Of a stretch of DNA of 64,000 nt, positions 1 through 64,000 are shown piece by piece. Where the stretch lies: the sequence record MN101221.1; one strand, 5' to 3'. A model generated the notes under the pieces. The model saw nothing but the letters and a program-made list of their open reading frames with translations, was not told the DNA's origin and ran no database searches. How positions within the stretch are numbered: position 1 is the stretch's first letter; the number at the start of each line of letters is the position of its first letter. Source of the DNA: Klebsiella phage KMI7. The position numbers and the translations under genes were made by a program.

Positions 1-22
1 ACGAAATCTACGGGTAAATGAC

Positions 23-307
23 TCATTCGCGACCCCGCTTATATGATTCCATGAAATAGGCCAATGATAGCGCAACTTCCGGAGTAACATCAACAGATTC
101 GATCATGCCTGGAGTTACCGCCATCATCCCGAACTGACGAAGCCCACAACGAGCAATCGATTTTTCCAGTCGGATCATGTTTTCTACAGCCTCTGCAAAA
201 TTGTCCAGATGTTCCCAATCATGGTAATCTTCCATTGTCGAACGATCACTTTTCAAAATCAGATCGGCAACCAATTCAGCATAAAGGCGAGGAAGGTGAA
301 TATTCAT
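23..307 (-). CDS. hypothetical protein (94 aa)
   Basis: Open frame upstream of dda in the co-directional early gene array. No recognisable motif. Confidence 0.4.
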   Translation of the reverse strand: MNIHLPRLYAELVADLILKSDRSTMEDYHDWEHLDNFAEAVENMIRLEKSIARCGLRQFGMMAVTPGMIESVDVTPEVALSLAYFMESYKRGRE

Positions 308-616
308 TTAAAACCCCTCAAGCATGTTTTTGTTTTCACGAATGTTACGACCCATTTTCAAGGTATCAATGATCACTGCATACTCTTCAAAAGTGAATTC
401 GATATCTTGTGAAATGTTTCCCCACGTGTAGGTCGGCCCGTTAGGACAGTATAACCCAACTTCTTTGTTTGCGTTGTCAACGCAGCGCAATTTTGCAAAC
501 AACAAATTGATATCGATAGAATTGAACCCTTCGAGATAATCAAGCCCCTCTCTACCAATACGGTCAACTTCTCGCAAAATCTTTTCTACATCTTTGACTT
601 TAACAATAATTTTCAT
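308..616 (-). CDS. hypothetical protein (102 aa)
   Basis: ORF directly after dda. GAGG Shine-Dalgarno follows the GGGC-TTCG-GCCC hairpin upstream of its ATG. Confidence 0.45.
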   Translation of the reverse strand: MKIIVKVKDVEKILREVDRIGREGLDYLEGFNSIDINLLFAKLRCVDNANKEVGLYCPNGPTYTWGNISQDIEFTFEEYAVIIDTLKMGRNIRENKNMLEGF

Positions 617-626
617 AATAACCTCA

Positions 627-643
627 AAGGGCCGAAGCCCTTA
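627..643 (-). other. GC tetraloop hairpin overlapping dda stop codon
   Basis: aagggccgaagccctt (UUCG loop on the minus-strand RNA), followed by the SD of the next gene. Likely a partial terminator or RNA stability element. Confidence 0.4.
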
Positions 644-1969
644 GACATAATCAACAGTGAATCGTGCGCGGGTAGTTCCTACATAAAGCAACTGCTTACA
701 CAATTCATAATCGGCGTATGCGTATGCATCGCGCGTATACATGTATGAATGATCATACGTGCTTCCCTGACCTTTGTGATACGTACAAACCGGAAGCGCC
801 TTAACCGTCTGGAACTTGTTTTTGATTTGCCAGAACGAATACCAGGGGGCTTTGTATCCGGTTTCCTGTTTCATCTTTTTATACTGAAACGCGACGTAGT
901 TCAAATAATCGCCTAAACGTTCCTGCATAACCGGATCCGCGATAACCTGAATATCCGCTTTCGTATCCTCGAACATCGATTCTGTTTTCATCAAGAAATA
1001 ATCGATTTGAACCGGATCGCATCGGTCAGCTTTGATAGTATCAGAACGCGGTATGATTTCAAGGATTTTAATTTGCTCGTTGTTGTTATAGATAACTTCA
1101 ACAAACGAAACCCCATTCACACGGCCTTCCGTCACTAACGGTTCTTGCATCACAACTACTTCACCAACAATGAACGGCTGATCAGTTTTGTACAAGTGTT
1201 TGCGGATCACTGCGTTTAACTTGTCTACGTTTGCGTTAGTGTAAGCAAACATACGGTTATTATTCAGGTCATCCGGAGTCTTAACACGGCTAAAATAACG
1301 TCTCAGGAAGTCACCAGCGTTTTCGTGCTTCATTACCCCTAGTTCACCATTCATGAGGGGCATTAACGGCTTACCGTCGCGTATAGCGCGTGATACCTGG
1401 ATGATTGGGTTTCCTTCTGCCTGACGCATAATCTTATCCATGCGAATGACATCAAAAATTTCCTCATCAAAGAACGGTGAAAGCTCGGTGATCCCTTCGG
1501 TATTAACAGGACGGATCTGATCCTTATCACCCAATCCCAGGATCACCGCACAACTCGGAATAGTACGCTTGATGATACGGAATAGTTCTTTGTCAACCAT
1601 CGATACTTCTTCAACCACAAACACACGACATTCAGACAGATCAGCGGCTTTTTTGCCTTTTTGCTGTTCAAATACTCGTAACTCTTCGTTGGTTACGGGG
1701 CTGATTTTCAGTGCTGAGTGAATGGTCGTTGCATCCATACCCACCGCCTCAGAGAGAACGTTTTTAGCCTGGTGCGTCGGTGCTGTCAACCAGATCCCAC
1801 TAATACCCAGTTTTTTCAATGTTTCAAACACAAATTTTACCAGAGTAGTTTTACCAACACCCGGCCCACCTGTGATAGTAGTATGGATTTTGTTTCTGAT
1901 ATTTTTAATCACTCGATCATGTGCATTTTTCTGGTCTTCGCTCAGATCGTCAAAAGTTAATTCGCTCAT
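641..1969 (-). CDS. dda: Dda-type SF1B DNA helicase
   Basis: 442 aa. Walker A GGPGVGKTT. Collinear with my recall of T4 Dda (439 aa), including LTAPTH, DEVSMVD, QIRPV and the C-terminal LLYVGTTR motif. Confidence 0.9.
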   Translation of the reverse strand: MSELTFDDLSEDQKNAHDRVIKNIRNKIHTTITGGPGVGKTTLVKFVFETLKKLGISGIWLTAPTHQAKNVLSEAVGMDATTIHSALKISPVTNEELRVFEQQKGKKAADLSECRVFVVEEVSMVDKELFRIIKRTIPSCAVILGLGDKDQIRPVNTEGITELSPFFDEEIFDVIRMDKIMRQAEGNPIIQVSRAIRDGKPLMPLMNGELGVMKHENAGDFLRRYFSRVKTPDDLNNNRMFAYTNANVDKLNAVIRKHLYKTDQPFIVGEVVVMQEPLVTEGRVNGVSFVEVIYNNNEQIKILEIIPRSDTIKADRCDPVQIDYFLMKTESMFEDTKADIQVIADPVMQERLGDYLNYVAFQYKKMKQETGYKAPWYSFWQIKNKFQTVKALPVCTYHKGQGSTYDHSYMYTRDAYAYADYELCKQLLYVGTTRARFTVDYV

Positions 1970-2256
1970 ACTTTAATCAATACCCCTTGAATACTTGCGT
2001 GTTCAATAAACCAACGCATATCTTTCTTTTTCTTTTCGGTTACGGTTTCAACTTCTTCCTTTCGAAAGAATCGGCTAAGACCACTTTGTTTAACTGGATT
2101 CATCTTATCATGATATTCTTTGATAATCGAATTTTTATACTCGTTAGCATCGTCCGGAGATAGAAACAACAAAGGTGTTAACTCTCCTTCCTTAATGAAG
2201 GGAATTTTAAACCCGTCTTTATCCTTACTAACGACGATATAATATTTTGTAATCAT
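1966..2256 (-). CDS. hypothetical protein (96 aa)
   Basis: ORF whose stop overlaps the dda start (coupled). No motif. Confidence 0.45.
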   Translation of the reverse strand: MITKYYIVVSKDKDGFKIPFIKEGELTPLLFLSPDDANEYKNSIIKEYHDKMNPVKQSGLSRFFRKEEVETVTEKKKKDMRWFIEHASIQGVLIKV

Positions 2257-2438
2257 TCTCGCCCCTCATAACAAACGTAGAATATTCCAACAAACCAAAA
2301 CACTGATAGTATAATCAGTAAAAGTTTTCTTTCAACGCCATTTACGTGAAACACACACCAACCGAAAAGATATGTGATCATCGCGCAAACACCATAAGAA
2401 AGAACCCCAACAGCTACTAGCGCGATGATCGGATCCAT
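2253..2438 (-). CDS. small hydrophobic (membrane) protein, 61 aa
   Basis: Two hydrophobic stretches. Overlaps neighbouring genes by 4 nt. Confidence 0.35.
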   Translation of the reverse strand: MDPIIALVAVGVLSYGVCAMITYLFGWCVFHVNGVERKLLLIILSVFWFVGIFYVCYEGRE

Positions 2439-2971
2439 TAGTAGTTGTTAGCCCAACGGCGGAGGTTTTCGGCTTGTTTCAGTGCATACAGTTTGTAGAT
2501 AGTTTCCGCATCCATACCCAGCGCCAGGAATTTGCACATAAAGAAATGCCACTGATCGATAAGTTCAAACAGAACTTCTAAACGATCCTCTTCACTCAGA
2601 TCCGCAAATTTAGTATTGCGCAATTCCTGGTGATTTGCTTTCCACGGTTTCCAAACACCGGATGCAGGTTTAACACCGCGAGACATTCCACCCAGAGCGG
2701 TATACAATTCGCGGGTTTCGTCGGCGATCGCGTCATCTTGCAGTTTCAGCCAATCAAGGATTTCTCCGCAAGTTTCCAGATTATCTGGACGCGGAACCCA
2801 ATGCAGCGTATCAGACAGGCTTTGTTGTGCATGGTTTTGTAAATCCAGCATGGATTGTAAAGGATCACCATTACGGGCCAGAATCTTTTGATATTCGGAA
2901 TCTACAAATTCCAGATCTTCCGGGTTAACCAGGTGCGCACATGAATTAAATACAGGAGTTTTATCAGTCAT
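2438..2971 (-). CDS. MazG-like all-alpha NTP pyrophosphohydrolase (putative)
   Basis: 177 aa. ExxE (ADETRELY) followed by an EDRLEVLFELID motif about 50 aa later. This is the MazG ExxE...ExxD spacing. From sequence only. Confidence 0.4.
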   Translation of the reverse strand: MTDKTPVFNSCAHLVNPEDLEFVDSEYQKILARNGDPLQSMLDLQNHAQQSLSDTLHWVPRPDNLETCGEILDWLKLQDDAIADETRELYTALGGMSRGVKPASGVWKPWKANHQELRNTKFADLSEEDRLEVLFELIDQWHFFMCKFLALGMDAETIYKLYALKQAENLRRWANNY

Positions 2972-2978
2972 ATCAATC

Positions 2979-4004
2979 TCATTTTTTCGGTGATTTGTCC
3001 CACGACTTAAATCGAAGTTTTGCCGTGAGTCCAGAAACAGTATTATCTTTCAAATACTGCATAATTTCAAGTTTAGTTGCGCCGTCCGTTTTTATCATTT
3101 CGTTGATATCTTTGGAAGGCCACGGGCATTTGTCCCACATTACAACCTTTTCTCCAGCCTCAATCAATTTAAAGAGGCGGTGAGTAGTATCCGGATGACG
3201 TGCTTCATTGTCAAGAACCCAGACACGCATATTTTTATACGGAACCTCAGAAAGCGCAAGCTGTCCACCAGTGATAGCGCCAGCATTATCAACAAACAGG
3301 CTATCTAATGGCCCCTCAAGAAGATAAACCGTTTTTAGCGGATCTATCGTATCCTGTCCGTAAATCTTAGTTGATTCCTCACAGGCTTTGATTGTGATAT
3401 ATTTCGACTTAGCACCATCACGTAAAGCACGGCCCTGGAAAGATTCTATTTTACCTTTCTTATCGAAGATAGGGATCACTAATCTCGGTTCTGGTTTTGC
3501 GATCGGATAGGTATCCGGATTCACAGTATTAACCAGTTGTTGCCATTCGCGAGTAAACCACAACCGATCCCACTTGTCACGGGGAATACAACGATTTTGC
3601 ACATATTTTATGATCGGATGTTCATCCGGCAAGGTATCTAACCTTTCGCAGAATTGAAGAGTAGGAATAAATTTCTTCTCTTCCTTCGGTTGTTCTGTAT
3701 GTGTTGGCTTTAACGAATTGCGATCCTTAAACGATTCCATGAGATAATCACGGTAATCGTCTGGATAATATTCTTTCAGGAATACGCTAAACGGTACACC
3801 ATAACCACAGTTAAAACAACCACAATTCATATGATCGCCCTTTTTAGAAGGGTAGATCCAAAATCGTTTTTTGTACTTGTCTTTCATTGAGTCGCCGCAA
3901 ATAGGGCAACGCGCATTGATGCTTAATGCCCCTGATTTACGAACGATTTCGCTTTGAGGCAATGATCCCATGATTCGGGTTGCAAATTCTATATCAAGAT
4001 ACAT
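2979..4004 (-). CDS. 61: DNA primase gp61
   Basis: 341 aa. N-terminal zinc ribbon CPICGDS...CGCFNC. Length and position (between dda and gene 41) match T4 gp61 (342 aa). Confidence 0.88.
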   Translation of the reverse strand: MYLDIEFATRIMGSLPQSEIVRKSGALSINARCPICGDSMKDKYKKRFWIYPSKKGDHMNCGCFNCGYGVPFSVFLKEYYPDDYRDYLMESFKDRNSLKPTHTEQPKEEKKFIPTLQFCERLDTLPDEHPIIKYVQNRCIPRDKWDRLWFTREWQQLVNTVNPDTYPIAKPEPRLVIPIFDKKGKIESFQGRALRDGAKSKYITIKACEESTKIYGQDTIDPLKTVYLLEGPLDSLFVDNAGAITGGQLALSEVPYKNMRVWVLDNEARHPDTTHRLFKLIEAGEKVVMWDKCPWPSKDINEMIKTDGATKLEIMQYLKDNTVSGLTAKLRFKSWDKSPKK

Positions 4005-4007
4005 TTC

Positions 4008-4268
4008 TTACCTCAGTTGACTATCTTTCGATCCTCGTCGATTATACCCGGCGCTGATCATTTCGTCATGTTCTTTTTGGCATTCAATACAATAACGGCA
4101 ACCCTTCACGATAGCCCTACGCTTTTCGGGTATCGGATCCCCACAATCAAAACAATGCGTTAATGATTCTCCGTTTCTGATTTGAGAACGTGCAAAATCT
4201 ATCGCATTGTCTATTGTTGTCTGGATGGTATCTTGAACACCGTCAGCAGGGCCAAATCCAACCGCCAT
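4008..4268 (-). CDS. TraR/DksA-family C4 zinc-finger protein
   Basis: 86 aa. CFDCGDPIPEKRRAIVKGCRYCIECQ matches the C-x2-C-x17-C-x2-C-Q signature of DksA/TraR. Confidence 0.6.
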   Translation of the reverse strand: MAVGFGPADGVQDTIQTTIDNAIDFARSQIRNGESLTHCFDCGDPIPEKRRAIVKGCRYCIECQKEHDEMISAGYNRRGSKDSQLR

Positions 4269-4323
4269 TGTAAATCCTCCTAATCAAATGATTTGAATAT
4301 CATAGACTAAGAGGATTTTTCTG

Positions 4324-4821
4324 TCAACTGGTTAATTTCTTTTTCTTTTTACCTGCACGGGTAACACCTAATACTTTCGGCCCGATGTTGGTTACTGCTC
4401 CAGTAGTCACACCAGAAGCAATCTTTTCCGGATCGCCGCCAGAATCGCCAGCGACCATATCCTCTAACATACGCCCCTTATCATAATATTCTTTGAGGCG
4501 TGGAACGTTCAGCATGATTTCTTCATGCTCTTGTTCCGTCAGATTGTAGCGATTGCGTAAGGTATCATATGAACTGGTTAAGTTCATAAATCCAGTCATA
4601 TACGGAACAGAATTCATTCGACGCTTGATATGGCGTACTGAACGATGAAAAGGAGAATACGCTTCTAACTCTTCTTTTGTTTTGGGGTTGCGAATTACTT
4701 CGCCTTGTCCATCAAGGATCCCCAGCTTGTAAGCAGTCCATTCAGTCCAGGGCTTTTTGAGTAGCCGGATCATCCGGACGCTATATGTTAAATCCATATT
4801 TTTAACTAATTGATCACTCAT
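4324..4821 (-). CDS. hypothetical protein (165 aa), lysine-rich C-terminus
   Basis: Long open frame, co-directional. C-terminal KKKKK tail. Confidence 0.5.
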   Translation of the reverse strand: MSDQLVKNMDLTYSVRMIRLLKKPWTEWTAYKLGILDGQGEVIRNPKTKEELEAYSPFHRSVRHIKRRMNSVPYMTGFMNLTSSYDTLRNRYNLTEQEHEEIMLNVPRLKEYYDKGRMLEDMVAGDSGGDPEKIASGVTTGAVTNIGPKVLGVTRAGKKKKKLTS

Positions 4822-4826
4822 GATTA

Positions 4827-5603
4827 TTACTCTATTGTGAAAGTGAATAAATCAGATTTGGTTTCAGGTTCAAACTCCATACAAACAACCTCGCATAGTG
4901 GTTTAACCCCTTTCCAATCCTCCAGGTAATACCCAGTATCTATACCGCATCCAGGATTCATAACAAGGCCAGTTTCATCAAGAAACTTTTTGCATTTACT
5001 TGATGTGGTGCTGTCATCTTGTCGGAAACAATGTGTTTTCGAATACCGGAAATTTGCAGACATTTGAGGGATTATGAAAGTTCCCTGACGCGCGATCTGT
5101 GATGCACGTTCGATTACTTTATACTCAAATTCTGCCCCTGTATACTTACCCTTAAAATCAGAGGTTTTGATTTTACCAAAAGGCGGATTACTGATCGCCA
5201 TATCAAACACCTGATTAAATTCAGTTGTTAAGGCGTCTCCATGCACCCAGGAGGCTTCTGGTACGATACGCTTACCTAACTCATAGTATGTGTGATTTAA
5301 CTCAACACAGACGATTTCACGCGGCGTATTGTACATCATGTAATGAACCATAGCGAAAGATAATCCACCGATACCAGCACACAGGTCAATAACGCTTCCA
5401 CCTGTGCAAGCATCGATTGTGAAATCGCGAGCAAGTCCAATAGGGGTAAAGAACGCCCCTAATTCAGAGTTGTTTGTAAACGCGCCTTCATGAAAGTTTT
5501 CGATAATGAACAACTTCTCTTCGTAAGTTAGCGCTTTGTCAGAGTGAACCAGATCCATTATCTGATTGTGTTTCTTGGTTTCCGCTTTCGTTAACTTTGC
5601 CAT
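4827..5603 (-). CDS. gamma-class N6-adenine (amino) methyltransferase-like protein
   Basis: Motif X FFTP, motif I VIDLCAGIGG and motif IV NPPF in gamma-class order. Start trimmed to MAKL (ATG 5601-5603, weak SD). The longer ORF-track N-terminal extension looks non-protein-like. Confidence 0.65.
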   Translation of the reverse strand: MAKLTKAETKKHNQIMDLVHSDKALTYEEKLFIIENFHEGAFTNNSELGAFFTPIGLARDFTIDACTGGSVIDLCAGIGGLSFAMVHYMMYNTPREIVCVELNHTYYELGKRIVPEASWVHGDALTTEFNQVFDMAISNPPFGKIKTSDFKGKYTGAEFEYKVIERASQIARQGTFIIPQMSANFRYSKTHCFRQDDSTTSSKCKKFLDETGLVMNPGCGIDTGYYLEDWKGVKPLCEVVCMEFEPETKSDLFTFTIE

Positions 5604-5925
5604 TGTCCCAGCTATACAATAATGTTGATTCATTCGGATAGAATTCCCATCCGTCCACGTATCCGGTTTCCCAGTCAGTAGTTTGTTCAAAACCACAGAT
5701 CCATTCATACACACCCGGAGGCATTTCGATAGAATCAGGAAGCCCGATATCTTCCGCGCTGCGTCCACATTCAAAGAATGCATCGTGAATGAATGGTCGA
5801 GATAATACCGTAACATAACCTTCATCGTCAACAGCTACGATCCAGCGCGAACTGTGAGGACTATCGAACTTCGGTTCTTCGTCCATATCCGCTTTTATTT
5901 CAGCCTTACAAAAATCAATATTCAT
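5539..5925 (-). CDS. hypothetical acidic protein (128 aa)
   Basis: Protein-like composition. Its 3' end overlaps the methyltransferase start by about 60 nt in another frame. Confidence 0.45.
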   Translation of the reverse strand: MNIDFCKAEIKADMDEEPKFDSPHSSRWIVAVDDEGYVTVLSRPFIHDAFFECGRSAEDIGLPDSIEMPPGVYEWICGFEQTTDWETGYVDGWEFYPNESTLLYSWDNGKVNESGNQETQSDNGSGSL

Positions 5926-6158
5926 TTCAAACCCTCTTTAACACCCTCTTTCATGGCTTTCCAGGTAGAACCCGCTTCACCATTCAGGGCGGCGAATACA
6001 AATAGTAAGATAGCAAGGACAAGATTCACGCCAGCAATCACCATGATTTTGCTATACACGAAAATGTAAGGCATTGCCACCACCCACCAACTAAAAGAAT
6101 TACCAGTTACGATGTTGAGTGCTGCAAGTAAGAAAGTGATAACGAATGCGATTTTCAT
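5922..6158 (-). CDS. small membrane protein (about 78 aa, 2-3 TM)
   Basis: Start trimmed to MKIAF, preceded by a strong AAGGAGG SD. Hydrophobic helices. Follows a bidirectional hairpin. Confidence 0.5.
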   Translation of the reverse strand: MKIAFVITFLLAALNIVTGNSFSWWVVAMPYIFVYSKIMVIAGVNLVLAILLFVFAALNGEAGSTWKAMKEGVKEGLK

Positions 6159-6222
6159 AATGTCCTCCTTTGTTATGATTAAGGTATCATCTTTTGTGAA
6201 AGAATGCAATACCTACAGATAC

Positions 6223-6251
6223 AAAAAAGCCCCTTTCGGGGCTTAATTTTT
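6223..6251. terminator. bidirectional intrinsic terminator
   Basis: aaaaaagcccctttcggggcttaattttt. Confidence 0.55.
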
Positions 6252-6504
6252 ATGCGTTATTGATGAGATACCGAAGAACGTTTTTCGCTTGTTCCTCATT
6301 ACAACCAACTTTGAAACCAGGTTCGATAGGGAGGAAGTTCCAGAGGAAATCAACACTTCCTTCAACGTCATCTTTGCCTTTTTCCAGCATCGCTAACAGT
6401 AAACCTTTGTTTTTGATGCTGTTTACGATTGCGTCAAAATAACCATCGCTGAAATCAACATTCGGGTTCAGCATTTCGTTGTAAGGGTTGTTGAATACGT
6501 TCAT
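6250..6504 (-). CDS. hypothetical protein (84 aa)
   Basis: ORF with SD AAGGAG upstream, followed by the hairpin at 6223-6251. Confidence 0.5.
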   Translation of the reverse strand: MNVFNNPYNEMLNPNVDFSDGYFDAIVNSIKNKGLLLAMLEKGKDDVEGSVDFLWNFLPIEPGFKVGCNEEQAKNVLRYLINNA

Positions 6505-6584
6505 TTTGAATCTCCTTTGTTTAACTCAGTATCTTGTCTACGTGAGTTATATTACCACAATGGAGATTCAGGTCAATACCTTTT

Positions 6585-6854
6585 TTACGATTTTTTGAAA
6601 AATTTTTCGTATTTGGCTTTTACCCAGCGATACATATCTTCGGCCTTGTCACTGGAAATCAGTGAGAACAGCAGATAGATCGCAATACCCACCAACACAA
6701 CGCCTACAACAATGTAGACGGGTAATAGAACTGGGAAGAGAACCCAGAACCATGACATTTGCGAGAAGCCGAACACTTTAGCGGCTGCAAAAATCAGAGT
6801 TAGTCCAGTTAGCAGTTTGATAGCCGGAATCGGAATCGTTATAGTCTTAGTCAT
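6585..6854 (-). CDS. small membrane protein (89 aa, 2 TM)
   Basis: Two long hydrophobic helices. Confidence 0.5.
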   Translation of the reverse strand: MTKTITIPIPAIKLLTGLTLIFAAAKVFGFSQMSWFWVLFPVLLPVYIVVGVVLVGIAIYLLFSLISSDKAEDMYRWVKAKYEKFFKKS

Positions 6855-6858
6855 TTCA

Positions 6859-7068
6859 TTACCTTACATTTTTTGCAATAAACAGTGTTAAACGCGGGAA
6901 TACGTTTGATAGAATGATCATTCTCAGTACAAAACCACCTACTAACACCAACAGCGGAGAACAAACCAACCACCAGGAAGCAGTAGCCATAACGCCGATT
7001 GCTGCTAATTTTAGGTATACCATCACACCAAACAAAATAATTAATATAAGTTTCATTTTAGATTCCAT
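6859..7068 (-). CDS. small membrane protein (start uncertain)
   Basis: Hydrophobic ORF. The ORF-track start is a TTG inside a hairpin, so I trimmed to the first ATG (MESKM). No clear SD. Confidence 0.3.
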   Translation of the reverse strand: MESKMKLILIILFGVMVYLKLAAIGVMATASWWLVCSPLLVLVGGFVLRMIILSNVFPRLTLFIAKNVR

Positions 7069-7095
7069 TGTAGGGGCTTTTTCGCCCCCAGTCAA

Positions 7096-8532
7096 TTAAA
7101 ATTGAATGTCAGATTTTGCAATCTGTGCCATTTTATCACGTCGGGTAGATTCAGCCTGTTTAATCATCGGGCCTTGTGTCTGTTCTACTGTTTTAGGCAT
7201 AGTGTTGCCGTGGTAGTCAGATTTAAACCCGTATTCGCTGTTGTCGGTATCCATCCAGCGCTGATTACCCTTGCGAACTTCCAACTTGAACTTGTTGAAA
7301 GTGTTCTTATCGCCATAACGGGATTTGATTTGCTTGAACAGTTGCATACCCTGATCAGCTAACTCTTCCGTCTCGATTACAGCTAACATAAAATCAGCCG
7401 TAGCAGGTAAACCAGCGGATTCCGCAACATCACCCATACTCACATCCGAACTATCCCATGCAGAACGACCAACCTGTGCGCCTGTCCACATTACGGTATT
7501 AGTTTCAACAGCAAGACCGCGTAGTTCTTCGGCAATTGCTTTAACCAGAATATAGGTATTCTCAGCACCTTTAACACGGGTTGAAGTACAGATCCCCAGG
7601 TAATCGACAATGATCACATCCGGAACAAACTGTTTCTTCAATTTAAGCTCTTTCACAAGCGCTCTAAAGTGGTTTGCACCTGCACCCGATGTAGGGTACT
7701 GCTTAACCACCAAACGCCCAACCTTACCCGCTTTAAGGCGCTCCATTTTGTTCTTATAGTCTGCGTATGTAATGTTCCCTTCGTCGATGTCATCCATAGT
7801 CACATCAAGAAGGTTAGCATCGATACGCTTAGAGCAAACATGCTCTGCCATTTCCATAGAAATGTAAAGAACGTTTTTACCCTGTTGCAGATAATCAGCC
7901 GCAAGAGAACATAAGCCCAGTGATTTACCAACGTTAACACCAGCCATGATGATATTCAGTGTACCACGTTCCGCGCCGCCTTTGGTGATTGCGTTCAGGA
8001 TCGGGATACCAAACGGAATTTTCATCGCCTTCGATTGGTAAAGCATCCACCGTTTTTCATAATCTTCGAAATAGTCATGACCTACTGAACTATCGAATGA
8101 AATTGCTAATGCTTCCTCCATGATTTCAGGGATAGCCCCAACACCAGGAAGTTTCTTGTTCTGTTCTGTCAGTGGTTTTTCTGCGTTCGCCTGGATCTCA
8201 ATTGCGCGAGAAAGAGCACGATACATTGCTTTGTCTTTGCAATATGTTTCCGTTTCCTTCATTAGCCAATCTAAATCTTCTGGCGCATTTTTCAGCGACT
8301 GAATCGCCTTTTTCGTGTCTTCGTAGACTACATCACTTAGATTTCGTTTGTCAAGCGCAACCTCTAAAGCAGTTTTTGACGGAATGCCGTTGAATTCCTG
8401 TACATGTTTATCAATGAGGTCAAACAAAACTTGCGCATTGCCTTCGAAATATTCCTTTTTCAGATGGGGCCATGCTTGGACAAAATATGTCCCGTTATAA
8501 ATCAGGTTAGAAAATATTGTATCAACGATCAT
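7096..8532 (-). CDS. 41: replicative DNA helicase gp41 (DnaB family)
   Basis: 478 aa. Walker A GVNVGKS. N-terminus collinear with T4 gp41. Position between primase and uvsX. Confidence 0.92.
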   Translation of the reverse strand: MIVDTIFSNLIYNGTYFVQAWPHLKKEYFEGNAQVLFDLIDKHVQEFNGIPSKTALEVALDKRNLSDVVYEDTKKAIQSLKNAPEDLDWLMKETETYCKDKAMYRALSRAIEIQANAEKPLTEQNKKLPGVGAIPEIMEEALAISFDSSVGHDYFEDYEKRWMLYQSKAMKIPFGIPILNAITKGGAERGTLNIIMAGVNVGKSLGLCSLAADYLQQGKNVLYISMEMAEHVCSKRIDANLLDVTMDDIDEGNITYADYKNKMERLKAGKVGRLVVKQYPTSGAGANHFRALVKELKLKKQFVPDVIIVDYLGICTSTRVKGAENTYILVKAIAEELRGLAVETNTVMWTGAQVGRSAWDSSDVSMGDVAESAGLPATADFMLAVIETEELADQGMQLFKQIKSRYGDKNTFNKFKLEVRKGNQRWMDTDNSEYGFKSDYHGNTMPKTVEQTQGPMIKQAESTRRDKMAQIAKSDIQF

Positions 8533-8541
8533 TGTATTGCC

Positions 8542-8862
8542 TTATACCAGGTTGCTGAACATCATGAAAAAGTTGTAAACCTTTTGTTTGAATACATCCC
8601 ATAATGTCAGTTTAGGCTTTGGGACAACTGAACCCTTTTCAAGCTCTTTAATCTGTGCATAAATTGCATCATGCACCAGCGGGATCAACGCTTCTTTGTC
8701 TTCGTCTGGGGTACTGAATTCTACTTTCAGCCCATGATCCCAAAACACCTTATGAATATAAACCAGATGCGCAACACCTTTTTCATCGTTAATCAGAAGT
8801 TCCTGAATAACATCTTTCATCGCTTCATCAATATAATTCTTTGCTTTGCTCTCGATATCCAT
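8542..8862 (-). CDS. hypothetical protein in the gene-40 position (106 aa)
   Basis: Sits between uvsX and gene 41, where T4 has gene 40. Hydrophobic C-terminal tail. Positional call only. Confidence 0.45.
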   Translation of the reverse strand: MDIESKAKNYIDEAMKDVIQELLINDEKGVAHLVYIHKVFWDHGLKVEFSTPDEDKEALIPLVHDAIYAQIKELEKGSVVPKPKLTLWDVFKQKVYNFFMMFSNLV

Positions 8863-8877
8863 ACATTGCCTCGGTTA

Positions 8878-8893
8878 TGGGGCCGAAGCCCCA
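8878..8893. other. GC tetraloop hairpin GGGGCC-GAAG-CCCC between uvsX and downstream gene
   Basis: The T-run is on the plus side only. On the minus-strand RNA it precedes a GAGG SD. Confidence 0.4.
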
Positions 8894-8898
8894 TATTT

Positions 8899-10056
8899 TT
8901 ATAAAATTTCGTCGTTTTCTTCGATATCATCAAATGATTCTGGGATATCGTCATCATCCAGATCAGGATCTGGGATGCTATCAGTGCTGTATAAATCTTC
9001 CAGCGCGGAACCATCGCTGATTTCACGATCTGGGATCTTATACTTTTCTTCGATAGCTTTCAAGAATGGTTGATGAGTAAACAGAGGACGCCAGAATTCA
9101 ACGCTATTTGTTTCTGACTCACGCCATTTCTTTTCTTCAACTTCGAGTTCGCCAGTCTCAGTATTCAGGAAAGCGCGGTTGCGCCATCCTTTGGTTACGG
9201 TCTGTACAAAGTTCATTTCCATTGCCAGATCCAAAAGGCCAGAATACATACTAATACCGCCTTCATAGGTAACATGCAGCGGGAATTTTGATTTCTCTTT
9301 CACGAATCGAGATTTTTCGATGTTCATGATGAAATCATAACCCACTACCTCAGTACCTTCTTTCACCTGTTGTTTACCCAGGATGATCGCAGTATCAGCG
9401 GAATACATTAAACCAGTACCACCGGAAATAACTTTCTTGCTGTACATTTCTTGTGTGTCATAGGTATGACAGATACAAACCATCGGGATATCCAGGTCAG
9501 CCAGATAAGGCGTAACCATACGGAACATACCTTTTAATGCTTTTGCTCGCGTCATATCCTGTTTATCGTTATCAGACAGCGCGTCAGCAAGTTCTTTTTT
9601 ACTTGCCGTGTTGCCTACTGAGTCAACGAATACAATCACCTTATCACCGCGTTCAAGCGCGTTAAGCTGGCTTACAACGTCATTACGCAACTGCTCGACC
9701 GTCGTGATACGAGTATACACAACACGATCCGGATCAACACCCATTGATTTCAGATAGGATTTAGTAACACCTTTTTCTGAATCGTAGAACAGGCACACAG
9801 CATCTTCATACGTTTTGAGATAAGCCGCTACAGTCAGCAAACCTAAGTTGGATTTGAAGTGTTTGGACGGGCCAGCGAAAAGGGTAAGACCAGAAGTTAG
9901 GCCACCGTTAAACGCACCGGACAACGCCAGATTCAGAATCGGCACACGGGTTCGCGTGATGGTAATATTGTTGAATACGTCGCTTTCAGAAAGTACAGAT
10001 GCAGTTTGGCTATTCGAGTTTTTGATCAGTTTTTTTAGTAGTGCTTTGTTTGACAT
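8899..10056 (-). CDS. uvsX: UvsX recombinase (RecA family)
   Basis: 385 aa. Collinear with T4 UvsX: AGPSKHFKSN Walker A, DSVGN, MTRAK and the acidic C-terminus. Confidence 0.92.
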   Translation of the reverse strand: MSNKALLKKLIKNSNSQTASVLSESDVFNNITITRTRVPILNLALSGAFNGGLTSGLTLFAGPSKHFKSNLGLLTVAAYLKTYEDAVCLFYDSEKGVTKSYLKSMGVDPDRVVYTRITTVEQLRNDVVSQLNALERGDKVIVFVDSVGNTASKKELADALSDNDKQDMTRAKALKGMFRMVTPYLADLDIPMVCICHTYDTQEMYSKKVISGGTGLMYSADTAIILGKQQVKEGTEVVGYDFIMNIEKSRFVKEKSKFPLHVTYEGGISMYSGLLDLAMEMNFVQTVTKGWRNRAFLNTETGELEVEEKKWRESETNSVEFWRPLFTHQPFLKAIEEKYKIPDREISDGSALEDLYSTDSIPDPDLDDDDIPESFDDIEENDEIL

Positions 10057-10110
10057 TTAATTTTTCCGATTTATTCATTGTCATTCTATATATCTCACTA
10101 GTTAATGAAA

Positions 10111-10124
10111 GGGGCCGAAGCCCC
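10111..10124. other. GC tetraloop hairpin between gene 43 and uvsX
   Basis: ggggccgaagcccc followed on the minus-strand RNA by UUUCAUU. Confidence 0.45.
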
Positions 10125-10130
10125 TAGAGT

Positions 10131-12830
10131 TTACCAGTCACCAAACAGGTCGTTTAAACTGGCACGTTTTTCATAATCAATTTTACATACTTCTGTGATG
10201 TTAGTCAATGGACTAATAACATGTTTTTCAAACATACCCGGATAATCTACCCATGCGAGAATATCACTTTCGATCTCTGCTGGTAGTCTATTTCCGGATT
10301 GCCACGCGATGCAATCAGCTTGCCACGGGTTTTTATCCCTTAGTGGTAGAACCATTACCTTTTCACCTTCCATGATTGGCGTAACACCATCAATACAAGC
10401 AGTGAAACGGTTAAAGAACAGCACCCCTTTAATATGGTTTGGTGTTCCTTTTATTGGATATCCAGCCCCATCACGATATTTCGAAATGTTGTTGGCAGAT
10501 GATACACCAGCAATTTCCCTGTAGTCAAGTGCCTTATATTCTTCTTCGAACTTTTTATAATGTTCGTGCAAAGATAATTCACCTTCTTGCAGGATACGGC
10601 GGATCGCTTCTTTCAGGAATACTTTCACAGAGGTCGGAGTACTCGATCGCTGTGTTTCCATACCCATGATTTTCAATTTCGGTTTTTCATAGCGGGTTCC
10701 TTCGGAGTCCCACACGTTAGCCGCATATCGTTTTTTAGCAGTCCAGAAACTTCCCAACCCTTCGGAACCCAACGGAGGCCCAGAAATGATTTCACGATCC
10801 ATAAACATCAGGTGTTCCACGTTGTTCATGTATTCGCAAAGTTCACGATACCCTTTATCGATCATCGGTTCCATTCTTTCTTTAGCAAAGCGATCCAGGA
10901 AGTCAACCCAATGGTTATTATCCTTAAATTTAGCCTCACCGCCAACTTTTGCAATCACATTATCCATGCAAACATAAATGGAGTCAGTATCACAGTATCG
11001 AACGTATGCATGATCCGTAGTACCGCACAGGTCGTTAAGGTATTCGTTTACCTTACGTTCAATCCACTGGATAGCCAACTGCCCGAACATGGTGATCGCG
11101 CTGGCGTTTCGTAGATCGAAGTATCGGAAGTGTTCATTACCCAACGCACCATAAAGGGAGTTGATAGAAATCTTACGGTTAAGCTGTGCGGTGTTCGCTT
11201 GTGCGATCTTCTTCTCACACACGCGCTTAACTGCTTTAAGCATTTGTTTAGTAAGAGTTTTCAGAACTGCTTTCGATTCATCACTGAAATCTGTATAGAA
11301 ATCAAAATCAGGATCAACCATTTGGTTATGCGCGTCCGTTAAGTGTTCGAGTTCATGCTTGATGAGTTCAAGATTTCGCTCACCCGCCATCATTCGTTTT
11401 TTCCACATCTTACGCTGATCAAATACTTTCTTGATCTCTACTGGGATCACGCCTTTGATATCACGGCGGAACATCCACCCGTTAGGAGAACAGCTAAATT
11501 CATCGCTAGGGCGCGGCGCGGTCTTATTAATATACTCTTCAAGAGCACGTACCGCAAAACTTCCCATAATCGTTTCAGGGCTTATATTCACCTGTCGGAT
11601 GATGGAAGGGTACAGGCTTGTTAAGTCGAACGATACCATGTATTTGTAAGGCCCAGGAACAGGATCCTTCACAAATGCCCCAGGGTAAGGGGTTTTAGTA
11701 TGGCGTCTGTTTTCCGGAATAACAACCTTATCTTCACGCAGAGAGTTATAAATGATCGCGTCCCACGTTTTCAGTGGAGACATAACCCCAGGGAAGTTAA
11801 TTTTTGCATAGTACGCTACAGACAGAACCAGTTCAATAAAGTTTCGTTTACCATCGATATCAAGTACACGGATAACGTCAACAATGTTGTACGTGATGTA
11901 CAGTTGGTGATCTCGCTGTCGTAGTTCAGACAGGGAACCTTCATACTCAACTTTATTTTTACCAGTTTCGTATTCCGCGATCGCGTCCAGGCGGTAAGAT
12001 GGTTGCGGGGTAAAACTGAATTTCTTATACAGTGCCATACCATCCATTTGAGCAACGCCGGAAATGTCATATCCTAACTGTTCGTTGCCGTAAGCGTCGG
12101 TAGTGGTTCTGGCGGTTACTTTACCAAATGGGCTAAAATGCCTTACTACGTTTTGACCGAAAATGTTCAGGTATCGCGTGATGATATATGCAATATCGAA
12201 TTTGTCAGAGTTCCATCCGGTTACAATAACAGGGGTTCGCTCTTTCCAATCTTTGATATACGCAGACAATAACGACTTCTCGGTCTGGAAAGACCGATAA
12301 ACAATTTTGTTTAAATCTTCTTCGCTAATATCTTTTCGGTCAACGTTTGCCGCGCACCATTCAGCAAGACAACCCTCAACCAGATCGTATACATAGAATT
12401 TATCTTCGATGCTATCGTAATGGGTTATCGCATCGATTGGATATTTTGCTTCACGTGGATCCGGAAATTCTGGGGCGGTCACCTCGATATCGAGAGAAGC
12501 AATACGAATATGTTCGCGGTTGTATTCAATTTCATTCCGGTACATGTCAGAAATGTAAGCCAGTCGGTAATCATCCATACCTAGCGCTTCCATCCCAACA
12601 TCGCGCATACGTTGCATCCAGTTTTTAGCTTCTTTGATGCTGTCAAACTGTTTTTTGAGGCAAGGCTTGCCGTAAATGTCTTTGTAGGGGGTTTCTACGC
12701 CATTCATAGCGTGTTGATACATTACGGGCGCATATTTCGTCTTACGTACCTGTTCGGTGCCGTTAGAGTCAACGAAGCGCTCATAAATGGTATCTCCCAT
12801 TTGTTCAACTGATAGGTAAAATTCATTCAT
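10131..12830 (-). CDS. 43: DNA polymerase gp43 (family B)
   Basis: 899 aa. Exo motifs DIE and YNIVDV. Polymerase motifs SLYPSII, KxxxNSLYG and YCDTDS. Collinear with T4 gp43. Confidence 0.95.
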   Translation of the reverse strand: MNEFYLSVEQMGDTIYERFVDSNGTEQVRKTKYAPVMYQHAMNGVETPYKDIYGKPCLKKQFDSIKEAKNWMQRMRDVGMEALGMDDYRLAYISDMYRNEIEYNREHIRIASLDIEVTAPEFPDPREAKYPIDAITHYDSIEDKFYVYDLVEGCLAEWCAANVDRKDISEEDLNKIVYRSFQTEKSLLSAYIKDWKERTPVIVTGWNSDKFDIAYIITRYLNIFGQNVVRHFSPFGKVTARTTTDAYGNEQLGYDISGVAQMDGMALYKKFSFTPQPSYRLDAIAEYETGKNKVEYEGSLSELRQRDHQLYITYNIVDVIRVLDIDGKRNFIELVLSVAYYAKINFPGVMSPLKTWDAIIYNSLREDKVVIPENRRHTKTPYPGAFVKDPVPGPYKYMVSFDLTSLYPSIIRQVNISPETIMGSFAVRALEEYINKTAPRPSDEFSCSPNGWMFRRDIKGVIPVEIKKVFDQRKMWKKRMMAGERNLELIKHELEHLTDAHNQMVDPDFDFYTDFSDESKAVLKTLTKQMLKAVKRVCEKKIAQANTAQLNRKISINSLYGALGNEHFRYFDLRNASAITMFGQLAIQWIERKVNEYLNDLCGTTDHAYVRYCDTDSIYVCMDNVIAKVGGEAKFKDNNHWVDFLDRFAKERMEPMIDKGYRELCEYMNNVEHLMFMDREIISGPPLGSEGLGSFWTAKKRYAANVWDSEGTRYEKPKLKIMGMETQRSSTPTSVKVFLKEAIRRILQEGELSLHEHYKKFEEEYKALDYREIAGVSSANNISKYRDGAGYPIKGTPNHIKGVLFFNRFTACIDGVTPIMEGEKVMVLPLRDKNPWQADCIAWQSGNRLPAEIESDILAWVDYPGMFEKHVISPLTNITEVCKIDYEKRASLNDLFGDW

Positions 12831-12876
12831 TGGATCTTGTCTTCTCCATTAATATAATGTTCCATTGTAACACCAC

Positions 12877-13206
12877 CTACAGCAAATTCAAGTTTACTCG
12901 ATGTTCTAAAACCAATAACCCTTCTGCTAACAAGTCACGGATCTTTCTCAGTTGAACAAGCTGGCGTTCAAGTTTAAACCCGTCGAATAACATGCTAAAA
13001 ATACTGGAATTGATACTATGATATTTTGCTTCTGCAATGCCCTGGTTAACCATCATGATAGCTTTGTTAACCAGTAGTTTCCTTTCCGTTACTGTATGTT
13101 CATCCAGTTGACAGGTTGCAAGGGAAACCAGATCATCATAAGCACGTTGATCAATAACGTTATCCATACGGGCCGCGAAAATTTTATTCATGTAAGTGCG
13201 GATCAT
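12877..13206 (-). CDS. hypothetical protein (109 aa)
   Basis: ORF inserted between gene 43 and regA. No T4 counterpart at this position. Confidence 0.45.
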   Translation of the reverse strand: MIRTYMNKIFAARMDNVIDQRAYDDLVSLATCQLDEHTVTERKLLVNKAIMMVNQGIAEAKYHSINSSIFSMLFDGFKLERQLVQLRKIRDLLAEGLLVLEHRVNLNLL

Positions 13207-13490
13207 TGCGCGTCCTCCATTCTTTTCATAAAGACTTCTTTTGCTTGTTGGATCAAGTCCAGAGATTTTTTAATACGCTCATAGAAATGAGTGGTTTCAA
13301 CTTGATTGCATAACAACGTGTACTCTGAAATGTTACGATCGTAAAATCCAGGAAAGTAATGTTGTGCATAGCTGTAAGTGCGGGTATCTGACAGATTGCA
13401 AGTTAACGATAACAAGATGTCATCTTTTACAATCGGGATGATCAAAGTTTCGTTGGATTTGATTGAATCCATGATTTCGTTAATAGTCAT
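13203..13490 (-). CDS. hypothetical protein (95 aa)
   Basis: First ORF downstream of the promoter/stem-loop cassette at 13505-13557. SD GAGAGGGA. Confidence 0.45.
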   Translation of the reverse strand: MTINEIMDSIKSNETLIIPIVKDDILLSLTCNLSDTRTYSYAQHYFPGFYDRNISEYTLLCNQVETTHFYERIKKSLDLIQQAKEVFMKRMEDAQ

Positions 13491-13518
13491 AATATATCCC
13501 TCTCAATGGTGTACACCC

Positions 13519-13552
13519 AATATAACAAAGCCCCTGCACGAATGCAAGGGCT
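13519..13552 (-). promoter_or_regulatory. promoter/stem-loop cassette between regA and inserted ORFs (TTGCAT-17-TATATT with embedded hairpin)
   Basis: aatataacaaagcccctgcacgaatgcaagggcttttt. The hairpin follows the regA stop. -35 lies in the loop and the -10 precedes the SD of ORF 13203..13490. Confidence 0.55.
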
Positions 13553-13558
13553 TTTTGA

Positions 13559-13921
13559 TTAGTGACCGATCCGGTACTTGTACTTGAGGATCCAATCTGC
13601 TTTTTGCGAGTGAGTCAGTACGCGGAAGTTGTTTTCTTCTGCAAACTTCAACCCAGGGGTTACGATCTTAACCATGCCCCACTCTTCGAGAAGTCGCGCA
13701 ATGTTGTTCCGGCGTAGTTCGTCTTCTTCCGTCATATCGACTTGACGACCATCGAGTTTCAACAGTTCTTTAAAATGCACGATAAAATACTTACCTTGCT
13801 TTTTCAGAATGTGACACGATTGCCAGAGCATTTTCTTTTTGTTGTTTGCAATACCAATACGGGTTAGCGTTTCACGGATCTTTAAAAAAGAATCGTCGCT
13901 GATTAGTTGAATTTCTAACAT
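13559..13921 (-). CDS. regA: translational repressor RegA
   Basis: 120 aa. Close match to my recall of T4 RegA (LTRMGIANN, QSCHIL, YYIVHFKE). Confidence 0.85.
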   Translation of the reverse strand: MLEIQLISDDSFLKIRETLTRIGIANNKKKMLWQSCHILKKQGKYFIVHFKELLKLDGRQVDMTEEDELRRNNIARLLEEWGMVKIVTPGLKFAEENNFRVLTHSQKADWILKYKYRIGH

Positions 13922-13924
13922 ACA

Positions 13925-14488
13925 TCACCATTGTTTAATCAATTTTTCCAATTTCTTTTGTTCAGCTTTGTTTTTCACAATACCCAACAAAGACAGAGCG
14001 ACCTTTGCGTGTTTTCTTTTCCAATCCTCGAACATTCCGAGGTCTTTAAGTTCCTGCAAATATTCCATCGCTGTACGTGTATTTACACTGTATTTTTCGC
14101 GAAGGATTTCGATAATAATTTTCTCTTCAAAATCTTCCGATAGTTTAGCCCATGCACCGAAGCGTTTAGCCTTCCTAACAGAGTTGAGATAATAGTTATA
14201 GTGCATTTGGTCAGAGATACTACCGCCTACCAGATTCATCACATACGCGTTGTATATCGTGTCTATGTGCTGGCTCATTGCGTTGTCTACAAAGTACTTA
14301 TCATACACTTCATCGATAACCAACGGCGTTTTGCCGTTGTTGATTTCGTCTATGATGTTAAACAAGGTGTTTTCTTTATCCTTGCCGTACTCTTTGACCA
14401 GTTCTTCAACCTTATCCCAATCTTTAGAAAGCCAAGCGGATTCATGCGGGGATAACTCTTCTTCATCCAGAAATTCCGCCAGGCTCAT
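13925..14488 (-). CDS. 62: clamp-loader small subunit gp62
   Basis: 187 aa. Positioned between regA and gene 44 as in T4. Size matches. Confidence 0.75.
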   Translation of the reverse strand: MSLAEFLDEEELSPHESAWLSKDWDKVEELVKEYGKDKENTLFNIIDEINNGKTPLVIDEVYDKYFVDNAMSQHIDTIYNAYVMNLVGGSISDQMHYNYYLNSVRKAKRFGAWAKLSEDFEEKIIIEILREKYSVNTRTAMEYLQELKDLGMFEDWKRKHAKVALSLLGIVKNKAEQKKLEKLIKQW

Positions 14489-14490
14489 GA

Positions 14491-15489
14491 TTACGCCTCC
14501 CAGACCATAGAAAGCATCAGGTTCATCAACAGATATTGCAGATGAATTTCTTTATTCATCGCCAGCCCGTATTGCGCGTTGTTTTCGCCTACAATCTGGA
14601 TCAGTGCGATTTTCGAATCCTGATTCACGATAGGGTAAATCGTATCAGTCAATTTTCCGATAAAGGTATCGTATTCTGACGCATATTTAATAACCTCAGA
14701 GCGCAACCCTTTATAGTTCTTTTCTTTCAACAGGGTAATGATATGAGACACATCAGAACCAACGATCTCATTTAGGATCCCCGCATCAATTTCACCACGT
14801 TTCGAGTAGAACCCGATCGCTTTGATAATAGAACGCGCATCCGGATAATGCTCTTTAACAAACGCTGCAATGACTTTAGGATCATACTTGATATTCTCGA
14901 TTTCAAGGATACCGAAACAACGCTTGATTAACTGTTTCATCAGTTCGATACGTTCAGCATCAGACGGAACACCGAATTTAACAGGAGGACAACGAGAAAG
15001 CAGAGCACTATGCACACCGTTAATGTTGTTCGCCGTTACAATAACAGAAACGTTTTTACTGTATGCTTCGATAAAGCTACGCAAGTGTTTCTGTGCTTCC
15101 GCCATACCAGAACGATCGAATTCATCAATGATGATAATCTTTCCGCCCGGTTTCTGCGTCATTGATGAAGCAAAACGATCCAGTTCATTACGAATGAAGT
15201 TTACACCACAGTTCGAACCGTTGACAAAGAACACCTCAGCATCAACCTCACGGGCCAACACAAGCGCGAGGGTCGTTTTACCAGTGCCAGGGGAATCAGA
15301 TACAAGGGTCATGTTCTCAACACGCCCAGATTTGATTATGCCCCGCATAGCGGCTTTGTCACCAGAAGGTAAAATACACTCTTCAATCGTTGTTGGGCGA
15401 TAGCGCTGATCCCATGCAAATTCATCAGGAGATCGGGAGATTTTACCGTATTTGGTTTCGATGATTTCAATATTTTCACTAAGTTCCAT
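14491..15489 (-). CDS. 44: clamp-loader ATPase gp44 (AAA+)
   Basis: 332 aa. Walker A SPGTGKTT, Walker B IIIDEFD, SRC-like motif LLSRCP. Confidence 0.9.
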   Translation of the reverse strand: MELSENIEIIETKYGKISRSPDEFAWDQRYRPTTIEECILPSGDKAAMRGIIKSGRVENMTLVSDSPGTGKTTLALVLAREVDAEVFFVNGSNCGVNFIRNELDRFASSMTQKPGGKIIIIDEFDRSGMAEAQKHLRSFIEAYSKNVSVIVTANNINGVHSALLSRCPPVKFGVPSDAERIELMKQLIKRCFGILEIENIKYDPKVIAAFVKEHYPDARSIIKAIGFYSKRGEIDAGILNEIVGSDVSHIITLLKEKNYKGLRSEVIKYASEYDTFIGKLTDTIYPIVNQDSKIALIQIVGENNAQYGLAMNKEIHLQYLLMNLMLSMVWEA

Positions 15490-15520
15490 AATATACCTTC
15501 AAAATAAATGGTGTAAAAGA

Positions 15521-15538
15521 AAGGGGCCGTAGCCCCTT
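15521..15538. other. GC hairpin between genes 45 and 44
   Basis: aaggggccgtagcccctt. Confidence 0.45.
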
Positions 15539-15547
15539 AAAACTATC

Positions 15548-16213
15548 TTACTTGAATGTGCTACTTGCTTCAAGTACGACGACGTAAGCAACGCCGTTAT
15601 CAGAAGAGAATTTTGCGGCCCCTTTTGAGGAAATCTCTACTTTGTAATCGCTGTTGATGAACTGCATGTTATCAATCTTCATATCGAAATTGAAAACATT
15701 GTCACCTTCATACTCACCGACTTCAACGGAGAAAGTTGATTGACTTTCTTTGCTTTTCGCGGTGATGACCAGTTTACCATCAATCGGTTCAACGGACAGG
15801 TCGGTCAGTTTCATCATGCGAGACGCTTTGATCAGTTTTTCGAAATCGTTAGCGGTAATCTGGAAAATCAGATCTGCTACTGGCATCACCAGACGTTTTT
15901 TTGGTTTCGGGATCGTTGTTGCGTCTGCTGAACGTTCGATGATCTTCATCTTATCGCCGCGAATCACGATTTCACCAGTGGAAATATCATGAGTGATTTC
16001 CGCGTCAGTGCCGACGATGTTCAGCATGTTCAGGAATGAGTTGAGATCGTAGATACCAACATCTTCATCAATCACATCAGCAATTTCAGCTTCTGCGTAT
16101 ACAACGCTGTTGATTGATTTCGTCATGATGAATGAACCTTTGGTCAGCATGATCGAAGAGTTGATTTGAGAAAAGTTTTTCAGGATATCAATAGTTTGTT
16201 TAGAGAATTTCAT
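15548..16213 (-). CDS. 45: sliding clamp gp45
   Basis: 221 aa. Collinear with T4 gp45 (INSSIML, FNFDMK, ending YVVVLEASSTF). Confidence 0.88.
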   Translation of the reverse strand: MKFSKQTIDILKNFSQINSSIMLTKGSFIMTKSINSVVYAEAEIADVIDEDVGIYDLNSFLNMLNIVGTDAEITHDISTGEIVIRGDKMKIIERSADATTIPKPKKRLVMPVADLIFQITANDFEKLIKASRMMKLTDLSVEPIDGKLVITAKSKESQSTFSVEVGEYEGDNVFNFDMKIDNMQFINSDYKVEISSKGAAKFSSDNGVAYVVVLEASSTFK

Positions 16214-16239
16214 ATTCAGCCTTTAGTTTTCAATAAGTG

Positions 16240-16509
16240 TTACTTAATAAGTGATTTTACAACGGTTTCCGCTGCGGTGTCAAGCATATCAGCCATTTCT
16301 TTAACGGTTGTACGCTTCGGATCTTCGCGGCGTTCGCTGGTAAGTTTACGATGTTCCGCAACCACTTTTTCATCAATGTCACGATAGTGTTTAAAACGTT
16401 CCTCTTGAGGCATAGCTTTAAACAGTTCTTTGGTTTCGTCCGAGAGTTTAGCAACCCAGGATTTACGGACGCGGTTCATGTAGTCAACAAAAACATTACT
16501 TTCATTCAT
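16240..16509 (-). CDS. hypothetical protein (89 aa), highly charged
   Basis: ORF between genes 45 and 32. No motif. Confidence 0.45.
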   Translation of the reverse strand: MNESNVFVDYMNRVRKSWVAKLSDETKELFKAMPQEERFKHYRDIDEKVVAEHRKLTSERREDPKRTTVKEMADMLDTAAETVVKSLIK

Positions 16510-16542
16510 ATATTTCTTCTCTAACTTAGAATTCTTTGAGTG

Positions 16543-16558
16543 GGGGCCGAAGCCCCCG
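16543..16558. other. GC tetraloop hairpin downstream of gene 32
   Basis: gggggccgaagccccc. Confidence 0.45.
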
Positions 16559-16564
16559 CTTGTA

Positions 16565-17536
16565 TTACATGTCTAACAGTTTATCCAGGTCATCATCACC
16601 GGAGCTATCAGAATCATCCAGATCGAACGGTACGCCGTCATCTTCGCCTACCGGAACCGATGCAACACCACCAGATGATTTCACATCAGATGTCTGATTG
16701 TCAAACTTAGCCATTTCGTTATCGAAGTTGCTCAGTTCGCTATCAAGGTCAGCGGAAGCACTGGAACCAGCAGAACCGATCGAACTACCCATAACTTTAT
16801 TGAAGCGAGTAGTCAGGTCAGCCAGCGATTTGAATTCGCTTTCGGCGGTGATCGGGCGGAGATCGCTCATACCTTCGAAAATTGCTTTCTGAACTTCTTC
16901 ATCGTCGATGTTTTTGATCTTAGCCGGAACACCAAACGAGCTATCGTCATAGTTAGGCCAATCACCAACTTTTTTCGCTTTCAGGGTGAAGTTAGCACCA
17001 TCAAACGGACAGGTTACAGCAATACCCGGTTCATCAAGTTCTGGATTACCGTTAATTGCGGCGGTGATCTTGTCCATGATTTTCTTACCGAAGCGATATT
17101 TGAACACCTTACCTTCGTTTTCTGGAGCGCCTGGGTCTTTAACGATCAGGACGTTAGCCCAGAAACTTTGTTTACGACCGATCTGGCTCAGTAGTTTATC
17201 TTCTGGCCCGTTTTTGTTGGCTTTAGCCTTCTCATACAGATCGTTTTCAGAAATGTACTTACATGCAGGACAGCCGTCATAATCGCCGTGGGTAGAGGAA
17301 CAGTTCTCAATGTACCACTGGTTGTTTTTCTTGAAAGAGTGGCTCACGATACGGACGAACGCCAGTTCATCATCGGAACGTGCTGGGAGGAATCGAATAA
17401 CGGCGGAACCGTTTTTCTGTGCGTCCAGGGTCAGTTTCCATTCTTTCTCATCTTTCTGGAAGCCGGAACCACCTTTCAGATTTGCTACCTGTGCCTGGAG
17501 TTTAGCGGGATCTTGACGTTTAAAAATGCTGCTCAT
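16565..17536 (-). CDS. 32: single-stranded DNA-binding protein gp32
   Basis: 323 aa. Zn site CSSTHGDYDGCPAC. KVFKYRFGKKI conserved. Acidic C-terminus. Confidence 0.9.
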   Translation of the reverse strand: MSSIFKRQDPAKLQAQVANLKGGSGFQKDEKEWKLTLDAQKNGSAVIRFLPARSDDELAFVRIVSHSFKKNNQWYIENCSSTHGDYDGCPACKYISENDLYEKAKANKNGPEDKLLSQIGRKQSFWANVLIVKDPGAPENEGKVFKYRFGKKIMDKITAAINGNPELDEPGIAVTCPFDGANFTLKAKKVGDWPNYDDSSFGVPAKIKNIDDEEVQKAIFEGMSDLRPITAESEFKSLADLTTRFNKVMGSSIGSAGSSASADLDSELSNFDNEMAKFDNQTSDVKSSGGVASVPVGEDDGVPFDLDDSDSSGDDDLDKLLDM

Positions 17537-17551
17537 ATTCTGTTTTCTCGT

Positions 17552-18211
17552 TTAGTTTAGTTTGATTAACGTTTGTTTCATTAAGTTTCGATATTTTATG
17601 ATATCTTTTTCAGTAAGGTCAAATATTTTTCTGTATGCCTTTAACTTAATGCTAAAGTCAGACCAAATAATATCATCAGCTACTTGATCGTGTTTATTTA
17701 TGATACCTAAAAATGAGTCAAAAATCAAAAACGATTCGTAAGATATCACATTTGACAGGACAAGTTTGCTTATGTAGGACGTTGATGATTTTTCGCTGTA
17801 CTTGAACACCAGAGACACGGGGATCTCTTTCATTTTGGCGAATTCGTACACGTTTTTAACGTCATCCACAAACACGTTATCTAGTCTTTGTAATTTTCCT
17901 ATGTACTGCCTGTAAAAGACAATACTATCTTCATCAACATCGCCTACCCAGAAATCCGGATTGGCTACGAAGTTGGAGAGGAATATAAAATAGATTTCTT
18001 TGAATGTAAAGCGTTGAGCTAATTTTACAAAGAAATATCTATCCTTTCGCTTGTTAAAGGCGTTTTCACTAACTTTGATCTGCCAGTTGTATTGAAGGAC
18101 ATCAAAACGCCCCTGGAAATGAGTTTTCATCGCCAGATATAACTTGTATACAGACAAAGGCACAAGCCGTGAATTCGCCTCACTATCAGCAAACGGAGCT
18201 TTAAATCTCAC
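17552..18211 (-). CDS. 59: helicase loader gp59
   Basis: 219 aa. Collinear with T4 gp59 (VYKLYL, KYDV..YNW, DRYFF, SNLVAN). Confidence 0.85.
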   Translation of the reverse strand: MRFKAPFADSEANSRLVPLSVYKLYLAMKTHFQGRFDVLQYNWQIKVSENAFNKRKDRYFFVKLAQRFTFKEIYFIFLSNFVANPDFWVGDVDEDSIVFYRQYIGKLQRLDNVFVDDVKNVYEFAKMKEIPVSLVFKYSEKSSTSYISKLVLSNVISYESFLIFDSFLGIINKHDQVADDIIWSDFSIKLKAYRKIFDLTEKDIIKYRNLMKQTLIKLN

Positions 18212-18453
18212 ATGAAGCCGTCCAGAGTGGTTGATGAACTATGTTCAAGCGCAACCGATGGGCGAAGCATGTTTCCTTTGATCGCTTCGTCGCTAATCTT
18301 ATCAAGGATCGCGCGAGGAACCGTTTTATTCAGCATCGCATAATCAATGGAATTTTCATCCATCCATTGTAGCGTTGCTTCCATGTAGGTTGCCCCCTCA
18401 GAGGCAACCAGATTTTCGATATACAAACCGACTTCGGTCTTATTTCCGATCAT
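18208..18453 (-). CDS. 33: late transcription co-activator gp33 (putative)
   Basis: 81 aa. Position between 59 and dsbA as in T4. Weak C-terminal similarity. Confidence 0.5.
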   Translation of the reverse strand: MIGNKTEVGLYIENLVASEGATYMEATLQWMDENSIDYAMLNKTVPRAILDKISDEAIKGNMLRPSVALEHSSSTTLDGFM

Positions 18454-18456
18454 GCT

Positions 18457-18720
18457 TTACGCCTTATCGATCATATCATACAGTTCGATCAGTTCGTTGT
18501 TTTCTTCTTCGAAAGCGGTACGGGCCTGTTCGTGATACAGTTTGAACAGTTTCCCGAAGGTTTTTCCGTCGATACCGAAATCAGTTTTTGCTTTGGATTT
18601 GATATCCTTGAAAGTACCGTTGAAGATCTCAACTTGAGTTTTCACGTTGGATGCTTCTTTGATCAGTTCTTTTACCTGTTTTGCTACATCAGGGTTTGTT
18701 TGTAAAAATTCTACACTCAT
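18457..18720 (-). CDS. dsbA: DsbA-like double-stranded DNA-binding protein (putative)
   Basis: 87 aa. Position between 33 and rnh as in T4. Size matches T4 DsbA (89 aa). Confidence 0.55.
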   Translation of the reverse strand: MSVEFLQTNPDVAKQVKELIKEASNVKTQVEIFNGTFKDIKSKAKTDFGIDGKTFGKLFKLYHEQARTAFEEENNELIELYDMIDKA

Positions 18721-18729
18721 TTTGTTACC

Positions 18730-19665
18730 TCAAAAATCACTTAGTTTTTCGAACATACGGGAAAGTTTGTTATCCATGAAGTAACGTTCCATTTTGGCTT
18801 TACTTCCGGATTTTGGAGTATTATACGCTTCAATAATCGAATTTTCAATATCTTTTGGTATAAATTCGAAATCACGTAGTTCCTCGTTTTCTTTGTAACG
18901 TGCGGCCCATTCAGGGGTCATCAACGTTGTCGGGTCGTCTGCCTCTAGCCATGCCTCTAACTCAGAGGATTTTACCGCTGGGGCGCGTTCACCTTCAACT
19001 TTCGTCACAATATAATCATTTCTGATTTTAATGCAAGCGATACTATCTTTTTTATCGCCTTTGATATTTTTGTATCGCAGATCGTTACGTGGTGAACCGT
19101 ACTTAGGCGTTACCCATTTTTTCTGGGGAGGCGACCATTGACGAACACCGTTATATTTTTGTAGTTGTGTAAAGTCGCTATCAGCGGAAACCACTAATAC
19201 TCGTCTACCTTCACCAACAGCCTTTTTCGTAACAACAGCAATTATATCATCAGCTTCCGCGAATTCAACCTTTAATCCGAGATAAGGCATATTCTGACGG
19301 ATTTCTTCGAACACCGGATTCAGGAAGTTGTTCAGACGATCCCAATCCCATTCTGATTCTTCGTGTTCGATCTGACGACGTTTTTTGTAGTACCAGGCTT
19401 TTTGCCTACGCCAGTAATTTCTGTCATCGAAGGCAATCACGATTTCTGGATACTCGCCTTTAAATTTTACAACGTTAAACCTTAAAGTGTCAAGCACCAG
19501 ATGACGAATCATTTCGATCGTGATGGATGCTTGTTCCTTTGGTTTGAAGTTATTCATCAGTGTAGCGATGGAAATGTTAGAGATATCGATGACCATAGTA
19601 TCATCGGGTTCCCCTTCATCTTGCATCAGCTTGTTCAAGTTAAACATGCTTGCAAAGCTGCTCAT
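18730..19665 (-). CDS. rnh: RNase H (FEN-family 5'-3' exonuclease)
   Basis: 311 aa. Collinear with T4 RNase H (ADDIIAV, SSDSDFTQL, GDKKD, TRVEGER). Confidence 0.9.
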   Translation of the reverse strand: MSSFASMFNLNKLMQDEGEPDDTMVIDISNISIATLMNNFKPKEQASITIEMIRHLVLDTLRFNVVKFKGEYPEIVIAFDDRNYWRRQKAWYYKKRRQIEHEESEWDWDRLNNFLNPVFEEIRQNMPYLGLKVEFAEADDIIAVVTKKAVGEGRRVLVVSADSDFTQLQKYNGVRQWSPPQKKWVTPKYGSPRNDLRYKNIKGDKKDSIACIKIRNDYIVTKVEGERAPAVKSSELEAWLEADDPTTLMTPEWAARYKENEELRDFEFIPKDIENSIIEAYNTPKSGSKAKMERYFMDNKLSRMFEKLSDF

Positions 19666-19969
19666 ACATACCTCAATTTTTCAAAGAACGGGGTTATTGT
19701 AGTAACTTACGAAATGAAGTCAATACAAAAGATCATAAAATTTTTGATCAATAATACTTGATTTGATCAAATTTATGATCTATAATTTATTAATTAATAA
19801 TTATTTTACTACAATGATCATTGTAGGTCAAGTACTAAAATCAATAAATTTTATATAATTTAGATCTGATCTATAGATCATTAGATCTACTTTAACCTTA
19901 AATAATATAGAATGAAATTTGATTTTGTCTACAGTTATTATATAATATTCTTAACTTCAAAGAGGAAAT
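19666..19969. promoter_or_regulatory. AT-rich divergent intergenic region with clustered GATC sites and early promoters
   Basis: About 85% AT, yet about 9 GATC in 180 bp, including AGATCT palindromes. Lies between rnh (-) and gene 55 (+). Confidence 0.6.
19758..19786 (+). promoter_or_regulatory. sigma70-type promoter (TTGATT-17-TATAAT)
   Basis: -35 TTGATT, 17-nt spacer, -10 TATAAT. GATC abuts the -10 (TGATCTATAAT). Points toward gene 55. Confidence 0.5.
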
Positions 19970-20497
19970 ATGAATACTATGACTAAAGAAACAACCAATA
20001 TCTACGCAGACAATGAAAAATTATACCCTATCCTCTGTGCATGGAAAAAGCAAATCGCCGAAACAGGTGATCGCAAAATGCCTAATGAGTTGGGGGCTGC
20101 TATTATGGATATTGCAAACGGGCTATCACGTCGTTACAACTTCAACCGTTATTCCGAAGATTGGAAAATGGATATGATTGATGACGGAATTTCCGCTGCA
20201 ATCTCAGGACTGCATAACTTCGATGAAACTCGTTATACCAACGTTTACGGTTACATTAACAAAGCATGTTGGCAAGCATTCGTAACACGTATTCTGTACG
20301 AGAAAAAAGAGAACGCGAAGAAATATAAATTCTTCCTTGAGCACGTTTACGACTGCGAAGATTCAGATATGGTTAGTATTGCAGACGAAGGTTTCATTCA
20401 AGATCTACATGACAAACTATCTCAGTACGAGGCTTCCGCCACCAAAACCAAAGACAAGGAAGCGGAAGTATTCCCAACATTGGAAGATTTTCTATGA
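19970..20497 (+). CDS. 55: late sigma factor gp55
   Basis: 175 aa. Collinear with T4 gp55 (KGLHNFDETRYTN, ACW.AFV.RI). SD AGAGGAAA. Confidence 0.88.
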   Translation: MNTMTKETTNIYADNEKLYPILCAWKKQIAETGDRKMPNELGAAIMDIANGLSRRYNFNRYSEDWKMDMIDDGISAAISGLHNFDETRYTNVYGYINKACWQAFVTRILYEKKENAKKYKFFLEHVYDCEDSDMVSIADEGFIQDLHDKLSQYEASATKTKDKEAEVFPTLEDFL

Positions 20498-20709
20498 AAG
20501 CAATAATTGACTTAAACAAAATATTAACTGATATCGATTACGAAATTGACTTGCTACCCTACTTCGTAAAATTAGAGTTGCAAAACGTGGGAATCCCGGT
20601 TATCATCGATCCAACTGACGTAAGAAACCCCGATTTCGAAGTAGAAGAAGGGGTTTTGTCTTATATGATAAACGCCGAAACTATGATCATGGAGATCACT
20701 TATGATTGA
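20494..20709 (+). CDS. hypothetical protein (71 aa)
   Basis: ORF overlapping the gene-55 stop by 4 nt (coupling). Confidence 0.45.
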   Translation: MKAIIDLNKILTDIDYEIDLLPYFVKLELQNVGIPVIIDPTDVRNPDFEVEEGVLSYMINAETMIMEITYD

Positions 20710-21028
20710 TGAAGAGAAAGAAGTACTAACCAGTGTGGAAGAAGTGGATCCAGAAGAGGAAATTCAACAAAAGATCCAGGCACGTGTAGAAGCCGACGCA
20801 TTGAAGCGAGCACAAAAATTCATTAAGAAGAACCGGACTGAGATCAAACGCCTCCGTAGACACGCAGAGGAAGCCCTATTCAGGGGTAATAAAGTTCAGT
20901 ATGTGTATGCGGTTAAGAAACTTCGTGATATGCTCAAACAGCCGTATACAGAGGATTTCATTGATACGATGTGGAACACTTCACTAGCATCAATTCGAAA
21001 TATCGTAGCTTCACAACAGAAGCAATAA
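20702..21028 (+). CDS. hypothetical protein (108 aa), charged/coiled
   Basis: ORF. Followed by hairpin 21037-21056. Confidence 0.45.
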   Translation: MIDEEKEVLTSVEEVDPEEEIQQKIQARVEADALKRAQKFIKKNRTEIKRLRRHAEEALFRGNKVQYVYAVKKLRDMLKQPYTEDFIDTMWNTSLASIRNIVASQQKQ

Positions 21029-21036
21029 CAAACAAG

Positions 21037-21056
21037 TAGCCCCGAAAGGGGCTATG
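21037..21056 (+). other. GC hairpin upstream of gene 47 (GTAGCCCC-GAAA-GGGGCTAT)
   Basis: Perfect 8-bp stem directly before the gp47 SD. Confidence 0.45.
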
Positions 21057-21064
21057 AGGGTCTT

Positions 21065-22111
21065 ATGAGAAAGTACTTAATGATCGGGGATACTCACGCT
21101 GGCTTGCGTCAGGACAACCCCTGGAATGAAGAAAACCTATACAATGTATTCGTACAAATCGTAGAACACTGCAAAGCAAACGGCATTACCGAGGCTTTCC
21201 ATGCTGGTGATTTCTTTGATGTGCGCAAGGCCACCACACAAACCACGATGAAATTCATTCGTGAACGTATTGTGCCACTACTGGAAGAAGCCGGATTACA
21301 TATCTATGTTCTGGTTGGGAACCACGATTGCCAGTTTAAAGACAAGATCCGCCCTAACTCACCGCGAGAGATTCTTGATCAGTATGATTGCTTCACGGTT
21401 GTTGATGAACCGATGACAGTAAATCTTGATACTTCTCCGCTGCAATCAATAGATTTGATCCCGTGGATTTGTCAAGAAAACACACAACAGATTTTTGATT
21501 TCATCAAAAAGTCAAAATCTCAATACTGCTTAGGACACTTTGAACTGTCCGGATACTATTTCTATAAGAACAGTAAAGCGGATCATGGGCTTGAACCTGA
21601 TTTCTTAAAGAAATATGATATCGTGTATTCAGGCCACTATCATCACGCTAACGAAGGCGCTAACGTTTTCTATATCGGTACACCTCTTACCATGAGTGCG
21701 AACGATGAGGACGAAACCAGGGGCTTCTATGAGCTATCTTATGGCGACGGTAAACGTGAATTAACTTTCATTGCTAACCCAGTATGCCACCATCGCCGGA
21801 TCACCTATCCGGATCAAAAAGATGTTGATGTTGCAGATTACAAAAATTGCTCTGTTCGCTTGATTGTACGCGAAGTTGATAACGATTTGCCTAAGTTTCA
21901 AACAAAACTGGAAGAAACAGTTTATGAGTTGAACATTGTCGATCGCGTGATCACTGATTCAGAAGTCGATACTGATTTTGAAATCAAAAGTGTATCTGGA
22001 TTGATTAGTGAGTACATCAACAACATGCAGATCACTCCAGAAGAAAAGACCGAAGTATCTGCAATAATGAGTGCATTGTATGCAGAGGTTACGAGCAATG
22101 GAAATAGTTGA
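21065..22111 (+). CDS. 47: recombination nuclease subunit gp47 (Mre11-like)
   Basis: 348 aa. Phosphoesterase motifs GDTH, GDFFD, GNHD, GHFE, GHYH. Collinear with T4 gp47. Confidence 0.9.
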   Translation: MRKYLMIGDTHAGLRQDNPWNEENLYNVFVQIVEHCKANGITEAFHAGDFFDVRKATTQTTMKFIRERIVPLLEEAGLHIYVLVGNHDCQFKDKIRPNSPREILDQYDCFTVVDEPMTVNLDTSPLQSIDLIPWICQENTQQIFDFIKKSKSQYCLGHFELSGYYFYKNSKADHGLEPDFLKKYDIVYSGHYHHANEGANVFYIGTPLTMSANDEDETRGFYELSYGDGKRELTFIANPVCHHRRITYPDQKDVDVADYKNCSVRLIVREVDNDLPKFQTKLEETVYELNIVDRVITDSEVDTDFEIKSVSGLISEYINNMQITPEEKTEVSAIMSALYAEVTSNGNS

Positions 22112-22385
22112 TTACGTTAATATTTTAAACGAAGAAGGGCGATATAAAGCCCTTTATAAAATGTTTGGATTTGATGTGATTGTTGCAGTACAGCAGGATT
22201 CCTATAATGAGTATGTGTCATTGGGGTTCACTCTGATTAAAGATAACTATCACGAAACAAAGGTTTGGACATTTACTGTCCTGAATAGCATGGATGAAGA
22301 TTCCGTGATATACTGCTTTGATAGCACGATTACAAACATGATTAGTGATATATCCCAAAGGATAATTGATGAAACTCAAATTTAA
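22098..22385 (+). CDS. hypothetical protein (about 95 aa)
   Basis: ORF between 47 and 46. Start set at MEIVDY with a GAGG SD. Overlaps the gp47 end. Confidence 0.4.
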   Translation: MEIVDYVNILNEEGRYKALYKMFGFDVIVAVQQDSYNEYVSLGFTLIKDNYHETKVWTFTVLNSMDEDSVIYCFDSTITNMISDISQRIIDETQI

Positions 22386-24060
22386 AACATTGACTTATCA
22401 AAATATCTTGTCGGTTGGTAACGTACCGATCGTCATTGATTTTGATTCAGCAAAGAAAACCCTCATTACGGGTAAAAACGGCGGTGGTAAATCCACCATG
22501 ATCGAAGCGCTTACATATGCTCTCTTTGGTAAGTCATTTCGCGATCTGAAAGTCGGACAACTGGTGAACAGTATCAACAAGAAAAAATGTCTGGTTGAAC
22601 TGTTGATCGAATACGGTAATGATGAATATAAAATCATCCGTGGACAAAAGCCGAAAGTATTTGAGATCTGGAAGAATGGCGAAAAACTGCCGGAAGATTC
22701 AGCCGCTGGTGATTATCAGTCACAGCTTGAATCAATGTTGAATATTAATCTGGTGGGCTTTAAACAGGTTATCGTTCTGGGTACTGCTGGTTATGTACCT
22801 TTCATGGAACTGAAAACACCAGATCGCCGTAAACTGGTTGAAGATTTGTTGTCTTTGTCTATCATCAGTGAAATGGACAAACTGAACAAATCATACATCC
22901 GTGGTGTTAACCGCGAACTGGATACGCTTTCAATGCAGATTGGACACGTACAACAGCAGATCGCAACACATCAAAAGTTCATTGACGAACAACGGGCAAA
23001 AGCAAATCAGAATACGGCGCGTTACCAGGATATCTACGATTCCCACGTAGAAACAGCAAAACAGATTAAAGCGCAATTAGTTGAACTTCAAACCCAGATC
23101 GCAGAATGTGTGATCAATGGTGAAGACCAAACAGCAAATATTCAAAAACTGCGTGATGGCTATACACGCCTCTCAATGAACGTAGAACAGTTGCAGCGTC
23201 TTGAGGTGATGTATCGCAAGGGTGGTGAATGTCCGGCCTGTAAACAGCCAATTAGCCCCACTCCTGAACGCATGGAAGAGATTGCCGAGAATATTAAAAA
23301 CGGTACTCAGAAACTTACGCTGATTAAGAACAAGCAAGATCAGCTACAGAAAATCATGGATGATTTACTAACACAACAACGTACACTAAATGGGCTGAAA
23401 TCCAAATACGAATCACTACGCGGTACACTTCAAAACGAAGTTGCAGCGGCTAAACGTGTTCGGGCTGTCATGGATAAAGCACAGGAAGACGTGGTGATCG
23501 ACGAATCCCCAGTTGAAAAACTCCGTGAAGATGAAAAGGAACTTGATTCTAAACGTTCTGGATTTGTCAAGGAAAAATATTTCAGAGGTATTGTTACGGA
23601 TCTGCTGAAAGATTCCGGCGTTAAAGCGAGCATCGTTAAACGTTATATTCCTTACTTCAATAAACAGATTGCGTACTATCTGGATCTGTTGGGTGCTGAT
23701 TATCAGTTCACTCTGGATGATGAATTTAACGAATCGATTAAATCGCTGGGTCGTAATGATTTTAGTTACGCATCGTTCAGTCAAGGAGAAAGAGCACGTA
23801 TCAACCTTGCTTTACTTTTCACCTGGCGCGATGTAACCAGTAAAATTTCTGGTGTTGATTTATCCCTTCTGATCCTGGATGAAGTGTACGATGGTGCAAT
23901 TGATCGTGATGGTAGTTTTGCTGTAAAAGCACTATTGGATGGGATAAATGGTAACGTAATTGTTATCAGTCATCAGGATTTGGATCCGGAAGATTTCGAC
24001 CGACATATTGTTATGTCAAAAGTCGGTCGATTCTCTAAAATGGAAGTTAAGAAGTCTTAA
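22369..24060 (+). CDS. 46: recombination ATPase gp46 (Rad50/SbcC-like)
   Basis: About 563 aa. Walker A GKNGGGKST, CPAC zinc hook, signature FSQGE, Walker B LILDE. Collinear with T4 gp46. ATG at 22369 after an AAAGGA SD. Confidence 0.9.
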   Translation: MKLKFKTLTYQNILSVGNVPIVIDFDSAKKTLITGKNGGGKSTMIEALTYALFGKSFRDLKVGQLVNSINKKKCLVELLIEYGNDEYKIIRGQKPKVFEIWKNGEKLPEDSAAGDYQSQLESMLNINLVGFKQVIVLGTAGYVPFMELKTPDRRKLVEDLLSLSIISEMDKLNKSYIRGVNRELDTLSMQIGHVQQQIATHQKFIDEQRAKANQNTARYQDIYDSHVETAKQIKAQLVELQTQIAECVINGEDQTANIQKLRDGYTRLSMNVEQLQRLEVMYRKGGECPACKQPISPTPERMEEIAENIKNGTQKLTLIKNKQDQLQKIMDDLLTQQRTLNGLKSKYESLRGTLQNEVAAAKRVRAVMDKAQEDVVIDESPVEKLREDEKELDSKRSGFVKEKYFRGIVTDLLKDSGVKASIVKRYIPYFNKQIAYYLDLLGADYQFTLDDEFNESIKSLGRNDFSYASFSQGERARINLALLFTWRDVTSKISGVDLSLLILDEVYDGAIDRDGSFAVKALLDGINGNVIVISHQDLDPEDFDRHIVMSKVGRFSKMEVKKS

Positions 24061-24772
24061 ACTTGCAGTTATCAAAATGCCAGCGATTCATATTGCTGGC
24101 ATCACCAGATTTATTGCAATATGGACAAATCAACTGCTTCCTTTTTGCTGGCGTCTTTCTATTTGGGTTATTTCTGCAATACGGTATATGTGAACGCAGA
24201 TAATGTAATGACGATTCTGTTCCGCAATATGGACAATTGCCCCGTTCTTTAGGTACGTTTCCGTTCTTATGGGAACACGGGATACCCTCGAACTTATGTT
24301 TCAACCCTTCATTACCTGGTTTCAGTTTGCAGTTGTCGAAGTGCCAACGAGTCATATTTCCAATTATACCTGATTTTCCGCAATGAGGACACACAACCCT
24401 TTCTTGTTGCTTTTTGGCTTTACTCATTCGCTGTCTGGTTTCTTCGGTGAACTCTCTATTCCTATGTGCTTCTGACGCTTTTTTCTTTAACCATTCATAG
24501 CGGCGGTTAGCTGTTCTTTCCTTTGATCTATTGGAACCAACTGTTAACATATGCGCTGCAAAAACAAGTTTGTTATTTCCTGGGTACATCTTGACTAATA
24601 ACAGATGCGCAATATAATGTTGACGCGCTGTAAGATTAACCAAATTATCATCAGAATCTGTTCCACCTATGCACTTAGGTATGATATGGTGTGATTCTGT
24701 ATATCCATCATACTGCGTTTGTTTAGCATGTTCTATGATAGAGTTATAAATTTTGTTATAGTTCATAAACAT
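24047..24772 (-). CDS. HNH homing endonuclease with C-terminal zinc-finger repeats
   Basis: HNH core SHHIIPKCIGGTDSDDNLVNLTARQHYIAH. Three CPHCGK/CPYCG...WHFDNCK repeats. Convergent with gene 46 and overlaps it by 14 nt. Confidence 0.8.
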   Translation of the reverse strand: MFMNYNKIYNSIIEHAKQTQYDGYTESHHIIPKCIGGTDSDDNLVNLTARQHYIAHLLLVKMYPGNNKLVFAAHMLTVGSNRSKERTANRRYEWLKKKASEAHRNREFTEETRQRMSKAKKQQERVVCPHCGKSGIIGNMTRWHFDNCKLKPGNEGLKHKFEGIPCSHKNGNVPKERGNCPYCGTESSLHYLRSHIPYCRNNPNRKTPAKRKQLICPYCNKSGDASNMNRWHFDNCKFKTS

Positions 24773-24822
24773 ATCTCTTGTTTGATGGGCCGTTAGATAC
24801 CCCTATTTAAGAGGATGAAATT

Positions 24823-25017
24823 ATGTTATTAGAAAAATCTTTTGAATTAGAAACCGCTCTGGAAATAGAGCGGTTTTATCTCCACAACAATTTTCTTGAA
24901 GAAAAACATATAGTTACTATGAAAGATGTTGAGGAAGCATTCAAAAATAATCCTATAGAGTTGACGCGAATCAAGAACAACAAAAGTTCTGTTTGGTTCC
25001 TCGAAAAAATCTATTGA
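24823..25017 (+). CDS. hypothetical protein (64 aa)
   Basis: Small plus-strand ORF. Followed by hairpin/T-run terminator 25041-25075. Confidence 0.4.
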   Translation: MLLEKSFELETALEIERFYLHNNFLEEKHIVTMKDVEEAFKNNPIELTRIKNNKSSVWFLEKIY

Positions 25018-25040
25018 CCGAAATCCATAAATACAGTAAA

Positions 25041-25075
25041 GTAGCCCATGTAACGAAACGTGGGCTTTGTTTTTA
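25041..25075 (+). terminator. intrinsic terminator (hairpin plus T-run)
   Basis: agcccatgtaacgaaacgtgggct stem-loop followed by ttgtttttatt. Confidence 0.5.
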
Positions 25076-25090
25076 TTTGAGGAACAATAA

Positions 25091-25327
25091 ATGATCACCG
25101 AATCCAAAATGACTTATCAGGAAGCACTGAAAGTTTTGGGCGCAACTGGTAGCGAAACCAGCGCCGAAATGTCCAGACTCTTCAAACGTGCATCCTTACG
25201 CAATCACCCCGACCGTGGTGGTAGCAATGAATTAATGCAGAAAATTAACCAGGCTTACGACGTCGTTACAAAAACTGGGCCTAGTGGCGCACGTTCTGAG
25301 ACTGCTGGTGACGTTCGCGCACGTTAG
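25091..25327 (+). CDS. J-domain protein (DnaJ-like, HPD motif); Rki-like N-terminal module
   Basis: 78 aa. Helices I-III plus the HPDRGG loop give a canonical J-domain. SD GAGGAA. The frame stops right after helix III. Confidence 0.7.
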   Translation: MITESKMTYQEALKVLGATGSETSAEMSRLFKRASLRNHPDRGGSNELMQKINQAYDVVTKTGPSGARSETAGDVRAR

Positions 25328-25775
25328 CGGAAACGATATCTTTGTTGAAGTTGGTACACTGAAAGTTCGTTTCTATCGTCACGTGTTCATGCGCAAAGGT
25401 GCTTATGTGTTTAGCGCGGTGTATGATCCTGCTGTATCTAAGTATCGTCCGGCTGCACAACTTCGCGGAACCATGTTCGAAGACGAAGACGGCGCTTGCC
25501 TGGATATGATCGTTGATACGTTCAAAGAGTTGCAGAAACTGAAACCGAGTGTTCAAGGCGTTGTGAACGCGATCGATAAGATGAACGCAGAGTTTGCAGC
25601 GGGACATCGTTCAGCATCTTTTGTTAAACGTGTAGCTGCTCAGGAAGCCGCGCCGAAGCCAGAAGAGAAGCCAAAACGCACTGTTAATCGTATCGGTAAA
25701 GAGGCACTGGAAGAACGATATTCCAACATCACGGGGATCTTTTCCCCGTCCTTGACGTTGTTAATGATATCCTGA
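25284..25775 (+). other. +1-frame ORF continuing downstream of the J-domain gene (possible frameshifted C-terminal domain)
   Basis: 163-codon frame that is open from 25236 and overlaps the J-domain ORF's 3' end. Begins only at a GTG. J-domain plus this ORF would total about 228 aa. Confidence 0.35.
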
Positions 25776-25906
25776 TCGATGAGTTCAATCAGGTCTCTTT
25801 TCTCCTTGATCAAGGTAGAAATTTCTTCTTGCAGCGGGGCTATCTGTGCATGAAGTTCTTTGATCCGTTGATCAATTACGGTCACTTCGAACGCTAAGTT
25901 TCTCAT
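25640..25906 (-). CDS. hypothetical coiled-coil protein (about 88 aa)
   Basis: Start at MRNLAF with a GGGGA SD. ATGA-coupled to the upstream gene. Its 3' third is antisense to the plus ORF 25284..25775, so the two conflict. Confidence 0.4.
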   Translation of the reverse strand: MRNLAFEVTVIDQRIKELHAQIAPLQEEISTLIKEKRDLIELIDQDIINNVKDGEKIPVMLEYRSSSASLPIRLTVRFGFSSGFGAAS

Positions 25907-26049
25907 TGTACCCATTCCCCGTTTTTATCAATGTACATGATCCAATCAGCAACCGCCCAATGGGAAGTATTGCCTTTCGGAGTAGCTACGATGTAGGAAC
26001 CAGCTTTAAACAGTACGCGTTTAGTTTCGTTCAGGGTCAGGTCGCTCAT
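25903..26049 (-). CDS. small protein (48 aa)
   Basis: Start MSDLTL. Has the same 19-nt RBS-start sequence GAGGAATACATTATGAGCG as the upstream gene. Confidence 0.4.
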   Translation of the reverse strand: MSDLTLNETKRVLFKAGSYIVATPKGNTSHWAVADWIMYIDKNGEWVQ

Positions 26050-26059
26050 AATGTATTCC

Positions 26060-26455
26060 TCATTTAACCAAAGTGAATCGTGATTCATAAGCATCGTTCG
26101 GGCGCTCATACACGGTATCCGAACTTGTAATGACAGTGTACACGGTTTCTTTCACAAGATCCATGATTTTCTGTGATTCTCCCCAGACATTGATACTAAA
26201 ATAAATCCCATTTTTAGGAATAGGATTGTATTCCATATCATAATACATATCCATGAGTTCACAAATGAACAGGCGGCGCTGTTCGTTATCATATGTGAAA
26301 TAAATGTTAAAACAATCGAGAGATTTACTCAAAGTAATCTCTTTGATAACGATGTTGTCTTGTTTGCTAAAATGATCGCGGATTGCTTGCACACAACGCA
26401 ACAGGTTAGGGTAATCATATTTTTGTGAAACAATGACTTGATGTGAAACGCTCAT
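26060..26455 (-). CDS. hypothetical protein (131 aa)
   Basis: ORF with a GAGGAA SD. First gene after the bidirectional hairpin 26492-26522. Confidence 0.5.
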   Translation of the reverse strand: MSVSHQVIVSQKYDYPNLLRCVQAIRDHFSKQDNIVIKEITLSKSLDCFNIYFTYDNEQRRLFICELMDMYYDMEYNPIPKNGIYFSINVWGESQKIMDLVKETVYTVITSSDTVYERPNDAYESRFTLVK

Positions 26456-26491
26456 AATGTATTCCTCTCAATTAGATACACTCATAATAAA

Positions 26492-26522
26492 AAAGCCCCC
26501 GACCGAAGTCAAGGGCTTTTTG
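26492..26522. terminator. bidirectional intrinsic terminator
   Basis: aaaaagcccccgaccgaagtcaagggcttttt: an interrupted GC stem with a CGAA loop, flanked by an A-run and a T-run. Confidence 0.55.
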
Positions 26523-27164
26523 TCAAATGATTTGTTTTTCTTCTAACAGCTTCGCGGTTGTATTAACCATACGAGCATAATCACGGGCTTCTTTCTTTGT
26601 ATACTTGAAACCAGCGTTATAGCTCGCAAGCGCCTTTTTCAAGTCGCCTTTGTGGTAATCAAGCCAGTACTCCAGTTCATAGATCGCATACTTCGATCCA
26701 CCTTGAAGAGTTTCGAGCTTTTTGATTACTACGCGTTTAGGATATGACTTATCCATTCGTGCGCTGGCGCTCCTTGCGGTAACTTGCCAGCATCCATAAG
26801 CGTGATGGCCTTTTTTACCTTTACCGACATTCTCACATGCGCGAGACTCAATCCAGGCAATAGCCGCTAAATGATAGCCTAAACGTTTAGCCTTATCTTT
26901 TTCTACAGGTTTTGCAGTCTTCAAATCATAGTTGTGTCCAACTCGATAAGCATACTCCAAAACCTCTTTCTGCTTCGGTGTGATATTATCCAAATCCTTG
27001 ATGTAGGATGGAGAATTTTTGTTTGCCGGAGGCTTTACAGTAGCCTTTTGTAAAGGCAATTGATGAGTAGGCAAATCCGCAATGAAATCCCCTAGCGGAT
27101 CCGTCGCAGCGTTGCCAGAAAAAGAGCACAAGAAAATGCTGGCAGCAATAATAATTTTCTTCAT
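26523..27164 (-). CDS. lytic transglycosylase (SLT domain) with cleavable Sec signal peptide
   Basis: Start MKKIIIAASIFLCSFSGNAA (AGGT SD). Catalytic motif AIAWIESR. About 213 aa. Confidence 0.7.
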   Translation of the reverse strand: MKKIIIAASIFLCSFSGNAATDPLGDFIADLPTHQLPLQKATVKPPANKNSPSYIKDLDNITPKQKEVLEYAYRVGHNYDLKTAKPVEKDKAKRLGYHLAAIAWIESRACENVGKGKKGHHAYGCWQVTARSASARMDKSYPKRVVIKKLETLQGGSKYAIYELEYWLDYHKGDLKKALASYNAGFKYTKKEARDYARMVNTTAKLLEEKQII

Positions 27165-27228
27165 TTTAATACCTATGTTGCAAAAAGAGGGGCAATAATA
27201 CACCCCACTTTATATTTATGCAACTATT

Positions 27229-27783
27229 TTAGATAGTTTTCGCGTCACGTAGTTTATCGTTGATAAACTCAGCAATGTTATAATTTGAAATAGCCTTGTT
27301 AGGATCGTATAGTGCAACAATTTCATCTAATGATACCATAACGGCATGTTTAAAATAGACACTCCAGCTAGTAGTAAAGATTTCTCTGTTGTCAAATCCA
27401 CAATCAGGGCTGAACAATGCGCGGTATTTGTACCCACTGTATTTCGTCAGACGATTCGTGCTGTGTGCATCACTGGTGATCAGAAATTTTCCCTGGTGAG
27501 TTTGAATGACGAAAAAGTATCCGAGGCGTTCTTTGTTGTCCAGCATCTTTTCAAACTTGCGATCGGTTTCTTCGCGAAAAATACGAGAAGTCAGCATTTC
27601 CAACACTTTATCGTATTCGGGCCAATCATTCTCGATCACGATCGCATCAAATGGTTTCTTACCATTAATCCCGCGCCCGATTTCGATTTTCGTGCAAATT
27701 TCGTTGAACGTTTTCAAATCTTCTGGCGTCAGTTCTTTAAGATCGCTCAATTTTGCTACATAATAACGTTTTTCTAGTTTCAT
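27229..27783 (-). CDS. hypothetical protein (184 aa)
   Basis: Long ORF with no motif recognised. Confidence 0.5.
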   Translation of the reverse strand: MKLEKRYYVAKLSDLKELTPEDLKTFNEICTKIEIGRGINGKKPFDAIVIENDWPEYDKVLEMLTSRIFREETDRKFEKMLDNKERLGYFFVIQTHQGKFLITSDAHSTNRLTKYSGYKYRALFSPDCGFDNREIFTTSWSVYFKHAVMVSLDEIVALYDPNKAISNYNIAEFINDKLRDAKTI

Positions 27784-27794
27784 TTATAGAAACC

Positions 27795-27998
27795 TCAATT
27801 CAAAAATAATTTCACAGAGTTACCACATTTGGGACATGTGATAAATTTTTTCACGACATAATCAGCAGCAGAGAAAAATCCATTGTAAATCGATTCTCTC
27901 TTTTGCTGTATATCAGATAGTTCATATTCTAACCCACTTTTACAGCAACTGCAAACAGTAATTAGTTTTGGGCTATGGATAACAGTAATCATATACAC
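27795..27998 (-). CDS. small zinc-ribbon protein (67 aa)
   Basis: CSCC...19 aa...CPKCG spacing suggests a C4 ribbon. Confidence 0.45.
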   Translation of the reverse strand: MYMITVIHSPKLITVCSCCKSGLEYELSDIQQKRESIYNGFFSAADYVVKKFITCPKCGNSVKLFLN

Positions 27999-28005
27999 CT
28001 CACAA

Positions 28006-28026
28006 AAAGGGGGCTTTCGCCCCCAT
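28006..28026. terminator. GC hairpin (GGGGGC-TTTC-GCCCCC)
   Basis: aaaaagggggctttcgccccca between the PhoH-like gene and the zinc-ribbon gene. Confidence 0.45.
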
Positions 28027-28028
28027 CA

Positions 28029-29372
28029 TTAGAAATTGTCTTCGACAAACGCCGCGAGACGGGAACGATACACTGTATCAAGAATGATATGGCTTGAGTG
28101 TTCGTATTCTTTCAGCTTTTCAACAGCCCATACAAACCCGTTGTTAACGGCAGTGTTTCGAGGGTTGTCGATCTGCTTAATGTTCCCGCATAGTATCAGA
28201 AGTGTGTTCTCTCCGCAACGAGAAATGATAGATTTAATTTCGTGGTTGCTAAGGTTTTGACATTCATCAACAATCAGCACAGAACCTTTGCCCGGATCCG
28301 GATGTCCGATACTGCGACCACGGAAGTAATACAGGCTAGGGAATTGCACCACCCCTTTTTCAATCAAACCTTCAATGTATTTTTCAGATTCCGGATTATC
28401 CTTAAACAGAATATTCAGGCTAGTAATACAAGGTTCGATAGAAGGCCGGAGTTTTTCGCCCAATGTACCAGGAAGGAAGCCGATTTCACTTGATAACGGG
28501 CTATCTGACTTCACATACATCAAGTTAGCGTAATGTCCACTATTAACCAGGTGCATAGCACCGGAAACAGCAAGCATTGTTTTACCAGAACCAGCGCCGC
28601 CCATAATGGTAGCAACATCGATTTCATTGCTCATAATGGATTCGACAAAAGCCGCTTGCAGAGAATCACGGGGCTGAATAGCTTTCATGAGTTTGCGTTT
28701 CATAGCCTGTTCGTGCTTAACAGGTAAGACATTCAAGCAAATCTCATCAGCAGTCACCACACGCCCGACTAACTCACCATTTGAGGTAATGTACTGGTTA
28801 GGATAAAAATCTTCGTCAGGAAGCGAACTGTAAGTGATTTGGGCTACATTATCTGTATATCCCAACACTTCTACGGTATCCCAGAAATCAGGGATCTCTA
28901 CATAACCGGAATACAATACATCGCTATCTTTTAACGTATCGTCGCCAGTATACTGTTCTACCTTACACCCACGGGACATTGCGATCAGCAACATCATAAT
29001 ATCGCGAGTAACTAAGGTTGCATCCTGTTGCATACAAGTTTCAATGATTCGTTCGTCTTGCTTGTCAAGAGCAAACGTTTTGTTTCCGACATAATCAACC
29101 ACTTTAAGGGTGATAGTGTCAGACAGTGCTGGGTTTGTCAGGTTTAAAGGAATACCTGATTTCGTAATCGCATCATATGACTGACCGAAAATAACTTTTG
29201 ACAGAAGCCGGATCGCCAATCGTGCTTCGTGCGCTGTTCGTTCTTTCGTTTTCAGGTGATCTAATTCACCCATAGTAGCAGAGGTAATAATGATTTCTGT
29301 ACCAGGTTGAGTGAATGAATAGATTGAATAGGGGTTCGAGACTAAAACGTTAGTGTCTAAAACATATTTCAT
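28029..29372 (-). CDS. phoH: PIN-domain / PhoH-like ATPase fusion
   Basis: N-terminal PIN (MKYVLDTNVL...D). P-loop GGAGSGKT in the C-terminal PhoH-type domain. 447 aa. Confidence 0.78.
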   Translation of the reverse strand: MKYVLDTNVLVSNPYSIYSFTQPGTEIIITSATMGELDHLKTKERTAHEARLAIRLLSKVIFGQSYDAITKSGIPLNLTNPALSDTITLKVVDYVGNKTFALDKQDERIIETCMQQDATLVTRDIMMLLIAMSRGCKVEQYTGDDTLKDSDVLYSGYVEIPDFWDTVEVLGYTDNVAQITYSSLPDEDFYPNQYITSNGELVGRVVTADEICLNVLPVKHEQAMKRKLMKAIQPRDSLQAAFVESIMSNEIDVATIMGGAGSGKTMLAVSGAMHLVNSGHYANLMYVKSDSPLSSEIGFLPGTLGEKLRPSIEPCITSLNILFKDNPESEKYIEGLIEKGVVQFPSLYYFRGRSIGHPDPGKGSVLIVDECQNLSNHEIKSIISRCGENTLLILCGNIKQIDNPRNTAVNNGFVWAVEKLKEYEHSSHIILDTVYRSRLAAFVEDNF

Positions 29373-29387
29373 AGAAAATTCCTGATT

Positions 29388-29412
29388 TGATTACGGGGTA
29401 CGCGGATTCGCA
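29388..29412 (-). other. 5'-UTR stem-loop upstream of PIN-PhoH gene
   Basis: Perfect 8-bp stem gtacgcgg/ccgcgtac with an 8-nt loop, immediately upstream of the PhoH SD. Confidence 0.4.
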
Positions 29413-29427
29413 CCCCGCGTACTGCAA

Positions 29428-29886
29428 TCACATACCCAGCGAAATTACGTGAATATATGCTAATGGGTGTCTCTTTTGTACACAATGCATGATTGTATTA
29501 TATACAATGTCCATGCGTTCATTGTGTGTGAGATCACACTCATCAAAAATAAGGTTTATTGCCTGGTGCTCTATTCGACGTCCACGGAAATGATTAAGAA
29601 TCGCCCCTTTACTGGTCAATACATCACATCCGGTAGCACCGTGTAGCCGTTTGGCTTCTTGTGCTGCATTTAACGTATGCGCTACGTAAATGTTAAGGGA
29701 ACTATGGGAACGTTTCATAAAATCAAACGCACCTTTAGTCTTTTGTGTTCTTCTACCCAGATCCAACCTGGTTTCAAATACCATAAAATCGTTAGGGCCG
29801 TAATTATGCGTTGGTTCTTCCAACTCTCGCATAAGATGCATCTTACGACATTCTTCAATTGTCTTTACATAAAATTCACTATTCAT
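29428..29886 (-). CDS. hypothetical protein (152 aa)
   Basis: ORF followed by hairpin 29898-29915. Confidence 0.5.
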   Translation of the reverse strand: MNSEFYVKTIEECRKMHLMRELEEPTHNYGPNDFMVFETRLDLGRRTQKTKGAFDFMKRSHSSLNIYVAHTLNAAQEAKRLHGATGCDVLTSKGAILNHFRGRRIEHQAINLIFDECDLTHNERMDIVYNTIMHCVQKRHPLAYIHVISLGM

Positions 29887-29897
29887 GTTTTACCTTT

Positions 29898-29915
29898 AAG
29901 GGGCCAAAGCCCCTT
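29898..29915. other. GC hairpin aaggggccaaagcccctt
   Basis: Between the endolysin start and the stop of the upstream gene. Confidence 0.45.
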
Positions 29916-29917
29916 TG

Positions 29918-30313
29918 TTACGCTAATTCCACATGCGGGGCATCAATGAATTTTGTTTCGATCGGAAGGTTCGGATCATTTTTCCAGTTGATACCAAAAC
30001 GCAGTTTAACACCCAGTTCATCACCTGCTTGTTTAACAGCATTCAGGACAGGCAACCACACTTTAGGGTTTGTTTGCCAGCCTTGAGGCAATACGCTAGG
30101 ATACAGATCCACAGCATCACCAGTGATGTGTTTTGAGTTCATTGTTTGAGATACACCCTTACGGACGTTCTCGCGCTGTTGTTCAACAGTACGCAGACCT
30201 TCACGTACACCAAAATCAACAGGAGACAGTTGCAGAGCACGTTCTACAACTTTCACCAGTTGAGGTTTAACACCTTTAAGGTTGTTAAGGCTTTTTTGAC
30301 TGAATTTAAACAT
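29918..30313 (-). CDS. endolysin, L-alanyl-D-glutamate peptidase (peptidase M15, phage T5 Lys type)
   Basis: 131 aa. Collinear with my recall of the T5 endolysin: MFKFS..., SKHITGDAVD, LGVKLRFG, C-terminal APHVELA. Confidence 0.85.
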   Translation of the reverse strand: MFKFSQKSLNNLKGVKPQLVKVVERALQLSPVDFGVREGLRTVEQQRENVRKGVSQTMNSKHITGDAVDLYPSVLPQGWQTNPKVWLPVLNAVKQAGDELGVKLRFGINWKNDPNLPIETKFIDAPHVELA

Positions 30314-30380
30314 AAATCACCTCTTGTAAAAATACCCTGTTTGGGTACACAGGGTATTTATGGTTTAAGAGGTTCGATAA

Positions 30381-30782
30381 TTAATAATCGTAAAGATCAC
30401 CGAAGCATAATTCAAATTCACGTTTACGTTTCATCTGTTCTTCTTTTCTCTCTTTCATATCAGAAGGGAGACGATCTTCATTGACTTCATCAATGTACGC
30501 TTGTGCATCCTCTTTTGTTAGAAAGAATGCATGGAAGTTATATCTGTTACGCCCATTCATACTACGGTCGTCAAGAGAGAATTGAGTGTGACAGTCCCAG
30601 TCATCAAACAGGGTGATGCATTTTGCAAACAGCCCTATACCGCGATTCATATAAGGGAAGCCAGTAACAATCATCTTGTTACCCATTTCCGCTTTTTCAC
30701 CGTCCACGCAGAATACTTCATACATGATCGCACCTGGTTTAACATCTTTCTTAACAGCACGTTTTTCAAAAGCACTTTTCAT
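30381..30782 (-). CDS. hypothetical protein (133 aa)
   Basis: ORF. No TM segment and no motif. Confidence 0.5.
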   Translation of the reverse strand: MKSAFEKRAVKKDVKPGAIMYEVFCVDGEKAEMGNKMIVTGFPYMNRGIGLFAKCITLFDDWDCHTQFSLDDRSMNGRNRYNFHAFFLTKEDAQAYIDEVNEDRLPSDMKERKEEQMKRKREFELCFGDLYDY

Positions 30783-30836
30783 AATATATTCCTCTCAATT
30801 GGTGTAACTACAGGTTACTTGTTTATTTTCTGGATG

Positions 30837-31160
30837 TCAACAAGGTTTATCGTTTTTTGACGGAAAAGTTAGAGTGAACAAACGATCGTGAAGGTTGTCT
30901 ATCCGTTCACAAGCCTGTTTCAGTATGGTTTTATCACCATCATTTGTTGTTTCAATGCATCCAAGTTCATCGGCGTCAATGTTCACTACATCGCTCATCA
31001 ATGAAGCAAACACGTTAGCATCAGGATGTAACAGTTCTTCGATTTCGGCCTTCATGCCGTCGTGTTCAGAAAGGATATCAATAATATCGCGGGTTAAGTC
31101 TCCCTGGTACGGGAACCCCGTTTCTAAATGATTAATGATCCTTTGTGCTTTCGTAATCAT
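30837..31160 (-). CDS. hypothetical acidic protein (107 aa)
   Basis: ORF followed by hairpin 31173-31196. Confidence 0.45.
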   Translation of the reverse strand: MITKAQRIINHLETGFPYQGDLTRDIIDILSEHDGMKAEIEELLHPDANVFASLMSDVVNIDADELGCIETTNDGDKTILKQACERIDNLHDRLFTLTFPSKNDKPC

Positions 31161-31172
31161 AATTTTACCTAC

Positions 31173-31196
31173 AAAAAAGCCCCTTTCGGGGCTAGT
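31173..31196. terminator. bidirectional terminator aaaaaagcccctttcggggct
   Basis: An A-run precedes the hairpin and a T-rich tract follows. Confidence 0.5.
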
Positions 31197-31199
31197 TAA

Positions 31200-31463
31200 T
31201 TAAAGTTCACAGCAACGGCACACACCGTATTTTGTAAATGGAGCATCACCGCTAACATAGGCCCAGAAATCACATGCTTCTTCGGCAGTATCGAAGATTG
31301 CAGCATCATAGAACCCGTGGGCTTCGTTACCGTTCTCATCGATGAAAACCGGAGTCCAGATATTAGGATTGAAGCAATCGTCAACAACAACCCAACCTTC
31401 TTTAGCTTTCATTGCTTCTTTGTTGGCTTCGATGTGAGCTAAGATTTCGTTCATGATGTCCAT
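31200..31463 (-). CDS. hypothetical protein (87 aa), C-terminal CRCC
   Basis: ORF. Confidence 0.45.
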   Translation of the reverse strand: MDIMNEILAHIEANKEAMKAKEGWVVVDDCFNPNIWTPVFIDENGNEAHGFYDAAIFDTAEEACDFWAYVSGDAPFTKYGVCRCCEL

Positions 31464-31532
31464 TTTTCTCTCCTAAAGTGCGTTTCGTTTCGACAGGGCT
31501 ATAGTCTCATAACCCCGTATCTACGTCAACAC

Positions 31533-31793
31533 TTATTTGAAGCGAATTGTGCTATTTTTGAAAAATAATCCAGAGCACACAGCACCTTCAATTTTCACCC
31601 CTGTAGGACTTTTAGCAACGAACCCTGTTGCATAGGTGTCTTTCTCATCACATGCAAACCAGGCGTGGCCTGTGTACGTGATATCGGTAAACCCGTTAGC
31701 AGTCAGAATACGTTCGGCTTCTTTCTCATCGGTGCATCCGGCTTGTGCTAAAACGACAATGACGACTAACACCAAAGCAATAATATATTTCAT
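31533..31793 (-). CDS. putative lipoprotein / signal-peptide small protein (86 aa)
   Basis: MKYIIALVLVVIVVLAQAGC is a signal peptide with a lipobox-like AGC. Confidence 0.5.
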   Translation of the reverse strand: MKYIIALVLVVIVVLAQAGCTDEKEAERILTANGFTDITYTGHAWFACDEKDTYATGFVAKSPTGVKIEGAVCSGLFFKNSTIRFK

Positions 31794-31794
31794 G

Positions 31795-32226
31795 TTAAAC
31801 TCTTTTTAAGTTGGTTTTACTGGCTTCAATCCAGTACACGGGATCAGAATAGTTACCGCACATACCCAGTAACACAGTTGTACATCCTAAATGATCGGAA
31901 GGTCTCAATCCATCAGGATGAAAAGGCAATTCGTTAACACCGATACTGGTAGCAAAAAGAGCACCTCCAGTACTGTAAAATGTTTTGATATGATCGTATG
32001 CATCATCAGGCCACTGAAAACGATAAGTTTTATTGTCAATGGTTACTGTATACATATCATATTCCGTAAACAACGGATCTTTTCCTTGTGTTGCCCCATA
32101 CAGAGCGCCGCGCCATTCAACCAGATTTGCTTCAATGTCGCTTACACAAATTTTGTTACCCATACGCAAATCATGAAGGATCCCTTCAATGGTACGAATA
32201 GCCCCGCTAAGTTCATTAGTTAACAT
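31795..32226 (-). CDS. hypothetical protein (about 143 aa)
   Basis: Start trimmed to MLTNEL, which has an AAGGAA SD and removes the overlap with the upstream gene. Confidence 0.45.
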   Translation of the reverse strand: MLTNELSGAIRTIEGILHDLRMGNKICVSDIEANLVEWRGALYGATQGKDPLFTEYDMYTVTIDNKTYRFQWPDDAYDHIKTFYSTGGALFATSIGVNELPFHPDGLRPSDHLGCTTVLLGMCGNYSDPVYWIEASKTNLKRV

Positions 32227-32236
32227 AGAGTTTCCT

Positions 32237-32491
32237 TTAAAGTCTTTCCAGCATATCAGGCCCGAATGCCATAACAAAAGAACCCCTCAACGCTTGCCAC
32301 TTTTTATGGAGGCGCTTAGGTACGTTTACTTGCAAACGATCCATTTTACGAATAAGTTCTAATGCATCGTTGCTTGTGATTTCATTGTAACCTGGATTTA
32401 TTGTTGCGATCCCATATCTAAACGCCATTCCAGCTTCGGTATTTCCAACAAAAACAGAGGCTTTCATTTCATCAAAAGATTGTTCAAACAT
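32237..32491 (-). CDS. hypothetical protein (84 aa)
   Basis: ORF with an AAGGAA SD. Confidence 0.4.
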   Translation of the reverse strand: MFEQSFDEMKASVFVGNTEAGMAFRYGIATINPGYNEITSNDALELIRKMDRLQVNVPKRLHKKWQALRGSFVMAFGPDMLERL

Positions 32492-32504
32492 GAGATCAGT
32501 TCCT

Positions 32505-32678
32505 TTAAATTGGTTTAATGGTTTTCAGGTGTAGTTTAGCATAAGAAGAACCAAATGAGTTACCATTATGATCAAACTTATGTTCTTCACTCTTCCAGTA
32601 TTTCCCCGATTTCATCAAGGGTATACGCTTCTTACCTGCTGTTATCGTTTCAACCATTCCGGTATGTGTAAAAATCAT
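32505..32678 (-). CDS. small protein (57 aa), not in the ORF track
   Basis: I translated it by hand: MIFTHTGMVETITAGKKRIP... Strong AGAGGGA SD. Its ATG overlaps the upstream stop as ATGA. Confidence 0.35.
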   Translation of the reverse strand: MIFTHTGMVETITAGKKRIPLMKSGKYWKSEEHKFDHNGNSFGSSYAKLHLKTIKPI

Positions 32679-33028
32679 ACAAATCCCTCTTCTTCAAGCA
32701 CTTCCCAGATCAGCTTATCAAGGTGCATCAGGTTCCACATAACAGAGTCATAAGAACCAAGTGAGCGGGAGTAAATCACTCCCCATGAACGATACGCCTT
32801 TTGGAATCCCTCTGCACTATCTACATCATACGGCATATCATCACCGGAAGCAATCAAAAGTTTTAGGATCATCAGACTATTGATCGCCTTTGGCGTGAAT
32901 TCTTGCTCGCTTAACTTCATAGCATATCGTTCAATAATTTCTATTGACTTTGATTCTTTGATACGAGAATCTTCTTTGCGTTTGTAGTAGCGACTCATCA
33001 ATTCATCAACGGCGGCTGTGCATTTCAT
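32675..33028 (-). CDS. hypothetical protein (117 aa)
   Basis: ORF coupled to its neighbours. Confidence 0.45.
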   Translation of the reverse strand: MKCTAAVDELMSRYYKRKEDSRIKESKSIEIIERYAMKLSEQEFTPKAINSLMILKLLIASGDDMPYDVDSAEGFQKAYRSWGVIYSRSLGSYDSVMWNLMHLDKLIWEVLEEEGFV

Positions 33029-33356
33029 ACATTCTTTCCTTCTGTTCTGTGCTCATACCATACAACTGAGAGCGTATACGGTCTTGTATGCGGCGTGTTT
33101 CGTTTTGCATCAGTTGGTTTGAAAGAATCAAATCGACTACCGCGCCGCGAACTTTCCATAGATAATCAATCATCGCCATATCTTCATCGGTATGGAAACC
33201 CTTCGCATCACATTCATAGATAATGCTTTGCCTTTCCGCCATTGCCATTTCTGCTGTTGCCGGAGTAGCCAGAGAATATTCATACTTCTCGATCAACGAT
33301 TCCAGTGTACGCGGTTTTTCGGGAATGTCAACCACTAAAGGATTAATTGGGTTCAT
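33006..33356 (-). CDS. hypothetical protein (116 aa)
   Basis: ORF. Its start overlaps the stop of the Fe-S protein gene by 4 nt. Confidence 0.45.
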   Translation of the reverse strand: MNPINPLVVDIPEKPRTLESLIEKYEYSLATPATAEMAMAERQSIIYECDAKGFHTDEDMAMIDYLWKVRGAVVDLILSNQLMQNETRRIQDRIRSQLYGMSTEQKERMYEMHSRR

Positions 33357-34615
33357 TTCAATTCCACCGCGTATACATCCAATTCAGGGGCTTTGTGTAC
33401 GCGCATATCTTTACCACATACCGCATAAGCCGGACAGTTACGGCAACCGTTATGATCCTTGTTACCGATCAATTCCTGACGGAATTTCTTAGTTTTCGGA
33501 TGTTCCCAGATATCTTTGATAAAATCACTGGCTTCCAGGACGTTAAGCCCTTCTGACCATCCACCCTCGACCCAACGTTCGGTAAATGAACAAGGGAAGA
33601 ATTCACCCTTCTCGTTGATGTACGAGCTAAACATAGTAGCTTCACAATCTTCCGCATACTGTTTGTATTGTTCAAAATTTTCATGCCCTTCCATAGCCTC
33701 TACAAAGGCCGGAGCGGAACAGGAATCAAAACCGAACCCTACACCGGATTCAAGGCAATAATCTACCAGCGCTTTATACTGCTCGCGTGTAACGGTATCC
33801 CAGTTCTTCCCACGGCCTTTTTGTTTCAGACCCAGGAATACGATCGCGTTAACTTGCTTCAAGCGCGGATCATTCTTCACAGCATCAACCACGTTAAACG
33901 CGTCATCATAGGTTTTAGAGCTAACCATGAAATGAAGGTTGATTTGCTGTTGTCCGGCTTCTGCCAGATTAGCCACTGAATTAAACGCTACATCGAATCC
34001 AGCATGTTTGTATACTGATACCGCAACAGCCCCAGCAACAGCCGCTAAACGCGCTGCAACGTCTTTTGATACATCAGCAATGGTAAGGTTTGGTACAATG
34101 CCTTTAGAACGCGCATAGGCCATCATATCAAACATATCAGGGTTTGTTTGTCCCTGTGCATCAGCACCGAGGGCGCATTGTGTTAACCAGGGCATTTTAT
34201 CAATGATAGATTTGAATGTATCAAGATCCATATTGAAGCCGTTAGGGTTATTAGACTTGTAGCAGAAACCGCAAAGTTTACCAGCGGGGCCATTGCATTT
34301 AGTTGTGATCTCGATATCGAGAATTTCGGGGAATGGGGCATAGGTAGGATCAGTTTCAAACGATGTTCCCCAGCGAGCAAACTCACCAGTTTTAACGTTG
34401 AAATTGTAGTTATACCACTTAGAGCGAGCGTAACGGATATCACCATCTTGATAGATGAACAGGGTAGGAGCTTTCAGAACAGTTTGTGCGTTATTCATAA
34501 TATAATTCTCAAAATCTAACATGGGATTGGAAGACAGCGCGAGCGAGACTTTCATTATCAAACGGTATTGATTGGTGTTGCCCTTTGCTATCGATGTTAA
34601 CGCGCCAAAATTCAC
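33353..34615 (-). CDS. cysteine-rich protein with radical-SAM-like CX7CX2C triad and SPASM/twitch-like C-terminal cysteine cluster (putative Fe-S enzyme)
   Basis: TTKCNGPAGKLCGFCY near residue 115. C-terminal CSAPAF, FFPCSF and GCRNCPAYAVCGKD. The ORF-track start is a GTG. ATG alternatives are 34555 or 34498, giving 381-420 aa. Confidence 0.45.
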   Translation of the reverse strand: MNFGALTSIAKGNTNQYRLIMKVSLALSSNPMLDFENYIMNNAQTVLKAPTLFIYQDGDIRYARSKWYNYNFNVKTGEFARWGTSFETDPTYAPFPEILDIEITTKCNGPAGKLCGFCYKSNNPNGFNMDLDTFKSIIDKMPWLTQCALGADAQGQTNPDMFDMMAYARSKGIVPNLTIADVSKDVAARLAAVAGAVAVSVYKHAGFDVAFNSVANLAEAGQQQINLHFMVSSKTYDDAFNVVDAVKNDPRLKQVNAIVFLGLKQKGRGKNWDTVTREQYKALVDYCLESGVGFGFDSCSAPAFVEAMEGHENFEQYKQYAEDCEATMFSSYINEKGEFFPCSFTERWVEGGWSEGLNVLEASDFIKDIWEHPKTKKFRQELIGNKDHNGCRNCPAYAVCGKDMRVHKAPELDVYAVELK

Positions 34616-34724
34616 TAGAACAATTTTCAGTGGAGTAGTTCAACAGCGTTACCGTTTTATTCTTTTCCAAAAATACGCGTTTGTCAATCTCTGTTTTGAT
34701 TACGTGTTCCATCATTTTACCCAC
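34509..34724 (-). CDS. hypothetical small protein (71 aa)
   Basis: ORF with no SD. Overlaps the long-start version of the Fe-S gene. Status uncertain. Confidence 0.3.
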   Translation of the reverse strand: MGKMMEHVIKTEIDKRVFLEKNKTVTLLNYSTENCSSEFWRVNIDSKGQHQSIPFDNESLARAVFQSHVRF

Positions 34725-34969
34725 CGTTGTTTGCGTTCGTCAGCCAGTTCTTTTTTGTACACCTTGATGTATTCGCCGTTCAAGGCACGGAGATTTGAAA
34801 ATACACGATTGAAAAGATTTTTCTTTTCTTTGTATGCCGGAGACATACGGATCGATTCAATAGTCATACCCATTTCATTTTTAGGATACGCTCTTAACTC
34901 TGCGCCGATCTCATCAATCCATTTTTGGTACTGATCGCGCTGTGCTTTGTACTGTTCAAAAGTCAACAT
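34712..34969 (-). CDS. hypothetical protein (85 aa)
   Basis: ORF. Confidence 0.45.
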   Translation of the reverse strand: MLTFEQYKAQRDQYQKWIDEIGAELRAYPKNEMGMTIESIRMSPAYKEKKNLFNRVFSNLRALNGEYIKVYKKELADERKQRWVK

Positions 34970-34976
34970 AACAACC

Positions 34977-35150
34977 TCACTTCATTTTAGCAATGTATTT
35001 GTCAATACTCATGTAAACGCGGGTATACATTACAGCAGCGTGACGGTCGAAGAATCTTTCCCACCATTCCAGCGCTTCCGCTTTAGAAGGTTTCGCGCCC
35101 AGGGCATCGTGCATTTTGGCTTTGATTTCTGTTACTGTCAACATGTCCAT
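34977..35150 (-). CDS. small protein (57 aa), not in the ORF track
   Basis: I translated it by hand: MDMLTVTEIKAKMHDALGAKPSK... GGGGA SD. Confidence 0.35.
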   Translation of the reverse strand: MDMLTVTEIKAKMHDALGAKPSKAEALEWWERFFDRHAAVMYTRVYMSIDKYIAKMK

Positions 35151-35215
35151 TTTTATCCCCGTTTCGTTTCGGTATGGGTGTAAGATAACATCATCCTACA
35201 CCCAGCGCAAGCATT

Positions 35216-35422
35216 TTATTCTTCTTCATCAAAATTATTTTGCGCGTAGTATTCACACACTGCATCTTCTGGGGTGCAACCGTCCGAGTAAAGAGCATAC
35301 ATCAGATCTTCGTCATAATCAGAAGAACCCAGCATATGTTGAACAGAGCGTTTCCATTTGTTGTAATCTTTTTCGCCCTGGGTTTCGCTGTTTTCTGATT
35401 TAAGCATTTCGTACATGTTCAT
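35216..35422 (-). CDS. hypothetical acidic protein (68 aa)
   Basis: ORF. ATGA-coupled with the upstream small ORF. Confidence 0.4.
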   Translation of the reverse strand: MNMYEMLKSENSETQGEKDYNKWKRSVQHMLGSSDYDEDLMYALYSDGCTPEDAVCEYYAQNNFDEEE

Positions 35423-35568
35423 AGGAATCTCCCGTAGTCGGTTGCAGCATCTTCCGGATCCGCATCAAGTTCGTACAGTTCGCGAGCTAGTGCGCTGGGT
35501 TTAATATCGCGCCCTAAGTGGGCGCTAACATTACGTAGCCATTTCATATAGGGTTCGAATTTGTTCAT
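35419..35568 (-). CDS. small protein (49 aa), not in the ORF track
   Basis: I translated it by hand: MNKFEPYMKWLRNVSAHLGRD... ATGA-coupled at both ends. Confidence 0.3.
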   Translation of the reverse strand: MNKFEPYMKWLRNVSAHLGRDIKPSALARELYELDADPEDAATDYGRFL

Positions 35569-35816
35569 TTTATACGTACCGCGTTAAAAGCCTGGTTCCG
35601 GAGATCATACGCTTTTTCAAGCTGTTCTGTAGTGAACAGATCACTATCCGAGTTTACTGTGAAACTGCAAATGGTTTTGTTGTCGGCGTTGACTTCTTCA
35701 ACAACGATATCATAACCCCAAATACCACTTAGTTCACATTTCACGTTACGGTACTTGATATAAACCGCAACAACATCTTCTTTTTTGTAGTTACGGCTTT
35801 TGTATAAAATTTCCAT
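35565..35816 (-). CDS. hypothetical protein (83 aa)
   Basis: ORF with an AGAGGGAG SD. Preceded by a degenerate leader copy. Confidence 0.45.
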   Translation of the reverse strand: MEILYKSRNYKKEDVVAVYIKYRNVKCELSGIWGYDIVVEEVNADNKTICSFTVNSDSDLFTTEQLEKAYDLRNQAFNAVRIK

Positions 35817-35889
35817 TTCAAACTCCCTCTGCTTCGTTTCGATGGGGTAACAATACCAAATTCAAACCAGGATTGTTTAGCAATTAGTG

Positions 35890-36051
35890 CTATAACACAA
35901 ACGAACGCCCATCTTTTATAGATCGTTCCAGCGATGAAGCGGTTACTGTAAACTCAGGAAACCAGCACCCAAGATTACTTGACCACCACCAGACATTCAC
36001 GCCGTCTGTTTTAAATTCGATGTTAAGGTAAGTATTGAAAACGTGTTTCAT
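35890..36051 (-). CDS. small protein (about 53 aa)
   Basis: Start trimmed to MKHVFN with an AGGGGA SD. The longer frame overlaps the upstream gene. Confidence 0.35.
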   Translation of the reverse strand: MKHVFNTYLNIEFKTDGVNVWWWSSNLGCWFPEFTVTASSLERSIKDGRSFVL

Positions 36052-36061
36052 GTTGTTCCCC

Positions 36062-36340
36062 TTACGCCATTTTCTTAGCGATTTTCCAGGAGGCTTTGAA
36101 CGCCGGAACGTCTTCAATATCAATCCAGAAACCAGATCCGAAACCATCACTATAGCAAGGGCAACCGTCGCAGTAGTTTTCCCAGGTCATCACTTCACCA
36201 CCAACAGAAGCACCAGTTTCCATAGCACGTAATGCATCTTCAACTTTTTCCAGTTTTTCGGCGTTGTCGTCGTAAATGACAAAGTACCATTTACCGTTGT
36301 ATTCGTTACCCAGTTTGATTGATTCGCGAACAAGTTTCAT
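36062..36340 (-). CDS. hypothetical protein (about 92 aa) with CxxC..C pair
   Basis: Start MKLVRE with an AGGAA SD. Downstream of promoter 36379-36406. Confidence 0.45.
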   Translation of the reverse strand: MKLVRESIKLGNEYNGKWYFVIYDDNAEKLEKVEDALRAMETGASVGGEVMTWENYCDGCPCYSDGFGSGFWIDIEDVPAFKASWKIAKKMA

Positions 36341-36378
36341 GATGATTTCCTTTTTGTCTGTTTCGTTTCTATGTGTGT

Positions 36379-36406
36379 AATATACCACAACCAGAATTTA
36401 ATGCAA
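36379..36406 (-). promoter_or_regulatory. sigma70-type early promoter (TTGCAT-16-TATATT), cassette copy without stem-loop
   Basis: Minus-strand TTGCAT..TATATT followed by the conserved leader ACACACATAGAAACGAAACAG. Confidence 0.45.
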
Positions 36407-36409
36407 CAT

Positions 36410-36742
36410 TTATTTTGCTTCGAGTTCAATATTTTTCCATGTTTTCATCGGAACCCCTATCGCATCCCAAAACTTAACATCTTCCGCTGCAATCAGAGTA
36501 AAGAAGATCCCAGTTTTCCAGTATTTCCCGTTTCTGATTTCGTTTGCGATCTCATTCAACTGGTCGCAAAAATGTTCAGTCCAACTAACATCACCATCCC
36601 AACGAGTTTTCCCGTTGTACAGAGAGAATATGAAACTATCAATATAAGAAGATTTTCCGGTAGAGATACCCATCAAAACAGCCAGGATTGTGCGAACTGC
36701 ATATAAATTCTGAACCTCAACACTTCTCGTTTTAATAGTCAT
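36410..36742 (-). CDS. hypothetical protein (about 110 aa)
   Basis: Start MTIKTR with an AGGAA SD. Downstream of cassette 36776-36812. Confidence 0.45.
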   Translation of the reverse strand: MTIKTRSVEVQNLYAVRTILAVLMGISTGKSSYIDSFIFSLYNGKTRWDGDVSWTEHFCDQLNEIANEIRNGKYWKTGIFFTLIAAEDVKFWDAIGVPMKTWKNIELEAK

Positions 36743-36775
36743 TTCATGATTCCTCTGTTTTGTTTCGATGAATGC

Positions 36776-36812
36776 AATATAACAAAACCCCTCACCATAG
36801 GCAAGGGGTTTT
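36776..36812 (-). promoter_or_regulatory. promoter/stem-loop cassette (TTGCCT in hairpin loop, 17-nt spacer, TATATT)
   Basis: Hairpin AACCCCT-11nt-AGGGGTT. The -35 TTGCCT lies inside the loop and the -10 TATATT just downstream. Same architecture as 13519-13552 but with different stem bases. Confidence 0.5.
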
Positions 36813-36820
36813 TGCAAAAA

Positions 36821-37078
36821 TCATCGTTTGATTGGGGTATTATCTATAACCCTTTGAATTTCCGAACGCATCGTAGAATACTGACACAATTCGGTAAGCG
36901 CCCGATCCAGGTGCATCATAGCGTAAGAAAACTCCTTTCCGCATTTGTCACATCGAGCGTATAAATGTAAATGGATGCGCCCGATCCCATCTACCTGACT
37001 ATATTTCTGGAATATGTAAGGATCTGCACCCCGATAACCAGTTGCTTGATGCTTACACTCTCGTTTGAACCATGACAT
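36821..37078 (-). CDS. small zinc-finger protein (85 aa)
   Basis: CKHQ...CDKCGKEF...C pattern. Confidence 0.4.
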   Translation of the reverse strand: MSWFKRECKHQATGYRGADPYIFQKYSQVDGIGRIHLHLYARCDKCGKEFSYAMMHLDRALTELCQYSTMRSEIQRVIDNTPIKR

Positions 37079-37653
37079 TAATAATATCCTTGTACGTTGA
37101 AGCGATCACATAACAATTTTCTTGTTTGGTTAGTATCGCTTTGGATAGAATTCAACATAGCGCTGATCATGTTTAAGTTATTTTGCATCATTTCCGCGCT
37201 CATGAGAACTTCCATACGCGCACGTAAGCGTTTATTTTCTTCTTCCAACTCAACCATACGGTCATATGCTTTTATGCGCTCTAAGGGCATATCAGGGCGC
37301 TCTTTGAGTACGCGAGCACGTTCAACCTCACAAGCATGATTTGCTTTCCAGTGGTTCGATTCCGCTTCAAATTTATTGAGGCGGCGGATCTCTTCAACCA
37401 GCTTTTTGATCATGTGTGGATCCATCATGTCGATGAATTTCATCAAGCAATTGGATTTTGTTTGGTTGTCAGCAACAGACCAAGACGAATTATACGTAAC
37501 CGTAAACGTGCGGCCCATTTCATCAACAACCCCGATCTTGTTATCATCGGTGATTGCAGCCGCCCATTTCTCCCGCATGGCTGTACAGGTTCCGCTGGCT
37601 ACACTGTGCAACTTGTTTAATGTTGCATCATCAAACACAATTTCATCACTCAT
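37078..37653 (-). CDS. hypothetical protein (191 aa), coiled-coil C-terminus
   Basis: ORF. Confidence 0.5.
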   Translation of the reverse strand: MSDEIVFDDATLNKLHSVASGTCTAMREKWAAAITDDNKIGVVDEMGRTFTVTYNSSWSVADNQTKSNCLMKFIDMMDPHMIKKLVEEIRRLNKFEAESNHWKANHACEVERARVLKERPDMPLERIKAYDRMVELEEENKRLRARMEVLMSAEMMQNNLNMISAMLNSIQSDTNQTRKLLCDRFNVQGYY

Positions 37654-37660
37654 ATATGCC

Positions 37661-38059
37661 TCACATAGATTTCAAAATACGCAGAAGTGCGTTAGTAAAG
37701 ATATCAGGAACACAACCACCAAACAACTTATGATTCATCAGCGCTAATTTCATGCTGTGATTTTCAGTATATCGCCCGTTCTGGATCCCCCAGGCAACGA
37801 CATTACCAGGTTCATGAATAACTAAGTTGGTGAGAGTAACGGTCATGCGCTCTTTATCATTGATAGAAAATGAATAGCAGTAACCGGATCCGATGTCGCC
37901 GTAAAGGTTAAGGTCTTTCAATTTCCCTTGCTCATGCAAGCGTTTCATATGAACTGCACATGCATGATTAATAGTCATTTCGTCATCCCTAGCCCAGTCA
38001 TCAATACCAGAGGTATAACGAATATTGAAATAGTTAGTCAGTTCATTTGATACGCTCAT
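37661..38059 (-). CDS. hypothetical protein (about 132 aa)
   Basis: Start trimmed to MSVSNEL with a GAGG SD. Confidence 0.45.
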   Translation of the reverse strand: MSVSNELTNYFNIRYTSGIDDWARDDEMTINHACAVHMKRLHEQGKLKDLNLYGDIGSGYCYSFSINDKERMTVTLTNLVIHEPGNVVAWGIQNGRYTENHSMKLALMNHKLFGGCVPDIFTNALLRILKSM

Positions 38060-38261
38060 TAGAAACCTCACTTTTATAAAATTCTTTACCAGTCCCATTA
38101 CAGCTACTGCATTTGGGGGAACGGTTGTTATCATACCGCCCCGATCCGTTACATGCAACACATTTCCTTAATTTCCAGCCATACACGAACCTCATGTAAT
38201 AATCGGTTCGTGCGGCCTTGCGTTCATGGAAATTCATGCTTTGTAAACCTGAACCAACCAC
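38043..38261 (-). CDS. small zinc-ribbon protein (72 aa)
   Basis: CVACNGSG...CSSCNGTG, a DnaJ-CR-like CxxCxGxG pair. Confidence 0.4.
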   Translation of the reverse strand: MVGSGLQSMNFHERKAARTDYYMRFVYGWKLRKCVACNGSGRYDNNRSPKCSSCNGTGKEFYKSEVSNERIK

Positions 38262-38434
38262 ATTTCGATGTTAGGCGCGTAAGTAACGTTTACCTTATGC
38301 ATAGTGCGGTATTTGTAAGCGGCTTTGTACGCATCGAGTTCAGTCGGAACACAGAAAGAGAAACCGTTATCATAGCGTTCTGCGTTAGAAACTTCACAAC
38401 CAACTACAGCGGCAATGTTTTTATTCATGTTCAT
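38234..38434 (-). CDS. small protein (about 66 aa)
   Basis: Start MNMNKN with an AGGAAA SD. First gene downstream of cassette 38471-38504. Confidence 0.4.
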   Translation of the reverse strand: MNMNKNIAAVVGCEVSNAERYDNGFSFCVPTELDAYKAAYKYRTMHKVNVTYAPNIEMWLVQVYKA

Positions 38435-38470
38435 GATGTTTTCCTTTCTCTGTTTCGTTTCGATGTGTGT

Positions 38471-38504
38471 AATATAACAAAGCCCCTGCACGAATGCAAG
38501 GGCT
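38471..38504 (-). promoter_or_regulatory. promoter/stem-loop cassette (TTGCAT-17-TATATT with embedded GC hairpin)
   Basis: aatataacaaagcccctgcacgaatgcaagggcttttt. On the minus strand: terminator hairpin, -35 in the loop, then the -10. Confidence 0.55.
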
Positions 38505-38510
38505 TTTTGA

Positions 38511-39425
38511 TTATTTTGGTAATTTTTCGATGGTTGCTTTCAACTCATTGATTTTATTAAAGAGTTCATCGCTATATTTCATCAACTCAGTACGGCGCTT
38601 TTCGGCCCACTTGATCAGGAATTCAGGAGAATCTACACCATACGTGTAACCGTCGGCACTTAGTTGAATACGAGCACGGGAACCATAATCAACAGAACTT
38701 TGTTCAATGAGAAACTTAACCGCATCAAGCAGGGCTAAATCTTCATGACTTACCATGATTCCTTCTGCCTTTGGAAGATCCACAACTTCATCCTGAATGA
38801 GTTCACGGCGGGTTGTTTCTTCCAGTGTTTCATGATTCTGGATCATCGTTTCGACCGGATCCTTTGCCACGACTGGTTTATTTTCACCTACTTCTTCCAA
38901 AAACATCAACATCCATCCAGGAATTTTAGTCCGGAAAGAACTTTGCACTTCACTGGTGCATGAATTTCCCAGAATGTGGATCGCGTTGCCATGCATATCA
39001 ACTTTATTGATATAGATAACGTTCTGCTGTTCCTGTCGGTTGCTACCATAAGAAAGGAAGCGGCGTAACGATGTGTTATGACCATACTTCCCTAAATCGA
39101 TTTCAGCCAGGCAATCAATGATCCCACGGTTAGAAACCTTGTAGCGCTTACCCTGTTTGAAAAATAACGATTCTTCCATGTGAGTAGGGTTAAACTCTTC
39201 ATAAAGCACATAGAATTCTTTAGGAATTTTGCGCTGAACCAGACTCAGTTTACAATTATTAGAAGGAACGATAACAGAGTGAATGTTTCCTTCTGTATCA
39301 CACATAGCTTGCATTACTTGCGGATAGTAAAGATGGTCTTTCTTGCAAGTATAGCTATGGATACGACTCTGACGTTTTTTGAAGTACCATTTACCAGTTT
39401 CAAAAGGCGCTGTTGTAAAATTCAT
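38511..39425 (-). CDS. hypothetical protein (304 aa)
   Basis: Long ORF. ATGA-coupled to the upstream DUF262-like gene. Confidence 0.55.
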   Translation of the reverse strand: MNFTTAPFETGKWYFKKRQSRIHSYTCKKDHLYYPQVMQAMCDTEGNIHSVIVPSNNCKLSLVQRKIPKEFYVLYEEFNPTHMEESLFFKQGKRYKVSNRGIIDCLAEIDLGKYGHNTSLRRFLSYGSNRQEQQNVIYINKVDMHGNAIHILGNSCTSEVQSSFRTKIPGWMLMFLEEVGENKPVVAKDPVETMIQNHETLEETTRRELIQDEVVDLPKAEGIMVSHEDLALLDAVKFLIEQSSVDYGSRARIQLSADGYTYGVDSPEFLIKWAEKRRTELMKYSDELFNKINELKATIEKLPK

Positions 39426-39949
39426 TTTGCATTCTCATACATAGTTAAAATTGCTTGCATATGTTCCGGTGATTGTGGAACCCCTGCAAAGTTCACTTTC
39501 AAAAAGAAATTCAACCGATCTTTTATGTTGCACTCATCGAGTCCAAGCGCTGGTAATGAAATGTTTTCAAAAGCACGTTGTTCATGTCTTTCCATTTCAC
39601 CCCAAAACAAACGGGAACCGTTAGGCATCGGTATTCCAATTTCATTGTTCCAGAATTTCATGATAGTTGTCAAGCGCTGTTTTCCGTCAATGACTTCTAC
39701 CCATCGAGATTCGTTGAATTCACTATCAACCGCGATCGCAATGATACCGCAAGGAAACCCAGTAATCAAAGTTTTCATGAAAGCATCTTGCTCTTTCTGC
39801 TTCCACACGTAGGGCCGCTGATAGGACGGATTCAGATCCAGATCGTTGTTCTTGAACCAGTGAATGTAACTACCAACCATGATCGCATGATCGCGACTTT
39901 GGAAAGTTTTTAACTCACGAATACGGTTTCTTACAATTTCATCCGACAT
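39422..39949 (-). CDS. DUF262 / ParB-like nuclease (NTPase) domain protein
   Basis: 175 aa. YQRPYVW ... GFPCGIIAI ... IDGKQRLTT matches the DUF262 (GmrSD N-terminal, ParB/Srx fold) core motifs. Confidence 0.6.
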   Translation of the reverse strand: MSDEIVRNRIRELKTFQSRDHAIMVGSYIHWFKNNDLDLNPSYQRPYVWKQKEQDAFMKTLITGFPCGIIAIAVDSEFNESRWVEVIDGKQRLTTIMKFWNNEIGIPMPNGSRLFWGEMERHEQRAFENISLPALGLDECNIKDRLNFFLKVNFAGVPQSPEHMQAILTMYENAK

Positions 39950-40271
39950 TATGTATCACCCACAGCAATAAAAAAGAATTGATAAATGCAAAAGTGGTAC
40001 AGATTGCAGCAAAAACACGCGCATTATGAACCTGTGTTTTCAATTCTGCGATCTCTTGATCCTTTTCGCTTTCAAACTCTTCGCGAGTACCATAATACCC
40101 AGGATCGTTAGCCGTTGCCAATCTAACCGCATCTTTTTCAACCAGCGTTGCGTAACCGCTTTTTATTTGTGTCGCCCCGTACCATCCACCCCGATCGTTG
40201 TTAATGATCAGATGATCGCCCTTTTCGTTATGCTTTGATTCGCCAACAACAATAACCCGCTTACCATTCAT
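39939..40271 (-). CDS. hypothetical protein with C-terminal TM anchor (110 aa)
   Basis: ORF with a hydrophobic C-terminus. Confidence 0.45.
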   Translation of the reverse strand: MNGKRVIVVGESKHNEKGDHLIINNDRGGWYGATQIKSGYATLVEKDAVRLATANDPGYYGTREEFESEKDQEIAELKTQVHNARVFAAICTTFAFINSFLLLWVIHNVG

Positions 40272-40284
40272 AATATGATCCTCA

Positions 40285-40303
40285 AAGGGGCCGAAGCCCC
40301 TAT
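40285..40303. terminator. GC tetraloop hairpin GGGGCC-GAAG-CCCC
   Basis: aaaggggccgaagcccctattt. Confidence 0.5.
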
Positions 40304-40557
40304 TTCGCGTTCTTCTGTAGATAATATAACAGATTTCCGCTTTGATGTAAATCTAAAACTTTAGAAAACTTCTCTGCGTTTCTTTCGTTTGTGAGTTCGT
40401 CGAAATGCCATACACCATCATCAGCTATTAACGCGCCAGGTGATGAACCTGTTTCTACATCACGGGAAAGCGCAAGCCCCAGAGGGTGTAAGATTTCGCG
40501 GTTAATGCGCCAAACAAGGCCCATTTCAGATAGAGTATTAAAATCGACGTATCTCAT
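40300..40557 (-). CDS. hypothetical protein (85 aa)
   Basis: ORF. Confidence 0.4.
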   Translation of the reverse strand: MRYVDFNTLSEMGLVWRINREILHPLGLALSRDVETGSSPGALIADDGVWHFDELTNERNAEKFSKVLDLHQSGNLLYYLQKNAK

Positions 40558-40558
40558 A

Positions 40559-40942
40559 TTATGCCTTTGGTTTCACACCGTAGGCCAACATACCGAAACG
40601 ATGATCATTATCTGCATCTTTAAACAGAACTTCGTTACCATCAATGCAGATGACCTTTGCTTCCGGATCGATGTATGGTAACAACCATAAAGGGATCAGG
40701 CGTAGGCCGCTATGTTCATCCCAGCGACTGAAATTGAGTTCTTCCAGTTCATCAAGGGAAAGATCATTAGGATCGATATAACGGAACCATTTGGTATTTT
40801 TGAGGCGGTCGGGGAAGTTTACGATTTCTTCATAGCCGAATTCAGCACTCCATGAAGAGTAAACAGTGACTTCGGATGCTTTGGTTAAAACAGCATCACG
40901 AATTGATTTGCAGATATCGATTAAAGTCAGTTGATTTTCCAT
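40559..40942 (-). CDS. hypothetical protein (127 aa)
   Basis: ORF. Confidence 0.45.
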   Translation of the reverse strand: MENQLTLIDICKSIRDAVLTKASEVTVYSSWSAEFGYEEIVNFPDRLKNTKWFRYIDPNDLSLDELEELNFSRWDEHSGLRLIPLWLLPYIDPEAKVICIDGNEVLFKDADNDHRFGMLAYGVKPKA

Positions 40943-40952
40943 GATATATTTC

Positions 40953-41360
40953 TCATCTTGCTAAAATTTTAGGCAGTAGTTGCCCCATCGTTTTACGTGC
41001 ATGTGACGGAATCTGTGAGATCGGGACATATTTAAAATCATCCATTTCACGTATAGTCCGTCCGTTCTTAACGAAAGTTGATGCACAATAGCATTCTTCC
41101 GCTACTGGGTAATCTTGCCCTACATAGAGGAATAAAGCAAGGTTTTTTGTTTTCGTGTAATCGAGAACACCCAGACTAACCAATTCCTCCGCGAACACTT
41201 CAAATCCTGTTTCTTCGAAGCATTCGCGGATCGCCGCGTCAATGTGAGTTTCGCCCTTTTCAACATGCCCCTTCGGAATATCCCAATGGGGCGTTTCAGT
41301 GGCATGGCCCATCAACACGGCACCATCTTTAACAAAGATAATACCCGCTGATAGTTCCAT
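40953..41360 (-). CDS. NUDIX hydrolase
   Basis: Nudix box GHVEKGETHIDAAIRECFEETGF (Gx5Ex7REUxEExGU). Confidence 0.8.
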   Translation of the reverse strand: MELSAGIIFVKDGAVLMGHATETPHWDIPKGHVEKGETHIDAAIRECFEETGFEVFAEELVSLGVLDYTKTKNLALFLYVGQDYPVAEECYCASTFVKNGRTIREMDDFKYVPISQIPSHARKTMGQLLPKILAR

Positions 41361-41606
41361 TTATTCACCTTCAAAAGCGTTATCAAATGCTTCAAGTGCT
41401 TTGTTAGCGCGAGCACTGGCTTTTGTCACACCAGCAGAAAGGTTTTCGAAGAAAGTATGTTTCCACACTTCGCGGCGACTGGATTCATGTTCCAGAAGGT
41501 TTTTGTGATTACCGCGAATCTGTTCTTCCATGTTGTAACGGTACAGATCGAGTTCTGTGTTTAATTCCTGTTCTAATGCCTGTGCAAATACTTGATCAAT
41601 ATTCAT
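41361..41606 (-). CDS. hypothetical protein (81 aa)
   Basis: ORF. Confidence 0.4.
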   Translation of the reverse strand: MNIDQVFAQALEQELNTELDLYRYNMEEQIRGNHKNLLEHESSRREVWKHTFFENLSAGVTKASARANKALEAFDNAFEGE

Positions 41607-41854
41607 TTTGTATAGCCTATTTCAGATTTAAGGTTTTCGAGGGTAGAATGATAAACAACATTCCCTTCGTGTCGAGTATACCATACTTTTCCGTTCTGGT
41701 TACACTCATTCATTACATTTTCATCTAAACCAGGGTTCGGCTTCATGCTGGGAGAAAACGCGATAGACATCATTTGTTCTGCACTATCAGCAAACCCACA
41801 AGGGAAAACAGATCCAGTTGGTTTATCAAGATACATCAACTCTACTTTAGCCAT
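41603..41854 (-). CDS. hypothetical protein (about 83 aa)
   Basis: Start MAKVEL. Overlaps the upstream stop as ATGGCTAA. Confidence 0.4.
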   Translation of the reverse strand: MAKVELMYLDKPTGSVFPCGFADSAEQMMSIAFSPSMKPNPGLDENVMNECNQNGKVWYTRHEGNVVYHSTLENLKSEIGYTK

Positions 41855-42140
41855 AGATTTCTTCGAAATCCTCACAATCAGGCAAATACGTTTCACAGAA
41901 GGTGCAAAGCGTAAAGAATGCAGGTTGACGAATACCAGGATTATCCGGTAGATACATCCAGAAGGTGTTAGCAAACACGATGAATGTTTTCAGGTTTTCG
42001 GTGGTGATTTCGCTAACACCATCATACCCGGATTGATTGATCGCGCGTTGCAGTGGCACCTCATACTGTTCGCAATAGTCGGCATAATGATCGCTTGTTA
42101 CAAGGCCATTAGCCATTTTAATCAAATCGACGATTTTCAT
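41847..42140 (-). CDS. hypothetical protein (97 aa)
   Basis: ORF. Confidence 0.4.
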   Translation of the reverse strand: MKIVDLIKMANGLVTSDHYADYCEQYEVPLQRAINQSGYDGVSEITTENLKTFIVFANTFWMYLPDNPGIRQPAFFTLCTFCETYLPDCEDFEEIYG

Positions 42141-42472
42141 GATTTTACATATTCCACTTTAACAGGTTTTGCAACAAATTTATCTTTGGTGCGCCCATGA
42201 CCATTACACAGGTCACATTCTTTGTTGAAATCTTTCATATCTTCAACCCATCCAGAATCTGGCAACCCAGACGGATATGCGTTATAACGAATGGTTTCAT
42301 AACCTTTTCCGTTGCACTTCGGGCAAACATGAGGACGTTCTTTTTTAGCAGACTCTGCCAGTTCGCGAAGGGTGGTAGAACTACCATAAGCCCGACACAT
42401 GTTTTCAAAGTCTTTTAAAGTCATTCTATAAACATCAATGACGTTATATTTTTTGCCGGATGGTTTAGCCAT
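42137..42472 (-). CDS. zinc-ribbon protein (about 111 aa)
   Basis: Start MAKPSG. CPKCNGKG...CDLCNGHG. Confidence 0.45.
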   Translation of the reverse strand: MAKPSGKKYNVIDVYRMTLKDFENMCRAYGSSTTLRELAESAKKERPHVCPKCNGKGYETIRYNAYPSGLPDSGWVEDMKDFNKECDLCNGHGRTKDKFVAKPVKVEYVKS

Positions 42473-42482
42473 AATATATTTC

Positions 42483-42623
42483 TCACTTAAAGAATTTTTT
42501 GATGAAAGAGATAGCAAGGCCGATACCAAAGAAAACCCAATATGCTTTACCATCACCATTTGCCAACACATAAACTGCGTTACCGTATGCAAAGATTTCC
42601 GCGATGTTCATTAAGTTTCTCAT
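42483..42623 (-). CDS. small hydrophobic protein (46 aa), not in the ORF track
   Basis: I translated it by hand: MRNLMNIAEIFAYGNAVYVLANG... Strong AAGGAGG SD. Confidence 0.35.
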   Translation of the reverse strand: MRNLMNIAEIFAYGNAVYVLANGDGKAYWVFFGIGLAISFIKKFFK

Positions 42624-42712
42624 GATATCCTCCTTTTTCTATATTAAGTATCTTACCATAATATAAACCAAAGTCAACAACAAAGTTTTATCAACCCACT
42701 TATCACCAGTCA

Positions 42713-42853
42713 TTAGTAATCCCCTACAGGTTGAGACGCCGCAACACTCAGGATCTTGAAAGTGCAATTGTTCCACTCACAATACGTTTTTGCACAGTGA
42801 ACACTTCCTTTCATAACAAACCCGTTTGAGAAAATTAACCAGTAAAGTTTCAT
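42713..42853 (-). CDS. small Cys-rich protein (about 46 aa)
   Basis: Start MKLYWL with an AAGGAGG SD. First gene downstream of cassette 42881-42914. Confidence 0.3.
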   Translation of the reverse strand: MKLYWLIFSNGFVMKGSVHCAKTYCEWNNCTFKILSVAASQPVGDY

Positions 42854-42880
42854 GATAGCCTCCTTTGTTTCGACAAGGCC

Positions 42881-42914
42881 AATATAACAAAGCCCCTGCA
42901 CGAATGCAAGGGCT
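42881..42914 (-). promoter_or_regulatory. promoter/stem-loop cassette (third identical copy)
   Basis: aatataacaaagcccctgcacgaatgcaagggctttttt. Identical to the core sequences at 13519-13552 and 38471-38504. Confidence 0.55.
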
Positions 42915-42918
42915 TTTT

Positions 42919-43458
42919 TCAGTTTTTCAACATCCAAAGTTGCGGAGGACAATCTTTAGAAGCGATTAGACGATCCAGGCGGGACATAACCCGACGATAA
43001 CCGTCGTATTCAAAATTAATTTTTGGTGGAACGTAGTTTACCTGGATTGTTTTTCTGTTAGCTAAAGAAACATACTCAGGGATCACTGTTCGCAACCGTA
43101 TAGCGATGACTGGCTTCTCTTCGCCTTCGTTAAAGAACATTTGAACAGTGATAGGACAGGCAAAAATTTTACCATTTACCCGACGATAAACAATAACTTC
43201 CTGTGTCCCTTCTGTTTTGGCCTTCACAGCGTAGGTTAGAACATAACACGAATAATGATTTGCTAGACTCATCATGATATCGCGATAAGTTTCAATATCT
43301 TTTTTAATCGATACTGAACGGTCTTTAAAGCGATCTGCAATGTGGTCAGCAGTAGCCGCTACCTTGATTGTATACCAGTCACCTAACGCGCTAGTAAACG
43401 CCTCGCTAACTTCTTTTCGTACACTGTTAACAAGATACATTAAACGTGTTCTGTTCAT
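42919..43458 (-). CDS. hypothetical protein (about 179 aa)
   Basis: Start trimmed to MNRTRL with a GAGGA SD. Confidence 0.45.
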   Translation of the reverse strand: MNRTRLMYLVNSVRKEVSEAFTSALGDWYTIKVAATADHIADRFKDRSVSIKKDIETYRDIMMSLANHYSCYVLTYAVKAKTEGTQEVIVYRRVNGKIFACPITVQMFFNEGEEKPVIAIRLRTVIPEYVSLANRKTIQVNYVPPKINFEYDGYRRVMSRLDRLIASKDCPPQLWMLKN

Positions 43459-43465
43459 ATAATCC

Positions 43466-44089
43466 TCACTGATTTTTGAAGTATTCGATCTGACGCAAAC
43501 GCTTTTCAGCGGCGGCTTTCGAATCGTATTCACCAAGTTCTTTTGTGCGATCGTGATTCAAAACAACCCACTTGTCGCCACGCTGTTCAATGTGTTCTGT
43601 AATGTCTTTTAACGACTTATCCAGATCCAGTGATTCAGCCTCTTCGCAGATAATAGTCAAATCCACTGGTAGTGTCAACAACCTTTTCACTCCGGTGATA
43701 TCATCAATCATAGAATCATATGCAAGGGTTACGTGCGGCTTGTAATCCGGGTAATCGTATGTTGCGCCAGCATCAATTGAATCTTTGAAACGGCTATGCA
43801 GGTATTCAGATTCCAGGATCCCTACGATAGTGCTACCGTATTTTGTGTCCCACTTTTCAACATCAACCAGTTTAGCAGGTTCTGTGATGTCCTGTTGCGG
43901 GAACAAATCAACCGTTTTCCGGCTGTATACGATCGTTGTATGCATCTTTTCGGCTGAAACAGCATTCTTTGTGATACCTAATGTCTTTTGAACATTTTTC
44001 AAAGCCTCACATGAAGCCTGATCGAATTTAGCACACATGTAGATACCAGGATCTACAACAGGTTTTGTGATTTCAAGAAATGATTTCAT
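43466..44089 (-). CDS. 2H phosphoesterase (LigT-like; two H-x-T-x motifs)
   Basis: HTTIVYS and HVTLAYD are 80 aa apart, as in LigT/2H cyclic phosphodiesterases. Start MKSFLE. About 207 aa. Confidence 0.6.
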   Translation of the reverse strand: MKSFLEITKPVVDPGIYMCAKFDQASCEALKNVQKTLGITKNAVSAEKMHTTIVYSRKTVDLFPQQDITEPAKLVDVEKWDTKYGSTIVGILESEYLHSRFKDSIDAGATYDYPDYKPHVTLAYDSMIDDITGVKRLLTLPVDLTIICEEAESLDLDKSLKDITEHIEQRGDKWVVLNHDRTKELGEYDSKAAAEKRLRQIEYFKNQ

Positions 44090-44103
44090 AAAACACCCCA
44101 ATA

Positions 44104-44127
44104 AAAAAGGGGCCGAAGCCCCTTTGT
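44104..44127. terminator. bidirectional GC tetraloop terminator
   Basis: aaaaaaggggccgaagcccctttgtaat. Confidence 0.55.
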
Positions 44128-44140
44128 AATAAATTTGTTT

Positions 44141-44413
44141 TTACGCTTCTTCGCCAAAGGCGGCTTCATCTTCCGCGACTTTTTCGACTTCAACGGAAGG
44201 GATCAGAGCGGATACCGCGCCAATCACTGCTTCTGGGGTTACTGGCTGGCTTGCGTCAATACCCAGTACCGAACACAGGTCGGACAGAAGTTGACGATGA
44301 ACAGAGAGTTCACTTTCTTTTTGCGCGATCACTTCGTTCAGATCGAATGCGCGGCCTTTCAGTACCAGTACTTCATTTTGCAGTTTTTGAATATCAGACA
44401 TTTTATTACCCAT
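44141..44413 (-). CDS. hypothetical coiled-coil protein (90 aa)
   Basis: ORF. 4-nt overlap with the dNMP kinase start. Confidence 0.45.
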   Translation of the reverse strand: MGNKMSDIQKLQNEVLVLKGRAFDLNEVIAQKESELSVHRQLLSDLCSVLGIDASQPVTPEAVIGAVSALIPSVEVEKVAEDEAAFGEEA

Positions 44414-44415
44414 TG

Positions 44416-45111
44416 TTAAAATTTAAAAGTATCGAGCACTTTGCTCTTTAGTTGTTTCAAAGTACCTTCGTTAGTGATGATACTATCTCCCGGTTGAGGT
44501 GTCAAACCTTTTTCCGTGGAATGTTCATCAACAATTCCGGTATCCTTTACAATAAACACAAACTTAGCACCCAAGCGTTTCAGGTATTTATATTCGTGTT
44601 CCTGACGACAGTCAGTTACCAGAAGATGATTGTATTCATCACCAGCATATTTATTGACGAATCTTTCCAGTGTGTAACGAACCCAAACCGTGTTATCATA
44701 CTTGCATACGATATCAGTTCCAAACACTTGCATCAAGCGTCTGATACTCCAGGGGGTATCGTTACGCATAATCAGGTTATGAATATCATCCGGACTGTAA
44801 ACAATATTGTATCCGCGTTCTTTGAGGATTTCAAGCCCGATTCTGAAAATATTTAGGACATCTTCATTAGAAATCACAAGAGGTTTCTCTCGATCGCCTT
44901 CATAAAAAATAGCATCCGGATCAGAATATTTTCCTTCAACCAGATTGCGAATGTATGGTTTATCGTAACCATATCGCTGCATTGCTACTCTTAGCGTTCT
45001 TTTGATACCAAATGCCAGTGCTTCACACTGAACATCATTGTACGCCTCTTGAATAAATTTAGCAACCGTATCTTTACCAGTTCGCTTTTTTCCACTAATC
45101 ACATAAATCAT
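44416..45111 (-). CDS. 1: deoxynucleoside monophosphate kinase (gp1)
   Basis: 231 aa. P-loop SGKKRTGKDT. WSIRRLMQVFGTD and DCRQEHE match my recall of T4 gp1. Confidence 0.88.
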   Translation of the reverse strand: MIYVISGKKRTGKDTVAKFIQEAYNDVQCEALAFGIKRTLRVAMQRYGYDKPYIRNLVEGKYSDPDAIFYEGDREKPLVISNEDVLNIFRIGLEILKERGYNIVYSPDDIHNLIMRNDTPWSIRRLMQVFGTDIVCKYDNTVWVRYTLERFVNKYAGDEYNHLLVTDCRQEHEYKYLKRLGAKFVFIVKDTGIVDEHSTEKGLTPQPGDSIITNEGTLKQLKSKVLDTFKF

Positions 45112-45641
45112 TAGCTCATTCTCTTTTGAGAAGTGACTACTTTTCCGTCAATTTCAACTTCCATATGAAGGAAGCCAAAAGTTGCCATACACGTAACCGC
45201 TTCATCACTATCGTTAGTATAACCCAATTCAACCTCACCCAAGTTTGTTGGGAAGGCACCATAAAATCTAAATGTGGCGATCGTTTTCATCTGGGAGTTA
45301 TCCAGGATATGCACAGCGAATGATTGCTTAGGATCATCCCACGCAACAGAGTTAAACTCGTTATAATCGTTTGTGCTCAACATCCATATGTAAATCCCAA
45401 GATACGATCTCATTTCCTCATCGACTACAAAGCGGATCATCAAAGGATCAAACTCAAAAGCCGAACCAGGTACTTTACCTCGAACCATCATATTTGCAGG
45501 AATATCAACTGCTGGGAGGTTCATTGATGGTAGTGTAACCCCTTGAACTTGTAAAGTCAAACCTTTCATGTAACTGTTATCAGGAATATCAACCCGAAAG
45601 TTTGTAGGTGAGATTTGGTTTAAAATCATTTCTGTAGACAT
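45111..45641 (-). CDS. tail completion/sheath stabiliser gp3-like (positional)
   Basis: 176 aa, the same length as T4 gp3. Adjacent to gene 1 as in T4. Beta-rich tail-tube-like composition. Confidence 0.4.
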   Translation of the reverse strand: MSTEMILNQISPTNFRVDIPDNSYMKGLTLQVQGVTLPSMNLPAVDIPANMMVRGKVPGSAFEFDPLMIRFVVDEEMRSYLGIYIWMLSTNDYNEFNSVAWDDPKQSFAVHILDNSQMKTIATFRFYGAFPTNLGEVELGYTNDSDEAVTCMATFGFLHMEVEIDGKVVTSQKRMS

Positions 45642-45720
45642 AGGATCTCCTTTCCTCTATTTAGCGGGGAACGGGATCAAAGCGGCCTGACGGGGTAATA
45701 TAAAAATTTGAAGAAAATGC

Positions 45721-45749
45721 TTGACCTTTTAAAATCTTTGATCTATAAT
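45721..45749 (+). promoter_or_regulatory. sigma70 consensus-like promoter TTGACC-17-TATAAT
   Basis: Near-consensus hexamers and spacer. GATC abuts the -10. Confidence 0.55.
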
Positions 45750-45836
45750 AATTTTTAATTAAAATTTTATCAAAAAGATCTAACAAGATCAAGTAAAATT
45801 TAATAAATAATTTATCAAAAATTTTTAGATCTGATC

Positions 45837-45865
45837 TTGAATTCATAAATTTTATGATCTATAAT
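45837..45865 (+). promoter_or_regulatory. sigma70-type promoter TTGAAT-17-TATAAT
   Basis: Second tandem promoter. GATCTATAAT again. Confidence 0.5.
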
Positions 45866-46010
45866 ATATTAATATTTTATTTTATCATAAATTTTTATGA
45901 AGATCAATACTTAGATCTAATAAATTTTATGCTTTTTCTGAAAACTTTTCCTTTACCCCGTCACTAAATACTGGTACTATGTTCCCATATTGGAAATCAG
46001 GAAAAACAAA

Positions 46011-46955
46011 ATGACTCACTTGAAAAAATTCAAAGAATTTCTGACCGAAGGTAAAACCCTCGCTCGTACCGTAGCACGTGGTCAACGCGCTAAAACTTCC
46101 GATAAACATTCAATCGGTTTTCTTCACTTCAAACATGGTTCTGATTTCGAAGTTTTAGCACCGGATTCTCACGATCTGGCATACTTCGGTAAAAACATTG
46201 TACGTTTGAAAGGTATGACTACTGGTAAAGTTCAAGCGGCTTATGTCGATTGGGCTAAAGGTACTGTTTCTTTCTACAGTGGTAATCCGGATAATGATAT
46301 GGATTTCGATAAACCAGAAAAATTCAAAGCTGCTACTCTGTATGAAGAGGCGGAAGAAAATCTGGATCTGTATAACCAGTTAGCAGAAGATTTCGAAATC
46401 GAGATCCCTATGGATGAAGCTCTGGTGAAAGGTAAAGTTTACAAACTCCCAAGCAACGATATGCGTCTTCTGTACACTGGGCGTTCTAAAACTAAAGCAA
46501 GCGGTGAATATGCAGTGTTTACCGTAGTCGATGCTTCCGGTAAACCTCGCCTGGTATCTGGTAAAAAATTCACCCAGGAATATAAAGGCGATATGGTTTC
46601 TAAACTGGTTCTGGCTGAATCGGAGGAAATCAATGAAGCTGTTGTGGGGAAGTCCTCACCTAATGTTAAAAAATTGGTTGCTGCACTAAAGAAAAAGTTT
46701 GATGTTTACGTGGAAGTAGAAAAAAAGAAATTTTACAACGAAAAGACTGAATCATTCGAATATGAAACCGTCGTTAGTGTTGAATACTACGAAAAAGGCG
46801 AAGATTCAGAACCGATCGGCGTATTCCGTACATCAGACGACCAGAAATTTACATTTGGTCATATCTACAGTAAAGCGGGTTCTGATCATGGTAAAGCGTT
46901 TGATGTAGCACATATTGTTTCCGGAATTAAAACCGGACATTACGATCCTAAGTAA
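46011..46955 (+). CDS. lysine-rich protein with internal-protein-like N-terminal capsid-targeting sequence (candidate injected internal protein)
   Basis: Start MTHLKKFKEFLTE|G with an AGGAAA SD. Resembles the T4 IP CTS (MKxYxEFIAE, LxE cleavage). Strong GGT/CGT/CTG/GCT codon bias. Has its own promoters and terminator. Confidence 0.5.
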   Translation: MTHLKKFKEFLTEGKTLARTVARGQRAKTSDKHSIGFLHFKHGSDFEVLAPDSHDLAYFGKNIVRLKGMTTGKVQAAYVDWAKGTVSFYSGNPDNDMDFDKPEKFKAATLYEEAEENLDLYNQLAEDFEIEIPMDEALVKGKVYKLPSNDMRLLYTGRSKTKASGEYAVFTVVDASGKPRLVSGKKFTQEYKGDMVSKLVLAESEEINEAVVGKSSPNVKKLVAALKKKFDVYVEVEKKKFYNEKTESFEYETVVSVEYYEKGEDSEPIGVFRTSDDQKFTFGHIYSKAGSDHGKAFDVAHIVSGIKTGHYDPK

Positions 46956-46956
46956 A

Positions 46957-46990
46957 AATAAAGCCCCTTCCTTTCGGTTGGGGCTTTTTG
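46957..46990. terminator. bidirectional intrinsic terminator
   Basis: aataaagcccc...ggggctttttgatt hairpin flanked by an A-run and a T-run. Lies between the 46011 gene (+) and gene 2 (-). Confidence 0.55.
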
Positions 46991-46991
46991 A

Positions 46992-47846
46992 TTAGTATTT
47001 GCTCCAGACTTTTTTCGCGCCGTAAGGTTTCCCTTTGGACATAAATTGCTGAGTCGGTAGCCAAACAGCTTTCGCCCAATCTTTAGGGGCAATCTCTGCT
47101 AATGGTGATTTGAGGTGTGATGGTAGATATGCTTTGATCATTTCTGTTGCGCCTCGCATACCTTTCACGTTACCCCAGTTAATTTTAAGCACGGTCTTGT
47201 TAGAGAGGCGTTTAGTGGATCCGTACCCTCGCTTCAATAACTCTTCTAAAAACTCCTGTCGTGCTCTGGGTGGCGCATAGTGCAAGTTCAAACCATAGAA
47301 CACCAAGTTACCCGCTTTCGATCTTCCGGATCCTAAGAAAATGATCAGTGGAAATCTATCCCAGTACGGCAGGGTGTCTTTATATTTTGCATCATATGCA
47401 AACGTGTACAGGCGACCCGTTGCTGGTTTTGCCACACGGTGTGTTTTGATACTGGTTTTGATGAAATTACCAAACCATTCTGTTGAATCTTTCTGTCGCT
47501 TTGCCGCTGATACACCAACAGTGATCTTTTTCAGACTATTACGGAAATCGTTGATGATCTCGATCCCGTGTTTTTTACGGTAGTCATTACGTTTTTTACG
47601 GGCTTCTGTTTCTGCTGTACGTCGTTCAATCTCATCATCAATCTGTTTTTTGTAACGATGCATTGACTTTGTGAACGTTGCGTAGTTTAATCCCTCAGAA
47701 TCGGCAAAACGTTTAGCAGAAACACCTTTCGTTTTTGCCTTACGGAATTTGATCCCAAGTTCAACCCAATCACTCAATTTGCGTTTGGGTGGTGCTTTGG
47801 GTTTATCCTCTTCCGCGATGATCTCAAACTCAAAAATAAAACTCAT
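46992..47846 (-). CDS. 2: DNA end-protector / head completion protein gp2 (putative)
   Basis: 284 aa, very basic. Next to gene 4 as in T4. The T4 gp2 size is similar (274 aa). Confidence 0.65.
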   Translation of the reverse strand: MSFIFEFEIIAEEDKPKAPPKRKLSDWVELGIKFRKAKTKGVSAKRFADSEGLNYATFTKSMHRYKKQIDDEIERRTAETEARKKRNDYRKKHGIEIINDFRNSLKKITVGVSAAKRQKDSTEWFGNFIKTSIKTHRVAKPATGRLYTFAYDAKYKDTLPYWDRFPLIIFLGSGRSKAGNLVFYGLNLHYAPPRARQEFLEELLKRGYGSTKRLSNKTVLKINWGNVKGMRGATEMIKAYLPSHLKSPLAEIAPKDWAKAVWLPTQQFMSKGKPYGAKKVWSKY

Positions 47847-47861
47847 GTTTCCCTCCAGGGA

Positions 47862-48329
47862 TTACTGACCTCGCCACCCAAAAACTTTTTTGAGTGATTC
47901 TTCTGTTACTATTTTGAACTGCCAGCCTTTTTGACGGCATAGCTCATTTGCGGCTTTCCACTTATCAATATTAACTGTATAGGTGTAAAGAGCATCAATA
48001 AATTTCTTTTTATTGTGTACGTTGTTGTTTACTGGCTTCGGTGGAGGCATGGTTTCTTTAAGGGGCTTAACCTCCCAAAGATATGTAGTACCATTTTCCA
48101 TTTCCACATAGAAATCCATGTAATAGCGCCTTCTCTTACCGTCTGCGTTGCAGAAATACGGGATCACTATACATTCAGAATTCCAACGTTTTACGTGTGG
48201 GTTTTTATCCAGCCACTTCATAACGTAGCGCTCCCACGATGACCTATACGTAATCTTTCGCGGATCGCCTTTATACTTCTGTATGTTTTCGGGTACAAAC
48301 GACCCTTTATACGTCTGTCTTCCAGCCAT
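47862..48329 (-). CDS. 4: head completion protein gp4
   Basis: 155 aa. YRSSWE, IPYF, YYMDFYV and WEVKP match my recall of T4 gp4 (150 aa). Confidence 0.8.
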   Translation of the reverse strand: MAGRQTYKGSFVPENIQKYKGDPRKITYRSSWERYVMKWLDKNPHVKRWNSECIVIPYFCNADGKRRRYYMDFYVEMENGTTYLWEVKPLKETMPPPKPVNNNVHNKKKFIDALYTYTVNIDKWKAANELCRQKGWQFKIVTEESLKKVFGWRGQ

Positions 48330-48379
48330 TGCGTAAATCCTAAATAGAATAATATAACGTTTAGATAGGGGAACTTACC

Positions 48380-48934
48380 GTGCTATTTTCATACTTCCCG
48401 CCTGTTGATTACAAAGGCACCCAGACAACTGATATTTTCCGAGACTATCGATTTTATTTTAATCGTGTGATTGGAAAATATAAAACCCGTAGTTACCAGA
48501 TAACAGGCACACTACGACCTGAACAACTTGCAGAATCATTATATGGAAACCAGCAATACTACTGGATCCTGTTGATGCTTAACTCTGTTTATGACCCTTT
48601 CTATGGTTGGATCAGCGATCAGGAAGCCGCGTATCAGTGCGCTATACAGCGTTATTCTGAGGTTGGCGGTGAACAGGTTCTGTATCATGTAGATGAAAAC
48701 AACAACAAGTATTATAACCTTGTCGAAGACCCCAATAACCCTGGTCATTGGTATGACAAAGGCGACAAACCAATGCTGTATTTACAGTATCAAGGTGTAT
48801 TAGCTCCTGTAGATATTTATGAAGATGCAGTGTTGCAAAATGAAGCAAAACGAACAATAAAAATCATTAGTCCGTCTGACATCCAGGCGTTTCTGAATGA
48901 TTTTATTAAAGAAATGGAAAAGGCTAACTCATGA
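48380..48934 (+). CDS. 53: baseplate wedge protein gp53
   Basis: 184 aa, GTG start. Collinear with T4 gp53 (TDIFR.Y..YF.R, YWILLM.N..YDPFYGWI..QEAAYQ, VYHV.EN..KYYNL). Confidence 0.85.
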   Translation: MLFSYFPPVDYKGTQTTDIFRDYRFYFNRVIGKYKTRSYQITGTLRPEQLAESLYGNQQYYWILLMLNSVYDPFYGWISDQEAAYQCAIQRYSEVGGEQVLYHVDENNNKYYNLVEDPNNPGHWYDKGDKPMLYLQYQGVLAPVDIYEDAVLQNEAKRTIKIISPSDIQAFLNDFIKEMEKANS

Positions 48935-50700
48935 AATTAGGCGGAAATTTACACTCACCTTTCTTTGATGGGGTGGTTGAAAACGTTGATGATCCGCGCG
49001 GGTTGGGCCGTGTTCAAGTCCGTGTATTTGGACAACACCCAGCCCAAAAACAAAAATCCGATGCAATCGGTGTTCCTGTTGAAGATTTACCCTGGATGAT
49101 GCCTATTCAGGATATTAGAAGCGCTGCGATCTCTGGTGTGGGCTTCTCTCCAACTGGTATCACTCGCGGATCCTTTGTTGTTGGTTATTGGCGTGACAAA
49201 TGGCACCAAGATGGTATGATAATCGGTACTGTCGCTGGTGAATATGTCGAACAACCAGACACACAGAAAGGTTTTTGCGATCCTATGGGTGAATACCCTC
49301 GCTATGTTGGTAACGATGTTAACTCCCTTGCATTAGGTGGTTTGAAAGGCAAAGGATCATCAAGTGTCATCATTCGTGATTCAAACACAAGCATAGCAGT
49401 AAACCCAGACGATCGCCCACTGGATGAGATACCAGAAGATAACCGCCCTGATACGGGTGGATTTACGATCGAAAAGATGCTCAAACAGGATGAGGGGATC
49501 CGCACACGCTGGTATACAGACAGTGAAGGATATCCGACAATTGGGATCGGGCATTTGCTTATCCGCGAAAAGACTCGCGACACTGCAAAAATTAACGCTG
49601 CGATCAGTAAAGCGGTAGGTCGAGAAGTAACAAACGGAACAATCACGGCAGAAGAGGTATCAACCTTATTTGCTCAAGATTTAGCCAAAGTAAGATCTGA
49701 TATTCAGAGAACCGCTAACGTCCGTGAAGTGTATGTGAACCTCAACCGTCCTCGTCAAATGGCGATCGAAAACATGTCGTTTCAAATGGGCGTCGGCGGT
49801 GTTGCTAAATTCACCAATACCCTAAAAGCGATGAAAAATGAAGATTGGCAAGCGGCTTATAATGGTCTTCGAAATTCACTGTGGGCTAGTCAAACTCCAG
49901 GCCGTTCTTCTCGCGTGTCTAAAATCGTCCTCACGGGCAACCTTGAATCATATGGGGTGCAAGTACCAGATCCGGAAGGGCGCTCTCTGAGTGCTGCTTA
50001 CGCTGCGTATAACGGTGCTACATTGTTGGCTGCTAGTCCGGAAGATCCGTTTACTCCTGGTGATACCCGTGTGATGTTTGAAGAACCAGCATCATCTTAT
50101 AATGCGGAATATCCGTATAACATGGTGTTTGAATCGAGATCCGGACACATTCAGGAATTCGATGATACCCCAGGATACGAACGATATAACCGTGTTCACC
50201 CAGCAGGGAGTTACGAAGAAATTCGCCCGGATGGAACCCGCGTTGTTAAAATCGTAGGGGATGATTATCAGATTGTGATGCAGGGCCGGAAACTCAACGT
50301 TAAAGGCAACTTGCAGGTAGTTATTGAAGGCGATGCGTTCATTTACAACATGGGTAACGTTCAACAAACGGTTGATGGTAACGTAACTGAATTTGTTCGT
50401 GGAAACGTTCAACAAACGGTTGAAGGTGAGTACGTTGGCCTTATTAAAGGCAATGCTGAACTAACTGTAAACAAAGATGCAACAGTTAACGTTGATCAGA
50501 ATCTTACCGCAAATGTGAAACAGAATGCAACCGTGGCTGTAACAGAAGACGCAACGGTCAGTGCAAAAAATGCGAAAATTGAGATTGAAGAAACGATGGA
50601 TATCGGTGCTAAAGATATCAATATCAAAGCAACGAATAACACGTTTATTGACTCTGGCGCATTAACAAAAATCACTGGCGGCACCGTCCAAGTGGGGTAA
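48931..50700 (+). CDS. 5: baseplate hub/central spike with lysozyme domain gp5
   Basis: 589 aa. OB-fold N-terminus. T4-lysozyme-like domain GYPTIGIGHLL...MSFQMG. C-terminal VxGxxxxN beta-helix repeats. Confidence 0.92.
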   Translation: MKLGGNLHSPFFDGVVENVDDPRGLGRVQVRVFGQHPAQKQKSDAIGVPVEDLPWMMPIQDIRSAAISGVGFSPTGITRGSFVVGYWRDKWHQDGMIIGTVAGEYVEQPDTQKGFCDPMGEYPRYVGNDVNSLALGGLKGKGSSSVIIRDSNTSIAVNPDDRPLDEIPEDNRPDTGGFTIEKMLKQDEGIRTRWYTDSEGYPTIGIGHLLIREKTRDTAKINAAISKAVGREVTNGTITAEEVSTLFAQDLAKVRSDIQRTANVREVYVNLNRPRQMAIENMSFQMGVGGVAKFTNTLKAMKNEDWQAAYNGLRNSLWASQTPGRSSRVSKIVLTGNLESYGVQVPDPEGRSLSAAYAAYNGATLLAASPEDPFTPGDTRVMFEEPASSYNAEYPYNMVFESRSGHIQEFDDTPGYERYNRVHPAGSYEEIRPDGTRVVKIVGDDYQIVMQGRKLNVKGNLQVVIEGDAFIYNMGNVQQTVDGNVTEFVRGNVQQTVEGEYVGLIKGNAELTVNKDATVNVDQNLTANVKQNATVAVTEDATVSAKNAKIEIEETMDIGAKDINIKATNNTFIDSGALTKITGGTVQVG

Positions 50701-50704
50701 TTAA

Positions 50705-52771
50705 ATGATTATGGATTATGAATCAATAATTGATGGAATTATGCAAAATTATCAACATCCTTGTGATGCTGAGATCCCCGCTGGCTATTATCGGCGGGTT
50801 ATCTGGCAAGGGCATACAGAAAATTATCCGGCTGTTGGGGTTGAGTGGGATACCGAGATAATCAAAATCGGTACTCATCTTTATACTCAAGAACCGTTCG
50901 GACATAGAAGCACGGATCTACCTGTTGTCAATTCACCAGGAACAGATCCAAATACCGGACAACCAACAGGGATCCTTGTTCCAAAGATTGGTTATTATTT
51001 CAACACTCAAGCAGAAATTGATGCTTACATTACATCTATTGGTGCAACTAAAATCAATGGTGGTAATGATTGGTATGGCGCGGATCTGTCAAAATCAAAC
51101 CTATACAAAAACCCTGGCGAACTGGCTATGTATAAGGTCGAAAACAGTGGTGGATATCTTTCCGGAACAAACCCTGTATGTGATGCTCGCATACGTCAGA
51201 CGTATAATCAGGACACTGGCGCATTCACCAATATTGATTATTATTGGAACGGTAATCGTATAGCCTATATGAAGCATGATGAAACAGGGGCGCACCAGTG
51301 CAAATATACGGGTATGCAGGTTAACACCAACGCAGATACAAGCATTCCTCCTGTTCCTCCTGCAATGCCTTCCACTTATGGGGCATTACCGAGTGAATTA
51401 AGCCGTGCTGATATTTCGTGCATTCCGGCAACTGTTGGTTTCGCATATACAAATATCAGTGATGCTATGTTACAGGCATGGAATGAAACCCGTCATACGT
51501 TCAAGCTACAGTTTAACATGTTAACGGGTGCTGTACAGAATGGATTCGGGATCGCGACGATGTTTGATGGTTTATCCGTATCGATGGAAGAAGTAATGGC
51601 GGGGGCGCTCGCATTGTCACAGCAAGCATGGCAAACTGCTATGAAAGTTTTCAGACAAGTGATTAGCGCTGCATTTAACATTATCGGTGGTGCATGGGGA
51701 TTGATTAATCAGTTCTTGCCTCAAGTAACCATCTTAGGTGTTGCGATCAACATTTACGATCTGGTGTTTGGTGATAATTCTGTTCAGACTTTGAAAGATG
51801 CTTTTAATGCAATCATCAAATCCGGACAACAAACATATGAAACCGTCATAAACGCAATATACGGGGCCATAGGAAGCGCATACAATTACTCTGTGGAATA
51901 TGTCAAAGCTGGCGCTCGCGACCTTGTGGATGCGTGTAGCGCGTTATTTGATTGGTGTTTAACGATGTTCCAAAACGGTTGCGTTGCATTAATCGACTTA
52001 TACGGTCGGATCATGCAAACATGGGCTATCCCTCCGGAAGTCCCAAACCCGTTATGGTCTGCGGTGCTGGCTATCCGTAACATCATGATGCAAATCAAAC
52101 CACTTGATATAATTCTGGGCGGTAACTTCCCTGGATTCACTGCAATGGATTTGTATCAACAAGCACAGGAAAAAGTCAAGGCTTTTGTTGATGAGTCATA
52201 CGAACAGATCCGAGGGCTTTATGAACAGGGGCAGGAACTTTACAAAACGTTAAAAAATCAGATTTTCGAACGTGATGCAATTCAGAGAAAATTCAACCAG
52301 TACTTAAACTGGATGTGGGGCGCTGTAACAGACGAAGCAACAGCGGCTTATCAATCTGCATTGGATGCTGCAAACGCTGCTGTAGCTGCAACACAGGCCG
52401 CGTATGACGCTATACAGGAACAGATTGGATCTCTACAAGATGCAATGAAAGATACATACAGCATGGCGATGGAAGAATTAAAGAAATTGCCTTTGATGAG
52501 TACAATAAACGAGTTTTTAGGCTTCTGTGGTGTCGCATTTGACGATCTTCTCAAGTCATATGAAAATGCGATTACTGGTGCTCAGTCGCTGTACAAAAAT
52601 TTCATTGATAGTTCGCGCTCGTTTAAAGATCACTGCAAAGTAATCTATAACCAAATTTGTACGTTGGCGTTGAGTAAAGTCACACAATATGTGAATAAAT
52701 TGCTGTCTCTCATAGGATTAGCAATCAACTTTGGTTCGATTAGTGTATGTGTTCCAGTACTGAAATACTAA
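50705..52771 (+). CDS. uncharacterised 688-aa protein in the gp5.1/gp5.4 position (Gly/Asn-rich N-domain, helix-rich hydrophobic C-domain)
   Basis: Long ORF starting 5 nt after the gp5 stop. No PAAR motifs. C-terminal 450 aa are Ala/Gln-rich helices with several long hydrophobic segments. Confidence 0.6.
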   Translation: MIMDYESIIDGIMQNYQHPCDAEIPAGYYRRVIWQGHTENYPAVGVEWDTEIIKIGTHLYTQEPFGHRSTDLPVVNSPGTDPNTGQPTGILVPKIGYYFNTQAEIDAYITSIGATKINGGNDWYGADLSKSNLYKNPGELAMYKVENSGGYLSGTNPVCDARIRQTYNQDTGAFTNIDYYWNGNRIAYMKHDETGAHQCKYTGMQVNTNADTSIPPVPPAMPSTYGALPSELSRADISCIPATVGFAYTNISDAMLQAWNETRHTFKLQFNMLTGAVQNGFGIATMFDGLSVSMEEVMAGALALSQQAWQTAMKVFRQVISAAFNIIGGAWGLINQFLPQVTILGVAINIYDLVFGDNSVQTLKDAFNAIIKSGQQTYETVINAIYGAIGSAYNYSVEYVKAGARDLVDACSALFDWCLTMFQNGCVALIDLYGRIMQTWAIPPEVPNPLWSAVLAIRNIMMQIKPLDIILGGNFPGFTAMDLYQQAQEKVKAFVDESYEQIRGLYEQGQELYKTLKNQIFERDAIQRKFNQYLNWMWGAVTDEATAAYQSALDAANAAVAATQAAYDAIQEQIGSLQDAMKDTYSMAMEELKKLPLMSTINEFLGFCGVAFDDLLKSYENAITGAQSLYKNFIDSSRSFKDHCKVIYNQICTLALSKVTQYVNKLLSLIGLAINFGSISVCVPVLKY

Positions 52772-52802
52772 ATAGTCGAATGATCAAGAGGAATTTATAA
52801 TA

Positions 52803-54728
52803 ATGGCTACTGCTAAGACTAAGACTGTCAAAAAACAGATTAACCAAATCCCCGATATCTTTATCGGGGGTACTTTCGAAGAAATTAAATCGGATCTGAT
52901 TGATTGGCTGGGTGGACAAGAAGAGTTTAAGGATTACGATTTTTCCGGCTCACGAATGAACGTACTGATCGACCTTCTGTCGTATGCTACTCTTTATATT
53001 CAGCAGATGGGTAACACGGCTCTATTTGAATCGTTTATTCGCACGGCTGCGTTGCGTAGTTCTGTTGTACAGTCTGCTCAAGAACTGGGATATATGCCAG
53101 ATTCGCGCACGGCTGCAAGCACAGCAGTTATGATTACGGCTGCTAACCCACTGACCCCAACATCGATCCGTATCCCGCGCGGTACAAAATTCATCGGTAC
53201 TGTAAAGAATACAGACAGTTATTCTTTTGTTGTATCAGATGACGTTGTTATCGTTCGTGATAGTAATAACAACTATACATCAATGCTGAACCTGGTGCAA
53301 GGCCGTTTAGTTCGTACTGAACTAATTTATGACGGTTCGAGTATCTTGATCCGAGATCCAAACATTGACCGTAGTCAGGTACGTTTAACTGTAAACGGCG
53401 CACAATGGGAAGACTGGACAAACGAAAGCATTGTAAACGCAACAGGCGCAAGCACGATTTACTACATGCGTGAAACTGTTGATGGACATACCGAAGTTTA
53501 TTTCGGTGAAGGTGAAGCAAGTCAACAAGTGGCTGGTGGCGCACTAACCGCTGAATATATCGGGGGCTTGAAACCTGCTAATGGTTCGACTATCGTTATT
53601 GAGTACCTGTCAACCGATGGGGAAGCGGCTAACGGTGCAAAAGATTTTATCTATGTCGATACATTAACCAATATTAGCATCACTAACATCGAAGAAAACC
53701 CGACTAAATCCCCTGATTATGTTGGTGCTGATGGTGGTGGTGATCCGGAAGATATCGAGCGTATTCGAGAACTGGCCCCTGTTATGCGTGAAACACAACG
53801 CCGTTGTGTAACTGCATCGGATTATGAATCATTCCTGTCTCACAGATTTGGTTCTATCATCCAGGCGGTACAGTGCTTTACTGATAACGAAAAACCTGGT
53901 TATGCTTTCATTTCTGTTAAACCAAAGTCAGGTTTACGCCTAACATCGGTACAGAAAGAAGATATGCAAACGTATCTTTCGAAATATAACCTAGCGACGA
54001 TCACCCCGTCGATTATGGATCCTAACTATCTGTATATTGTGCAATCTGTCAAAGTAACGTATGATATCAGTAAGTTGACGGAATCAGAGGAATGGTTACG
54101 CGGTCAGGTTATTTCGTCGATCGACTCTTACTATACTGACAACGTTGAAATTTTCAACAAATCTTTCAGTGTATCTAAGATGTTGACTTATGTCGATCAG
54201 TCTGATACTTCTATTATCGGTTCGGAAGCAGATATTAAATTGCTCCGTGAAATTGACAACTATTACAGCGCCCCTATGTCTGGGATCCATTTCTTGAACC
54301 AAGTGGAATCTAAATCAATCATTTCCAGTACGTTCAAGTTCACCAACGAAGAAGACGAAAGTTATGATGTTCGTTATGCTTCTACGGAAATGGATCAGGA
54401 TGGTAACGCAAAAATTGTAATAGGCCCGTTCAAGGATGGGGATATTTCGATCGCTGCTTATACAGGCGATGACTTTGAAAAATTAACAGATGCAGGAACC
54501 CGTAATAAATATTACGAAGTTGGATCGGTTTCTCATTACACCGATTTCATTAGTTTTGACCTGGGCGTTCTGAACGTATCCGCCGATAGTTTCAGCGCTG
54601 CTTATATCGAGCTAAATGCAAAACCTCTCGAAGAAACCATTTTTACTCGCGATGGTTCGTTGATCGTGTTTGAAAATGACCTGCGTCCTCAATATACCAC
54701 ATTGACTATGAATCCTATCAGTCAATAA
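52803..54728 (+). CDS. 6: baseplate wedge protein gp6
   Basis: 641 aa. Extensive collinearity with T4 gp6 (IPDIFIGGTF.EIK, GADGGGDPEDIERIREL, TRDGSLIVFENDLRPQY). Confidence 0.92.
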   Translation: MATAKTKTVKKQINQIPDIFIGGTFEEIKSDLIDWLGGQEEFKDYDFSGSRMNVLIDLLSYATLYIQQMGNTALFESFIRTAALRSSVVQSAQELGYMPDSRTAASTAVMITAANPLTPTSIRIPRGTKFIGTVKNTDSYSFVVSDDVVIVRDSNNNYTSMLNLVQGRLVRTELIYDGSSILIRDPNIDRSQVRLTVNGAQWEDWTNESIVNATGASTIYYMRETVDGHTEVYFGEGEASQQVAGGALTAEYIGGLKPANGSTIVIEYLSTDGEAANGAKDFIYVDTLTNISITNIEENPTKSPDYVGADGGGDPEDIERIRELAPVMRETQRRCVTASDYESFLSHRFGSIIQAVQCFTDNEKPGYAFISVKPKSGLRLTSVQKEDMQTYLSKYNLATITPSIMDPNYLYIVQSVKVTYDISKLTESEEWLRGQVISSIDSYYTDNVEIFNKSFSVSKMLTYVDQSDTSIIGSEADIKLLREIDNYYSAPMSGIHFLNQVESKSIISSTFKFTNEEDESYDVRYASTEMDQDGNAKIVIGPFKDGDISIAAYTGDDFEKLTDAGTRNKYYEVGSVSHYTDFISFDLGVLNVSADSFSAAYIELNAKPLEETIFTRDGSLIVFENDLRPQYTTLTMNPISQ

Positions 54729-54733
54729 TCTTT

Positions 54734-54765
54734 AACCCCTGTCTTCGGATAGGGGTTTTTCTTTT
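54734..54765 (+). terminator. intrinsic terminator after gene 6
   Basis: cccctgtc-ttcg-gataggggttttt hairpin plus T-run. Confidence 0.6.
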
Positions 54766-54773
54766 TATAAATA
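54766..54773 (+). promoter_or_regulatory. T4-type late promoter TATAAATA upstream of gene 7
   Basis: Exact TATAAATA 36 nt upstream of the gp7 ATG, immediately after the terminator. Confidence 0.6.
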
Positions 54774-54808
54774 CGTGATATACATAACCGCAAATTTGGA
54801 GAAATATA

Positions 54809-57800
54809 ATGATTAAAGCGCCTTCGATTACGAGTTTGCGCGTTGATAAGCTGGCTGCTAACTTCGTTTACCTTAAATGGGATGATGTTGGCATGGATTT
54901 CTATTATGTGGTTGAATTGGCCCGTAGCCGTGATATGGACGGAACTATTATCCCAGATGAAAATTTAATCTGGAGTCAGTTGGGCTATAGCTACGAAAAC
55001 GAATGGTTTAGCGATCAGGTTGCCCCAAATACACGTTATAAATTCCGTATTCAAACAACTCATGAAGGGTTTGAACCTTCTGATTGGGTGATCAGCGATG
55101 AATTATGGACGTTTGATGAGAACGCCTACGCATATACAACCATGCGTGAATTCACCCCTGCTGATTCGTTTATCAATGAAAAATTCGCCAAAAACAATCG
55201 TGATTACGTCGATTTTAACGATGATGTTATTATGGCTTCTCTGATGGTTGAGGATTTTGTATACTCTCCCCTGTATTCTGATGTAAGCCAGATCAGCGAT
55301 AAGATCCTGAAACAAGAAAGCTACCACGAAATTCAAGATCACATCGAACACGTTTGTAATGACATAGATCGCACGTTCCTGGTATACTCAAACGGATTGC
55401 TTTACCTGTTTGAACGTTTTCAGAATATGGCTAAAGTGTCAAATGACAAAGGCCAAACGTGGTATTACTACAAAGCATTAAACGATCGCGTAGGCAATCC
55501 GGTTTCCCGTACCGTTGCTTATCAGAGCGCTAACACTACGTATGTGTTAGGATACGATCGCATATTTTACGGGCGCACGTCAACAGATATTCGTTGGTCT
55601 TCTGATGAAGTTCGTTTTTCTGCTGATGATGTAACGTTTGCGAAGCTGGGGAACCAGTCAGGGTTAGATTTTGATGTTGACTCATACAACACGTATGCGC
55701 GTCTACCGGGCGGAGTGTCGAAGTATGCCGAAGCTATGGCTTGTTCTAGTGACTGGCTCTACGTGGCTGCTAAGAACGTTATGCGCCGTATTGCGTTACG
55801 TAACACACCAATTGATACTGATCCTGGTTCGCCGACCTTTGGTGAACGTATTTTTGATGAAGTTTCATATACCATCGTACCAGGAAATGATAAAATTGTT
55901 GTTAAAAAAATGGACGTGCTAAATGACCGTCTGTACGTTCTGGTAACTGGTGAAGTTAAAACGGCGATGATGGATCCGACTGTCAAGGCTAACGTGATCC
56001 CGTCAAACGATGCTGGCGTTTATCTGTGGGATGAGACTGCAAAGACGTTTACCCGTGTTTATGGTAAAACCGAAGAGGAACGTTTTTATATCACTCATGA
56101 ATATACCAATATGTCAACCAATGGCGATGAAGTTTACATTTCTGTTGGTAACTACAAATATCCAGGCACTTTGCCAGATCCAGATCTGGTTGAAAAGTAT
56201 CCGGAAGATGTGCATTCAGCGGTGAAATACGATCTTGTTCCTGGTTATACTGCGAGCATTTCGATTAACTTTGCTACAGTTCGTGCAAATCAGAACGATC
56301 CTACAGTATGGAACTTTGGGCCGCAAGAGTACTACAATGAAGCAAACTTTAGCTGGCATTTCCGCGATAAGGTTAGCACATGGATCACCAATGATAACCG
56401 TCCTCTGGTGGTTTATCCGGAAACCCTATATACTCTGGTTACTGATAGCGCGTCTCCTGCGTCAACGATTCGTGTAAACCATGAAGTTTGGGACAAAGGA
56501 ACAGTTACTATCTACTTGAATAATATCAAGTTTACTGGGTTTACGAAGTACACAAACGGTGTTCTGTTGTATCGCTCAGGTGGTAGGATAATTGGATTCT
56601 ATGAACTGTCATACCGCGCAAGGGATGAACTCACTATTTTCTGGAAACCTGATAACACTTTAATGGTGGCAAGTCTGGTTAATCAGGAACGTGAAAACCC
56701 ATACACGCCGGATATTGAACCTGGACTAATCGACCCTGATCTGAGTCACATGATCACTCGTTTTGCTCCGCAAAGCTATCTGGACAACCAACAGTTTGAA
56801 AAATTTGGTGAATACTATCTGCAATATATTTCGTTGGGAAGCAACAGTTACTATAACAAATTGCTGAACCTCATCCGGAACAAGTATCCGAGAGAGAAAA
56901 ACAACGTTGAATATTTGTGGTCTGAAATTAACCGCCGTAACATTTACCTGGATAAAACCAAACGTGAGGCAGTGGTTAGATTTTTTGAATCACGTGCAAG
57001 CGATTTCTATTCAACAAAAGGGATCGAAGCAAGTTATACGTTCCTGTTTAAATTGCTGTATAACGAAGATGTTTCCGTTGAGATCGAAAGCTCCAACAGT
57101 CTCGAATATGATATTTTGGTTAGTTCAACAAATATCAGTCAGGATATCGTAGGCCGGACGATCTATACACCAACTGGACGCGCTAACGTTACATACATCG
57201 AACGTGACTATGAAAATGGTCAATTGCGTTGGTCAATGACTCTGCATAATGCTCAAGGTAACTTTATCGAAGGGCAGGTTGTCAAGTCAGAAAAAACCAA
57301 TTTCACCGGAATGGTAATTCGTGGTGTTCGCGGTAAACAAATGGCTAACAACTCGATCGACTATATCAACCGTGGACGATCTTACTATGTGATGAAAATT
57401 CGTTCAAATCTACCAACTTCCCGTTATAAGGATGACGTATTGAGGTTTGTTCATCCGGTAGGATTCGGCTTTATGGGTATCACGATGTTAACAGTATTCA
57501 TCAACTCTGGTTTGTCAATGACTCATAACGAGACAATCATTGATATTCTGAGAAACTACCGTTTCGATAGTGGTTATCCTAAGTTCTGGCCTGATCGCAT
57601 TGCGAGTATGGACGGTAACGGAAACCAACAATTCGACCTGGTTACTGGTGAACCTCTGTACACCGCACACCCGCGAGCGGGGGAACCTTTTGATGTACCT
57701 CCGGAATATGACATTGAAGAAAAACCACTTAACGGTGTTCTTCCTTCTGCGCGACGGTTCGATCAAAGTCCGTTGTTCGATTGCTCAGGCGTTAAATATT

Positions 57801-57895
57801 CACAGTTCCGTAATTTGGTGGATAAACGACTGAAAGATGATGCAGGAAACCCACGTGATCCAAATCCTCCATCACAGATTAAGGTAGGAAATTAA
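54809..57895 (+). CDS. 7: baseplate wedge protein gp7
   Basis: 1028 aa. N-terminus collinear with T4 gp7 (KAPS.TSLR..KL.AN.V...WDDVG). Size matches (1032 aa). Confidence 0.92.
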   Translation: MIKAPSITSLRVDKLAANFVYLKWDDVGMDFYYVVELARSRDMDGTIIPDENLIWSQLGYSYENEWFSDQVAPNTRYKFRIQTTHEGFEPSDWVISDELWTFDENAYAYTTMREFTPADSFINEKFAKNNRDYVDFNDDVIMASLMVEDFVYSPLYSDVSQISDKILKQESYHEIQDHIEHVCNDIDRTFLVYSNGLLYLFERFQNMAKVSNDKGQTWYYYKALNDRVGNPVSRTVAYQSANTTYVLGYDRIFYGRTSTDIRWSSDEVRFSADDVTFAKLGNQSGLDFDVDSYNTYARLPGGVSKYAEAMACSSDWLYVAAKNVMRRIALRNTPIDTDPGSPTFGERIFDEVSYTIVPGNDKIVVKKMDVLNDRLYVLVTGEVKTAMMDPTVKANVIPSNDAGVYLWDETAKTFTRVYGKTEEERFYITHEYTNMSTNGDEVYISVGNYKYPGTLPDPDLVEKYPEDVHSAVKYDLVPGYTASISINFATVRANQNDPTVWNFGPQEYYNEANFSWHFRDKVSTWITNDNRPLVVYPETLYTLVTDSASPASTIRVNHEVWDKGTVTIYLNNIKFTGFTKYTNGVLLYRSGGRIIGFYELSYRARDELTIFWKPDNTLMVASLVNQERENPYTPDIEPGLIDPDLSHMITRFAPQSYLDNQQFEKFGEYYLQYISLGSNSYYNKLLNLIRNKYPREKNNVEYLWSEINRRNIYLDKTKREAVVRFFESRASDFYSTKGIEASYTFLFKLLYNEDVSVEIESSNSLEYDILVSSTNISQDIVGRTIYTPTGRANVTYIERDYENGQLRWSMTLHNAQGNFIEGQVVKSEKTNFTGMVIRGVRGKQMANNSIDYINRGRSYYVMKIRSNLPTSRYKDDVLRFVHPVGFGFMGITMLTVFINSGLSMTHNETIIDILRNYRFDSGYPKFWPDRIASMDGNGNQQFDLVTGEPLYTAHPRAGEPFDVPPEYDIEEKPLNGVLPSARRFDQSPLFDCSGVKYSQFRNLVDKRLKDDAGNPRDPNPPSQIKVGN

Positions 57896-58888
57896 ATGGC
57901 ACAACAAAACTTGTATCGGTCGGTAATTACTGCAAAATTCCGAACCGAAAACTTGATGAACTTCAAAGATATGATCGGCGATGCCGCCGATCTAAACACG
58001 ATTTATATGTCTATTGGGCGAACTGAATCATGGGCGGATAACGAATCCGACCCTAACTTCGCCCCGCCATATCCAAATGATAGCACCGATGGTGTTAGTG
58101 ATATGTGGACGCATATGATCGGGGCTACTAAAGTTCCTGGTGATATGATAGATGCAATTTTACCACGTAAAGACTGGGGTGATACTCGTTATCCAAACCC
58201 GAAAATCTTTTACTTTAACGATATTGTCGTTGTAAACACCGCACCATATAACCGTACTGATCCGGGTAAAGGTTGGATGGTTTATCGTGTAGTTGATGTT
58301 CCTGATATCGGTTCTTGCTCCATTTCGAGCATTACCGGAAAACTTGAATGTATCAGGATCGGCGGTATCTGGAGTCCGTCTCATGAATCTAGTGAACCTC
58401 CACGCGGAGAAGCTAACGGGATCGACATGGGCGACGGTTATAAATGGGAATACCTCTACACAATCCCGCCAGATGTCGTGATCAACCGCTGTACAAACGA
58501 ACATATCGTAGTTCCTTTCCCTGGCGAACTGGAAGAGGATCCGGTACGTTGGGGTTATGATAACGTGATTCAATGGTATCCAGGGCAATACGATCTAGTG
58601 TATCGGTTGAAGGTGAATTCAATGCGTTTTCGTGCATACATGGATTCTCTTTTCTTCCCGCAATCTACGCTTCCTGGTAACAAAGGGTTCCGTCAGATAA
58701 GTATTATTGTAAACCCGTTGATTAAAAAGGCAAGCCCGACCGAACCTGAAAAGAAAGCAACTGGTGATTACTATAATGCTAACGCGCTTGAACCTGATTC
58801 CGGACGTATGATTTACATGGAAAACAGACAACCTATTATTCGCTCCCTTGATCAGACTGAGGAAGTGAGTATTGTATTCGAATTCTAA
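57896..58888 (+). CDS. 8: baseplate wedge protein gp8
   Basis: 330 aa. Strongly collinear with T4 gp8 (DMWTHM, RCTNE.IVVP, NKGFRQISII.NPL, MIYMENR.PII). Confidence 0.92.
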   Translation: MAQQNLYRSVITAKFRTENLMNFKDMIGDAADLNTIYMSIGRTESWADNESDPNFAPPYPNDSTDGVSDMWTHMIGATKVPGDMIDAILPRKDWGDTRYPNPKIFYFNDIVVVNTAPYNRTDPGKGWMVYRVVDVPDIGSCSISSITGKLECIRIGGIWSPSHESSEPPRGEANGIDMGDGYKWEYLYTIPPDVVINRCTNEHIVVPFPGELEEDPVRWGYDNVIQWYPGQYDLVYRLKVNSMRFRAYMDSLFFPQSTLPGNKGFRQISIIVNPLIKKASPTEPEKKATGDYYNANALEPDSGRMIYMENRQPIIRSLDQTEEVSIVFEF

Positions 58889-58897
58889 GGAAAAACA

Positions 58898-59761
58898 ATG
58901 GCTTACCAAACAGCAAAAAAACTAATTGATGTCGGTGAAATCGGCAACCCATCAACAGGCGACCCGCTTTATGATGGTGGTGTTAAACTGAACGAAATGA
59001 TCACCAACGTTTATAATGCGTTTGGTGATGTGCGTATGCTGTCTGCAAACGAAGGTGTCGGTAACATGGTGATCCATGCTACCGGATACTATCAGAAACT
59101 ACCACGCACTTACTATTCAAGCACACCGATCGAACTGGGTTCCTTGCATGACATGGATACTTCAACAGGTTCGATTACCGTTGTTCTTCCTTCTGGTAAG
59201 GTTGGCGAAGGTTGCTACTTCATAAATAGTACGGGTAGTGTCTCTGTTGATCGTCCTATCGCGTTTCGTCCTCAAGTTGGCGATACTATCGCGGGGGTTG
59301 CAGACCAGTTGTATATCACGTCACCTTACACCTTTGTAAAAATCTGGTGTACCAAAAAAGAAGGTGCGGTAACAACATGGGATTATTCTGTAGAATCTAT
59401 GTTCGGTTCTAAAACGATGCCTGTTGACACTACGGCGCTTGTACTGAAAGCAAACCCGACTGCTATTCCTATGTTCGGATATAGCGAATTTAGCGGGGCT
59501 AAGGTGCTCGTATACGCAGAAAACGTAGCTGGTACAGTTACCAAAATGGCGGAAGTTTTAATGACCGTAGATCGTGTAAACAAAGCGATTTATTCAACGG
59601 AATACGCTATTTTGAAAAACAGTGAAGATGAAATGTTTACATTAAACTTTACTGTCGGTGCTGGTGATGTCGTATACGCTAACGTGCAAGCGATCAAAGA
59701 AGATCGAATTAAATTCACGATTAAAGCAATCGATACGATTAAATCAGGGATCGCGTCATGA
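58898..59761 (+). CDS. 9: baseplate wedge / long-tail-fibre socket gp9
   Basis: 287 aa. Position and size as T4 gp9 (288 aa). Confidence 0.8.
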   Translation: MAYQTAKKLIDVGEIGNPSTGDPLYDGGVKLNEMITNVYNAFGDVRMLSANEGVGNMVIHATGYYQKLPRTYYSSTPIELGSLHDMDTSTGSITVVLPSGKVGEGCYFINSTGSVSVDRPIAFRPQVGDTIAGVADQLYITSPYTFVKIWCTKKEGAVTTWDYSVESMFGSKTMPVDTTALVLKANPTAIPMFGYSEFSGAKVLVYAENVAGTVTKMAEVLMTVDRVNKAIYSTEYAILKNSEDEMFTLNFTVGAGDVVYANVQAIKEDRIKFTIKAIDTIKSGIAS

Positions 59762-61575
59762 AACAAGAAATTTTAATAGGTCAGGTTGTAGACGATGGTA
59801 CAGGCGATTACCTGCGTCGAGGTGGTCAAAAGACTAACAGCAACTTTACAGAATTGTATAACATGCTGGGGGATGGTGAGATCCCCCATCCAGCAGGTGC
59901 CTGGAAAACTTTTGCGGGTACGACGCTATCACCAAAATTTGGTGAATCATGGGCGTTGAATACCAGTGCAAACAAAATCACTGTAAACCTCCCGAAAGGC
60001 GGCGTAGGCGATTATAACAAAGTTATTCGTCTGCGTGATGTGTGGTCGCGTTGGGCTACCAACAACGTTAGACTGATCCCCGCAACTGGTGATACTATCA
60101 AAGGTTCCCCAACTCCTAAAGATCTGTTTAAAGATTTTATGGATGTGGAATTGGTGTATTGTTCTCCGGGCCGTTGGGAATACGTCGAAAACAAACAGAT
60201 TGACAAAATCACAACTTCGGATCTGGCAACAGTAGCAAAAGAAACGTATATTGCTACTCAGGGACAAACTGACTTCCCTAACGTATTCGGTGTTGGTAAT
60301 GAATACAACCTGCAATCGTTCGAAGTTTACTATCGCGGTAACTTGCTGTTCATCGATGAGAAAGACGGATTCAATGCTGATAACTCAGACTATGGATCGA
60401 TTGGTTCTGCTCCTGGTGAACTGGTTGCACTTGATGGTAATTCAGTACGTCTTAAAAACCCGTGTAACGCTGGTGACACGCTTCAATTTGTTACCTATCT
60501 AGATGGGTTAGCAACATGGCGATCGAGCTATGAAGCGTATGTGATGCGCATGTATCAGACTGGCGATACTTCTCTGGAAACCGTTCCTGGTGAACAGTGG
60601 GTAGGTGATCTGACAACCAAAAAAGAGTTTACACCTGCTGAATTTGGTGTTAACCCTCGCGTGTTGATTAACCCTAACTCGTTTGAACTGCTTCTCAACG
60701 GTAAACAACTGGTTAAAGGCGGTGACGCTGACTATCCGGCGTTTTCCTGTGAAGGTGCGGAAGGTGTTGATGAAAGTACGTGTGTTGGTAACTCTGGTGT
60801 ATGGGTTCCGTCAGGACAGGATTATAGTTTAGTATTCACTGATTCTGTAGTGACTTCAATCAAGTTTGCTCAGGAACTGGAATCCGGCGACGTTGTAACG
60901 ATCCGTTGGTTTAACAATGATATTGGTACTCTGATGGATTGGGAAGGAACTGGCGGTATTAAAGAAAAAGCTGATAAGGTTTATCTCAATAACGAAGAAG
61001 AAGTTATATTGACGAACCGTATCGAATATACCGATTATAATAACCCTTCTCAGAAAACAATGCGTAATACAGGGGAAACCTATCAGGGACGTATTCTGGA
61101 TATTCAGGCTATGTTTGATATTATCCACCCGATCGGAACCATCTATGAAAACGCACACAACCCGGCAAACCCTGCTGATTATATGGGATTTGGTGGTTGG
61201 AAACGTTACGCAGAAGGTTATTTCCTGGCTGGCTGGACATCAAATGCAGCGGATCCTGATTTCGCATTAAACAATAATGATTTAGATAGTGGTGGTCAAC
61301 CGAGTCATACGGCAGGTGGTACTGGTGGCGATCGTGGTACAGAAATTAAAATCATCAACGTTCCTGAACTTGTATCAAAAGATAAAGTTCTGATTGCTGA
61401 TGAAAATGGTGCTGTGATCATTGGTGGTTGTCAGTTAGATCCTGATGCTTCTGGCCCTGGATACACTAAATACCGTGAGGATACATTGAAAGTGAATCAG
61501 GGTAACACATTACCTGATAAAATCAAAACTATTCCACCGTATATGACTGCACATCGCTGGATAAGGGTTGCATAA
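59758..61575 (+). CDS. 10: baseplate wedge pin protein gp10
   Basis: 605 aa. N-terminus collinear with T4 gp10 (VVDDGTGDYLR.GG.K.N.NF.ELY..LGDG). Confidence 0.9.
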   Translation: MKQEILIGQVVDDGTGDYLRRGGQKTNSNFTELYNMLGDGEIPHPAGAWKTFAGTTLSPKFGESWALNTSANKITVNLPKGGVGDYNKVIRLRDVWSRWATNNVRLIPATGDTIKGSPTPKDLFKDFMDVELVYCSPGRWEYVENKQIDKITTSDLATVAKETYIATQGQTDFPNVFGVGNEYNLQSFEVYYRGNLLFIDEKDGFNADNSDYGSIGSAPGELVALDGNSVRLKNPCNAGDTLQFVTYLDGLATWRSSYEAYVMRMYQTGDTSLETVPGEQWVGDLTTKKEFTPAEFGVNPRVLINPNSFELLLNGKQLVKGGDADYPAFSCEGAEGVDESTCVGNSGVWVPSGQDYSLVFTDSVVTSIKFAQELESGDVVTIRWFNNDIGTLMDWEGTGGIKEKADKVYLNNEEEVILTNRIEYTDYNNPSQKTMRNTGETYQGRILDIQAMFDIIHPIGTIYENAHNPANPADYMGFGGWKRYAEGYFLAGWTSNAADPDFALNNNDLDSGGQPSHTAGGTGGDRGTEIKIINVPELVSKDKVLIADENGAVIIGGCQLDPDASGPGYTKYREDTLKVNQGNTLPDKIKTIPPYMTAHRWIRVA

Positions 61576-62243
61576 TGGCTTACAACAATATTTCAAAAAC
61601 AAGGGAGGGCGCTCGCGTCCTCTCTAAAGAAGCAGATTACTTACAGTATGATACTTATGGTAAGTTGCCTCTGATCGGCGGTAAACGTTCGATCGGCGAA
61701 CCAAACATTGACCAAACAAAACGCGGTGTTCTGTATGGAAACGTACAATCCGCAATTGATGACCTGTATACGCTTATCGAGCAAATCCCGATTAACGGCG
61801 TTGTTACCATGACTGAGGATGCCCCTCCAATCGCTGTACAGCAGGTTGAGAGCGTTTCTTTTGATGGTATTGTACAGAACATCGATTCAGACCAAGAACA
61901 AGCTGTAGTTCACGTATATGGCTTCCCTTTCATCTTTGATAATGGGACTAACGCCGCAACCGTTTGTGAAACTGCATACAATAAATTTATTGAATTCGTT
62001 GCAGCGGAAAAATATTTCGCAGAAGTTAACCGCAAAGGTGTTGATGGTACGATCCTTGAATGTCGATTTATTGATAGTGTTCCGCACCCGGCAACAAATA
62101 TCTCAGAAAACGGCATTCGTCAAATCGGAACCATCGACGTAGCCGCAAAAAGTGGCTATGGTTCATGGGTTAAATTGGGTTCTGGTTTCTTACCTGATGT
62201 TACTCCGCAAGTAACCGTGTATTACTTCAAACGAATTGCATAA
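61575..62243 (+). CDS. 11: baseplate wedge / short-tail-fibre connector gp11
   Basis: 222 aa. C-terminal GYGSW..LG...YFKR.A as in T4 gp11. Confidence 0.85.
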   Translation: MAYNNISKTREGARVLSKEADYLQYDTYGKLPLIGGKRSIGEPNIDQTKRGVLYGNVQSAIDDLYTLIEQIPINGVVTMTEDAPPIAVQQVESVSFDGIVQNIDSDQEQAVVHVYGFPFIFDNGTNAATVCETAYNKFIEFVAAEKYFAEVNRKGVDGTILECRFIDSVPHPATNISENGIRQIGTIDVAAKSGYGSWVKLGSGFLPDVTPQVTVYYFKRIA

Positions 62244-62252
62244 GGATAACAC

Positions 62253-63638
62253 ATGAGTAACAATACAATCAACCACGTAAGTGATAAATCCATTTACGTG
62301 ACATTTGACCCAACAGGTACTGATTGGCCTGATACCATAACCAACGTACAAGATGCGTTGGAAAAAATAGGTAGTTGGGCGCGTACTGATACTGGGCTTC
62401 CTATCGCAACAACTTCTGTTCGTGGTATTGCTCAGATCGCAACCGAAGCTGATATTGACGCTGGCACGGATAACACTAAGATTGTTACTCCGAAACTGTT
62501 AGCATACCGTATGCAGAACCCTAAAGCATCACAAACCGTATGGGGTTATACGAAGTATTCGACTGATGCGGAATCTACAACCGTAACTAACGATGCATCG
62601 TCTATTACTCCGCGATCGCTGAACTATGTGTTCAATAACCGCAAAGGTACAGAATCGGTTTGGGGTTCTTCTAAAATTGCTACCACTGCACAGGCGGTTG
62701 CTGGTACAGATAACACTGTAACTATGACTCCGCTTAAAGTCAAGCAAGCGATCGCGTCTCTGGTTCCTGTTCAGTCAAGTGCGACCGAAAGCTCGCAAGG
62801 TTTGGTACAACTGGCAACAGTTGCACAGGTTCAGGCTGGTACGATCCGTGAAGGGTATGCAATTTCACCTTATACGTTTATTCGTTTAACTGCAAATGAA
62901 AGCAACCTGGGCGTTATTCGTATTGCAACACAAGCAGAAGCAAACGCGGGTACTGATGATACAAAAGCAATTACCGCGAGGAAAATGAACAACACTCGCG
63001 CAACAAATGCTCAATTTGGTGTTGTTAAACTTTCAACCACTGTTGGGAATGCTGCAAATACTGCACTTTCTTCAAACGCTGCGGTATTACCTAGTGATCG
63101 AAATGCGATTATTACTGGTTCCGTTTATGAGAATAGCGCAATTTATAACAACAAATATCAGACGTGGACAGATCTTGATTGGCATTTCCCAGTAGGTGCT
63201 ATTGTCATGACTGGTTTCCAGACTGACCACGGTAGTTTGTATATTTGTGATGGTCGCTCACTGAATAAAAATAACTATCCGTTACTTTTTGAGCGTATAG
63301 GTTATACATTTGGTGGTGGCGGTGATTGGTTTAACCTTCCAGATTGTCGAGGCGTTGCAGTACGTGGTCATGACCGTGGACGCGGATTAAACCCTAATCG
63401 TGGGTATGGTACATATGAAGGCGATATGTTGGGTTGGCACGAACACCCATTACAGCTTATCTACCAGAACGGCGGCAACATTCCGAAATGGCAAGCAGTT
63501 TACGAACTGAAAAGCGCCGAGAAGAATGACCAAAGCGCTCGCGTATTTGATGCTTCTATAACTAAAGCTACTGGTGTGGGCGGTGAAGAAACCCGCATGA
63601 AAAACATCGCATTAAACTACGTAATTCGTACTCAATAG
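62253..63638 (+). CDS. 12: short tail fibre gp12
   Basis: 461 aa. MSNNT..HVS..S.YV.FDPT. Repeated GT.NTKAVTP segments. C-terminal ...NISLNY.I as in T4 gp12. Confidence 0.88.
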   Translation: MSNNTINHVSDKSIYVTFDPTGTDWPDTITNVQDALEKIGSWARTDTGLPIATTSVRGIAQIATEADIDAGTDNTKIVTPKLLAYRMQNPKASQTVWGYTKYSTDAESTTVTNDASSITPRSLNYVFNNRKGTESVWGSSKIATTAQAVAGTDNTVTMTPLKVKQAIASLVPVQSSATESSQGLVQLATVAQVQAGTIREGYAISPYTFIRLTANESNLGVIRIATQAEANAGTDDTKAITARKMNNTRATNAQFGVVKLSTTVGNAANTALSSNAAVLPSDRNAIITGSVYENSAIYNNKYQTWTDLDWHFPVGAIVMTGFQTDHGSLYICDGRSLNKNNYPLLFERIGYTFGGGGDWFNLPDCRGVAVRGHDRGRGLNPNRGYGTYEGDMLGWHEHPLQLIYQNGGNIPKWQAVYELKSAEKNDQSARVFDASITKATGVGGEETRMKNIALNYVIRTQ

Positions 63639-63648
63639 AGGTTATTAA

Positions 63649-64000
63649 ATGATCATCGACAAATTAAATCCGTTGCCGAAGATCCCGTTTGTTGATGGCG
63701 TCCCAGATGACGCCACGACTCAAACGAAGATTCTTTGGATCAAAAACGGTGAAACTCTGGACGGTTCGCCAGATAAAGTGTCAAACACTGGTAGTCTTAA
63801 CCGAACTGGTGTAAACATCCAGCAGAACGCGGTTCAGTTAGAACAAAATACCATCACCCATAATGATAAAATCAACGAAGTAATCGATCAGGTTAACTTG
63901 ATTACTGAAAACATTGATGCTATTGGTGATGAAAGCGTAATCAAAAAAGTTAACCAGTTGGATCAGGATGTTCAGGCATTAACTTTATCTAACACCCAAA
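63649..64000 (+). CDS. wac: fibritin (wac), N-terminal fragment; continues past window end
   Basis: PFVDGVP...ILWIKNGE matches the T4 fibritin N-terminus (LPFVDGPP...ISWIKNGE). GAGG SD. Confidence 0.7.
   Translation, partial: MIIDKLNPLPKIPFVDGVPDDATTQTKILWIKNGETLDGSPDKVSNTGSLNRTGVNIQQNAVQLEQNTITHNDKINEVIDQVNLITENIDAIGDESVIKKVNQLDQDVQALTLSNTQ

Follow-up and report, generated by a model that had tools for sequence, protein, structure and literature searches.

PeSL-type cassettes that probably combine a terminator with an early promoter are repeated in a Klebsiella Slopekvirus genome

The 64,000-nucleotide stretch of Klebsiella phage KMI7 (MN101221.1) analyzed here, which we refer to as the window, belongs to a Slopekvirus (Straboviridae), a T4-like Klebsiella phage of the KP15/Matisse group, and carries a series of repeated composite cassettes of the PeSL (promoter-early-stem-loop) type. 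In each, a single stretch of about 40 bp is likely to act both as the intrinsic terminator of the upstream gene and as the σ70 promoter of the next one. The phage is a T4-type myovirus, as are those in which PeSLs have been described. The original prediction had read these sites as PeSL-type units of terminator plus promoter, and at the level of sequence this reading is borne out; the units are intergenic, lie on the coding strand and are found in early regions. The evidence consists of the sequence, its repeats, fold, covariation, conservation and intergenic position, together with one cassette-to-cassette indel; from these features we infer initiation, termination and a mechanism of recombination. 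Elements of this kind have already been described, as PeSLs in T4-type phages and as promoter-coupled terminators in bacteria, and the cassettes do not overturn current understanding.

Central to the series is a 38-nt core, AAAAAGCCCTTGCATTCGTGCAGGGGCTTTGTTATATT, which occurs three times without a mismatch on the minus strand (13519-13556, 38471-38508 and 42881-42918) and in none of 100 shuffles. Three identical copies had been predicted at these places, rightly, but as 34-nt intervals that fall 4 nt short of the shared string. Each copy takes up the intergenic space that separates a stop codon from the following SD-ATG. With a predicted energy of −19.3 kcal/mol (z −5.6, both values for cassette 1), the core would fold into a 12-bp stem (AAAGCCCUUGCA/UGCAGGGGCUUU) under a UUCG tetraloop. 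Cassette 1 (13519-13556, or 13488-13561 for the whole unit from stop codon to ATG; minus strand) lies between regA (stop at 13559) and ORF 13203-13490, with its hairpin at 13527-13554, its −35 TTGCAT at 13542-13547 and TGn and the −10 TATATT at 13519-13527; it was flagged as terminator-like by a scan and has an ortholog in RB43. Cassette 2 (38471-38508, minus strand) is located between ORF 38511-39425 and ORF 38234-38434 (hairpin 38479-38506, −35 38494-38499, −10 38471-38476), and its 5′UTR, ACACACATCGAAACGAAACAGAG (38448-38470), follows directly after the −10. Cassette 3 (42881-42918, minus strand) separates ORF 42919-43458 from ORF 42713-42853 (hairpin 42889-42916, −35 42904-42909, −10 42881-42886) and has orthologs in KKP_3664, RB43, Lw1 and KP15.

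A search of the window for TTGCNT-N17-TATATT, as had been proposed, returned four matches against 0.11 expected, the fourth (36776-36804) being part of cassette 4 (36776-36812, minus strand), which lies upstream of the variable ORF 36407-36745. Cassette 4 indeed retains TTGCCT-17-TATATT (−35 at 36799-36804, −10 at 36776-36781) and a hairpin, AAAACCCCUUGCC-UAU-GGUGAGGGGUUUU (−19.1 kcal/mol, z −4.1). Its stem, however, is not "entirely different" from that of the core, as the original prediction held; the differences are a single flipped pair, an apical A-U replaced by C-G, wobble changes and a 3-nt loop. Its ortholog in Kiwi has one additional C:G pair, gained in both arms. Cassette 5 (26484-26521, minus strand), previously overlooked, is located between ORF 26523-27164 and ORF 26060-26455. 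It reads TTGACT-17-TATTAT (−35 at 26507-26512, −10 at 26484-26489), and its hairpin, AAAAAGCCCTTGAC-TTCG-GTCGGGGGCTTTTT as DNA and AAAAAGCCCUUGAC-UUCG-GUCGGGGGCUUUUU as RNA, has a predicted energy of −20.7 kcal/mol (z −5.5). Cassette 5 is 79% identical to cassette 1 over 71 nt and belongs with it to repeat family D1, whose five members are 71 nt long and span the interval from stop codon to ATG.

The window thus contains 5 full cassettes and, as described below, 6 variant or degenerate ones. All of the units are intergenic, and all lie on the minus strand, which is the coding strand, in register with the flanking genes (as judged from a spacer list that was drawn up by hand and from the annotation of relatives). 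Four of the five full cassettes fall within 25.7-46 kb, the hyperplastic region, and the fifth is in the gene 43 locus; counting all units, 9 of 11 are in this small-ORF region, the exceptions being the one after regA (gene 43 locus) and one at 7.07 kb. A scan of the whole window against Rfam at the gathering threshold gave no family matches.

The variant and degenerate units are likewise on the minus strand. At 7067-7095 the hairpin occupies the spacer (TTGACT-GGGGGC GAAAAA GCCCC-TACAAT; −14.7 kcal/mol, z −3.4), upstream of a 65-aa ORF (6859-7056) that is absent from RCIP0009. At 35175-35211 (TTGCGC-17-TATCTT, then CCGAAACGAAAC) a 13-bp stem (35175-35204; −19.3 kcal/mol, z −4.2) covers the −10 rather than the −35, and indel boundaries flank the unit on both sides in KP5. 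A weaker case is 27195-27223 (TTGCAT-17-TATTAT; fold z −2.6), where a GGGGUG/UGCCCC hairpin, with UCUUUUU behind it, has the −10 hexamer itself as its loop. Like cassette 5, the units at 7067-7095 and 27195-27223 had been overlooked. The unit at 36379-36406, by contrast, had been correctly described as a copy that kept its promoter (TTGCAT-16-TATATT) and lost its hairpin: no significant fold was found there (z −1.3). This paralog, written out as TTGCAT-16-TGG-TATATT plus the 5′UTR ACACACATAGAAACGAAACAGAC, belongs to family D2 and is the downstream partner in the pair of cassettes that flanks ORF 36407-36745. More degenerate are 35816-35890 (TTGCTA-22-TGG-TATTGT plus ATCGAAACGAAGCAGAG; fold z −0.1), which contains an indel breakpoint at 35845, and 31485-31530 (TTGACG, an 11-bp hairpin at 31493-31518, then CGAAACGAAACG; −15.7 kcal/mol, z −3.2), which lacks a −10 at a usable spacing. 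Degenerate relatives share a 5′UTR motif, ATCGAAACGAAACAGAG, that is found five times against 0.33 expected (families D1/D2). By this mark the regions near 35160-35225, 35825-35880 and 31480-31550, all originally listed as degenerate copies, are true relatives of the cassettes, but the first of them, with its 13-bp hairpin at 35175-35204, is structurally intact.

The full cassettes form stable, GC-rich stem-loops, as PeSLs do, with energies of −19 to −21 kcal/mol and z scores of −4 to −5.6. The −35 does not sit in the loop, as had been thought; TTGCA forms the top of the 5′ arm, and the final T alone is in the loop. The sense strand folds 4.4-5.9 kcal/mol better than its complement, owing to G.U pairs. 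All 132 cells are paired (100%) in a set of 11 distinct variants, orthologs and paralogs alike, as compared with 23-61% in slid controls; the former percentage is biased, the sequences having been gathered by pattern or with a hairpin finder. In the same set there are double-sided changes at two pairs and wobble-preserving changes at three. (In a MAFFT alignment of 20 variants the stems of the 36776 and CfP1 types fell out of register, and pairs were therefore counted in the 11 in-register sequences, with an additional count by a script anchored on TTG.) When 18 variants are anchored on TTG, one pair flips between G-C and C-G and two apical pairs covary, and TTG itself is constant although its pairing partners vary between A and G and between C and U. 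The G.U wobbles and compensatory changes together point to a hairpin that would act as RNA on the sense strand.

An inverted repeat could also work at the level of DNA: a dimeric repressor might use it as the operator at which early promoters are turned off, or a specialized recombinase or endonuclease, moving modules, might target it in cruciform or hairpin form. A protein recognizing the GGGG...CCCC stem was a speculation of Arbiol et al. (PMC2839356), and there is an excess of breakpoints at the cassettes, but several of our results make such a role very unlikely. The complement has C.A mismatches, which leaves a good fold for the sense RNA only; the stem sequences vary while their pairing is kept, which argues against a sequence-specific operator; and the observed junctions lie at the −10, in the UTR or at short microhomologies, not at the stem.

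UUCG tetraloops are not peculiar to the cassettes in this genome; they cap cassette 5 and also six plain terminators in the window (GGGGC-UUCG-GCCCC; families D3/D13). In this they resemble the C(UUCG)G intercistronic hairpins that Tuerk and colleagues reportedly described in T4-type mRNAs in 1988. The closing pair, however, is A-U in the three identical copies, whereas it is C-G in the classical hairpins. The classical hairpins are not known to be parts of promoters.

Are the cassettes simply Rho-independent terminators, with the −35 and −10 arising as a by-product of a GC-rich stem that bears TTG and of a U-rich tail? We regard this as unlikely. It is true that public annotations of Matisse and KLB21 show terminators alone, that the −35 of the three identical copies (TTGCAT) shares only 3 of 6 bases with TTGACA, which is why a consensus promoter scanner does not list them, and that near-identical hairpins (AAGCCCTTGCA...TGCAGGGGCTT) are plain terminators in eight unrelated viral contigs. 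However, TTG is fixed while its partners vary, and neither it nor TAT..T, which lies at a fixed distance, changes in 20 variants from Slopekvirus and RB43-like phages, whereas no plain terminator in the window has a TAnnnT tail. Moreover, as the hairpin shifts among variants the boxes remain about 17 nt apart (16-17 nt in the shifted-hairpin and hairpin-less relatives), and the unit at 36379-36406 retains both boxes with no hairpin at all. Finally, the ORFs behind an efficient terminator would be left without a promoter. A composite of terminator and promoter accounts for these features: the boxes (TTGCAT, TTGCCT or TTGACT, 17 nt, TATATT or TATTAT) have the σ70-like spacing of about 17 bp seen in PeSLs, and a weak −35 would be compensated by an extended −10 (TGn), so that function would rest on TTG together with the extended −10.

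The annotation of KP15 suggests another kind of promoter. Terminators are annotated at cassette sites in KP15 (by ARNold), Matisse and KLB21 (program unnamed in the last two), with KLB21 having one at cassette 1 and both KP15 and Matisse one at cassette 2, and at the orthologs of cassettes 4 and 5 KP15 has a promoter that overlaps the terminator and is labeled "putative middle promoter; discovered using MEME". If so, the cassettes would be MotA-type middle promoters, and TGC within TTGCAT does loosely resemble the TGCTT of the Mot box. That they are such promoters is nevertheless quite improbable. A Mot box, (a/t)(a/t)(a/t)TGCTTtA, needs to be 11-13 bp from the −10 (PMC1524935), and the cassettes do not conform to this, with a distance of about 15 bp and the 17-bp spacing of σ70 promoters. 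In RB43, the nearest well-studied relative, the early promoters are of the TTG type, and both a motA ortholog and a consensus for middle promoters are lacking (PMC1524935). The KP15 paper, for its part, offers neither an experimental nor a sequence basis for "middle". Our literature search found no reports of transcription start sites or transcript ends for Slopekvirus. We suggest that the sites be annotated as composite early promoter/terminators, rather than as terminators alone or as middle promoters, a change with consequences for predicting which of the small early ORFs have transcription of their own.

The cassettes are retained at orthologous sites in RB43, Lw1, CfP1 and KKP_3664. The hairpin copies hold orthologous positions in two genera and have position-specific loops: at the regA site the loop is TTTC in RB43-type phages and TTCG in Slopekvirus, and at the 38471 site it is TTAG in most Slopekvirus genomes. 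This pattern indicates vertical inheritance, and "mobile", the term used in the original prediction, goes too far for the hairpin copies. The triple identity might have come from concerted evolution or from gene conversion, an explanation that we rejected, as orthologs share loop variants while paralogs within a genome differ; the exact identity in the window hinges on a single base at the 38471 site. Could the cassettes have spread by transposition, as autonomous MITE-like elements? There are several near-identical copies per genome, and in RCIP0009 a 95-nt paralog of cassette 2, found downstream of DNA ligase, extends in frame through the first five codons ahead of unrelated ORFs. Yet transposition is exceedingly improbable in view of the vertical inheritance just described, the lack of target-site duplications and of terminal repeats other than the hairpin itself, and the confinement of all copies to a single strand in register with the flanking genes.

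We envision that the composite cassette works as follows. Read as RNA, A3-5/GCCC/UUGCA-UUCG-UGCAGGGGC/UUU would fold into a hairpin of 12-14 bp, followed by UUUGUUAUAUU, and would halt or attenuate incoming transcription within the −10 region; the U-tract is interrupted, and termination may accordingly be partial. Read as DNA, the A-tract (−44 to −40) would have the position of an UP-like element, TTG(C/A)NT would be the −35, the 3′ arm would be the 17-bp spacer, and the T-tract plus G would form the extended −10 (TGnTATATT) read by host RNA polymerase. Dual coding thus extends to the A-tract, stem, T-tract, TGn and TATATT alike. Transcription would start about 7 nt downstream of the −10, giving a new transcript that lacks the hairpin, and each small early ORF would be an insulated unit under its own promoter. 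A separate and rather doubtful possibility is that termination inside the −10 hands RNA polymerase directly to the overlapping promoter, thereby coupling the expression of neighboring early ORFs.

Among known systems, the PeSLs of the coliphages RB49 and phi1 are a close parallel. They cluster in hyperplastic regions and near gene 43, and PeSL-like sequences occur in the gene 43 locus of RB43 (Arbiol et al. 2010, PMC2839356); their stem-loops lie between the −35 and −10 or over the −10, and reporter assays in RB49 revealed both promoter and terminator activity (PMC2839356, PMC4122927). The cassettes share with them the repeated intergenic order of stop codon, A/T-rich stretch, −35/N17/−10, GC stem-loop, SD and ATG; a stem-loop inside the promoter; and a location in hyperplastic regions and at gene 43. 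In RB49 and phi1, ORFs between two units vary among close relatives, the crossovers falling from the −10 to the SD/ATG, and one ORF of the window varies likewise. They differ in genus and host, in their dominant form, which has the −35 in the 5′ arm of A3-5 GCCC...GGGC T3 rather than GGGG...CCCC in the spacer, and in a promoter that is weaker at the −35 (TTGCAT) and relies on the extended −10. In Vibrio phage nt-1, the PeSL has a consensus stem of A3-4 G3-loop-C3 T3-4 and a promoter of TTGYVH-N17-TAWWAT (Comeau et al. 2014, PMC4122927), both of which come near the cassettes. TTGCAT, TTGCCT and TTGACT fit the first of the two boxes and TATTAT the second, with TATATT off at one position, and "half" or degraded units near indels are common to these cassettes and to those of nt-1/KVP40 and PST/T4; in PST and nt-1, however, the stem-loop is just upstream of the promoter, whereas here it overlaps the −35.

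Meanwhile, a similar architecture has recently been reported to be widespread in bacteria, as promoter-coupled terminators, in which the stem-loop is the −35 and the T-tract is just upstream of the −10 (Fletcher et al. 2026, bioRxiv 10.64898/2026.08.19.745784). These are defined by a mapped termination site that precedes a mapped start on the same strand by no more than about 35 bp (mode 10 bp), and mutations in their −10 also lower the efficiency of termination (bioRxiv 10.64898/2026.08.19.745784). By sequence and fold the cassettes have the same dual coding, with a stem-loop whose DNA is the −35, a T-tract that abuts the −10 and a position between tandem genes, and termination would be expected about 10 bp upstream of the start. 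The bacterial elements belong to cellular genomes and are neither near-identical repeats nor linked to gene shuffling. Their RNA ends were mapped, and the promoter, terminator and mini-circle activities of RB49 were shown by experiment, whereas those of the cassettes are predictions from sequence. The cassettes would be a compact natural case of promoter-terminator dual coding, and Slopekvirus and the RB43-like phages, with more than 170 genomes, add a further well-sampled clade for a statistical test of the PeSL shuffling model.

Do the cassettes take part in the shuffling of small ORFs, as the original prediction supposed? Since they are repeated and share the 5′UTR, the SD and sometimes the first codons, they would occasionally serve as patches of homology through which phage recombination adds, deletes or swaps [UTR-ORF-promoter] modules. 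The relatives were compared for cassette-bounded indels, as had been proposed, and one clean case emerged: ORF 36407-36745 (minus strand), which lies between cassette 4 and the hairpin-less promoter. Its presence or absence is a common difference in the population: it is present in 48 of 170 related records (counted where one place covers 80% or more of the query) and absent from KP15, P52_1, Kiwi and W11-4, whose junctions were read; Miro and other records have a deletion allele that matches in size only, their junctions being unread. In KP15, P52_1 and Kiwi a single hybrid cassette, joined at TATATT, replaces the pair. This cassette-to-cassette indel (36393-36799) is the only one of its kind (n=1), with just ~8 nt of junction homology. 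More generally, 6 of 27 breakpoints fall inside cassette spacers, which make up 4% of the region, the events being few and not independent. The other 21 lie elsewhere; among them are those of an HNH insertion, of a 6.5-kb deletion within genes and of a deletion that took place at 8 nt of microhomology. The idea of modular shuffling is thus only partly supported, by one ORF and by the share of breakpoints in cassette spacers.

The two ORFs between gene 43 and regA, which had been offered as an example of insertion, do not serve as one. In RB43, ORF 13203-13490 (whose protein is 48% identical) has been conserved along with the cassette that follows regA, and the second ORF of the pair (12877-13206) has no cassette at its boundary. 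Likewise, a role for cassettes was considered and rejected for the deletion of ORF 34977-35150 in KP5, where the crossover was in an 8-nt repeat, ATGTTGAC, at two start regions. Nor is such a role supported for a 44-kb discontinuity at 25702, whose breakpoints are inside ORFs.

Finally, we note that ORF 36407-36745 is ~91% identical in Citrobacter phage Margaery, as against ~80% for the backbone. This difference and the in-frame 95-nt paralog hint that cassettes might, beyond being passive patches of homology, feed into a directed process (structure-guided recombination, for example, or the excision and integration of mini-circles) that moves [5′UTR-ORF-promoter] modules within and between genera, a notion that we consider rather doubtful. 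ORF 36407-36745 nonetheless provides a clean polymorphic module for the study of mini-circles.

Exactly three copies of a 38-nt string are present in the window, all of them minus-strand: 13519-13556 (cassette 1, after regA), 38471-38508 (cassette 2) and 42881-42918 (cassette 3); 100 shuffles gave none. The repeat is genuine and far beyond chance, as originally predicted from intervals that were short by 4 nt. TTGCNT-N17-TATATT had four matches where 0.11 were expected; the one outside the three copies (36776-36804) belongs to cassette 4 (36776-36812). As RNA, the identical copies fold (-19.3 kcal/mol, z -5.6) into a 12-bp stem (AAAGCCCUUGCA/UGCAGGGGCUUU) with a UUCG tetraloop. The TTGCA of the -35 hexamer, which had been assigned to the loop, therefore sits atop the 5' arm, and its last T alone is a loop base. 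The 17-bp promoter spacer is occupied by the 3' arm, and the three stem-closing U and the following G create a TGn, which makes this an extended -10 (TGT-TATATT). The stem-base A-tract occupies positions -44 to -40, where early promoters of T4 relatives have an A-rich UP-like element (Nolan et al., PMC1524935). Interpretation of the cassettes as promoter-early stem-loops (PeSLs) was correct in kind: hairpin and promoter boxes are combined in one unit, and, as judged by sequence, the elements are composite early promoter/terminators of this type, for which we infer initiation, termination and the mechanism of recombination.

A repeat search placed the cassettes in a five-member family (D1) of 71-nt minus-strand units that extend from hairpin to ATG (13487-13557, 26452-26522, 36744-36814, 38439-38509 and 42849-42919). 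The member overlooked by the original prediction (cassette 5, 26484-26521) has the stem-loop AAAAAGCCCUUGAC-UUCG-GUCGGGGGCUUUUU and boxes TTGACT-17-TATTAT (-20.7 kcal/mol, z -5.5). Other minus-strand spacers are predicted to have both functions, with the hairpin elsewhere in the unit: between the boxes at 7067-7095 (TTGACT-GGGGGC GAAAAA GCCCC-TACAAT) and, by folding, over the -10 at 35175-35211 or with the -10 as its loop at 27195-27223. Directly downstream of the 7067-7095 promoter is a strongly hydrophobic 65-aa ORF (6859-7056). Also on the minus strand, the unit at 36379-36406 keeps TTGCAT-16-TGG-TATATT and has lost the hairpin (z -1.3), as had been proposed, and two degenerate units lie at 35816-35890 (z -0.1) and at 31485-31530; each of the three is deficient in either the hairpin or the box spacing. 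These three share with several full members the 5'UTR motif ATCGAAACGAAACAGAG (five matches against 0.33 expected). A second leader type, AATTGAGAGGnATAnATTATG(A), precedes three unrelated ORFs (13487-13508, 26452-26473 and 30779-30800; repeat family D8) and is distinct from the leader CGAAACGAAAC common to the other cassettes.

The early strand (minus) carries T4-type replication genes at 1-19.7 kb (dda, primase, 41, uvsX, 43, regA, 62, 44, 45, 32, 59, 33, dsbA and rnh) and, at 25.7-46 kb, some 55 mostly small and hypothetical ORFs of the type that T4 workers name hyperplastic. The 33 spacers listed from these blocks (14 and 19, respectively) form a continuum, with about nine composite (one degenerate), about 13 hairpin only and about seven promoter only. 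Several hairpin-only spacers are GGGGC-UUCG-GCCCC. Plain terminator hairpins of this sequence, the classical C(UUCG)G intercistronic hairpins of T4-type phages, make up a second repeat family (626-645, 10101-10125, 15513-15537, 29890-29914, 40277-40301 and 44099-44123), with UACG and UUUG loops in two copies and one G:C pair fewer in another. No promoter was recognized at five of the six copies; a weak TTTACA-16-TATATT follows the 15513 copy.

The cassette stems have the character of RNA hairpins rather than of DNA palindromes. Their G.U pairs are C.A mismatches on the opposite strand, and the sense-strand RNA folds better than the antisense by 4.4-5.9 kcal/mol. We gathered variants by a pattern scan of IMG/VR (31 loci) and from fetched loci of relatives. 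Among 11 distinct in-register variants, 132 of 132 cells pair (a percentage biased upward, because variants were chosen by pattern or hairpin finder), and a control with partners slid by one to three columns gave 23-61% pairing. Two stem pairs exhibit double-sided changes (C-G to A-U and A-U to C-G), three vary by wobble only, and one pair flips from G-C to C-G among 18 TTG-anchored variants. In the Kiwi ortholog of cassette 4, one C is added to the 5' arm and one G to the 3' arm. The TTG is unchanged throughout and its pairing partners vary (A/G, A/G and C/U), the pattern that would be expected of a 5' arm under both pairing and promoter constraint. In W11-4 (PP312925, 10690-10760), at the ortholog of 36776-36812, the 20-nt 5' arm and loop GCAAAAACCCCTTGCCATTG are present in three tandem repeats before the 3' arm, a pattern due either to slippage during replication of the hairpin or, in a record marked UNVERIFIED, to faulty assembly.

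Over 2 kb around the finding, the sequence matches many Klebsiella Slopekvirus phages (Straboviridae; the KP15, KP27 and Matisse group) at 99% identity, and the cassettes extend beyond this group. RB43 (Pseudotevenvirus) has four copies, and KP15, Lw1 and CfP1 have three pattern matches each. The post-regA cassette of RB43 has the loop UUUC and a G-to-A change that makes a G.U pair A-U; the 42881 cassette in Citrobacter phage KKP_3664 has a C-to-U change that preserves a wobble pair, and one extra T. Loop variants track position, not genome: at the regA site, RB43-type phages have TTTC and Slopekvirus has TTCG, and the 38471 site has TTAG in most Slopekvirus genomes. The exact identity of all three copies in the window hinges on one base. 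This position specificity argues that the hairpin copies are vertically inherited under strong constraint, and we therefore reject their homogenization by conversion or their moving about; to call them mobile was an overstatement.

We infer a promoter role from the invariance of TTG and TAT..T in 20 variants from two genera and from the 16-17 bp box spacing retained in hairpin-less and shifted-hairpin relatives; a fixed-distance TAnnnT was not found at plain terminators in the same window. The annotators of KP15 found the motif independently by MEME; at the 26484 and 36776 orthologs, it overlaps terminators called by ARNold. Against such a role, the -35 of the identical copies matches TTGACA at only three of six positions, and a simple promoter scanner did not list these three copies. 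We reject the label "middle promoter," for which the KP15 publication states no basis, because the spacing is that of sigma-70 promoters and a Mot box would require 11-13 bp. RB43 lacks both motA and a middle-promoter consensus and has early promoters of the TTG type (PMC1524935).

PeSLs were defined in RB49 and phi1, where reporters demonstrated promoter and terminator activity and mini-circles were detected, and PeSL-like sequences were noted in the RB43 g43 locus (Arbiol et al. 2010, PMC2839356). The RB49 and phi1 elements have the same order of parts as the cassettes, with stem-loops mostly between -35 and -10 or over the -10 (PMC2839356). The class was extended to PST/T4 and nt-1/KVP40, and the nt-1 consensus (A3-4 G3-loop-C3 T3-4; TTGYVH-N17-TAWWAT) is close to the units described here (Comeau et al. 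2014, PMC4122927). In bacterial promoter-coupled terminators, described in a 2026 preprint, the DNA of the stem-loop doubles as the -35 and the T-tract immediately precedes the -10; transcription ends about 10 bp ahead of the start site, and termination is made more efficient by the coupled promoter (bioRxiv 10.64898/2026.08.19.745784). No paper in our literature search mentions PeSLs in Slopekvirus by name; public records already annotate the cassette sites as terminators, and two also as promoters. The Slopekvirus cassettes thus add to a known class without being a new kind of element.

Do cassettes bound shuffled modules, as originally proposed? We aligned 25.7-46 kb to seven relatives and read the junctions. 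ORF 36407-36745, between cassette 4 and the hairpin-less promoter (36379-36406), is missing in KP15, P52_1 and Kiwi, leaving a single hybrid cassette in which TATATT marks the joint between the upstream unit's hairpin and -35 and the downstream unit's UTR ACACACATAGAAACGAAAC. The ORF is absent from W11-4 as well. The long allele is present in 48 of 170 related records, and many others, including Miro, have a deletion allele, as judged by its matching size. The ORF is annotated "head protein" in Matisse and shares about 91% identity with its counterparts in Citrobacter phage Margaery and Enterobacter phage Taquito; because the surrounding backbone is only about 80% identical between Slopekvirus and RB43-like Citrobacter, Enterobacter and Cronobacter phages, this suggests a recent exchange between lineages. 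Other breakpoints lie inside a degenerate unit (35845), at the 5' edge of the 35175 unit (35212) and at the UTR motif of cassette 4 (36753). ORF 6859-7056 is absent from RCIP0009, with the break at the hairpin 3' arm (7.07 kb), the hairpin kept and the -10 lost. The cassette 2 stretch 38420-38508 has a 95-nt paralog, about 95% identical, in RCIP0009 (45475-45563) that spans hairpin, 5'UTR, SD and first five codons (MNMNK/MNINK). The ORF that it precedes, downstream of DNA ligase, is entirely unrelated, which places the recombination joint inside the coding start. In all, cassette spacers, which are 4% of the region, contain 6 of the 27 distinct breakpoints (binomial p ~7e-4, with breakpoints that are not independent); breaks may be better tolerated in spacers of any kind. 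The other 21 lie elsewhere, among them the homing-endonuclease insertion at 29370-29426, a 6.5-kb deletion within genes in Earwig and a KP5 deletion via the 8-nt repeat ATGTTGAC. Cassette-bounded shuffling is partly supported, with one clean case. It fails for the proposed example, the two ORFs between gene 43 and regA: in RB43, the cassette is retained along with ORF 13203-13490 (48% protein identity), and no cassette borders the extra ORF 12877-13206.

Finally, we note that no public Slopekvirus genome is colinear with the window, in which about 488 nt are absent at 25326 and a jump of about 44-45 kb at 25702/25703 omits td, nrdAB, denA, rnlA, pseT, cd, gene 31, tRNA and DNA ligase. Both breakpoints are within ORFs, and none of 142 matching records spans the 25702/25703 junction; the window could represent a deletion variant, a misassembly or a spliced sequence. 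At 29370-29426, where KP15, Matisse, Earwig and Kiwi have a 538-nt HNH homing-endonuclease gene, the window has just a 57-nt spacer, in which a 10-bp hairpin lies at 29393-29418. Dense GATC clusters, each in about 200 nt, occupy the AT-rich divergent intergenic regions at 19700-19960 (about 12 sites) and 45700-45930 (about nine sites), within repeated promoter-like units that end in ATGATCTATAAT (repeat families D4/D14); these regions might act as strong divergent promoters, as an origin or as sites related to methylation.

Follow-up and report, generated by a model that had tools for sequence, protein, structure and literature searches.

GATC-packed, AT-rich hubs at three loci of Slopekvirus genomes: candidate early-promoter clusters and possible replication origins

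Previous work on bacteriophage T4 showed that the origins oriF and oriG each consist of a promoter and an A+T-rich unwinding element, that oriE uses an early promoter, that transcription diverges at oriE, oriF and oriG, and that the T4 origins have no motif in common (PMC3016281). In the T4 genome record, oriG is located 2.1 kb inside gene 34 and 2.2 kb from rnh, and oriE within gene 5 at a distance of 3.4 kb from gene 3, with the primers of both being antisense to the adjacent gene; oriF is located at the 5' end of uvsY. To our knowledge, T4 is essentially the only T4-like phage with mapped origins, and we know of no clear role of T4 Dam past anti-restriction. Dam-sensitive promoters with GATC in or beside their core elements are known, such as IS10 pIN and the dnaA promoter, and P1 pac, a phage site with clusters of the hexamer TGATC(A/G), is cleaved in a manner dependent on Dam methylation. 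T4-type terminases package DNA by the headful without a pac site, and T4-like phages replicate with a replisome of their own, without recourse to DnaA. The PeSL cassettes of phages RB49 and phi1 combine an early promoter with a stem-loop (PMC2839356).

In this study, we analysed a 64-kb stretch of Slopekvirus DNA (the window), which is KP27/KP15-like with about 99% identity. The original prediction had pointed to two divergent control regions in it, one next to rnh/55 (r1) and one at 45642-46010 (r2), as candidate Dam-sensitive promoters or a replication origin. These regions are two of three GATC-packed hubs per genome in the Slopekvirus genomes examined. Literature on GATC, methylation, origins and transcriptomes of Slopekvirus yielded nothing relevant, and no published description of the hubs was found.

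GATC clustering in AT-rich intergenic DNA

In the KP27 genome, long AT-rich segments with GATC clusters number exactly three and lie at 31.2, 100.5 and 135.1 kb; five further AT-rich segments are all short, with 0-1 GATC each. The hubs are 300-370 bp in size and contain 6-10 GATC. The third hub (r3), outside the window, lies between gene 24 and uvsY and abuts the start of uvsY. In the window, r1 and r2 (Table 1) are the sole long AT-rich segments and the two 300-bp stretches densest in GATC, and they hold the two least stable 100-bp duplex stretches (45798-45897 in r2, z 5.7, and 19762-19861 in r1, z 5.0; the next has a z of 3.2). Both regions are located at transcription divergence points and coincide with both minima of cumulative GC skew, and leftward gene blocks of 31 kb and 36 kb and a rightward block of 25 kb are headed by hubs.

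Table 1 Coordinates of hub features in the 64-kb window (promoters are predicted from consensus matches)
Feature	Position	Strand	Description
Hub r1	19666-19969		intergenic, rnh (18730-19665, -) / gene 55 (19970-20497, +); 9 GATC; GC 0.214
GATC sites of r1	19731, 19746, 19765, 19777, 19816, 19863, 19868, 19876, 19884		spacings 15, 19, 12, 39, 47, 5, 8, 8 bp
Proximal rnh promoter candidate	19696-19723	-	TTGACT-16-TACAAT, then edge motif AACCCCGT (reads ACGGGG on the + strand at 19688)
Putative hub-type promoter	19758-19786	+	TTGATT-17-TATAAT; TGATCTATAAT at 19776-19786; also annotated in KP27
Candidate leftward promoter	19803-19831	-	TTGACC-17-TAAAAT; annotated in KP27
Densest GATC block	19862-19888		AGATCT-GATCTATAGATC-ATT-AGATCT; four GATC in 27 bp
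Proximal gene 55 promoter candidate	19919-19946	+	TTGATT-16-TATAAT; without GATC
Hub r2	45642-46010		intergenic, gp3 (45111-45641, -) / orf206-like gene (46011-46955, +); 10 GATC
GATC sites of r2	45644, 45675, 45740, 45777, 45787, 45828, 45833, 45856, 45902, 45914		core spacings 37, 10, 41, 5, 23, 46, 12 bp
CTAAATA late-promoter-like motif	45658-45664	-	about 17 nt upstream of gp3 start
Inverted-repeat left arm	45688-45729		42 nt, 74% complementary; flanks r2 core
Putative hub-type promoter Pa	45721-45749	+	TTGACC-17-TATAAT; TGATCTATAAT at 45739-45749
Weaker leftward promoter candidate	45764-45792	-	TTGATC-17-TAAAAT, 9/12 matches; tentative
Putative hub-type promoter Pb	45837-45865	+	TTGAAT-17-TATAAT; TGATCTATAAT at 45855-45865
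Weaker leftward promoter candidate	45879-45907	-	TTGATC-17-TAAAAT; faces Pb
Inverted-repeat right arm	45922-45963		pairs with 45688-45729
CTAAATA late-promoter-like motif	45964-45970	+	upstream of orf206

The count of about nine GATC per region that had been predicted was borne out by 9 sites in r1 and 10 in r2, eight of the latter inside the AT-rich core 45700-45930. Base composition predicts 0.54 and 0.80 sites, respectively, and dinucleotide-preserving shuffles predict 1.10 and 1.25 (maxima 6 and 5); none of 2000 such shuffles reached the observed count. The predicted enrichment of more than 20-fold holds for the cores (28-fold in 19700-19900 and 38-fold in 45700-45930) but not for the entire regions (17-fold and 12-fold), and an AT content of about 85% was an overstatement, the values being 78.6% and 75% over the entire regions and 80% and 86% in the cores. 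AGATCT palindromes and tandem copies occur as described, with two AGATCT in r1, three in r2 and one copy of GATCTGATC in each. In the hub cores, GATC was the sole enriched G/C-containing 4-mer (22 observed versus 0.65 expected, 34-fold), and about 45% of all G+C in the three cores falls within GATC. The clusters are local and do not reflect a genome-wide bias, as the number of GATC in the whole KP27 genome is 0.99 of the trinucleotide-Markov expectation. Apart from copies of phage KP15 itself, 2751 AT-rich 300-bp windows from 2.1 Mb of unrelated viral contigs held 5 GATC at most; this background was made up of loci reused from IMG/VR, in which exact 14-mer scans with TTATGATCTATAAT and TTTAGATCTGATCT gave chance matches only.

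The hub GATC sites have no consensus beyond W-GATC-W, which would suit a protein that recognises GATC alone, such as Dam, SeqA or MutH, better than an operator protein. The enriched signal is thus the bare tetranucleotide, in line with the Dam-type recognition proposed originally. TTGATC was considered as the cause of the enrichment and rejected, for it accounts for 8 of the 22 sites, about chance level (contexts read by eye).

It might be argued that the GATC enrichment is a functionless by-product of the duplication of a promoter module, together with local tandem and palindromic duplications (GATCTGATC, GATCTATAGATC). Promoter-sized modules are indeed common to the hubs, some GATC sites resemble local duplications, a sister genus manages without GATC (see below), and conservation within the genus says little about selection because its members are 96-99% identical. 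However, the 22 sites occur in many contexts, with just five in the repeated -10 motif, and such a concentration of the G+C of three separate cores in one tetranucleotide, together with the lack of comparable clusters in unrelated AT-rich DNA, speaks against this. Moreover, between r1 of the window and that of KP27 one GATC is gained and another lost with the count remaining at 9, although this is a single event. Taking these results together, we consider a by-product unlikely.

Even less probable is that the arrays have some other use, either as a methylation-gated packaging or cleavage signal like P1 pac or as a binding array for a phage or host protein. P1 pac provides the precedent, and several deposited records or contigs start or stop inside r2 or r3. 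Nevertheless, the breakpoints vary (window positions 45823, 45849 and 45891) and one 35-kb contig runs from r2 to r3, so that these record ends fit assembly breaks at shared repeats, and headful packaging of the T4 type needs no pac site. TGATCA occurs three times in r1 but in neither r2 nor r3, TGATCG is absent from r1 and r2, and the hubs do not have the arrangement of P1 pac, in which two groups of TGATC(A/G) hexamers flank the cleavage point. The missing consensus around GATC likewise argues against a specific operator protein.

Promoters and unstable DNA in the hubs

Given that the hub promoters match the sigma-70 consensus at 10-11 of 12 positions (consensus matching only), we infer that each hub comprises several near-consensus host sigma-70 promoters in both directions. 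Promoter-like matches come up often in AT-rich DNA, and searches of r1 and r2 gave 8 of them versus 3.9 expected and 12 versus 2.5 expected. Common to the hubs is a repeated module of the sigma-70 type, cTTGAwTTCAwAAATTwwwTGATCTATAAT, of which TGATCTATAAT forms part; TGATCTATAAT occurs five times in KP27, always within a hub, and begins at 19776, 45739 and 45855 in the window. The three -35/17/-10 promoters named in the original prediction are all present as described, and r1 and r2 do share near-consensus promoters in which GATC abuts the -10. An extended -10 in TGATCTATAAT was ruled out, since its TG is at -17/-16 and not at -15/-14. Five of the 22 hub GATC are located at -16 to -13 of the repeated -10 motif and the rest are scattered; none is found in the 19 other annotated sigma-70-like promoters of KP27, which lie outside the hubs.

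In r1, the promoter at 19758-19786 is one copy of the repeated hub promoter (consensus read by eye) and carries GATC at -16 to -13 within TGATCTATAAT and a second GATC immediately 3' of its -35. It faces the leftward candidate at 19803-19831, with predicted starts at about 19793 and 19796, some 3 bp apart. The spacer of this leftward element, which is invariant in six Slopekvirus sequences, is taken up by a perfect 18-bp palindrome, CTACAATGATCATTGTAG (19809-19826), with GATC at its centre. Another perfect palindrome, the 14-bp TGATCTATAGATCA (19867-19880), is part of the densest GATC block. The leader RNA of gene 55 showed no significant structure (z -1.2).

In r2, two GATC lie immediately 5' of the Pb -35. 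The weaker candidate at 45764-45792 faces Pa and has GATC in its -35 and AGATCT in its spacer; it is called tentatively because such matches are common in AT-rich DNA. In r2, the predicted face-to-face starts fall at about 45756/45757 and 45872. Pb and the candidate at 45879-45907 form an imperfect palindrome of about 110 bp (about 45817-45928) with folding z scores of -4.2 as RNA and -3.2 as DNA, and the inverted-repeat arms end in GACGGGGTAA / TTACCCCGTC. Folding of r3 as single-strand DNA was not significant (z -1.35), and Rfam 15 gave no match in r1 or r2 and one chance-level snoRNA match inside gene 55. Pa and Pb face the orf206-like gene, which has its own CTAAATA late-promoter-like motif; in KP27, at least 11 late structural genes have CTAAATA or TATAAATA upstream. 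Examination of the orf206-like protein as an initiator or DNA binder led to a dead end: it has no Pfam or NCBIfam match, matches PHROG 7322 (unknown function), and its AlphaFold models (pLDDT 44 from one sequence, 64 when 12 homologues were added) have no Foldseek match in PDB with E <0.02. The hub promoter copies of r3 face the gene 24 terminator, and a leftward non-coding RNA is predicted from them. Some hub promoters, those of r3 and Pa and Pb of r2, therefore point where no early gene follows.

It is possible that the hubs are promoter clusters only, driving long divergent early units, with methylation by phage and host Dam tuning their strength or timing, for instance by way of m6A at -15/-14 beside the -10 or of SeqA bound to hemimethylated hubs, and with no role in replication initiation. 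The near-consensus -35/17/-10 matches are annotated in KP27 as well, the hubs head the long gene blocks described above, GATC takes up -16 to -13 in every one of the five repeated -10 motifs, the genus encodes a Dam orthologue (see below), and Dam-sensitive promoters are of a known kind. AT-richness, divergent promoters and skew minima are also equally expected at plain early promoters, because gene orientation switches there. On the other hand, so small a share of the hub GATC at the -10 motif, and GATC-free promoters elsewhere in the genome, do not fit well with this explanation, which also does not account for there being exactly three hubs, for a different three-copy cassette of the sister genus at the same loci, or for strong promoters that face a terminator (r3) or a gene with a late promoter (r2). 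We regard it as somewhat unlikely, yet nearly as likely as a combination of promoter and origin.

Dam methylation and a possible role in replication

A dam gene is present, as the original prediction had proposed to check: the KP27 protein KP27_267 is an orthologue of T4 Dam (E 1e-84 to PDB 1YFJ; TIGR00571 at 147.6 bits versus a cut-off of 114.85), although the Slopekvirus dam gene is outside the window. Dam has been reported in all five original members of the genus (PMC5219037). Two records, CPRSB and CPRSA, are error-rich and nanopore-like, with GATC miscalled mostly as AATC or GATT, and we rejected their divergence as real variation for this reason. In CPRSB, 40 of 176 GATC are changed versus 5.4% of all 4-mers. 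Miscalled sites include five of nine in r1 (CPRSB), among them all four of the densest block, and six of eight in the r2 core (CPRSA). Native nanopore sequencing of E. coli and K. pneumoniae has been reported to give G-to-A miscalls at Dam-methylated GATC (bioRxiv 10.64898/2026.01.14.699587). The miscalls in these nanopore-like records suggest that the hub GATC are methylated, and virion DNA seems to carry modified GATC.

Adjacent GATC are 31 bp or less apart in six of eight intervals of r1 and four of seven of r2 (Table 1). At least two GATC within about three helical turns, the spacing used as the criterion for SeqA, are accordingly found in r1 and r2 but not in r3, where all spacings are 39 bp or more. 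As these exceed 31 bp, cooperative binding of the SeqA type is doubtful at r3.

The original idea of a Dam/SeqA-type origin is only partly sustained. It gains from the existence of three hubs, the coincidence of one with the uvsY/oriF site and the sister cassette, and loses from the lack of DnaA boxes and the poverty of T4 origins in GATC. T4 oriF and oriG have at most one GATC within 200 bp, which means that clustered GATC do not typify T4 origins, and the argument that T4 ori(34)/oriG maps beside rnh is weak, as T4 oriG falls within gene 34 and this phage has that gene away from rnh. An origin of the oriC or P1 oriR type, opened by host DnaA and with GATC in 13-mer-like unwinding elements, is hardly credible, even if GATC clusters in AT-rich DNA recall it and several GATCT starts resemble the oriC 13-mer GATCTnTTnTTTT (read by eye). 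With one mismatch allowed, no DnaA box TTWTNCACA was found in any hub core, the single 1-mismatch match, TTTTTCAAA, being at the rnh edge; for want of such boxes we take this type of origin to be excluded. IHF sites, iterons and tandem repeats were not found in the hubs either, and AGATCT, considered as an 'ATP-DnaA box' and rejected, makes up 6 of the 22 WGATCW forms versus about 5.5 expected. That T4-like phages do without DnaA points the same way.

Features of a T4-like origin are nevertheless present, with promoter matches directly upstream of the least stable DNA of both regions, and our favoured, tentative reading is that the hubs are early-promoter clusters doubling as T4-type origins of promoter plus unwinding element, gated by Dam and SeqA. 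As immediate-early promoter clusters and replication initiation zones, the hubs would work by a promoter firing into the A+T-rich unwinding element, with the transcript staying as an R-loop that primes DNA synthesis, as at T4 oriE, oriF and oriG. The dense GATC would couple this activity to adenine methylation: virion DNA may arrive fully methylated by the phage T4-type Dam, so that the hub melts more easily and the promoters open; passage of a fork would leave the hub hemimethylated; host SeqA could then bind the close GATC pairs of r1 and r2 and transiently silence or sequester the hub, until re-methylation by Dam ended the silencing. Promoter activity, R-loop and origin function, SeqA binding and dependence on methylation state are all putative in this scheme.

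In Pseudotevenvirus (RB43, RB16, Miller, GAP161 and others), we found a three-copy cassette of about 150 nt whose sequence is unrelated to the hubs and which is found at the three hub positions, rnh|55, gp3|hyp and gp24|uvsY; no published description of it was found. Sequence comparison thus indicates that position and copy number are conserved across both genera while the sequence is replaced. Neither the T4 origins nor this cassette has GATC clusters, and hub function would therefore not need GATC. A broader proposal, which we consider doubtful, is that RB43-type phages (Slopekvirus and Pseudotevenvirus) have three fixed origins (rnh|55, gp3|orf206 and gp24|uvsY) with genus-specific cassettes, of which the Slopekvirus version is licensed by Dam and shut off by SeqA. 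The Slopekvirus cassette would have been rebuilt to be GATC-dense, such that full methylation of the infecting chromosome licenses origin firing and early transcription, and hemimethylation with SeqA after the first fork acts as the shut-off, an oriC-like, once-only epigenetic switch in a virulent phage equipped with its own Dam.

Three compact, sequence-defined hubs are concrete targets for origin mapping and for dam/seqA genetics, in a phage family widely used in Klebsiella phage therapy, and the different cassette of the sister genus at the same loci is a natural swap experiment. If gated by methylation, the hubs would give the Dam of the phage a part in timing early transcription or replication. 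Being repeat-like, extremely AT-rich and apparently heavily methylated, the hubs also break short-read assemblies and gather nanopore miscalls, with consequences for the quality of Slopekvirus genome records.

Comparison with known systems

The hubs resemble PeSL in being repeated intergenic regulatory modules of non-T-even T4-like phages but lack its GC-rich stem-loop. Elsewhere in the genome there are PeSL-like promoter-in-terminator units, one of them on the - strand at about 26470-26515. As at IS10 pIN and P1 cre, GATC is fixed directly upstream of the -10 in five hub copies and lies in or beside the -35-like hexamers of other hub promoters; however, those systems have 1-2 GATC, whereas the hubs have 6-10, most of them outside core promoter elements.

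With oriC, the dnaA promoter and P1 oriR, the hubs have in common a significant clustering of GATC in an AT-rich control region, the availability of a cognate Dam and, in r1 and r2, many GATC pairs within SeqA range. They differ from these systems in lacking DnaA boxes or iterons, in being present in three copies per genome, in belonging to a virulent T4-like phage with a Dam of its own and in the absence of closely spaced GATC pairs from r3.

The Pseudotevenvirus cassette likewise has an AT-rich core with inverted arms, comparable to the 42-nt inverted arms of hub r2. Unlike in the hubs, its arms are GC-rich (GAGCGAAGCGAA / TTCGCTTCGCTC), its core is near-identical between copies and species, and it has only 1-3 GATC and no GATC clusters.

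Like the T4 origins, the hubs have one or more predicted promoters directed into the locally least stable DNA, and several of them are spread round a T4-like genome at points of divergence and skew shift. Some hub promoters are non-coding or antisense, as are the oriG and oriE primers, and r3 sits at the 5' end of uvsY as oriF does, the only exact positional match between hubs and T4 origins. In contrast to oriF and oriG, which use MotA-dependent middle promoters, the hub promoters look like host-type sigma-70 promoters, as proposed for oriE. The T4 origins have no common motif and at most one GATC nearby, whereas the hubs, as putative origins, have a recurring promoter module in common and are dense in GATC.

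Three GATC-dense hubs in Slopekvirus genomes

The window belongs to the genus Slopekvirus (Straboviridae; Klebsiella phages KP27, KP15, Matisse and relatives), with about 99% identity by megablast. Window 1-25704 aligns with KP27 11465-36917 and window 25699-49361 with KP27 81608-104000, so that at 25699-25704 (context 24008-26449) KP27 36917 is joined straight to 81608. About 44.7 kb is missing there, including frd, td, nrdAB, DNA ligase and the baseplate hub genes 27, 28, 29, 48, 54, 51, 26 and 25. Not one of 114 Slopekvirus records reads across this junction, and its microhomology amounts to a few bases only. The contig is probably chimeric or misassembled at this point, or else carries a non-viable deletion.

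No long AT-rich segments other than the intergenic regions r1 and r2 occur in the window; these two also contain its GATC-densest 300-bp windows and have its lowest duplex stability (z of 5.0 and 5.7; the runner-up stretch has 3.2). Base composition predicts 0.54 GATC in r1 and 0.80 in r2; dinucleotide-preserving shuffles gave means of 1.10 and 1.25 (maxima 6 and 5). Not one shuffle in 2000 came up to the observed count of either region. As an empirical control, 2751 AT-rich 300-bp windows were taken from 2.1 Mb of unrelated viral contigs, and none held more than five GATC, copies of KP15 itself excepted. Set beside this empirical control, a reading of the GATC enrichment as a non-functional by-product seems improbable. 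The original prediction gave both regions about 85% AT and more than 20-fold enrichment. The latter holds in the cores (window 19700-19900 and 45700-45930; 28-38-fold), which are 80-86% AT, but over the whole regions AT content is 75-79% and enrichment 12-17-fold. The AGATCT and GATCTGATC forms, the shared motif TGATCTATAAT and the three promoter matches that it named in r1 and r2 are all present, and GATC is not dense genome-wide (0.99 of the trinucleotide-Markov expectation in KP27).

A scan of the KP27 reference genome, joined from five stretches, revealed three long AT-rich segments with clustered GATC and no more, namely the counterparts of r1 and r2 and a third hub, r3; five other AT-rich segments, all of them short, hold 0-1 GATC each. 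As a BLAST query, r1 matched 114 Slopekvirus records only, with three hit positions in most of them. Deposited records or 35-kb contigs of phiKp_13, phiKp_23 and phiKp_9 (LC768475.1, LC768494.1 and LC768471.1) begin or end inside r2, and one contig runs from r2 to r3; because the breakpoints vary, these ends look like assembly breaks at shared AT-rich repeats, not physical ends. The motif ACGGGG(W)(W)A (outgoing strand CCCCGT) stands at four of the six outer hub edges, these being 4 of 40 genomic copies, within about 1 kb.

In the hub cores, no tetranucleotide is enriched nearly as strongly as GATC (22 observed, 0.65 expected), whose copies take up about 45% of the G and C present. Sites are flanked by A or T without any wider consensus, and neither AGATCT and TGATCA nor, in our own reading of the site contexts, TTGATC exceeds the random-W-flank expectation among hub sites, which makes bare GATC the unit under selection. 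This points to a GATC reader (Dam, SeqA, MutH) and away from an operator protein. Some other GATC-reading function, for example a pac-like site, is distinctly improbable.

Coordinates of the hubs and associated features
Feature	Coordinates	Strand	Context
r1	window 19666-19969		divergent intergenic, rnh (-) / gene 55 (+); 9 GATC
r2	window 45642-46010		intergenic, gp3 (-) / KP27_206-like gene (+), product function unassigned; 10 GATC, 8 within AT-rich core
KP27 hub 1	KP27 31170-31485		counterpart of r1
KP27 hub 2	KP27 100471-100771		counterpart of r2
KP27 hub r3	KP27 134939-135288 (L009:30939-31288)		gene 24 / uvsY, directly upstream of uvsY; 6 GATC; outside window
r1 rightward hub promoter	window 19758-19786	+	faces leftward candidate
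r1 leftward promoter candidate	window 19831 to 19803	-	faces 19758-19786 promoter
Perfect 18-bp palindrome CTACAATGATCATTGTAG	window 19809-19826		GATC-centred; occupies spacer of r1 leftward candidate
r1 palindromic block	window 19862-19888		four GATC in 27 bp
r2 rightward hub promoters	window 45721-45749 and 45837-45865	+	each opposed by weaker leftward candidate
CTAAATA late-promoter-like motif of gp3	window 45658-45664	-	outside r2 core
CTAAATA late-promoter-like motif of orf206	window 45964-45970	+	outside r2 core
ACGGGG(W)(W)A edge motif	window 19688-19693, 45690-45695, 45956-45961; KP27 134955		outer hub edges
Pseudotevenvirus cassette	RB43 L005:867-1187; Citrobacter phage Miller L263:1327-1597, L264:3316-3587		

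Promoter architecture of the hubs

All five KP27 copies of TGATCTATAAT lie within hubs, where the motif spans -17 to -7 in a recurring promoter module with, by our own reading, the consensus cTTGAwTTCAwAAATTwwwTGATCTATAAT. Outside the hubs, 19 annotated sigma-70-like promoters of KP27 are without GATC and lie in DNA of ordinary composition, and the GATC load thus belongs to the hubs, not to the phage promoters generally.

Besides its facing pair, r1 holds proximal promoter candidates for rnh and for gene 55, and its 18-bp palindrome, unchanged across six Slopekvirus sequences, looks operator-like. The second facing pair of r2 makes up an imperfect palindrome some 110 bp long (fold z of -4.2 as RNA and -3.2 as DNA), and 42-nt inverted arms flank the r2 core. 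CTAAATA or TATAAATA, which in KP27 precedes many late structural genes by 25-45 nt, is probably the late-promoter consensus of this phage group. Since orf206 has its own CTAAATA motif, the strong rightward r2 promoters aim at a late-looking gene. The orf206-like protein (window 46011-46955) has 314 aa, against 262 aa in KP27, because its C-terminus is replaced (window 46639-46952 is unaligned). Its homologues are confined to this phage group and match PHROG 7322 (unknown function); a search for a fold match found none. In r3, two minus-strand copies of TGATCTATAAT are directed towards the gene 24 terminator and away from uvsY, and a short leftward non-coding RNA could arise from them. At window ~26470-26515 (minus strand), a promoter lies inside a terminator-like stem-loop (AAAAAGCCCTTGACTTCGGTCGGGGGCTTTTTTATTATG), a unit resembling the PeSL cassettes of RB49/phi1, and the KP27 annotation includes several similar units.

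Dam and signs of methylation

The dam gene that the original prediction proposed to look for is present in the KP27 reference genome, in a part outside the window: KP27_267 is a clear T4 Dam orthologue (E 1e-84 to T4 Dam structures; TIGR00571 above cut-off). Dam and Dcm homologues were reported in all five genus members then known, GATC clusters being unmentioned (PMC5219037). The KP27_035 orthologue (window 4827-5603, minus strand) has weak matches, just over the cut-offs, to the small N6-adenine or MTS methyltransferase domains PF05175 and PF02384, and could be a second adenine methyltransferase beside Dam and the Dcm-type C5 enzyme encoded elsewhere in the genome.

The records CPRSB (OM971649.1) and CPRSA (OM971648.1) are error-rich, with fragmented genes and homopolymer indels (the DNA polymerase, for example, is split into seven ORFs). 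Relative to KP27, 40 of 176 GATC sites are altered in CPRSB (23%, against 5.4% of all 4-mers), mostly reading AATC, GATT or -ATC; altered hub sites include five of nine in r1 in CPRSB and six of eight in the r2 core in CPRSA. G-to-A miscalling at GATC is a reported methylation-associated error of native nanopore reads from E. coli and K. pneumoniae (bioRxiv 10.64898/2026.01.14.699587). Judged by their error pattern, both records look like unpolished nanopore data from Dam-methylated DNA, and we take the miscalls as an indirect sign of GATC methylation in virion DNA, hub sites included. The window itself is free of this bias, so that its differences from KP27 in r1 (one GATC gained and one lost, total still nine) are real.

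A possible origin-type role and comparison with known systems

T4 oriF and oriG consist of a promoter and an A+T-rich unwinding element and form R-loops, oriE depends on an early promoter, all three sit at transcriptional divergence and skew-shift points, and T4 origins share no common motif (PMC3016281). In the T4 record, oriF maps to the uvsY 5' end. oriG, whose primer is antisense, lies 2.1 kb into gene 34 and 2.2 kb away from rnh, and oriE, likewise antisense, lies in gene 5, 3.4 kb from gene 3. As oriG and oriE thus lie kilobases from rnh and gene 3, only r3 is a close positional match, and the original argument for an origin at r1 from rnh/oriG synteny is weak, gene 34 not being beside rnh in this phage. 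Within 200 bp, T4 oriF and oriG show no more than one GATC. Cumulative GC skew in KP27 has two minima, at r1 and r2, which do not separate the readings because gene orientation switches there too. No DnaA boxes, IHF sites, iterons, tandem repeats or Rfam matches were found in the hubs, and an oriC-type origin is extremely unlikely.

The rnh/55 synteny is kept in Pseudotevenvirus (RB43, PF-CE2, Cronuts, Miller) and Pectobacterium phage POP12, with only 1-3 GATC in the intergenic region. Unexpectedly, Pseudotevenvirus carries at the same loci (rnh/55, gp3/hyp and gp24/uvsY) a cassette of about 150 nt unrelated in sequence to the hubs, in which GC-rich inverted arms GAGCGAAGCGAA...TTCGCTTCGCTC enclose an AT-rich core TTTATATTTTATATATAGAGAAAAATGTAGTTTTTGGTATGGTTTTTAACC nearly identical across copies and species; most of 64 records have it in three places. 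The same loci and copy number with replaced sequence argue for a conserved positional function, which would not itself need GATC; the GATC looks like an overlay specific to Slopekvirus.

The hubs are very likely early promoter clusters. That they are promoter hubs only, tuned by Dam, is less likely than not, though nearly as probable as the combined model below. Their number of exactly three, the sister-genus cassette and the strong promoters without an early gene are better explained if the hubs also serve as T4-type initiation zones. The hubs would then be early promoter clusters and replication initiation zones at once, and the GATC load would couple them to methylation state, the simplest account of that load given the phage Dam, the probable methylation and the SeqA-compatible spacing in r1 and r2. 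We regard this combined model, every functional step of which we infer, as the likeliest single reading, though still tentative and less likely than not.

Full-text literature searches found no published description of the Slopekvirus GATC clusters or the Pseudotevenvirus cassette. Control-region GATC clusters are a known kind, as are origins built of a promoter and an unwinding element; what is new is their combination in a virulent T4-like phage.

Follow-up and report, generated by a model that had tools for sequence, protein, structure and literature searches.

How a reading frame should be understood when it ends abruptly and a second, +1 frame stays open across and beyond its stop is the question raised by a J-domain locus in Klebsiella phage KMI7 (sequence record MN101221.1), which lies within the 64,000-nucleotide stretch of DNA analysed here (the window). 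The original prediction, made from the sequence alone, recognised a textbook J-domain ORF with relatives in phage RB43, and offered for the break in its frame a programmed or mutational +1 frameshift, a sequencing indel or a degenerating gene.

Megablast places the region amongst the Slopekvirus group, T4-like Klebsiella phages (KP15, KP27, Matisse, phT4A, BL02 and KM3 amongst them) that are ~98-99% identical to it, and BL02 12,101-121,906 is collinear with the whole 64-kb window save for gaps of 494 bp and 44,775 bp and a few cassette-type indels. Indels relative to BL02 elsewhere in the window are multiples of three or fall in spacers, the sole exception being a gap of one nucleotide close to the 3' end of BL02_176, and outside the two gaps the assembly of the window is clean rather than noisy. 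The cassette-type differences are found at window 4335-4343, 6875-7072, 29370-29426 and 32241-36062; compared with BL02 the window is without a 219-bp ORF (BL02_27) and a 525-bp ORF (BL02_151, named as a homing endonuclease in KMI9), carries a 198-bp insert and includes a ~4-kb stretch that is just 75-92% identical, all of which is the ordinary variation of hyperplastic regions. A ~40-nt hairpin-plus-T-run element, AATATAACAAAGCCCCTGCACGAATGCAAGGGCTTTTT, occurs three times on the plus strand (window 13521-13560, 38473-38512 and 42883-42920) and resembles a module of the terminator type that recurs between small early genes.

The gene order in every annotated relative runs from gp46 through an HNH endonuclease and gp45.2 to a single ORF of 1710 bp encoding 569 aa, a form found in more than 110 relatives, and then through small ORFs to frd. 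The left-hand synteny of the J gene in the window matches that of KM3, phT4A, BL02 and RB43, placing it at the orthologous position, and its right-hand synteny has gone with a 45-kb deletion. Its upstream neighbour is a gp45.2 homologue (24823..25017, plus strand; Pfam Gp45_2 E=4.9e-5, in agreement with the annotation of KM3, phT4A and RB43), and between the two genes a terminator-like hairpin (AGCCCA...TGGGCT, 25043-25066) with its T-run occupies 25043..25076 on the plus strand. An HNH/mobE-like homing endonuclease gene lies between gp46 and gp45.2 on the minus strand (24047-24772) and shares 14 nt with the 3' end of gp46; it has the same place in KM3, phT4A and BL02 and is missing from RB43. 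When the locus is aligned with KM3 and phT4A, their locus positions 702-2027 and 2516-2899 correspond to window 24001-25326 and 25321-25704 respectively.

The truncated J ORF was found where it had been predicted, at 25091..25327 on the plus strand, with an ATG start and a Shine-Dalgarno sequence, GAGGAA, read 6 nt upstream of it (25079..25084, plus strand). Its product of 78 aa, MITESKMTYQEALKVLGATGSETSAEMSRLFKRASLRNHPDRGGSNELMQKINQAYDVVTKTGPSGARSETAGDVRAR, is an exact match to the record entry QEG10290.1 (KMI7_124), and translation and alignment identify it as codons 1-78 of a 569-aa protein of the Rki-058w type, which bears out the proposed kinship to RB43 Rki. The HPD motif (H39-P40-D41) is present and is invariant across a 21-sequence alignment of the family. 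A phmmer search of the PDB with the 78-aa ORF retrieved Tim14 (E=5e-8), as well as DnaJ, DNAJA1, DNAJB1 and polyoma T antigen; the Pfam DnaJ model (PF00226) matches it with E=2.6e-5, although its 24.7 bits fall slightly short of the 27.8 set as the gathering score, and a PF00226 match is recorded for many homologues of the J protein. The stub also matches phrog_7739 (E=2.1e-38), and its assignment as a predicted J-domain is supported.

The gene family to which this ORF belongs is already known. In RB43 the product of ORF057w, Rki (237 aa), acts as a functional J-domain protein, binding DnaK and stabilising sigma-32 (Perrody 2012, PMC3486835); stimulation of DnaK by the J-domain of the RB43 orthologue has been shown genetically, the C-terminal domain is required, as Rki(1-159) is no longer toxic, and in-frame fusions of 057w with 058w occur in RB16 (565 aa) and KP15 (PMC3486835). 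The 569-aa Slopekvirus protein is spanned by RB43 057w and 058w, one for each half, and by tblastn it is ~73% identical end to end with RB43 057w+058w and with the RB16 fusion. The intact Slopekvirus gene is thus a previously described Rki-058w fusion of the Rki16/KP15 gp055 type, in which a J-domain is followed by the C-terminal domain of Rki and then by a pair of 058w-like repeat domains. Of 204 phage records, 177 carry at least 80% of this protein in one place, and the 21 homologue clusters recovered comprise 18 of 554-573 aa and three of 349 aa. In three records, CPRSA (OM971648.1), CPRSB (OM971649.1) and ALF_ER54 (PP738790.1), the J-protein gene is present as two to three annotated ORFs or tblastn pieces; these splits are likely to be frameshifts or sequencing errors of those records, independent of the lesion in the window.

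An AlphaFold2 (AF2) model of the intact homologue (locus positions 1792-3501; pLDDT 79.9) has helices at residues 9-16, 24-37 and 46-62, a long helix at 72-104 and a beta/alpha domain at 122-239. Foldseek matches the J region of the model to Tim14 (TM 0.75, target-normalised) and to T antigen, both with probability 1.0. The 058w-like half is made up of two repeats of a beta-sheet plus helix, at residues 242-351 and 381-475, which are 35% identical (E=3e-14) and are each followed by a linker rich in Lys, Pro and Glu. For the C-terminal domains, Foldseek against the PDB returned weak matches only, to PUR-alpha and MRP1-MRP2-like (Whirly-like, nucleic-acid-binding) folds, and NCBIfam and Pfam gave no match.

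The frame of the window gene really does change, and alignment with Rki and other phage J-protein homologues, which had been proposed as the means of locating the change, places it at a clean deletion of 494 bp. The missing segment is BL02 37444-37937, nucleotides 237-730 of the gene, so that codons 79-244 have gone; it is kept in all 112 close relatives. The junction (25321..25326) lies at a microhomology of ACGTTA, a 6-bp direct repeat flanking the deletion that is exact in phT4A and matches at 5 of 6 positions in BL02 and KM3, and that can be extended to an imperfect repeat of 8/10. The left flank reads GCGCACGTTA up to the breakpoint and continues as TGCACG, the right flank reads GCTGAC(G/A)TTA up to the breakpoint and continues as GCGGAAAC, and the window reads GCGCACGTTAGCGGAAAC. 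As 494 is 3n+2, the codons downstream are read in the +1 frame, and the 78-aa ORF ends at a TAG that exists only because of the junction, with TA contributed by the left flank and G by the right. In the protein alignment the first piece of the gene falls on residues 1-78 of the 569-aa protein and the second on residues 245-369, so that 165 codons are physically absent between them, and the loss of residues 79-244 means that the entire Rki C-terminal domain, which spans about residues 79-237, has gone. In the AF2 model the breakpoint at residue 78 falls inside the helix at 72-104, of which seven residues are left in the window ORF. The possibility that the 494 bp are instead an intron or mobile insert in the relatives was considered and rejected, as these bases code, in frame, for the conserved C-terminal domain of Rki.

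A reading-frame scan confirmed that the +1 frame opens at 25236, directly after a stop at 25233-25235, and stays open to 25775, overlapping the 0 frame at 25236-25327. The absence of a good start and Shine-Dalgarno sequence at its 5' end also held up: its first start codon is a GTG at 25284, and no Shine-Dalgarno sequence stands upstream of the internal ATG at 25389, which is the annotated start of RB43 058w. The open stretch is not due to chance, because translation of 125 of its codons reproduces residues 245-369 of the intact homologue without a mismatch. These lie in a retained island of the same gene (25327..25704, plus strand; codons 244/245-369), which the alignment and the AF2 model identify as the first repeat of the 058w-like half. 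The +1 piece is a later part of the same protein, but it is not the C-terminal domain of Rki, and its last 23 codons (25705..25775, plus strand), ALEERYSNITGIFSPSLTLLMIS, match nothing in the intact protein on alignment and are a nonsense tail antisense to the remnant of a neighbouring gene. As the +1 piece represents the first repeat of the 058w-like half, the resemblance of the summed length of ~228 aa to that of Rki is a coincidence. Judged from the sequence, the 058w-like piece is most likely untranslated and silent. The minus-strand ORF that had been noted as conflicting with it (25640..25906, 88 aa, also in a version at 25640-25915) is real, but alignment reveals it to be chimeric: its amino acids 1-67 are the N-terminus of a 196-aa protein (BL02_145/phrog_7208), and its last 21 are nonsense, antisense to the J-gene island. 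Exact-protein look-ups found no record entry for the +1 ORF or for the chimeric minus-strand ORF in either its 91-aa or its 88-aa version.

Both nonsense tails arise at a second junction, 378 bp from the first, at 25704..25705, where 44,775 bp (BL02 38316-83090) are missing and residues 370-569 of the J gene are lost as well. The flanks in the window are GGTAAAGAGG to the left and CACTGGAAG to the right, the right side falls within the minus-strand gene BL02_145, and the breakpoints share imperfect homology only (TAAAGAGG and ATAAGACA). Genes lost with the 45-kb segment include frd, td, nrdAB, denA, rnlA, the spanins, pseT, cd, a gp31-like co-chaperonin, DNA ligase and the baseplate hub/tube-initiator cluster, several of which are essential in T4; no phage with this sequence as its full genome could therefore form plaques. 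The KMI7 record is 131,200 bp in length, close to the 130,326 bp of BL02 minus both deletions, from which it follows that the 45 kb are absent from the whole record; a translocation of the segment within it was rejected on the same grounds. The second junction is present in none of 114 relatives, and exact 24-mers spanning either junction have no match in viral, metagenome and genome contig collections.

Compared with its nearest known counterparts, the window gene is a remnant of a member of the Rki/Rki16 family and not an intact member. It occupies the same locus as Rki16 of RB16 and gp055 of KP15, after gp46 and gp45.2 and before frd, and 78/78 and 125/125 of its retained residues are identical to those of the fusion-type orthologue of phT4A and KM3. 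Unlike the Rki16 and KP15 gp055 fusions, it is missing residues 79-244 and 370-569, its frame is broken and just a 78-aa stub remains in frame. The J-domain of RB43 Rki, with its HPD, is conserved in the window ORF, whereas the C-terminal domain that RB43 Rki needs is wholly deleted, and the +1 piece downstream corresponds to RB43 058w, not to Rki.

The break in frame is almost certainly the scar of a deletion and not a ribosomal recoding signal, which agrees with the mutational or degenerating gene amongst the options of the original prediction. Loss of 494 bp between two copies of ACGTTA makes the J ORF run into a TAG formed by the junction, with codons 245-369 following in the +1 frame; 378 bp further on, the second junction connects the gene to the interior of a minus-strand gene 44,775 bp farther along the genome, and both ORFs crossing it end in nonsense tails. 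The product would be at most a 78-aa J-domain stub that has helices I-III and HPD and is without the domain on which the DnaK-dependent activity of Rki relies. Against KM3 and phT4A the remnants show 3-13 nt differences and no amino-acid change, and the out-of-frame island is therefore still marked by purifying selection on the frame in which it was once read. Since these differences are synonymous only, the event is either very recent or an artefact of the record.

Programmed +1 ribosomal frameshifting, by which the J-domain would be joined to a C-terminal domain in an Rki-like protein of ~228 aa, is the explanation that the overlap of the two frames, the poorly equipped start of the +1 frame and a summed length near the 237 aa of Rki would favour. 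It has next to no probability and is refuted by the homologue alignment, as the pieces that it would join are not contiguous in the intact protein, 165 residues standing between them in every intact homologue, and the 0-frame stop at which slippage would be needed is itself a product of the deletion junction. Furthermore the arrangement is absent from relatives, the gene being uninterrupted in 112/112, inspection of the overlap revealed no CUU-UGA-type or other known +1 shift site, and the +1 ORF ends in an antisense nonsense tail of 23 aa. A single-base sequencing error or a point frameshift in an otherwise intact gene is the commonest cause of split ORFs, and the CPRSA and CPRSB records are indeed split in this gene; here the alignment with relatives shows a clean gap of 494 bp and not an indel of 1 nt, and the conserved genes of the 64-kb window hold no frameshifting indels apart from the BL02_176 exception noted above, so that an error of this kind is extremely improbable and is refuted by the alignment.

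Just as improbable, and likewise refuted by the homologues, is the view that the ORF is a naturally short, J-domain-only protein followed by an unrelated gene. Such a protein would account for the Shine-Dalgarno sequence, the start codon and the HPD-bearing helices I-III that the 78-aa ORF retains, but the homologues ending naturally at ~78 aa before an unrelated gene, which had been named as a possible refutation, were not found amongst the records searched, 177 of which hold at least 80% of the protein, and the shortest natural members are of 237 aa (RB43 Rki) and 349 aa. The sequence downstream is the same gene out of frame, and the break lies inside a predicted helix.

Given that the frame break is a deletion scar, there are two accounts of how it came to be in the record, and the one towards which we lean, without great confidence, is that the deletions are an artefact of the assembly or finishing of the deposited KMI7 sequence. 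The other, which we regard as less likely but serious, is that both deletions are real and lie on the same DNA molecules. These would be either genomes of ~130 kb that are defective and depend on a helper, or a deletion-bearing subpopulation that was dominant, and they would have arisen by illegitimate recombination or template switching. In T4-type phages deletions are known to form between short direct repeats by illegitimate recombination or slipped mispairing, and the first junction is like these, being at a 6-bp direct repeat with order and orientation preserved. The retention of order and orientation on both sides of a 378-bp island would be typical of template switching, the surrounding assembly is clean, and BL02 has no repeats of more than 14 nt at the four breakpoints that might mislead an assembler. 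The second junction is unlike such short-repeat deletions, as it has no exact microhomology and removes 45 kb including essential genes, which is beyond a viable loss. A headful-packaged virion of the T4 type that carries such a genome alone cannot form a plaque, and by analogy with T4 biology plaque purification should therefore eliminate it. Furthermore both junctions are unique amongst more than 110 relatives.

The submission batch to which the KMI7 record belongs also argues against real deletions, for it holds "complete genomes" that are plainly incomplete. KMI10 (MN101224.1) carries this label, yet is a contiguous fragment of 59,583 bp from a Slopekvirus genome of ~175 kb, and KMI9 (MN101223.1) is missing 9,082 bp relative to BL02 (91,782-100,863) at its position 25203-25206, with truncation of a radical-SAM gene. 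The only methods published by the same group, for KMI8, are Nextera XT libraries, MiSeq 2x150 reads and Unicycler. KMI7 is also named in the DNA-polymerase tree of BL02.

One further point in favour of real deletions comes from an ENA metagenome contig, ERZ1303452 NODE_11939 (2,144 bp, coverage 1.67), which ends at the same base as the left breakpoint of the first junction (window 25326). The strain behind the contig is another Slopekvirus, set apart by four synonymous differences, and the shared end could point to a recurrent break at this position. The look-up by exact match returns just those partial genes that are cut at that codon, and selection of this kind probably explains the coincidence; given ~100 sequence variants in the cluster, the probability of its arising by chance is roughly estimated at 5-10%.

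That the junctions are real in phage DNA at all, in either of two versions, seems to us rather unlikely; the versions are the helper-dependent genome of ~130 kb with both junctions, and a phage with the 494-bp deletion only. Because RB43 can do without rki (PMC3486835), the shorter deletion by itself may represent a real rki knock-out in a viable phage.

The main consequence of the deletion scar is that a false lead for programmed +1 frameshifting has been removed, which is of little biological consequence. The KMI7 record, without ~45 kb that include essential genes, is unsuitable for use as a complete Slopekvirus genome, and QEG10290.1 is likewise unsuitable as evidence for a short J-domain protein. 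If both junctions were true, the lysate would have been dominated by a genome formed in two steps of template switching, a defective-interfering-like entity in a headful-packaging myovirus; if the 494-bp deletion alone were true, KMI7 would be a knock-out of rki-058w found in nature, in which the 78-aa J-domain stub is expressed as a free protein.
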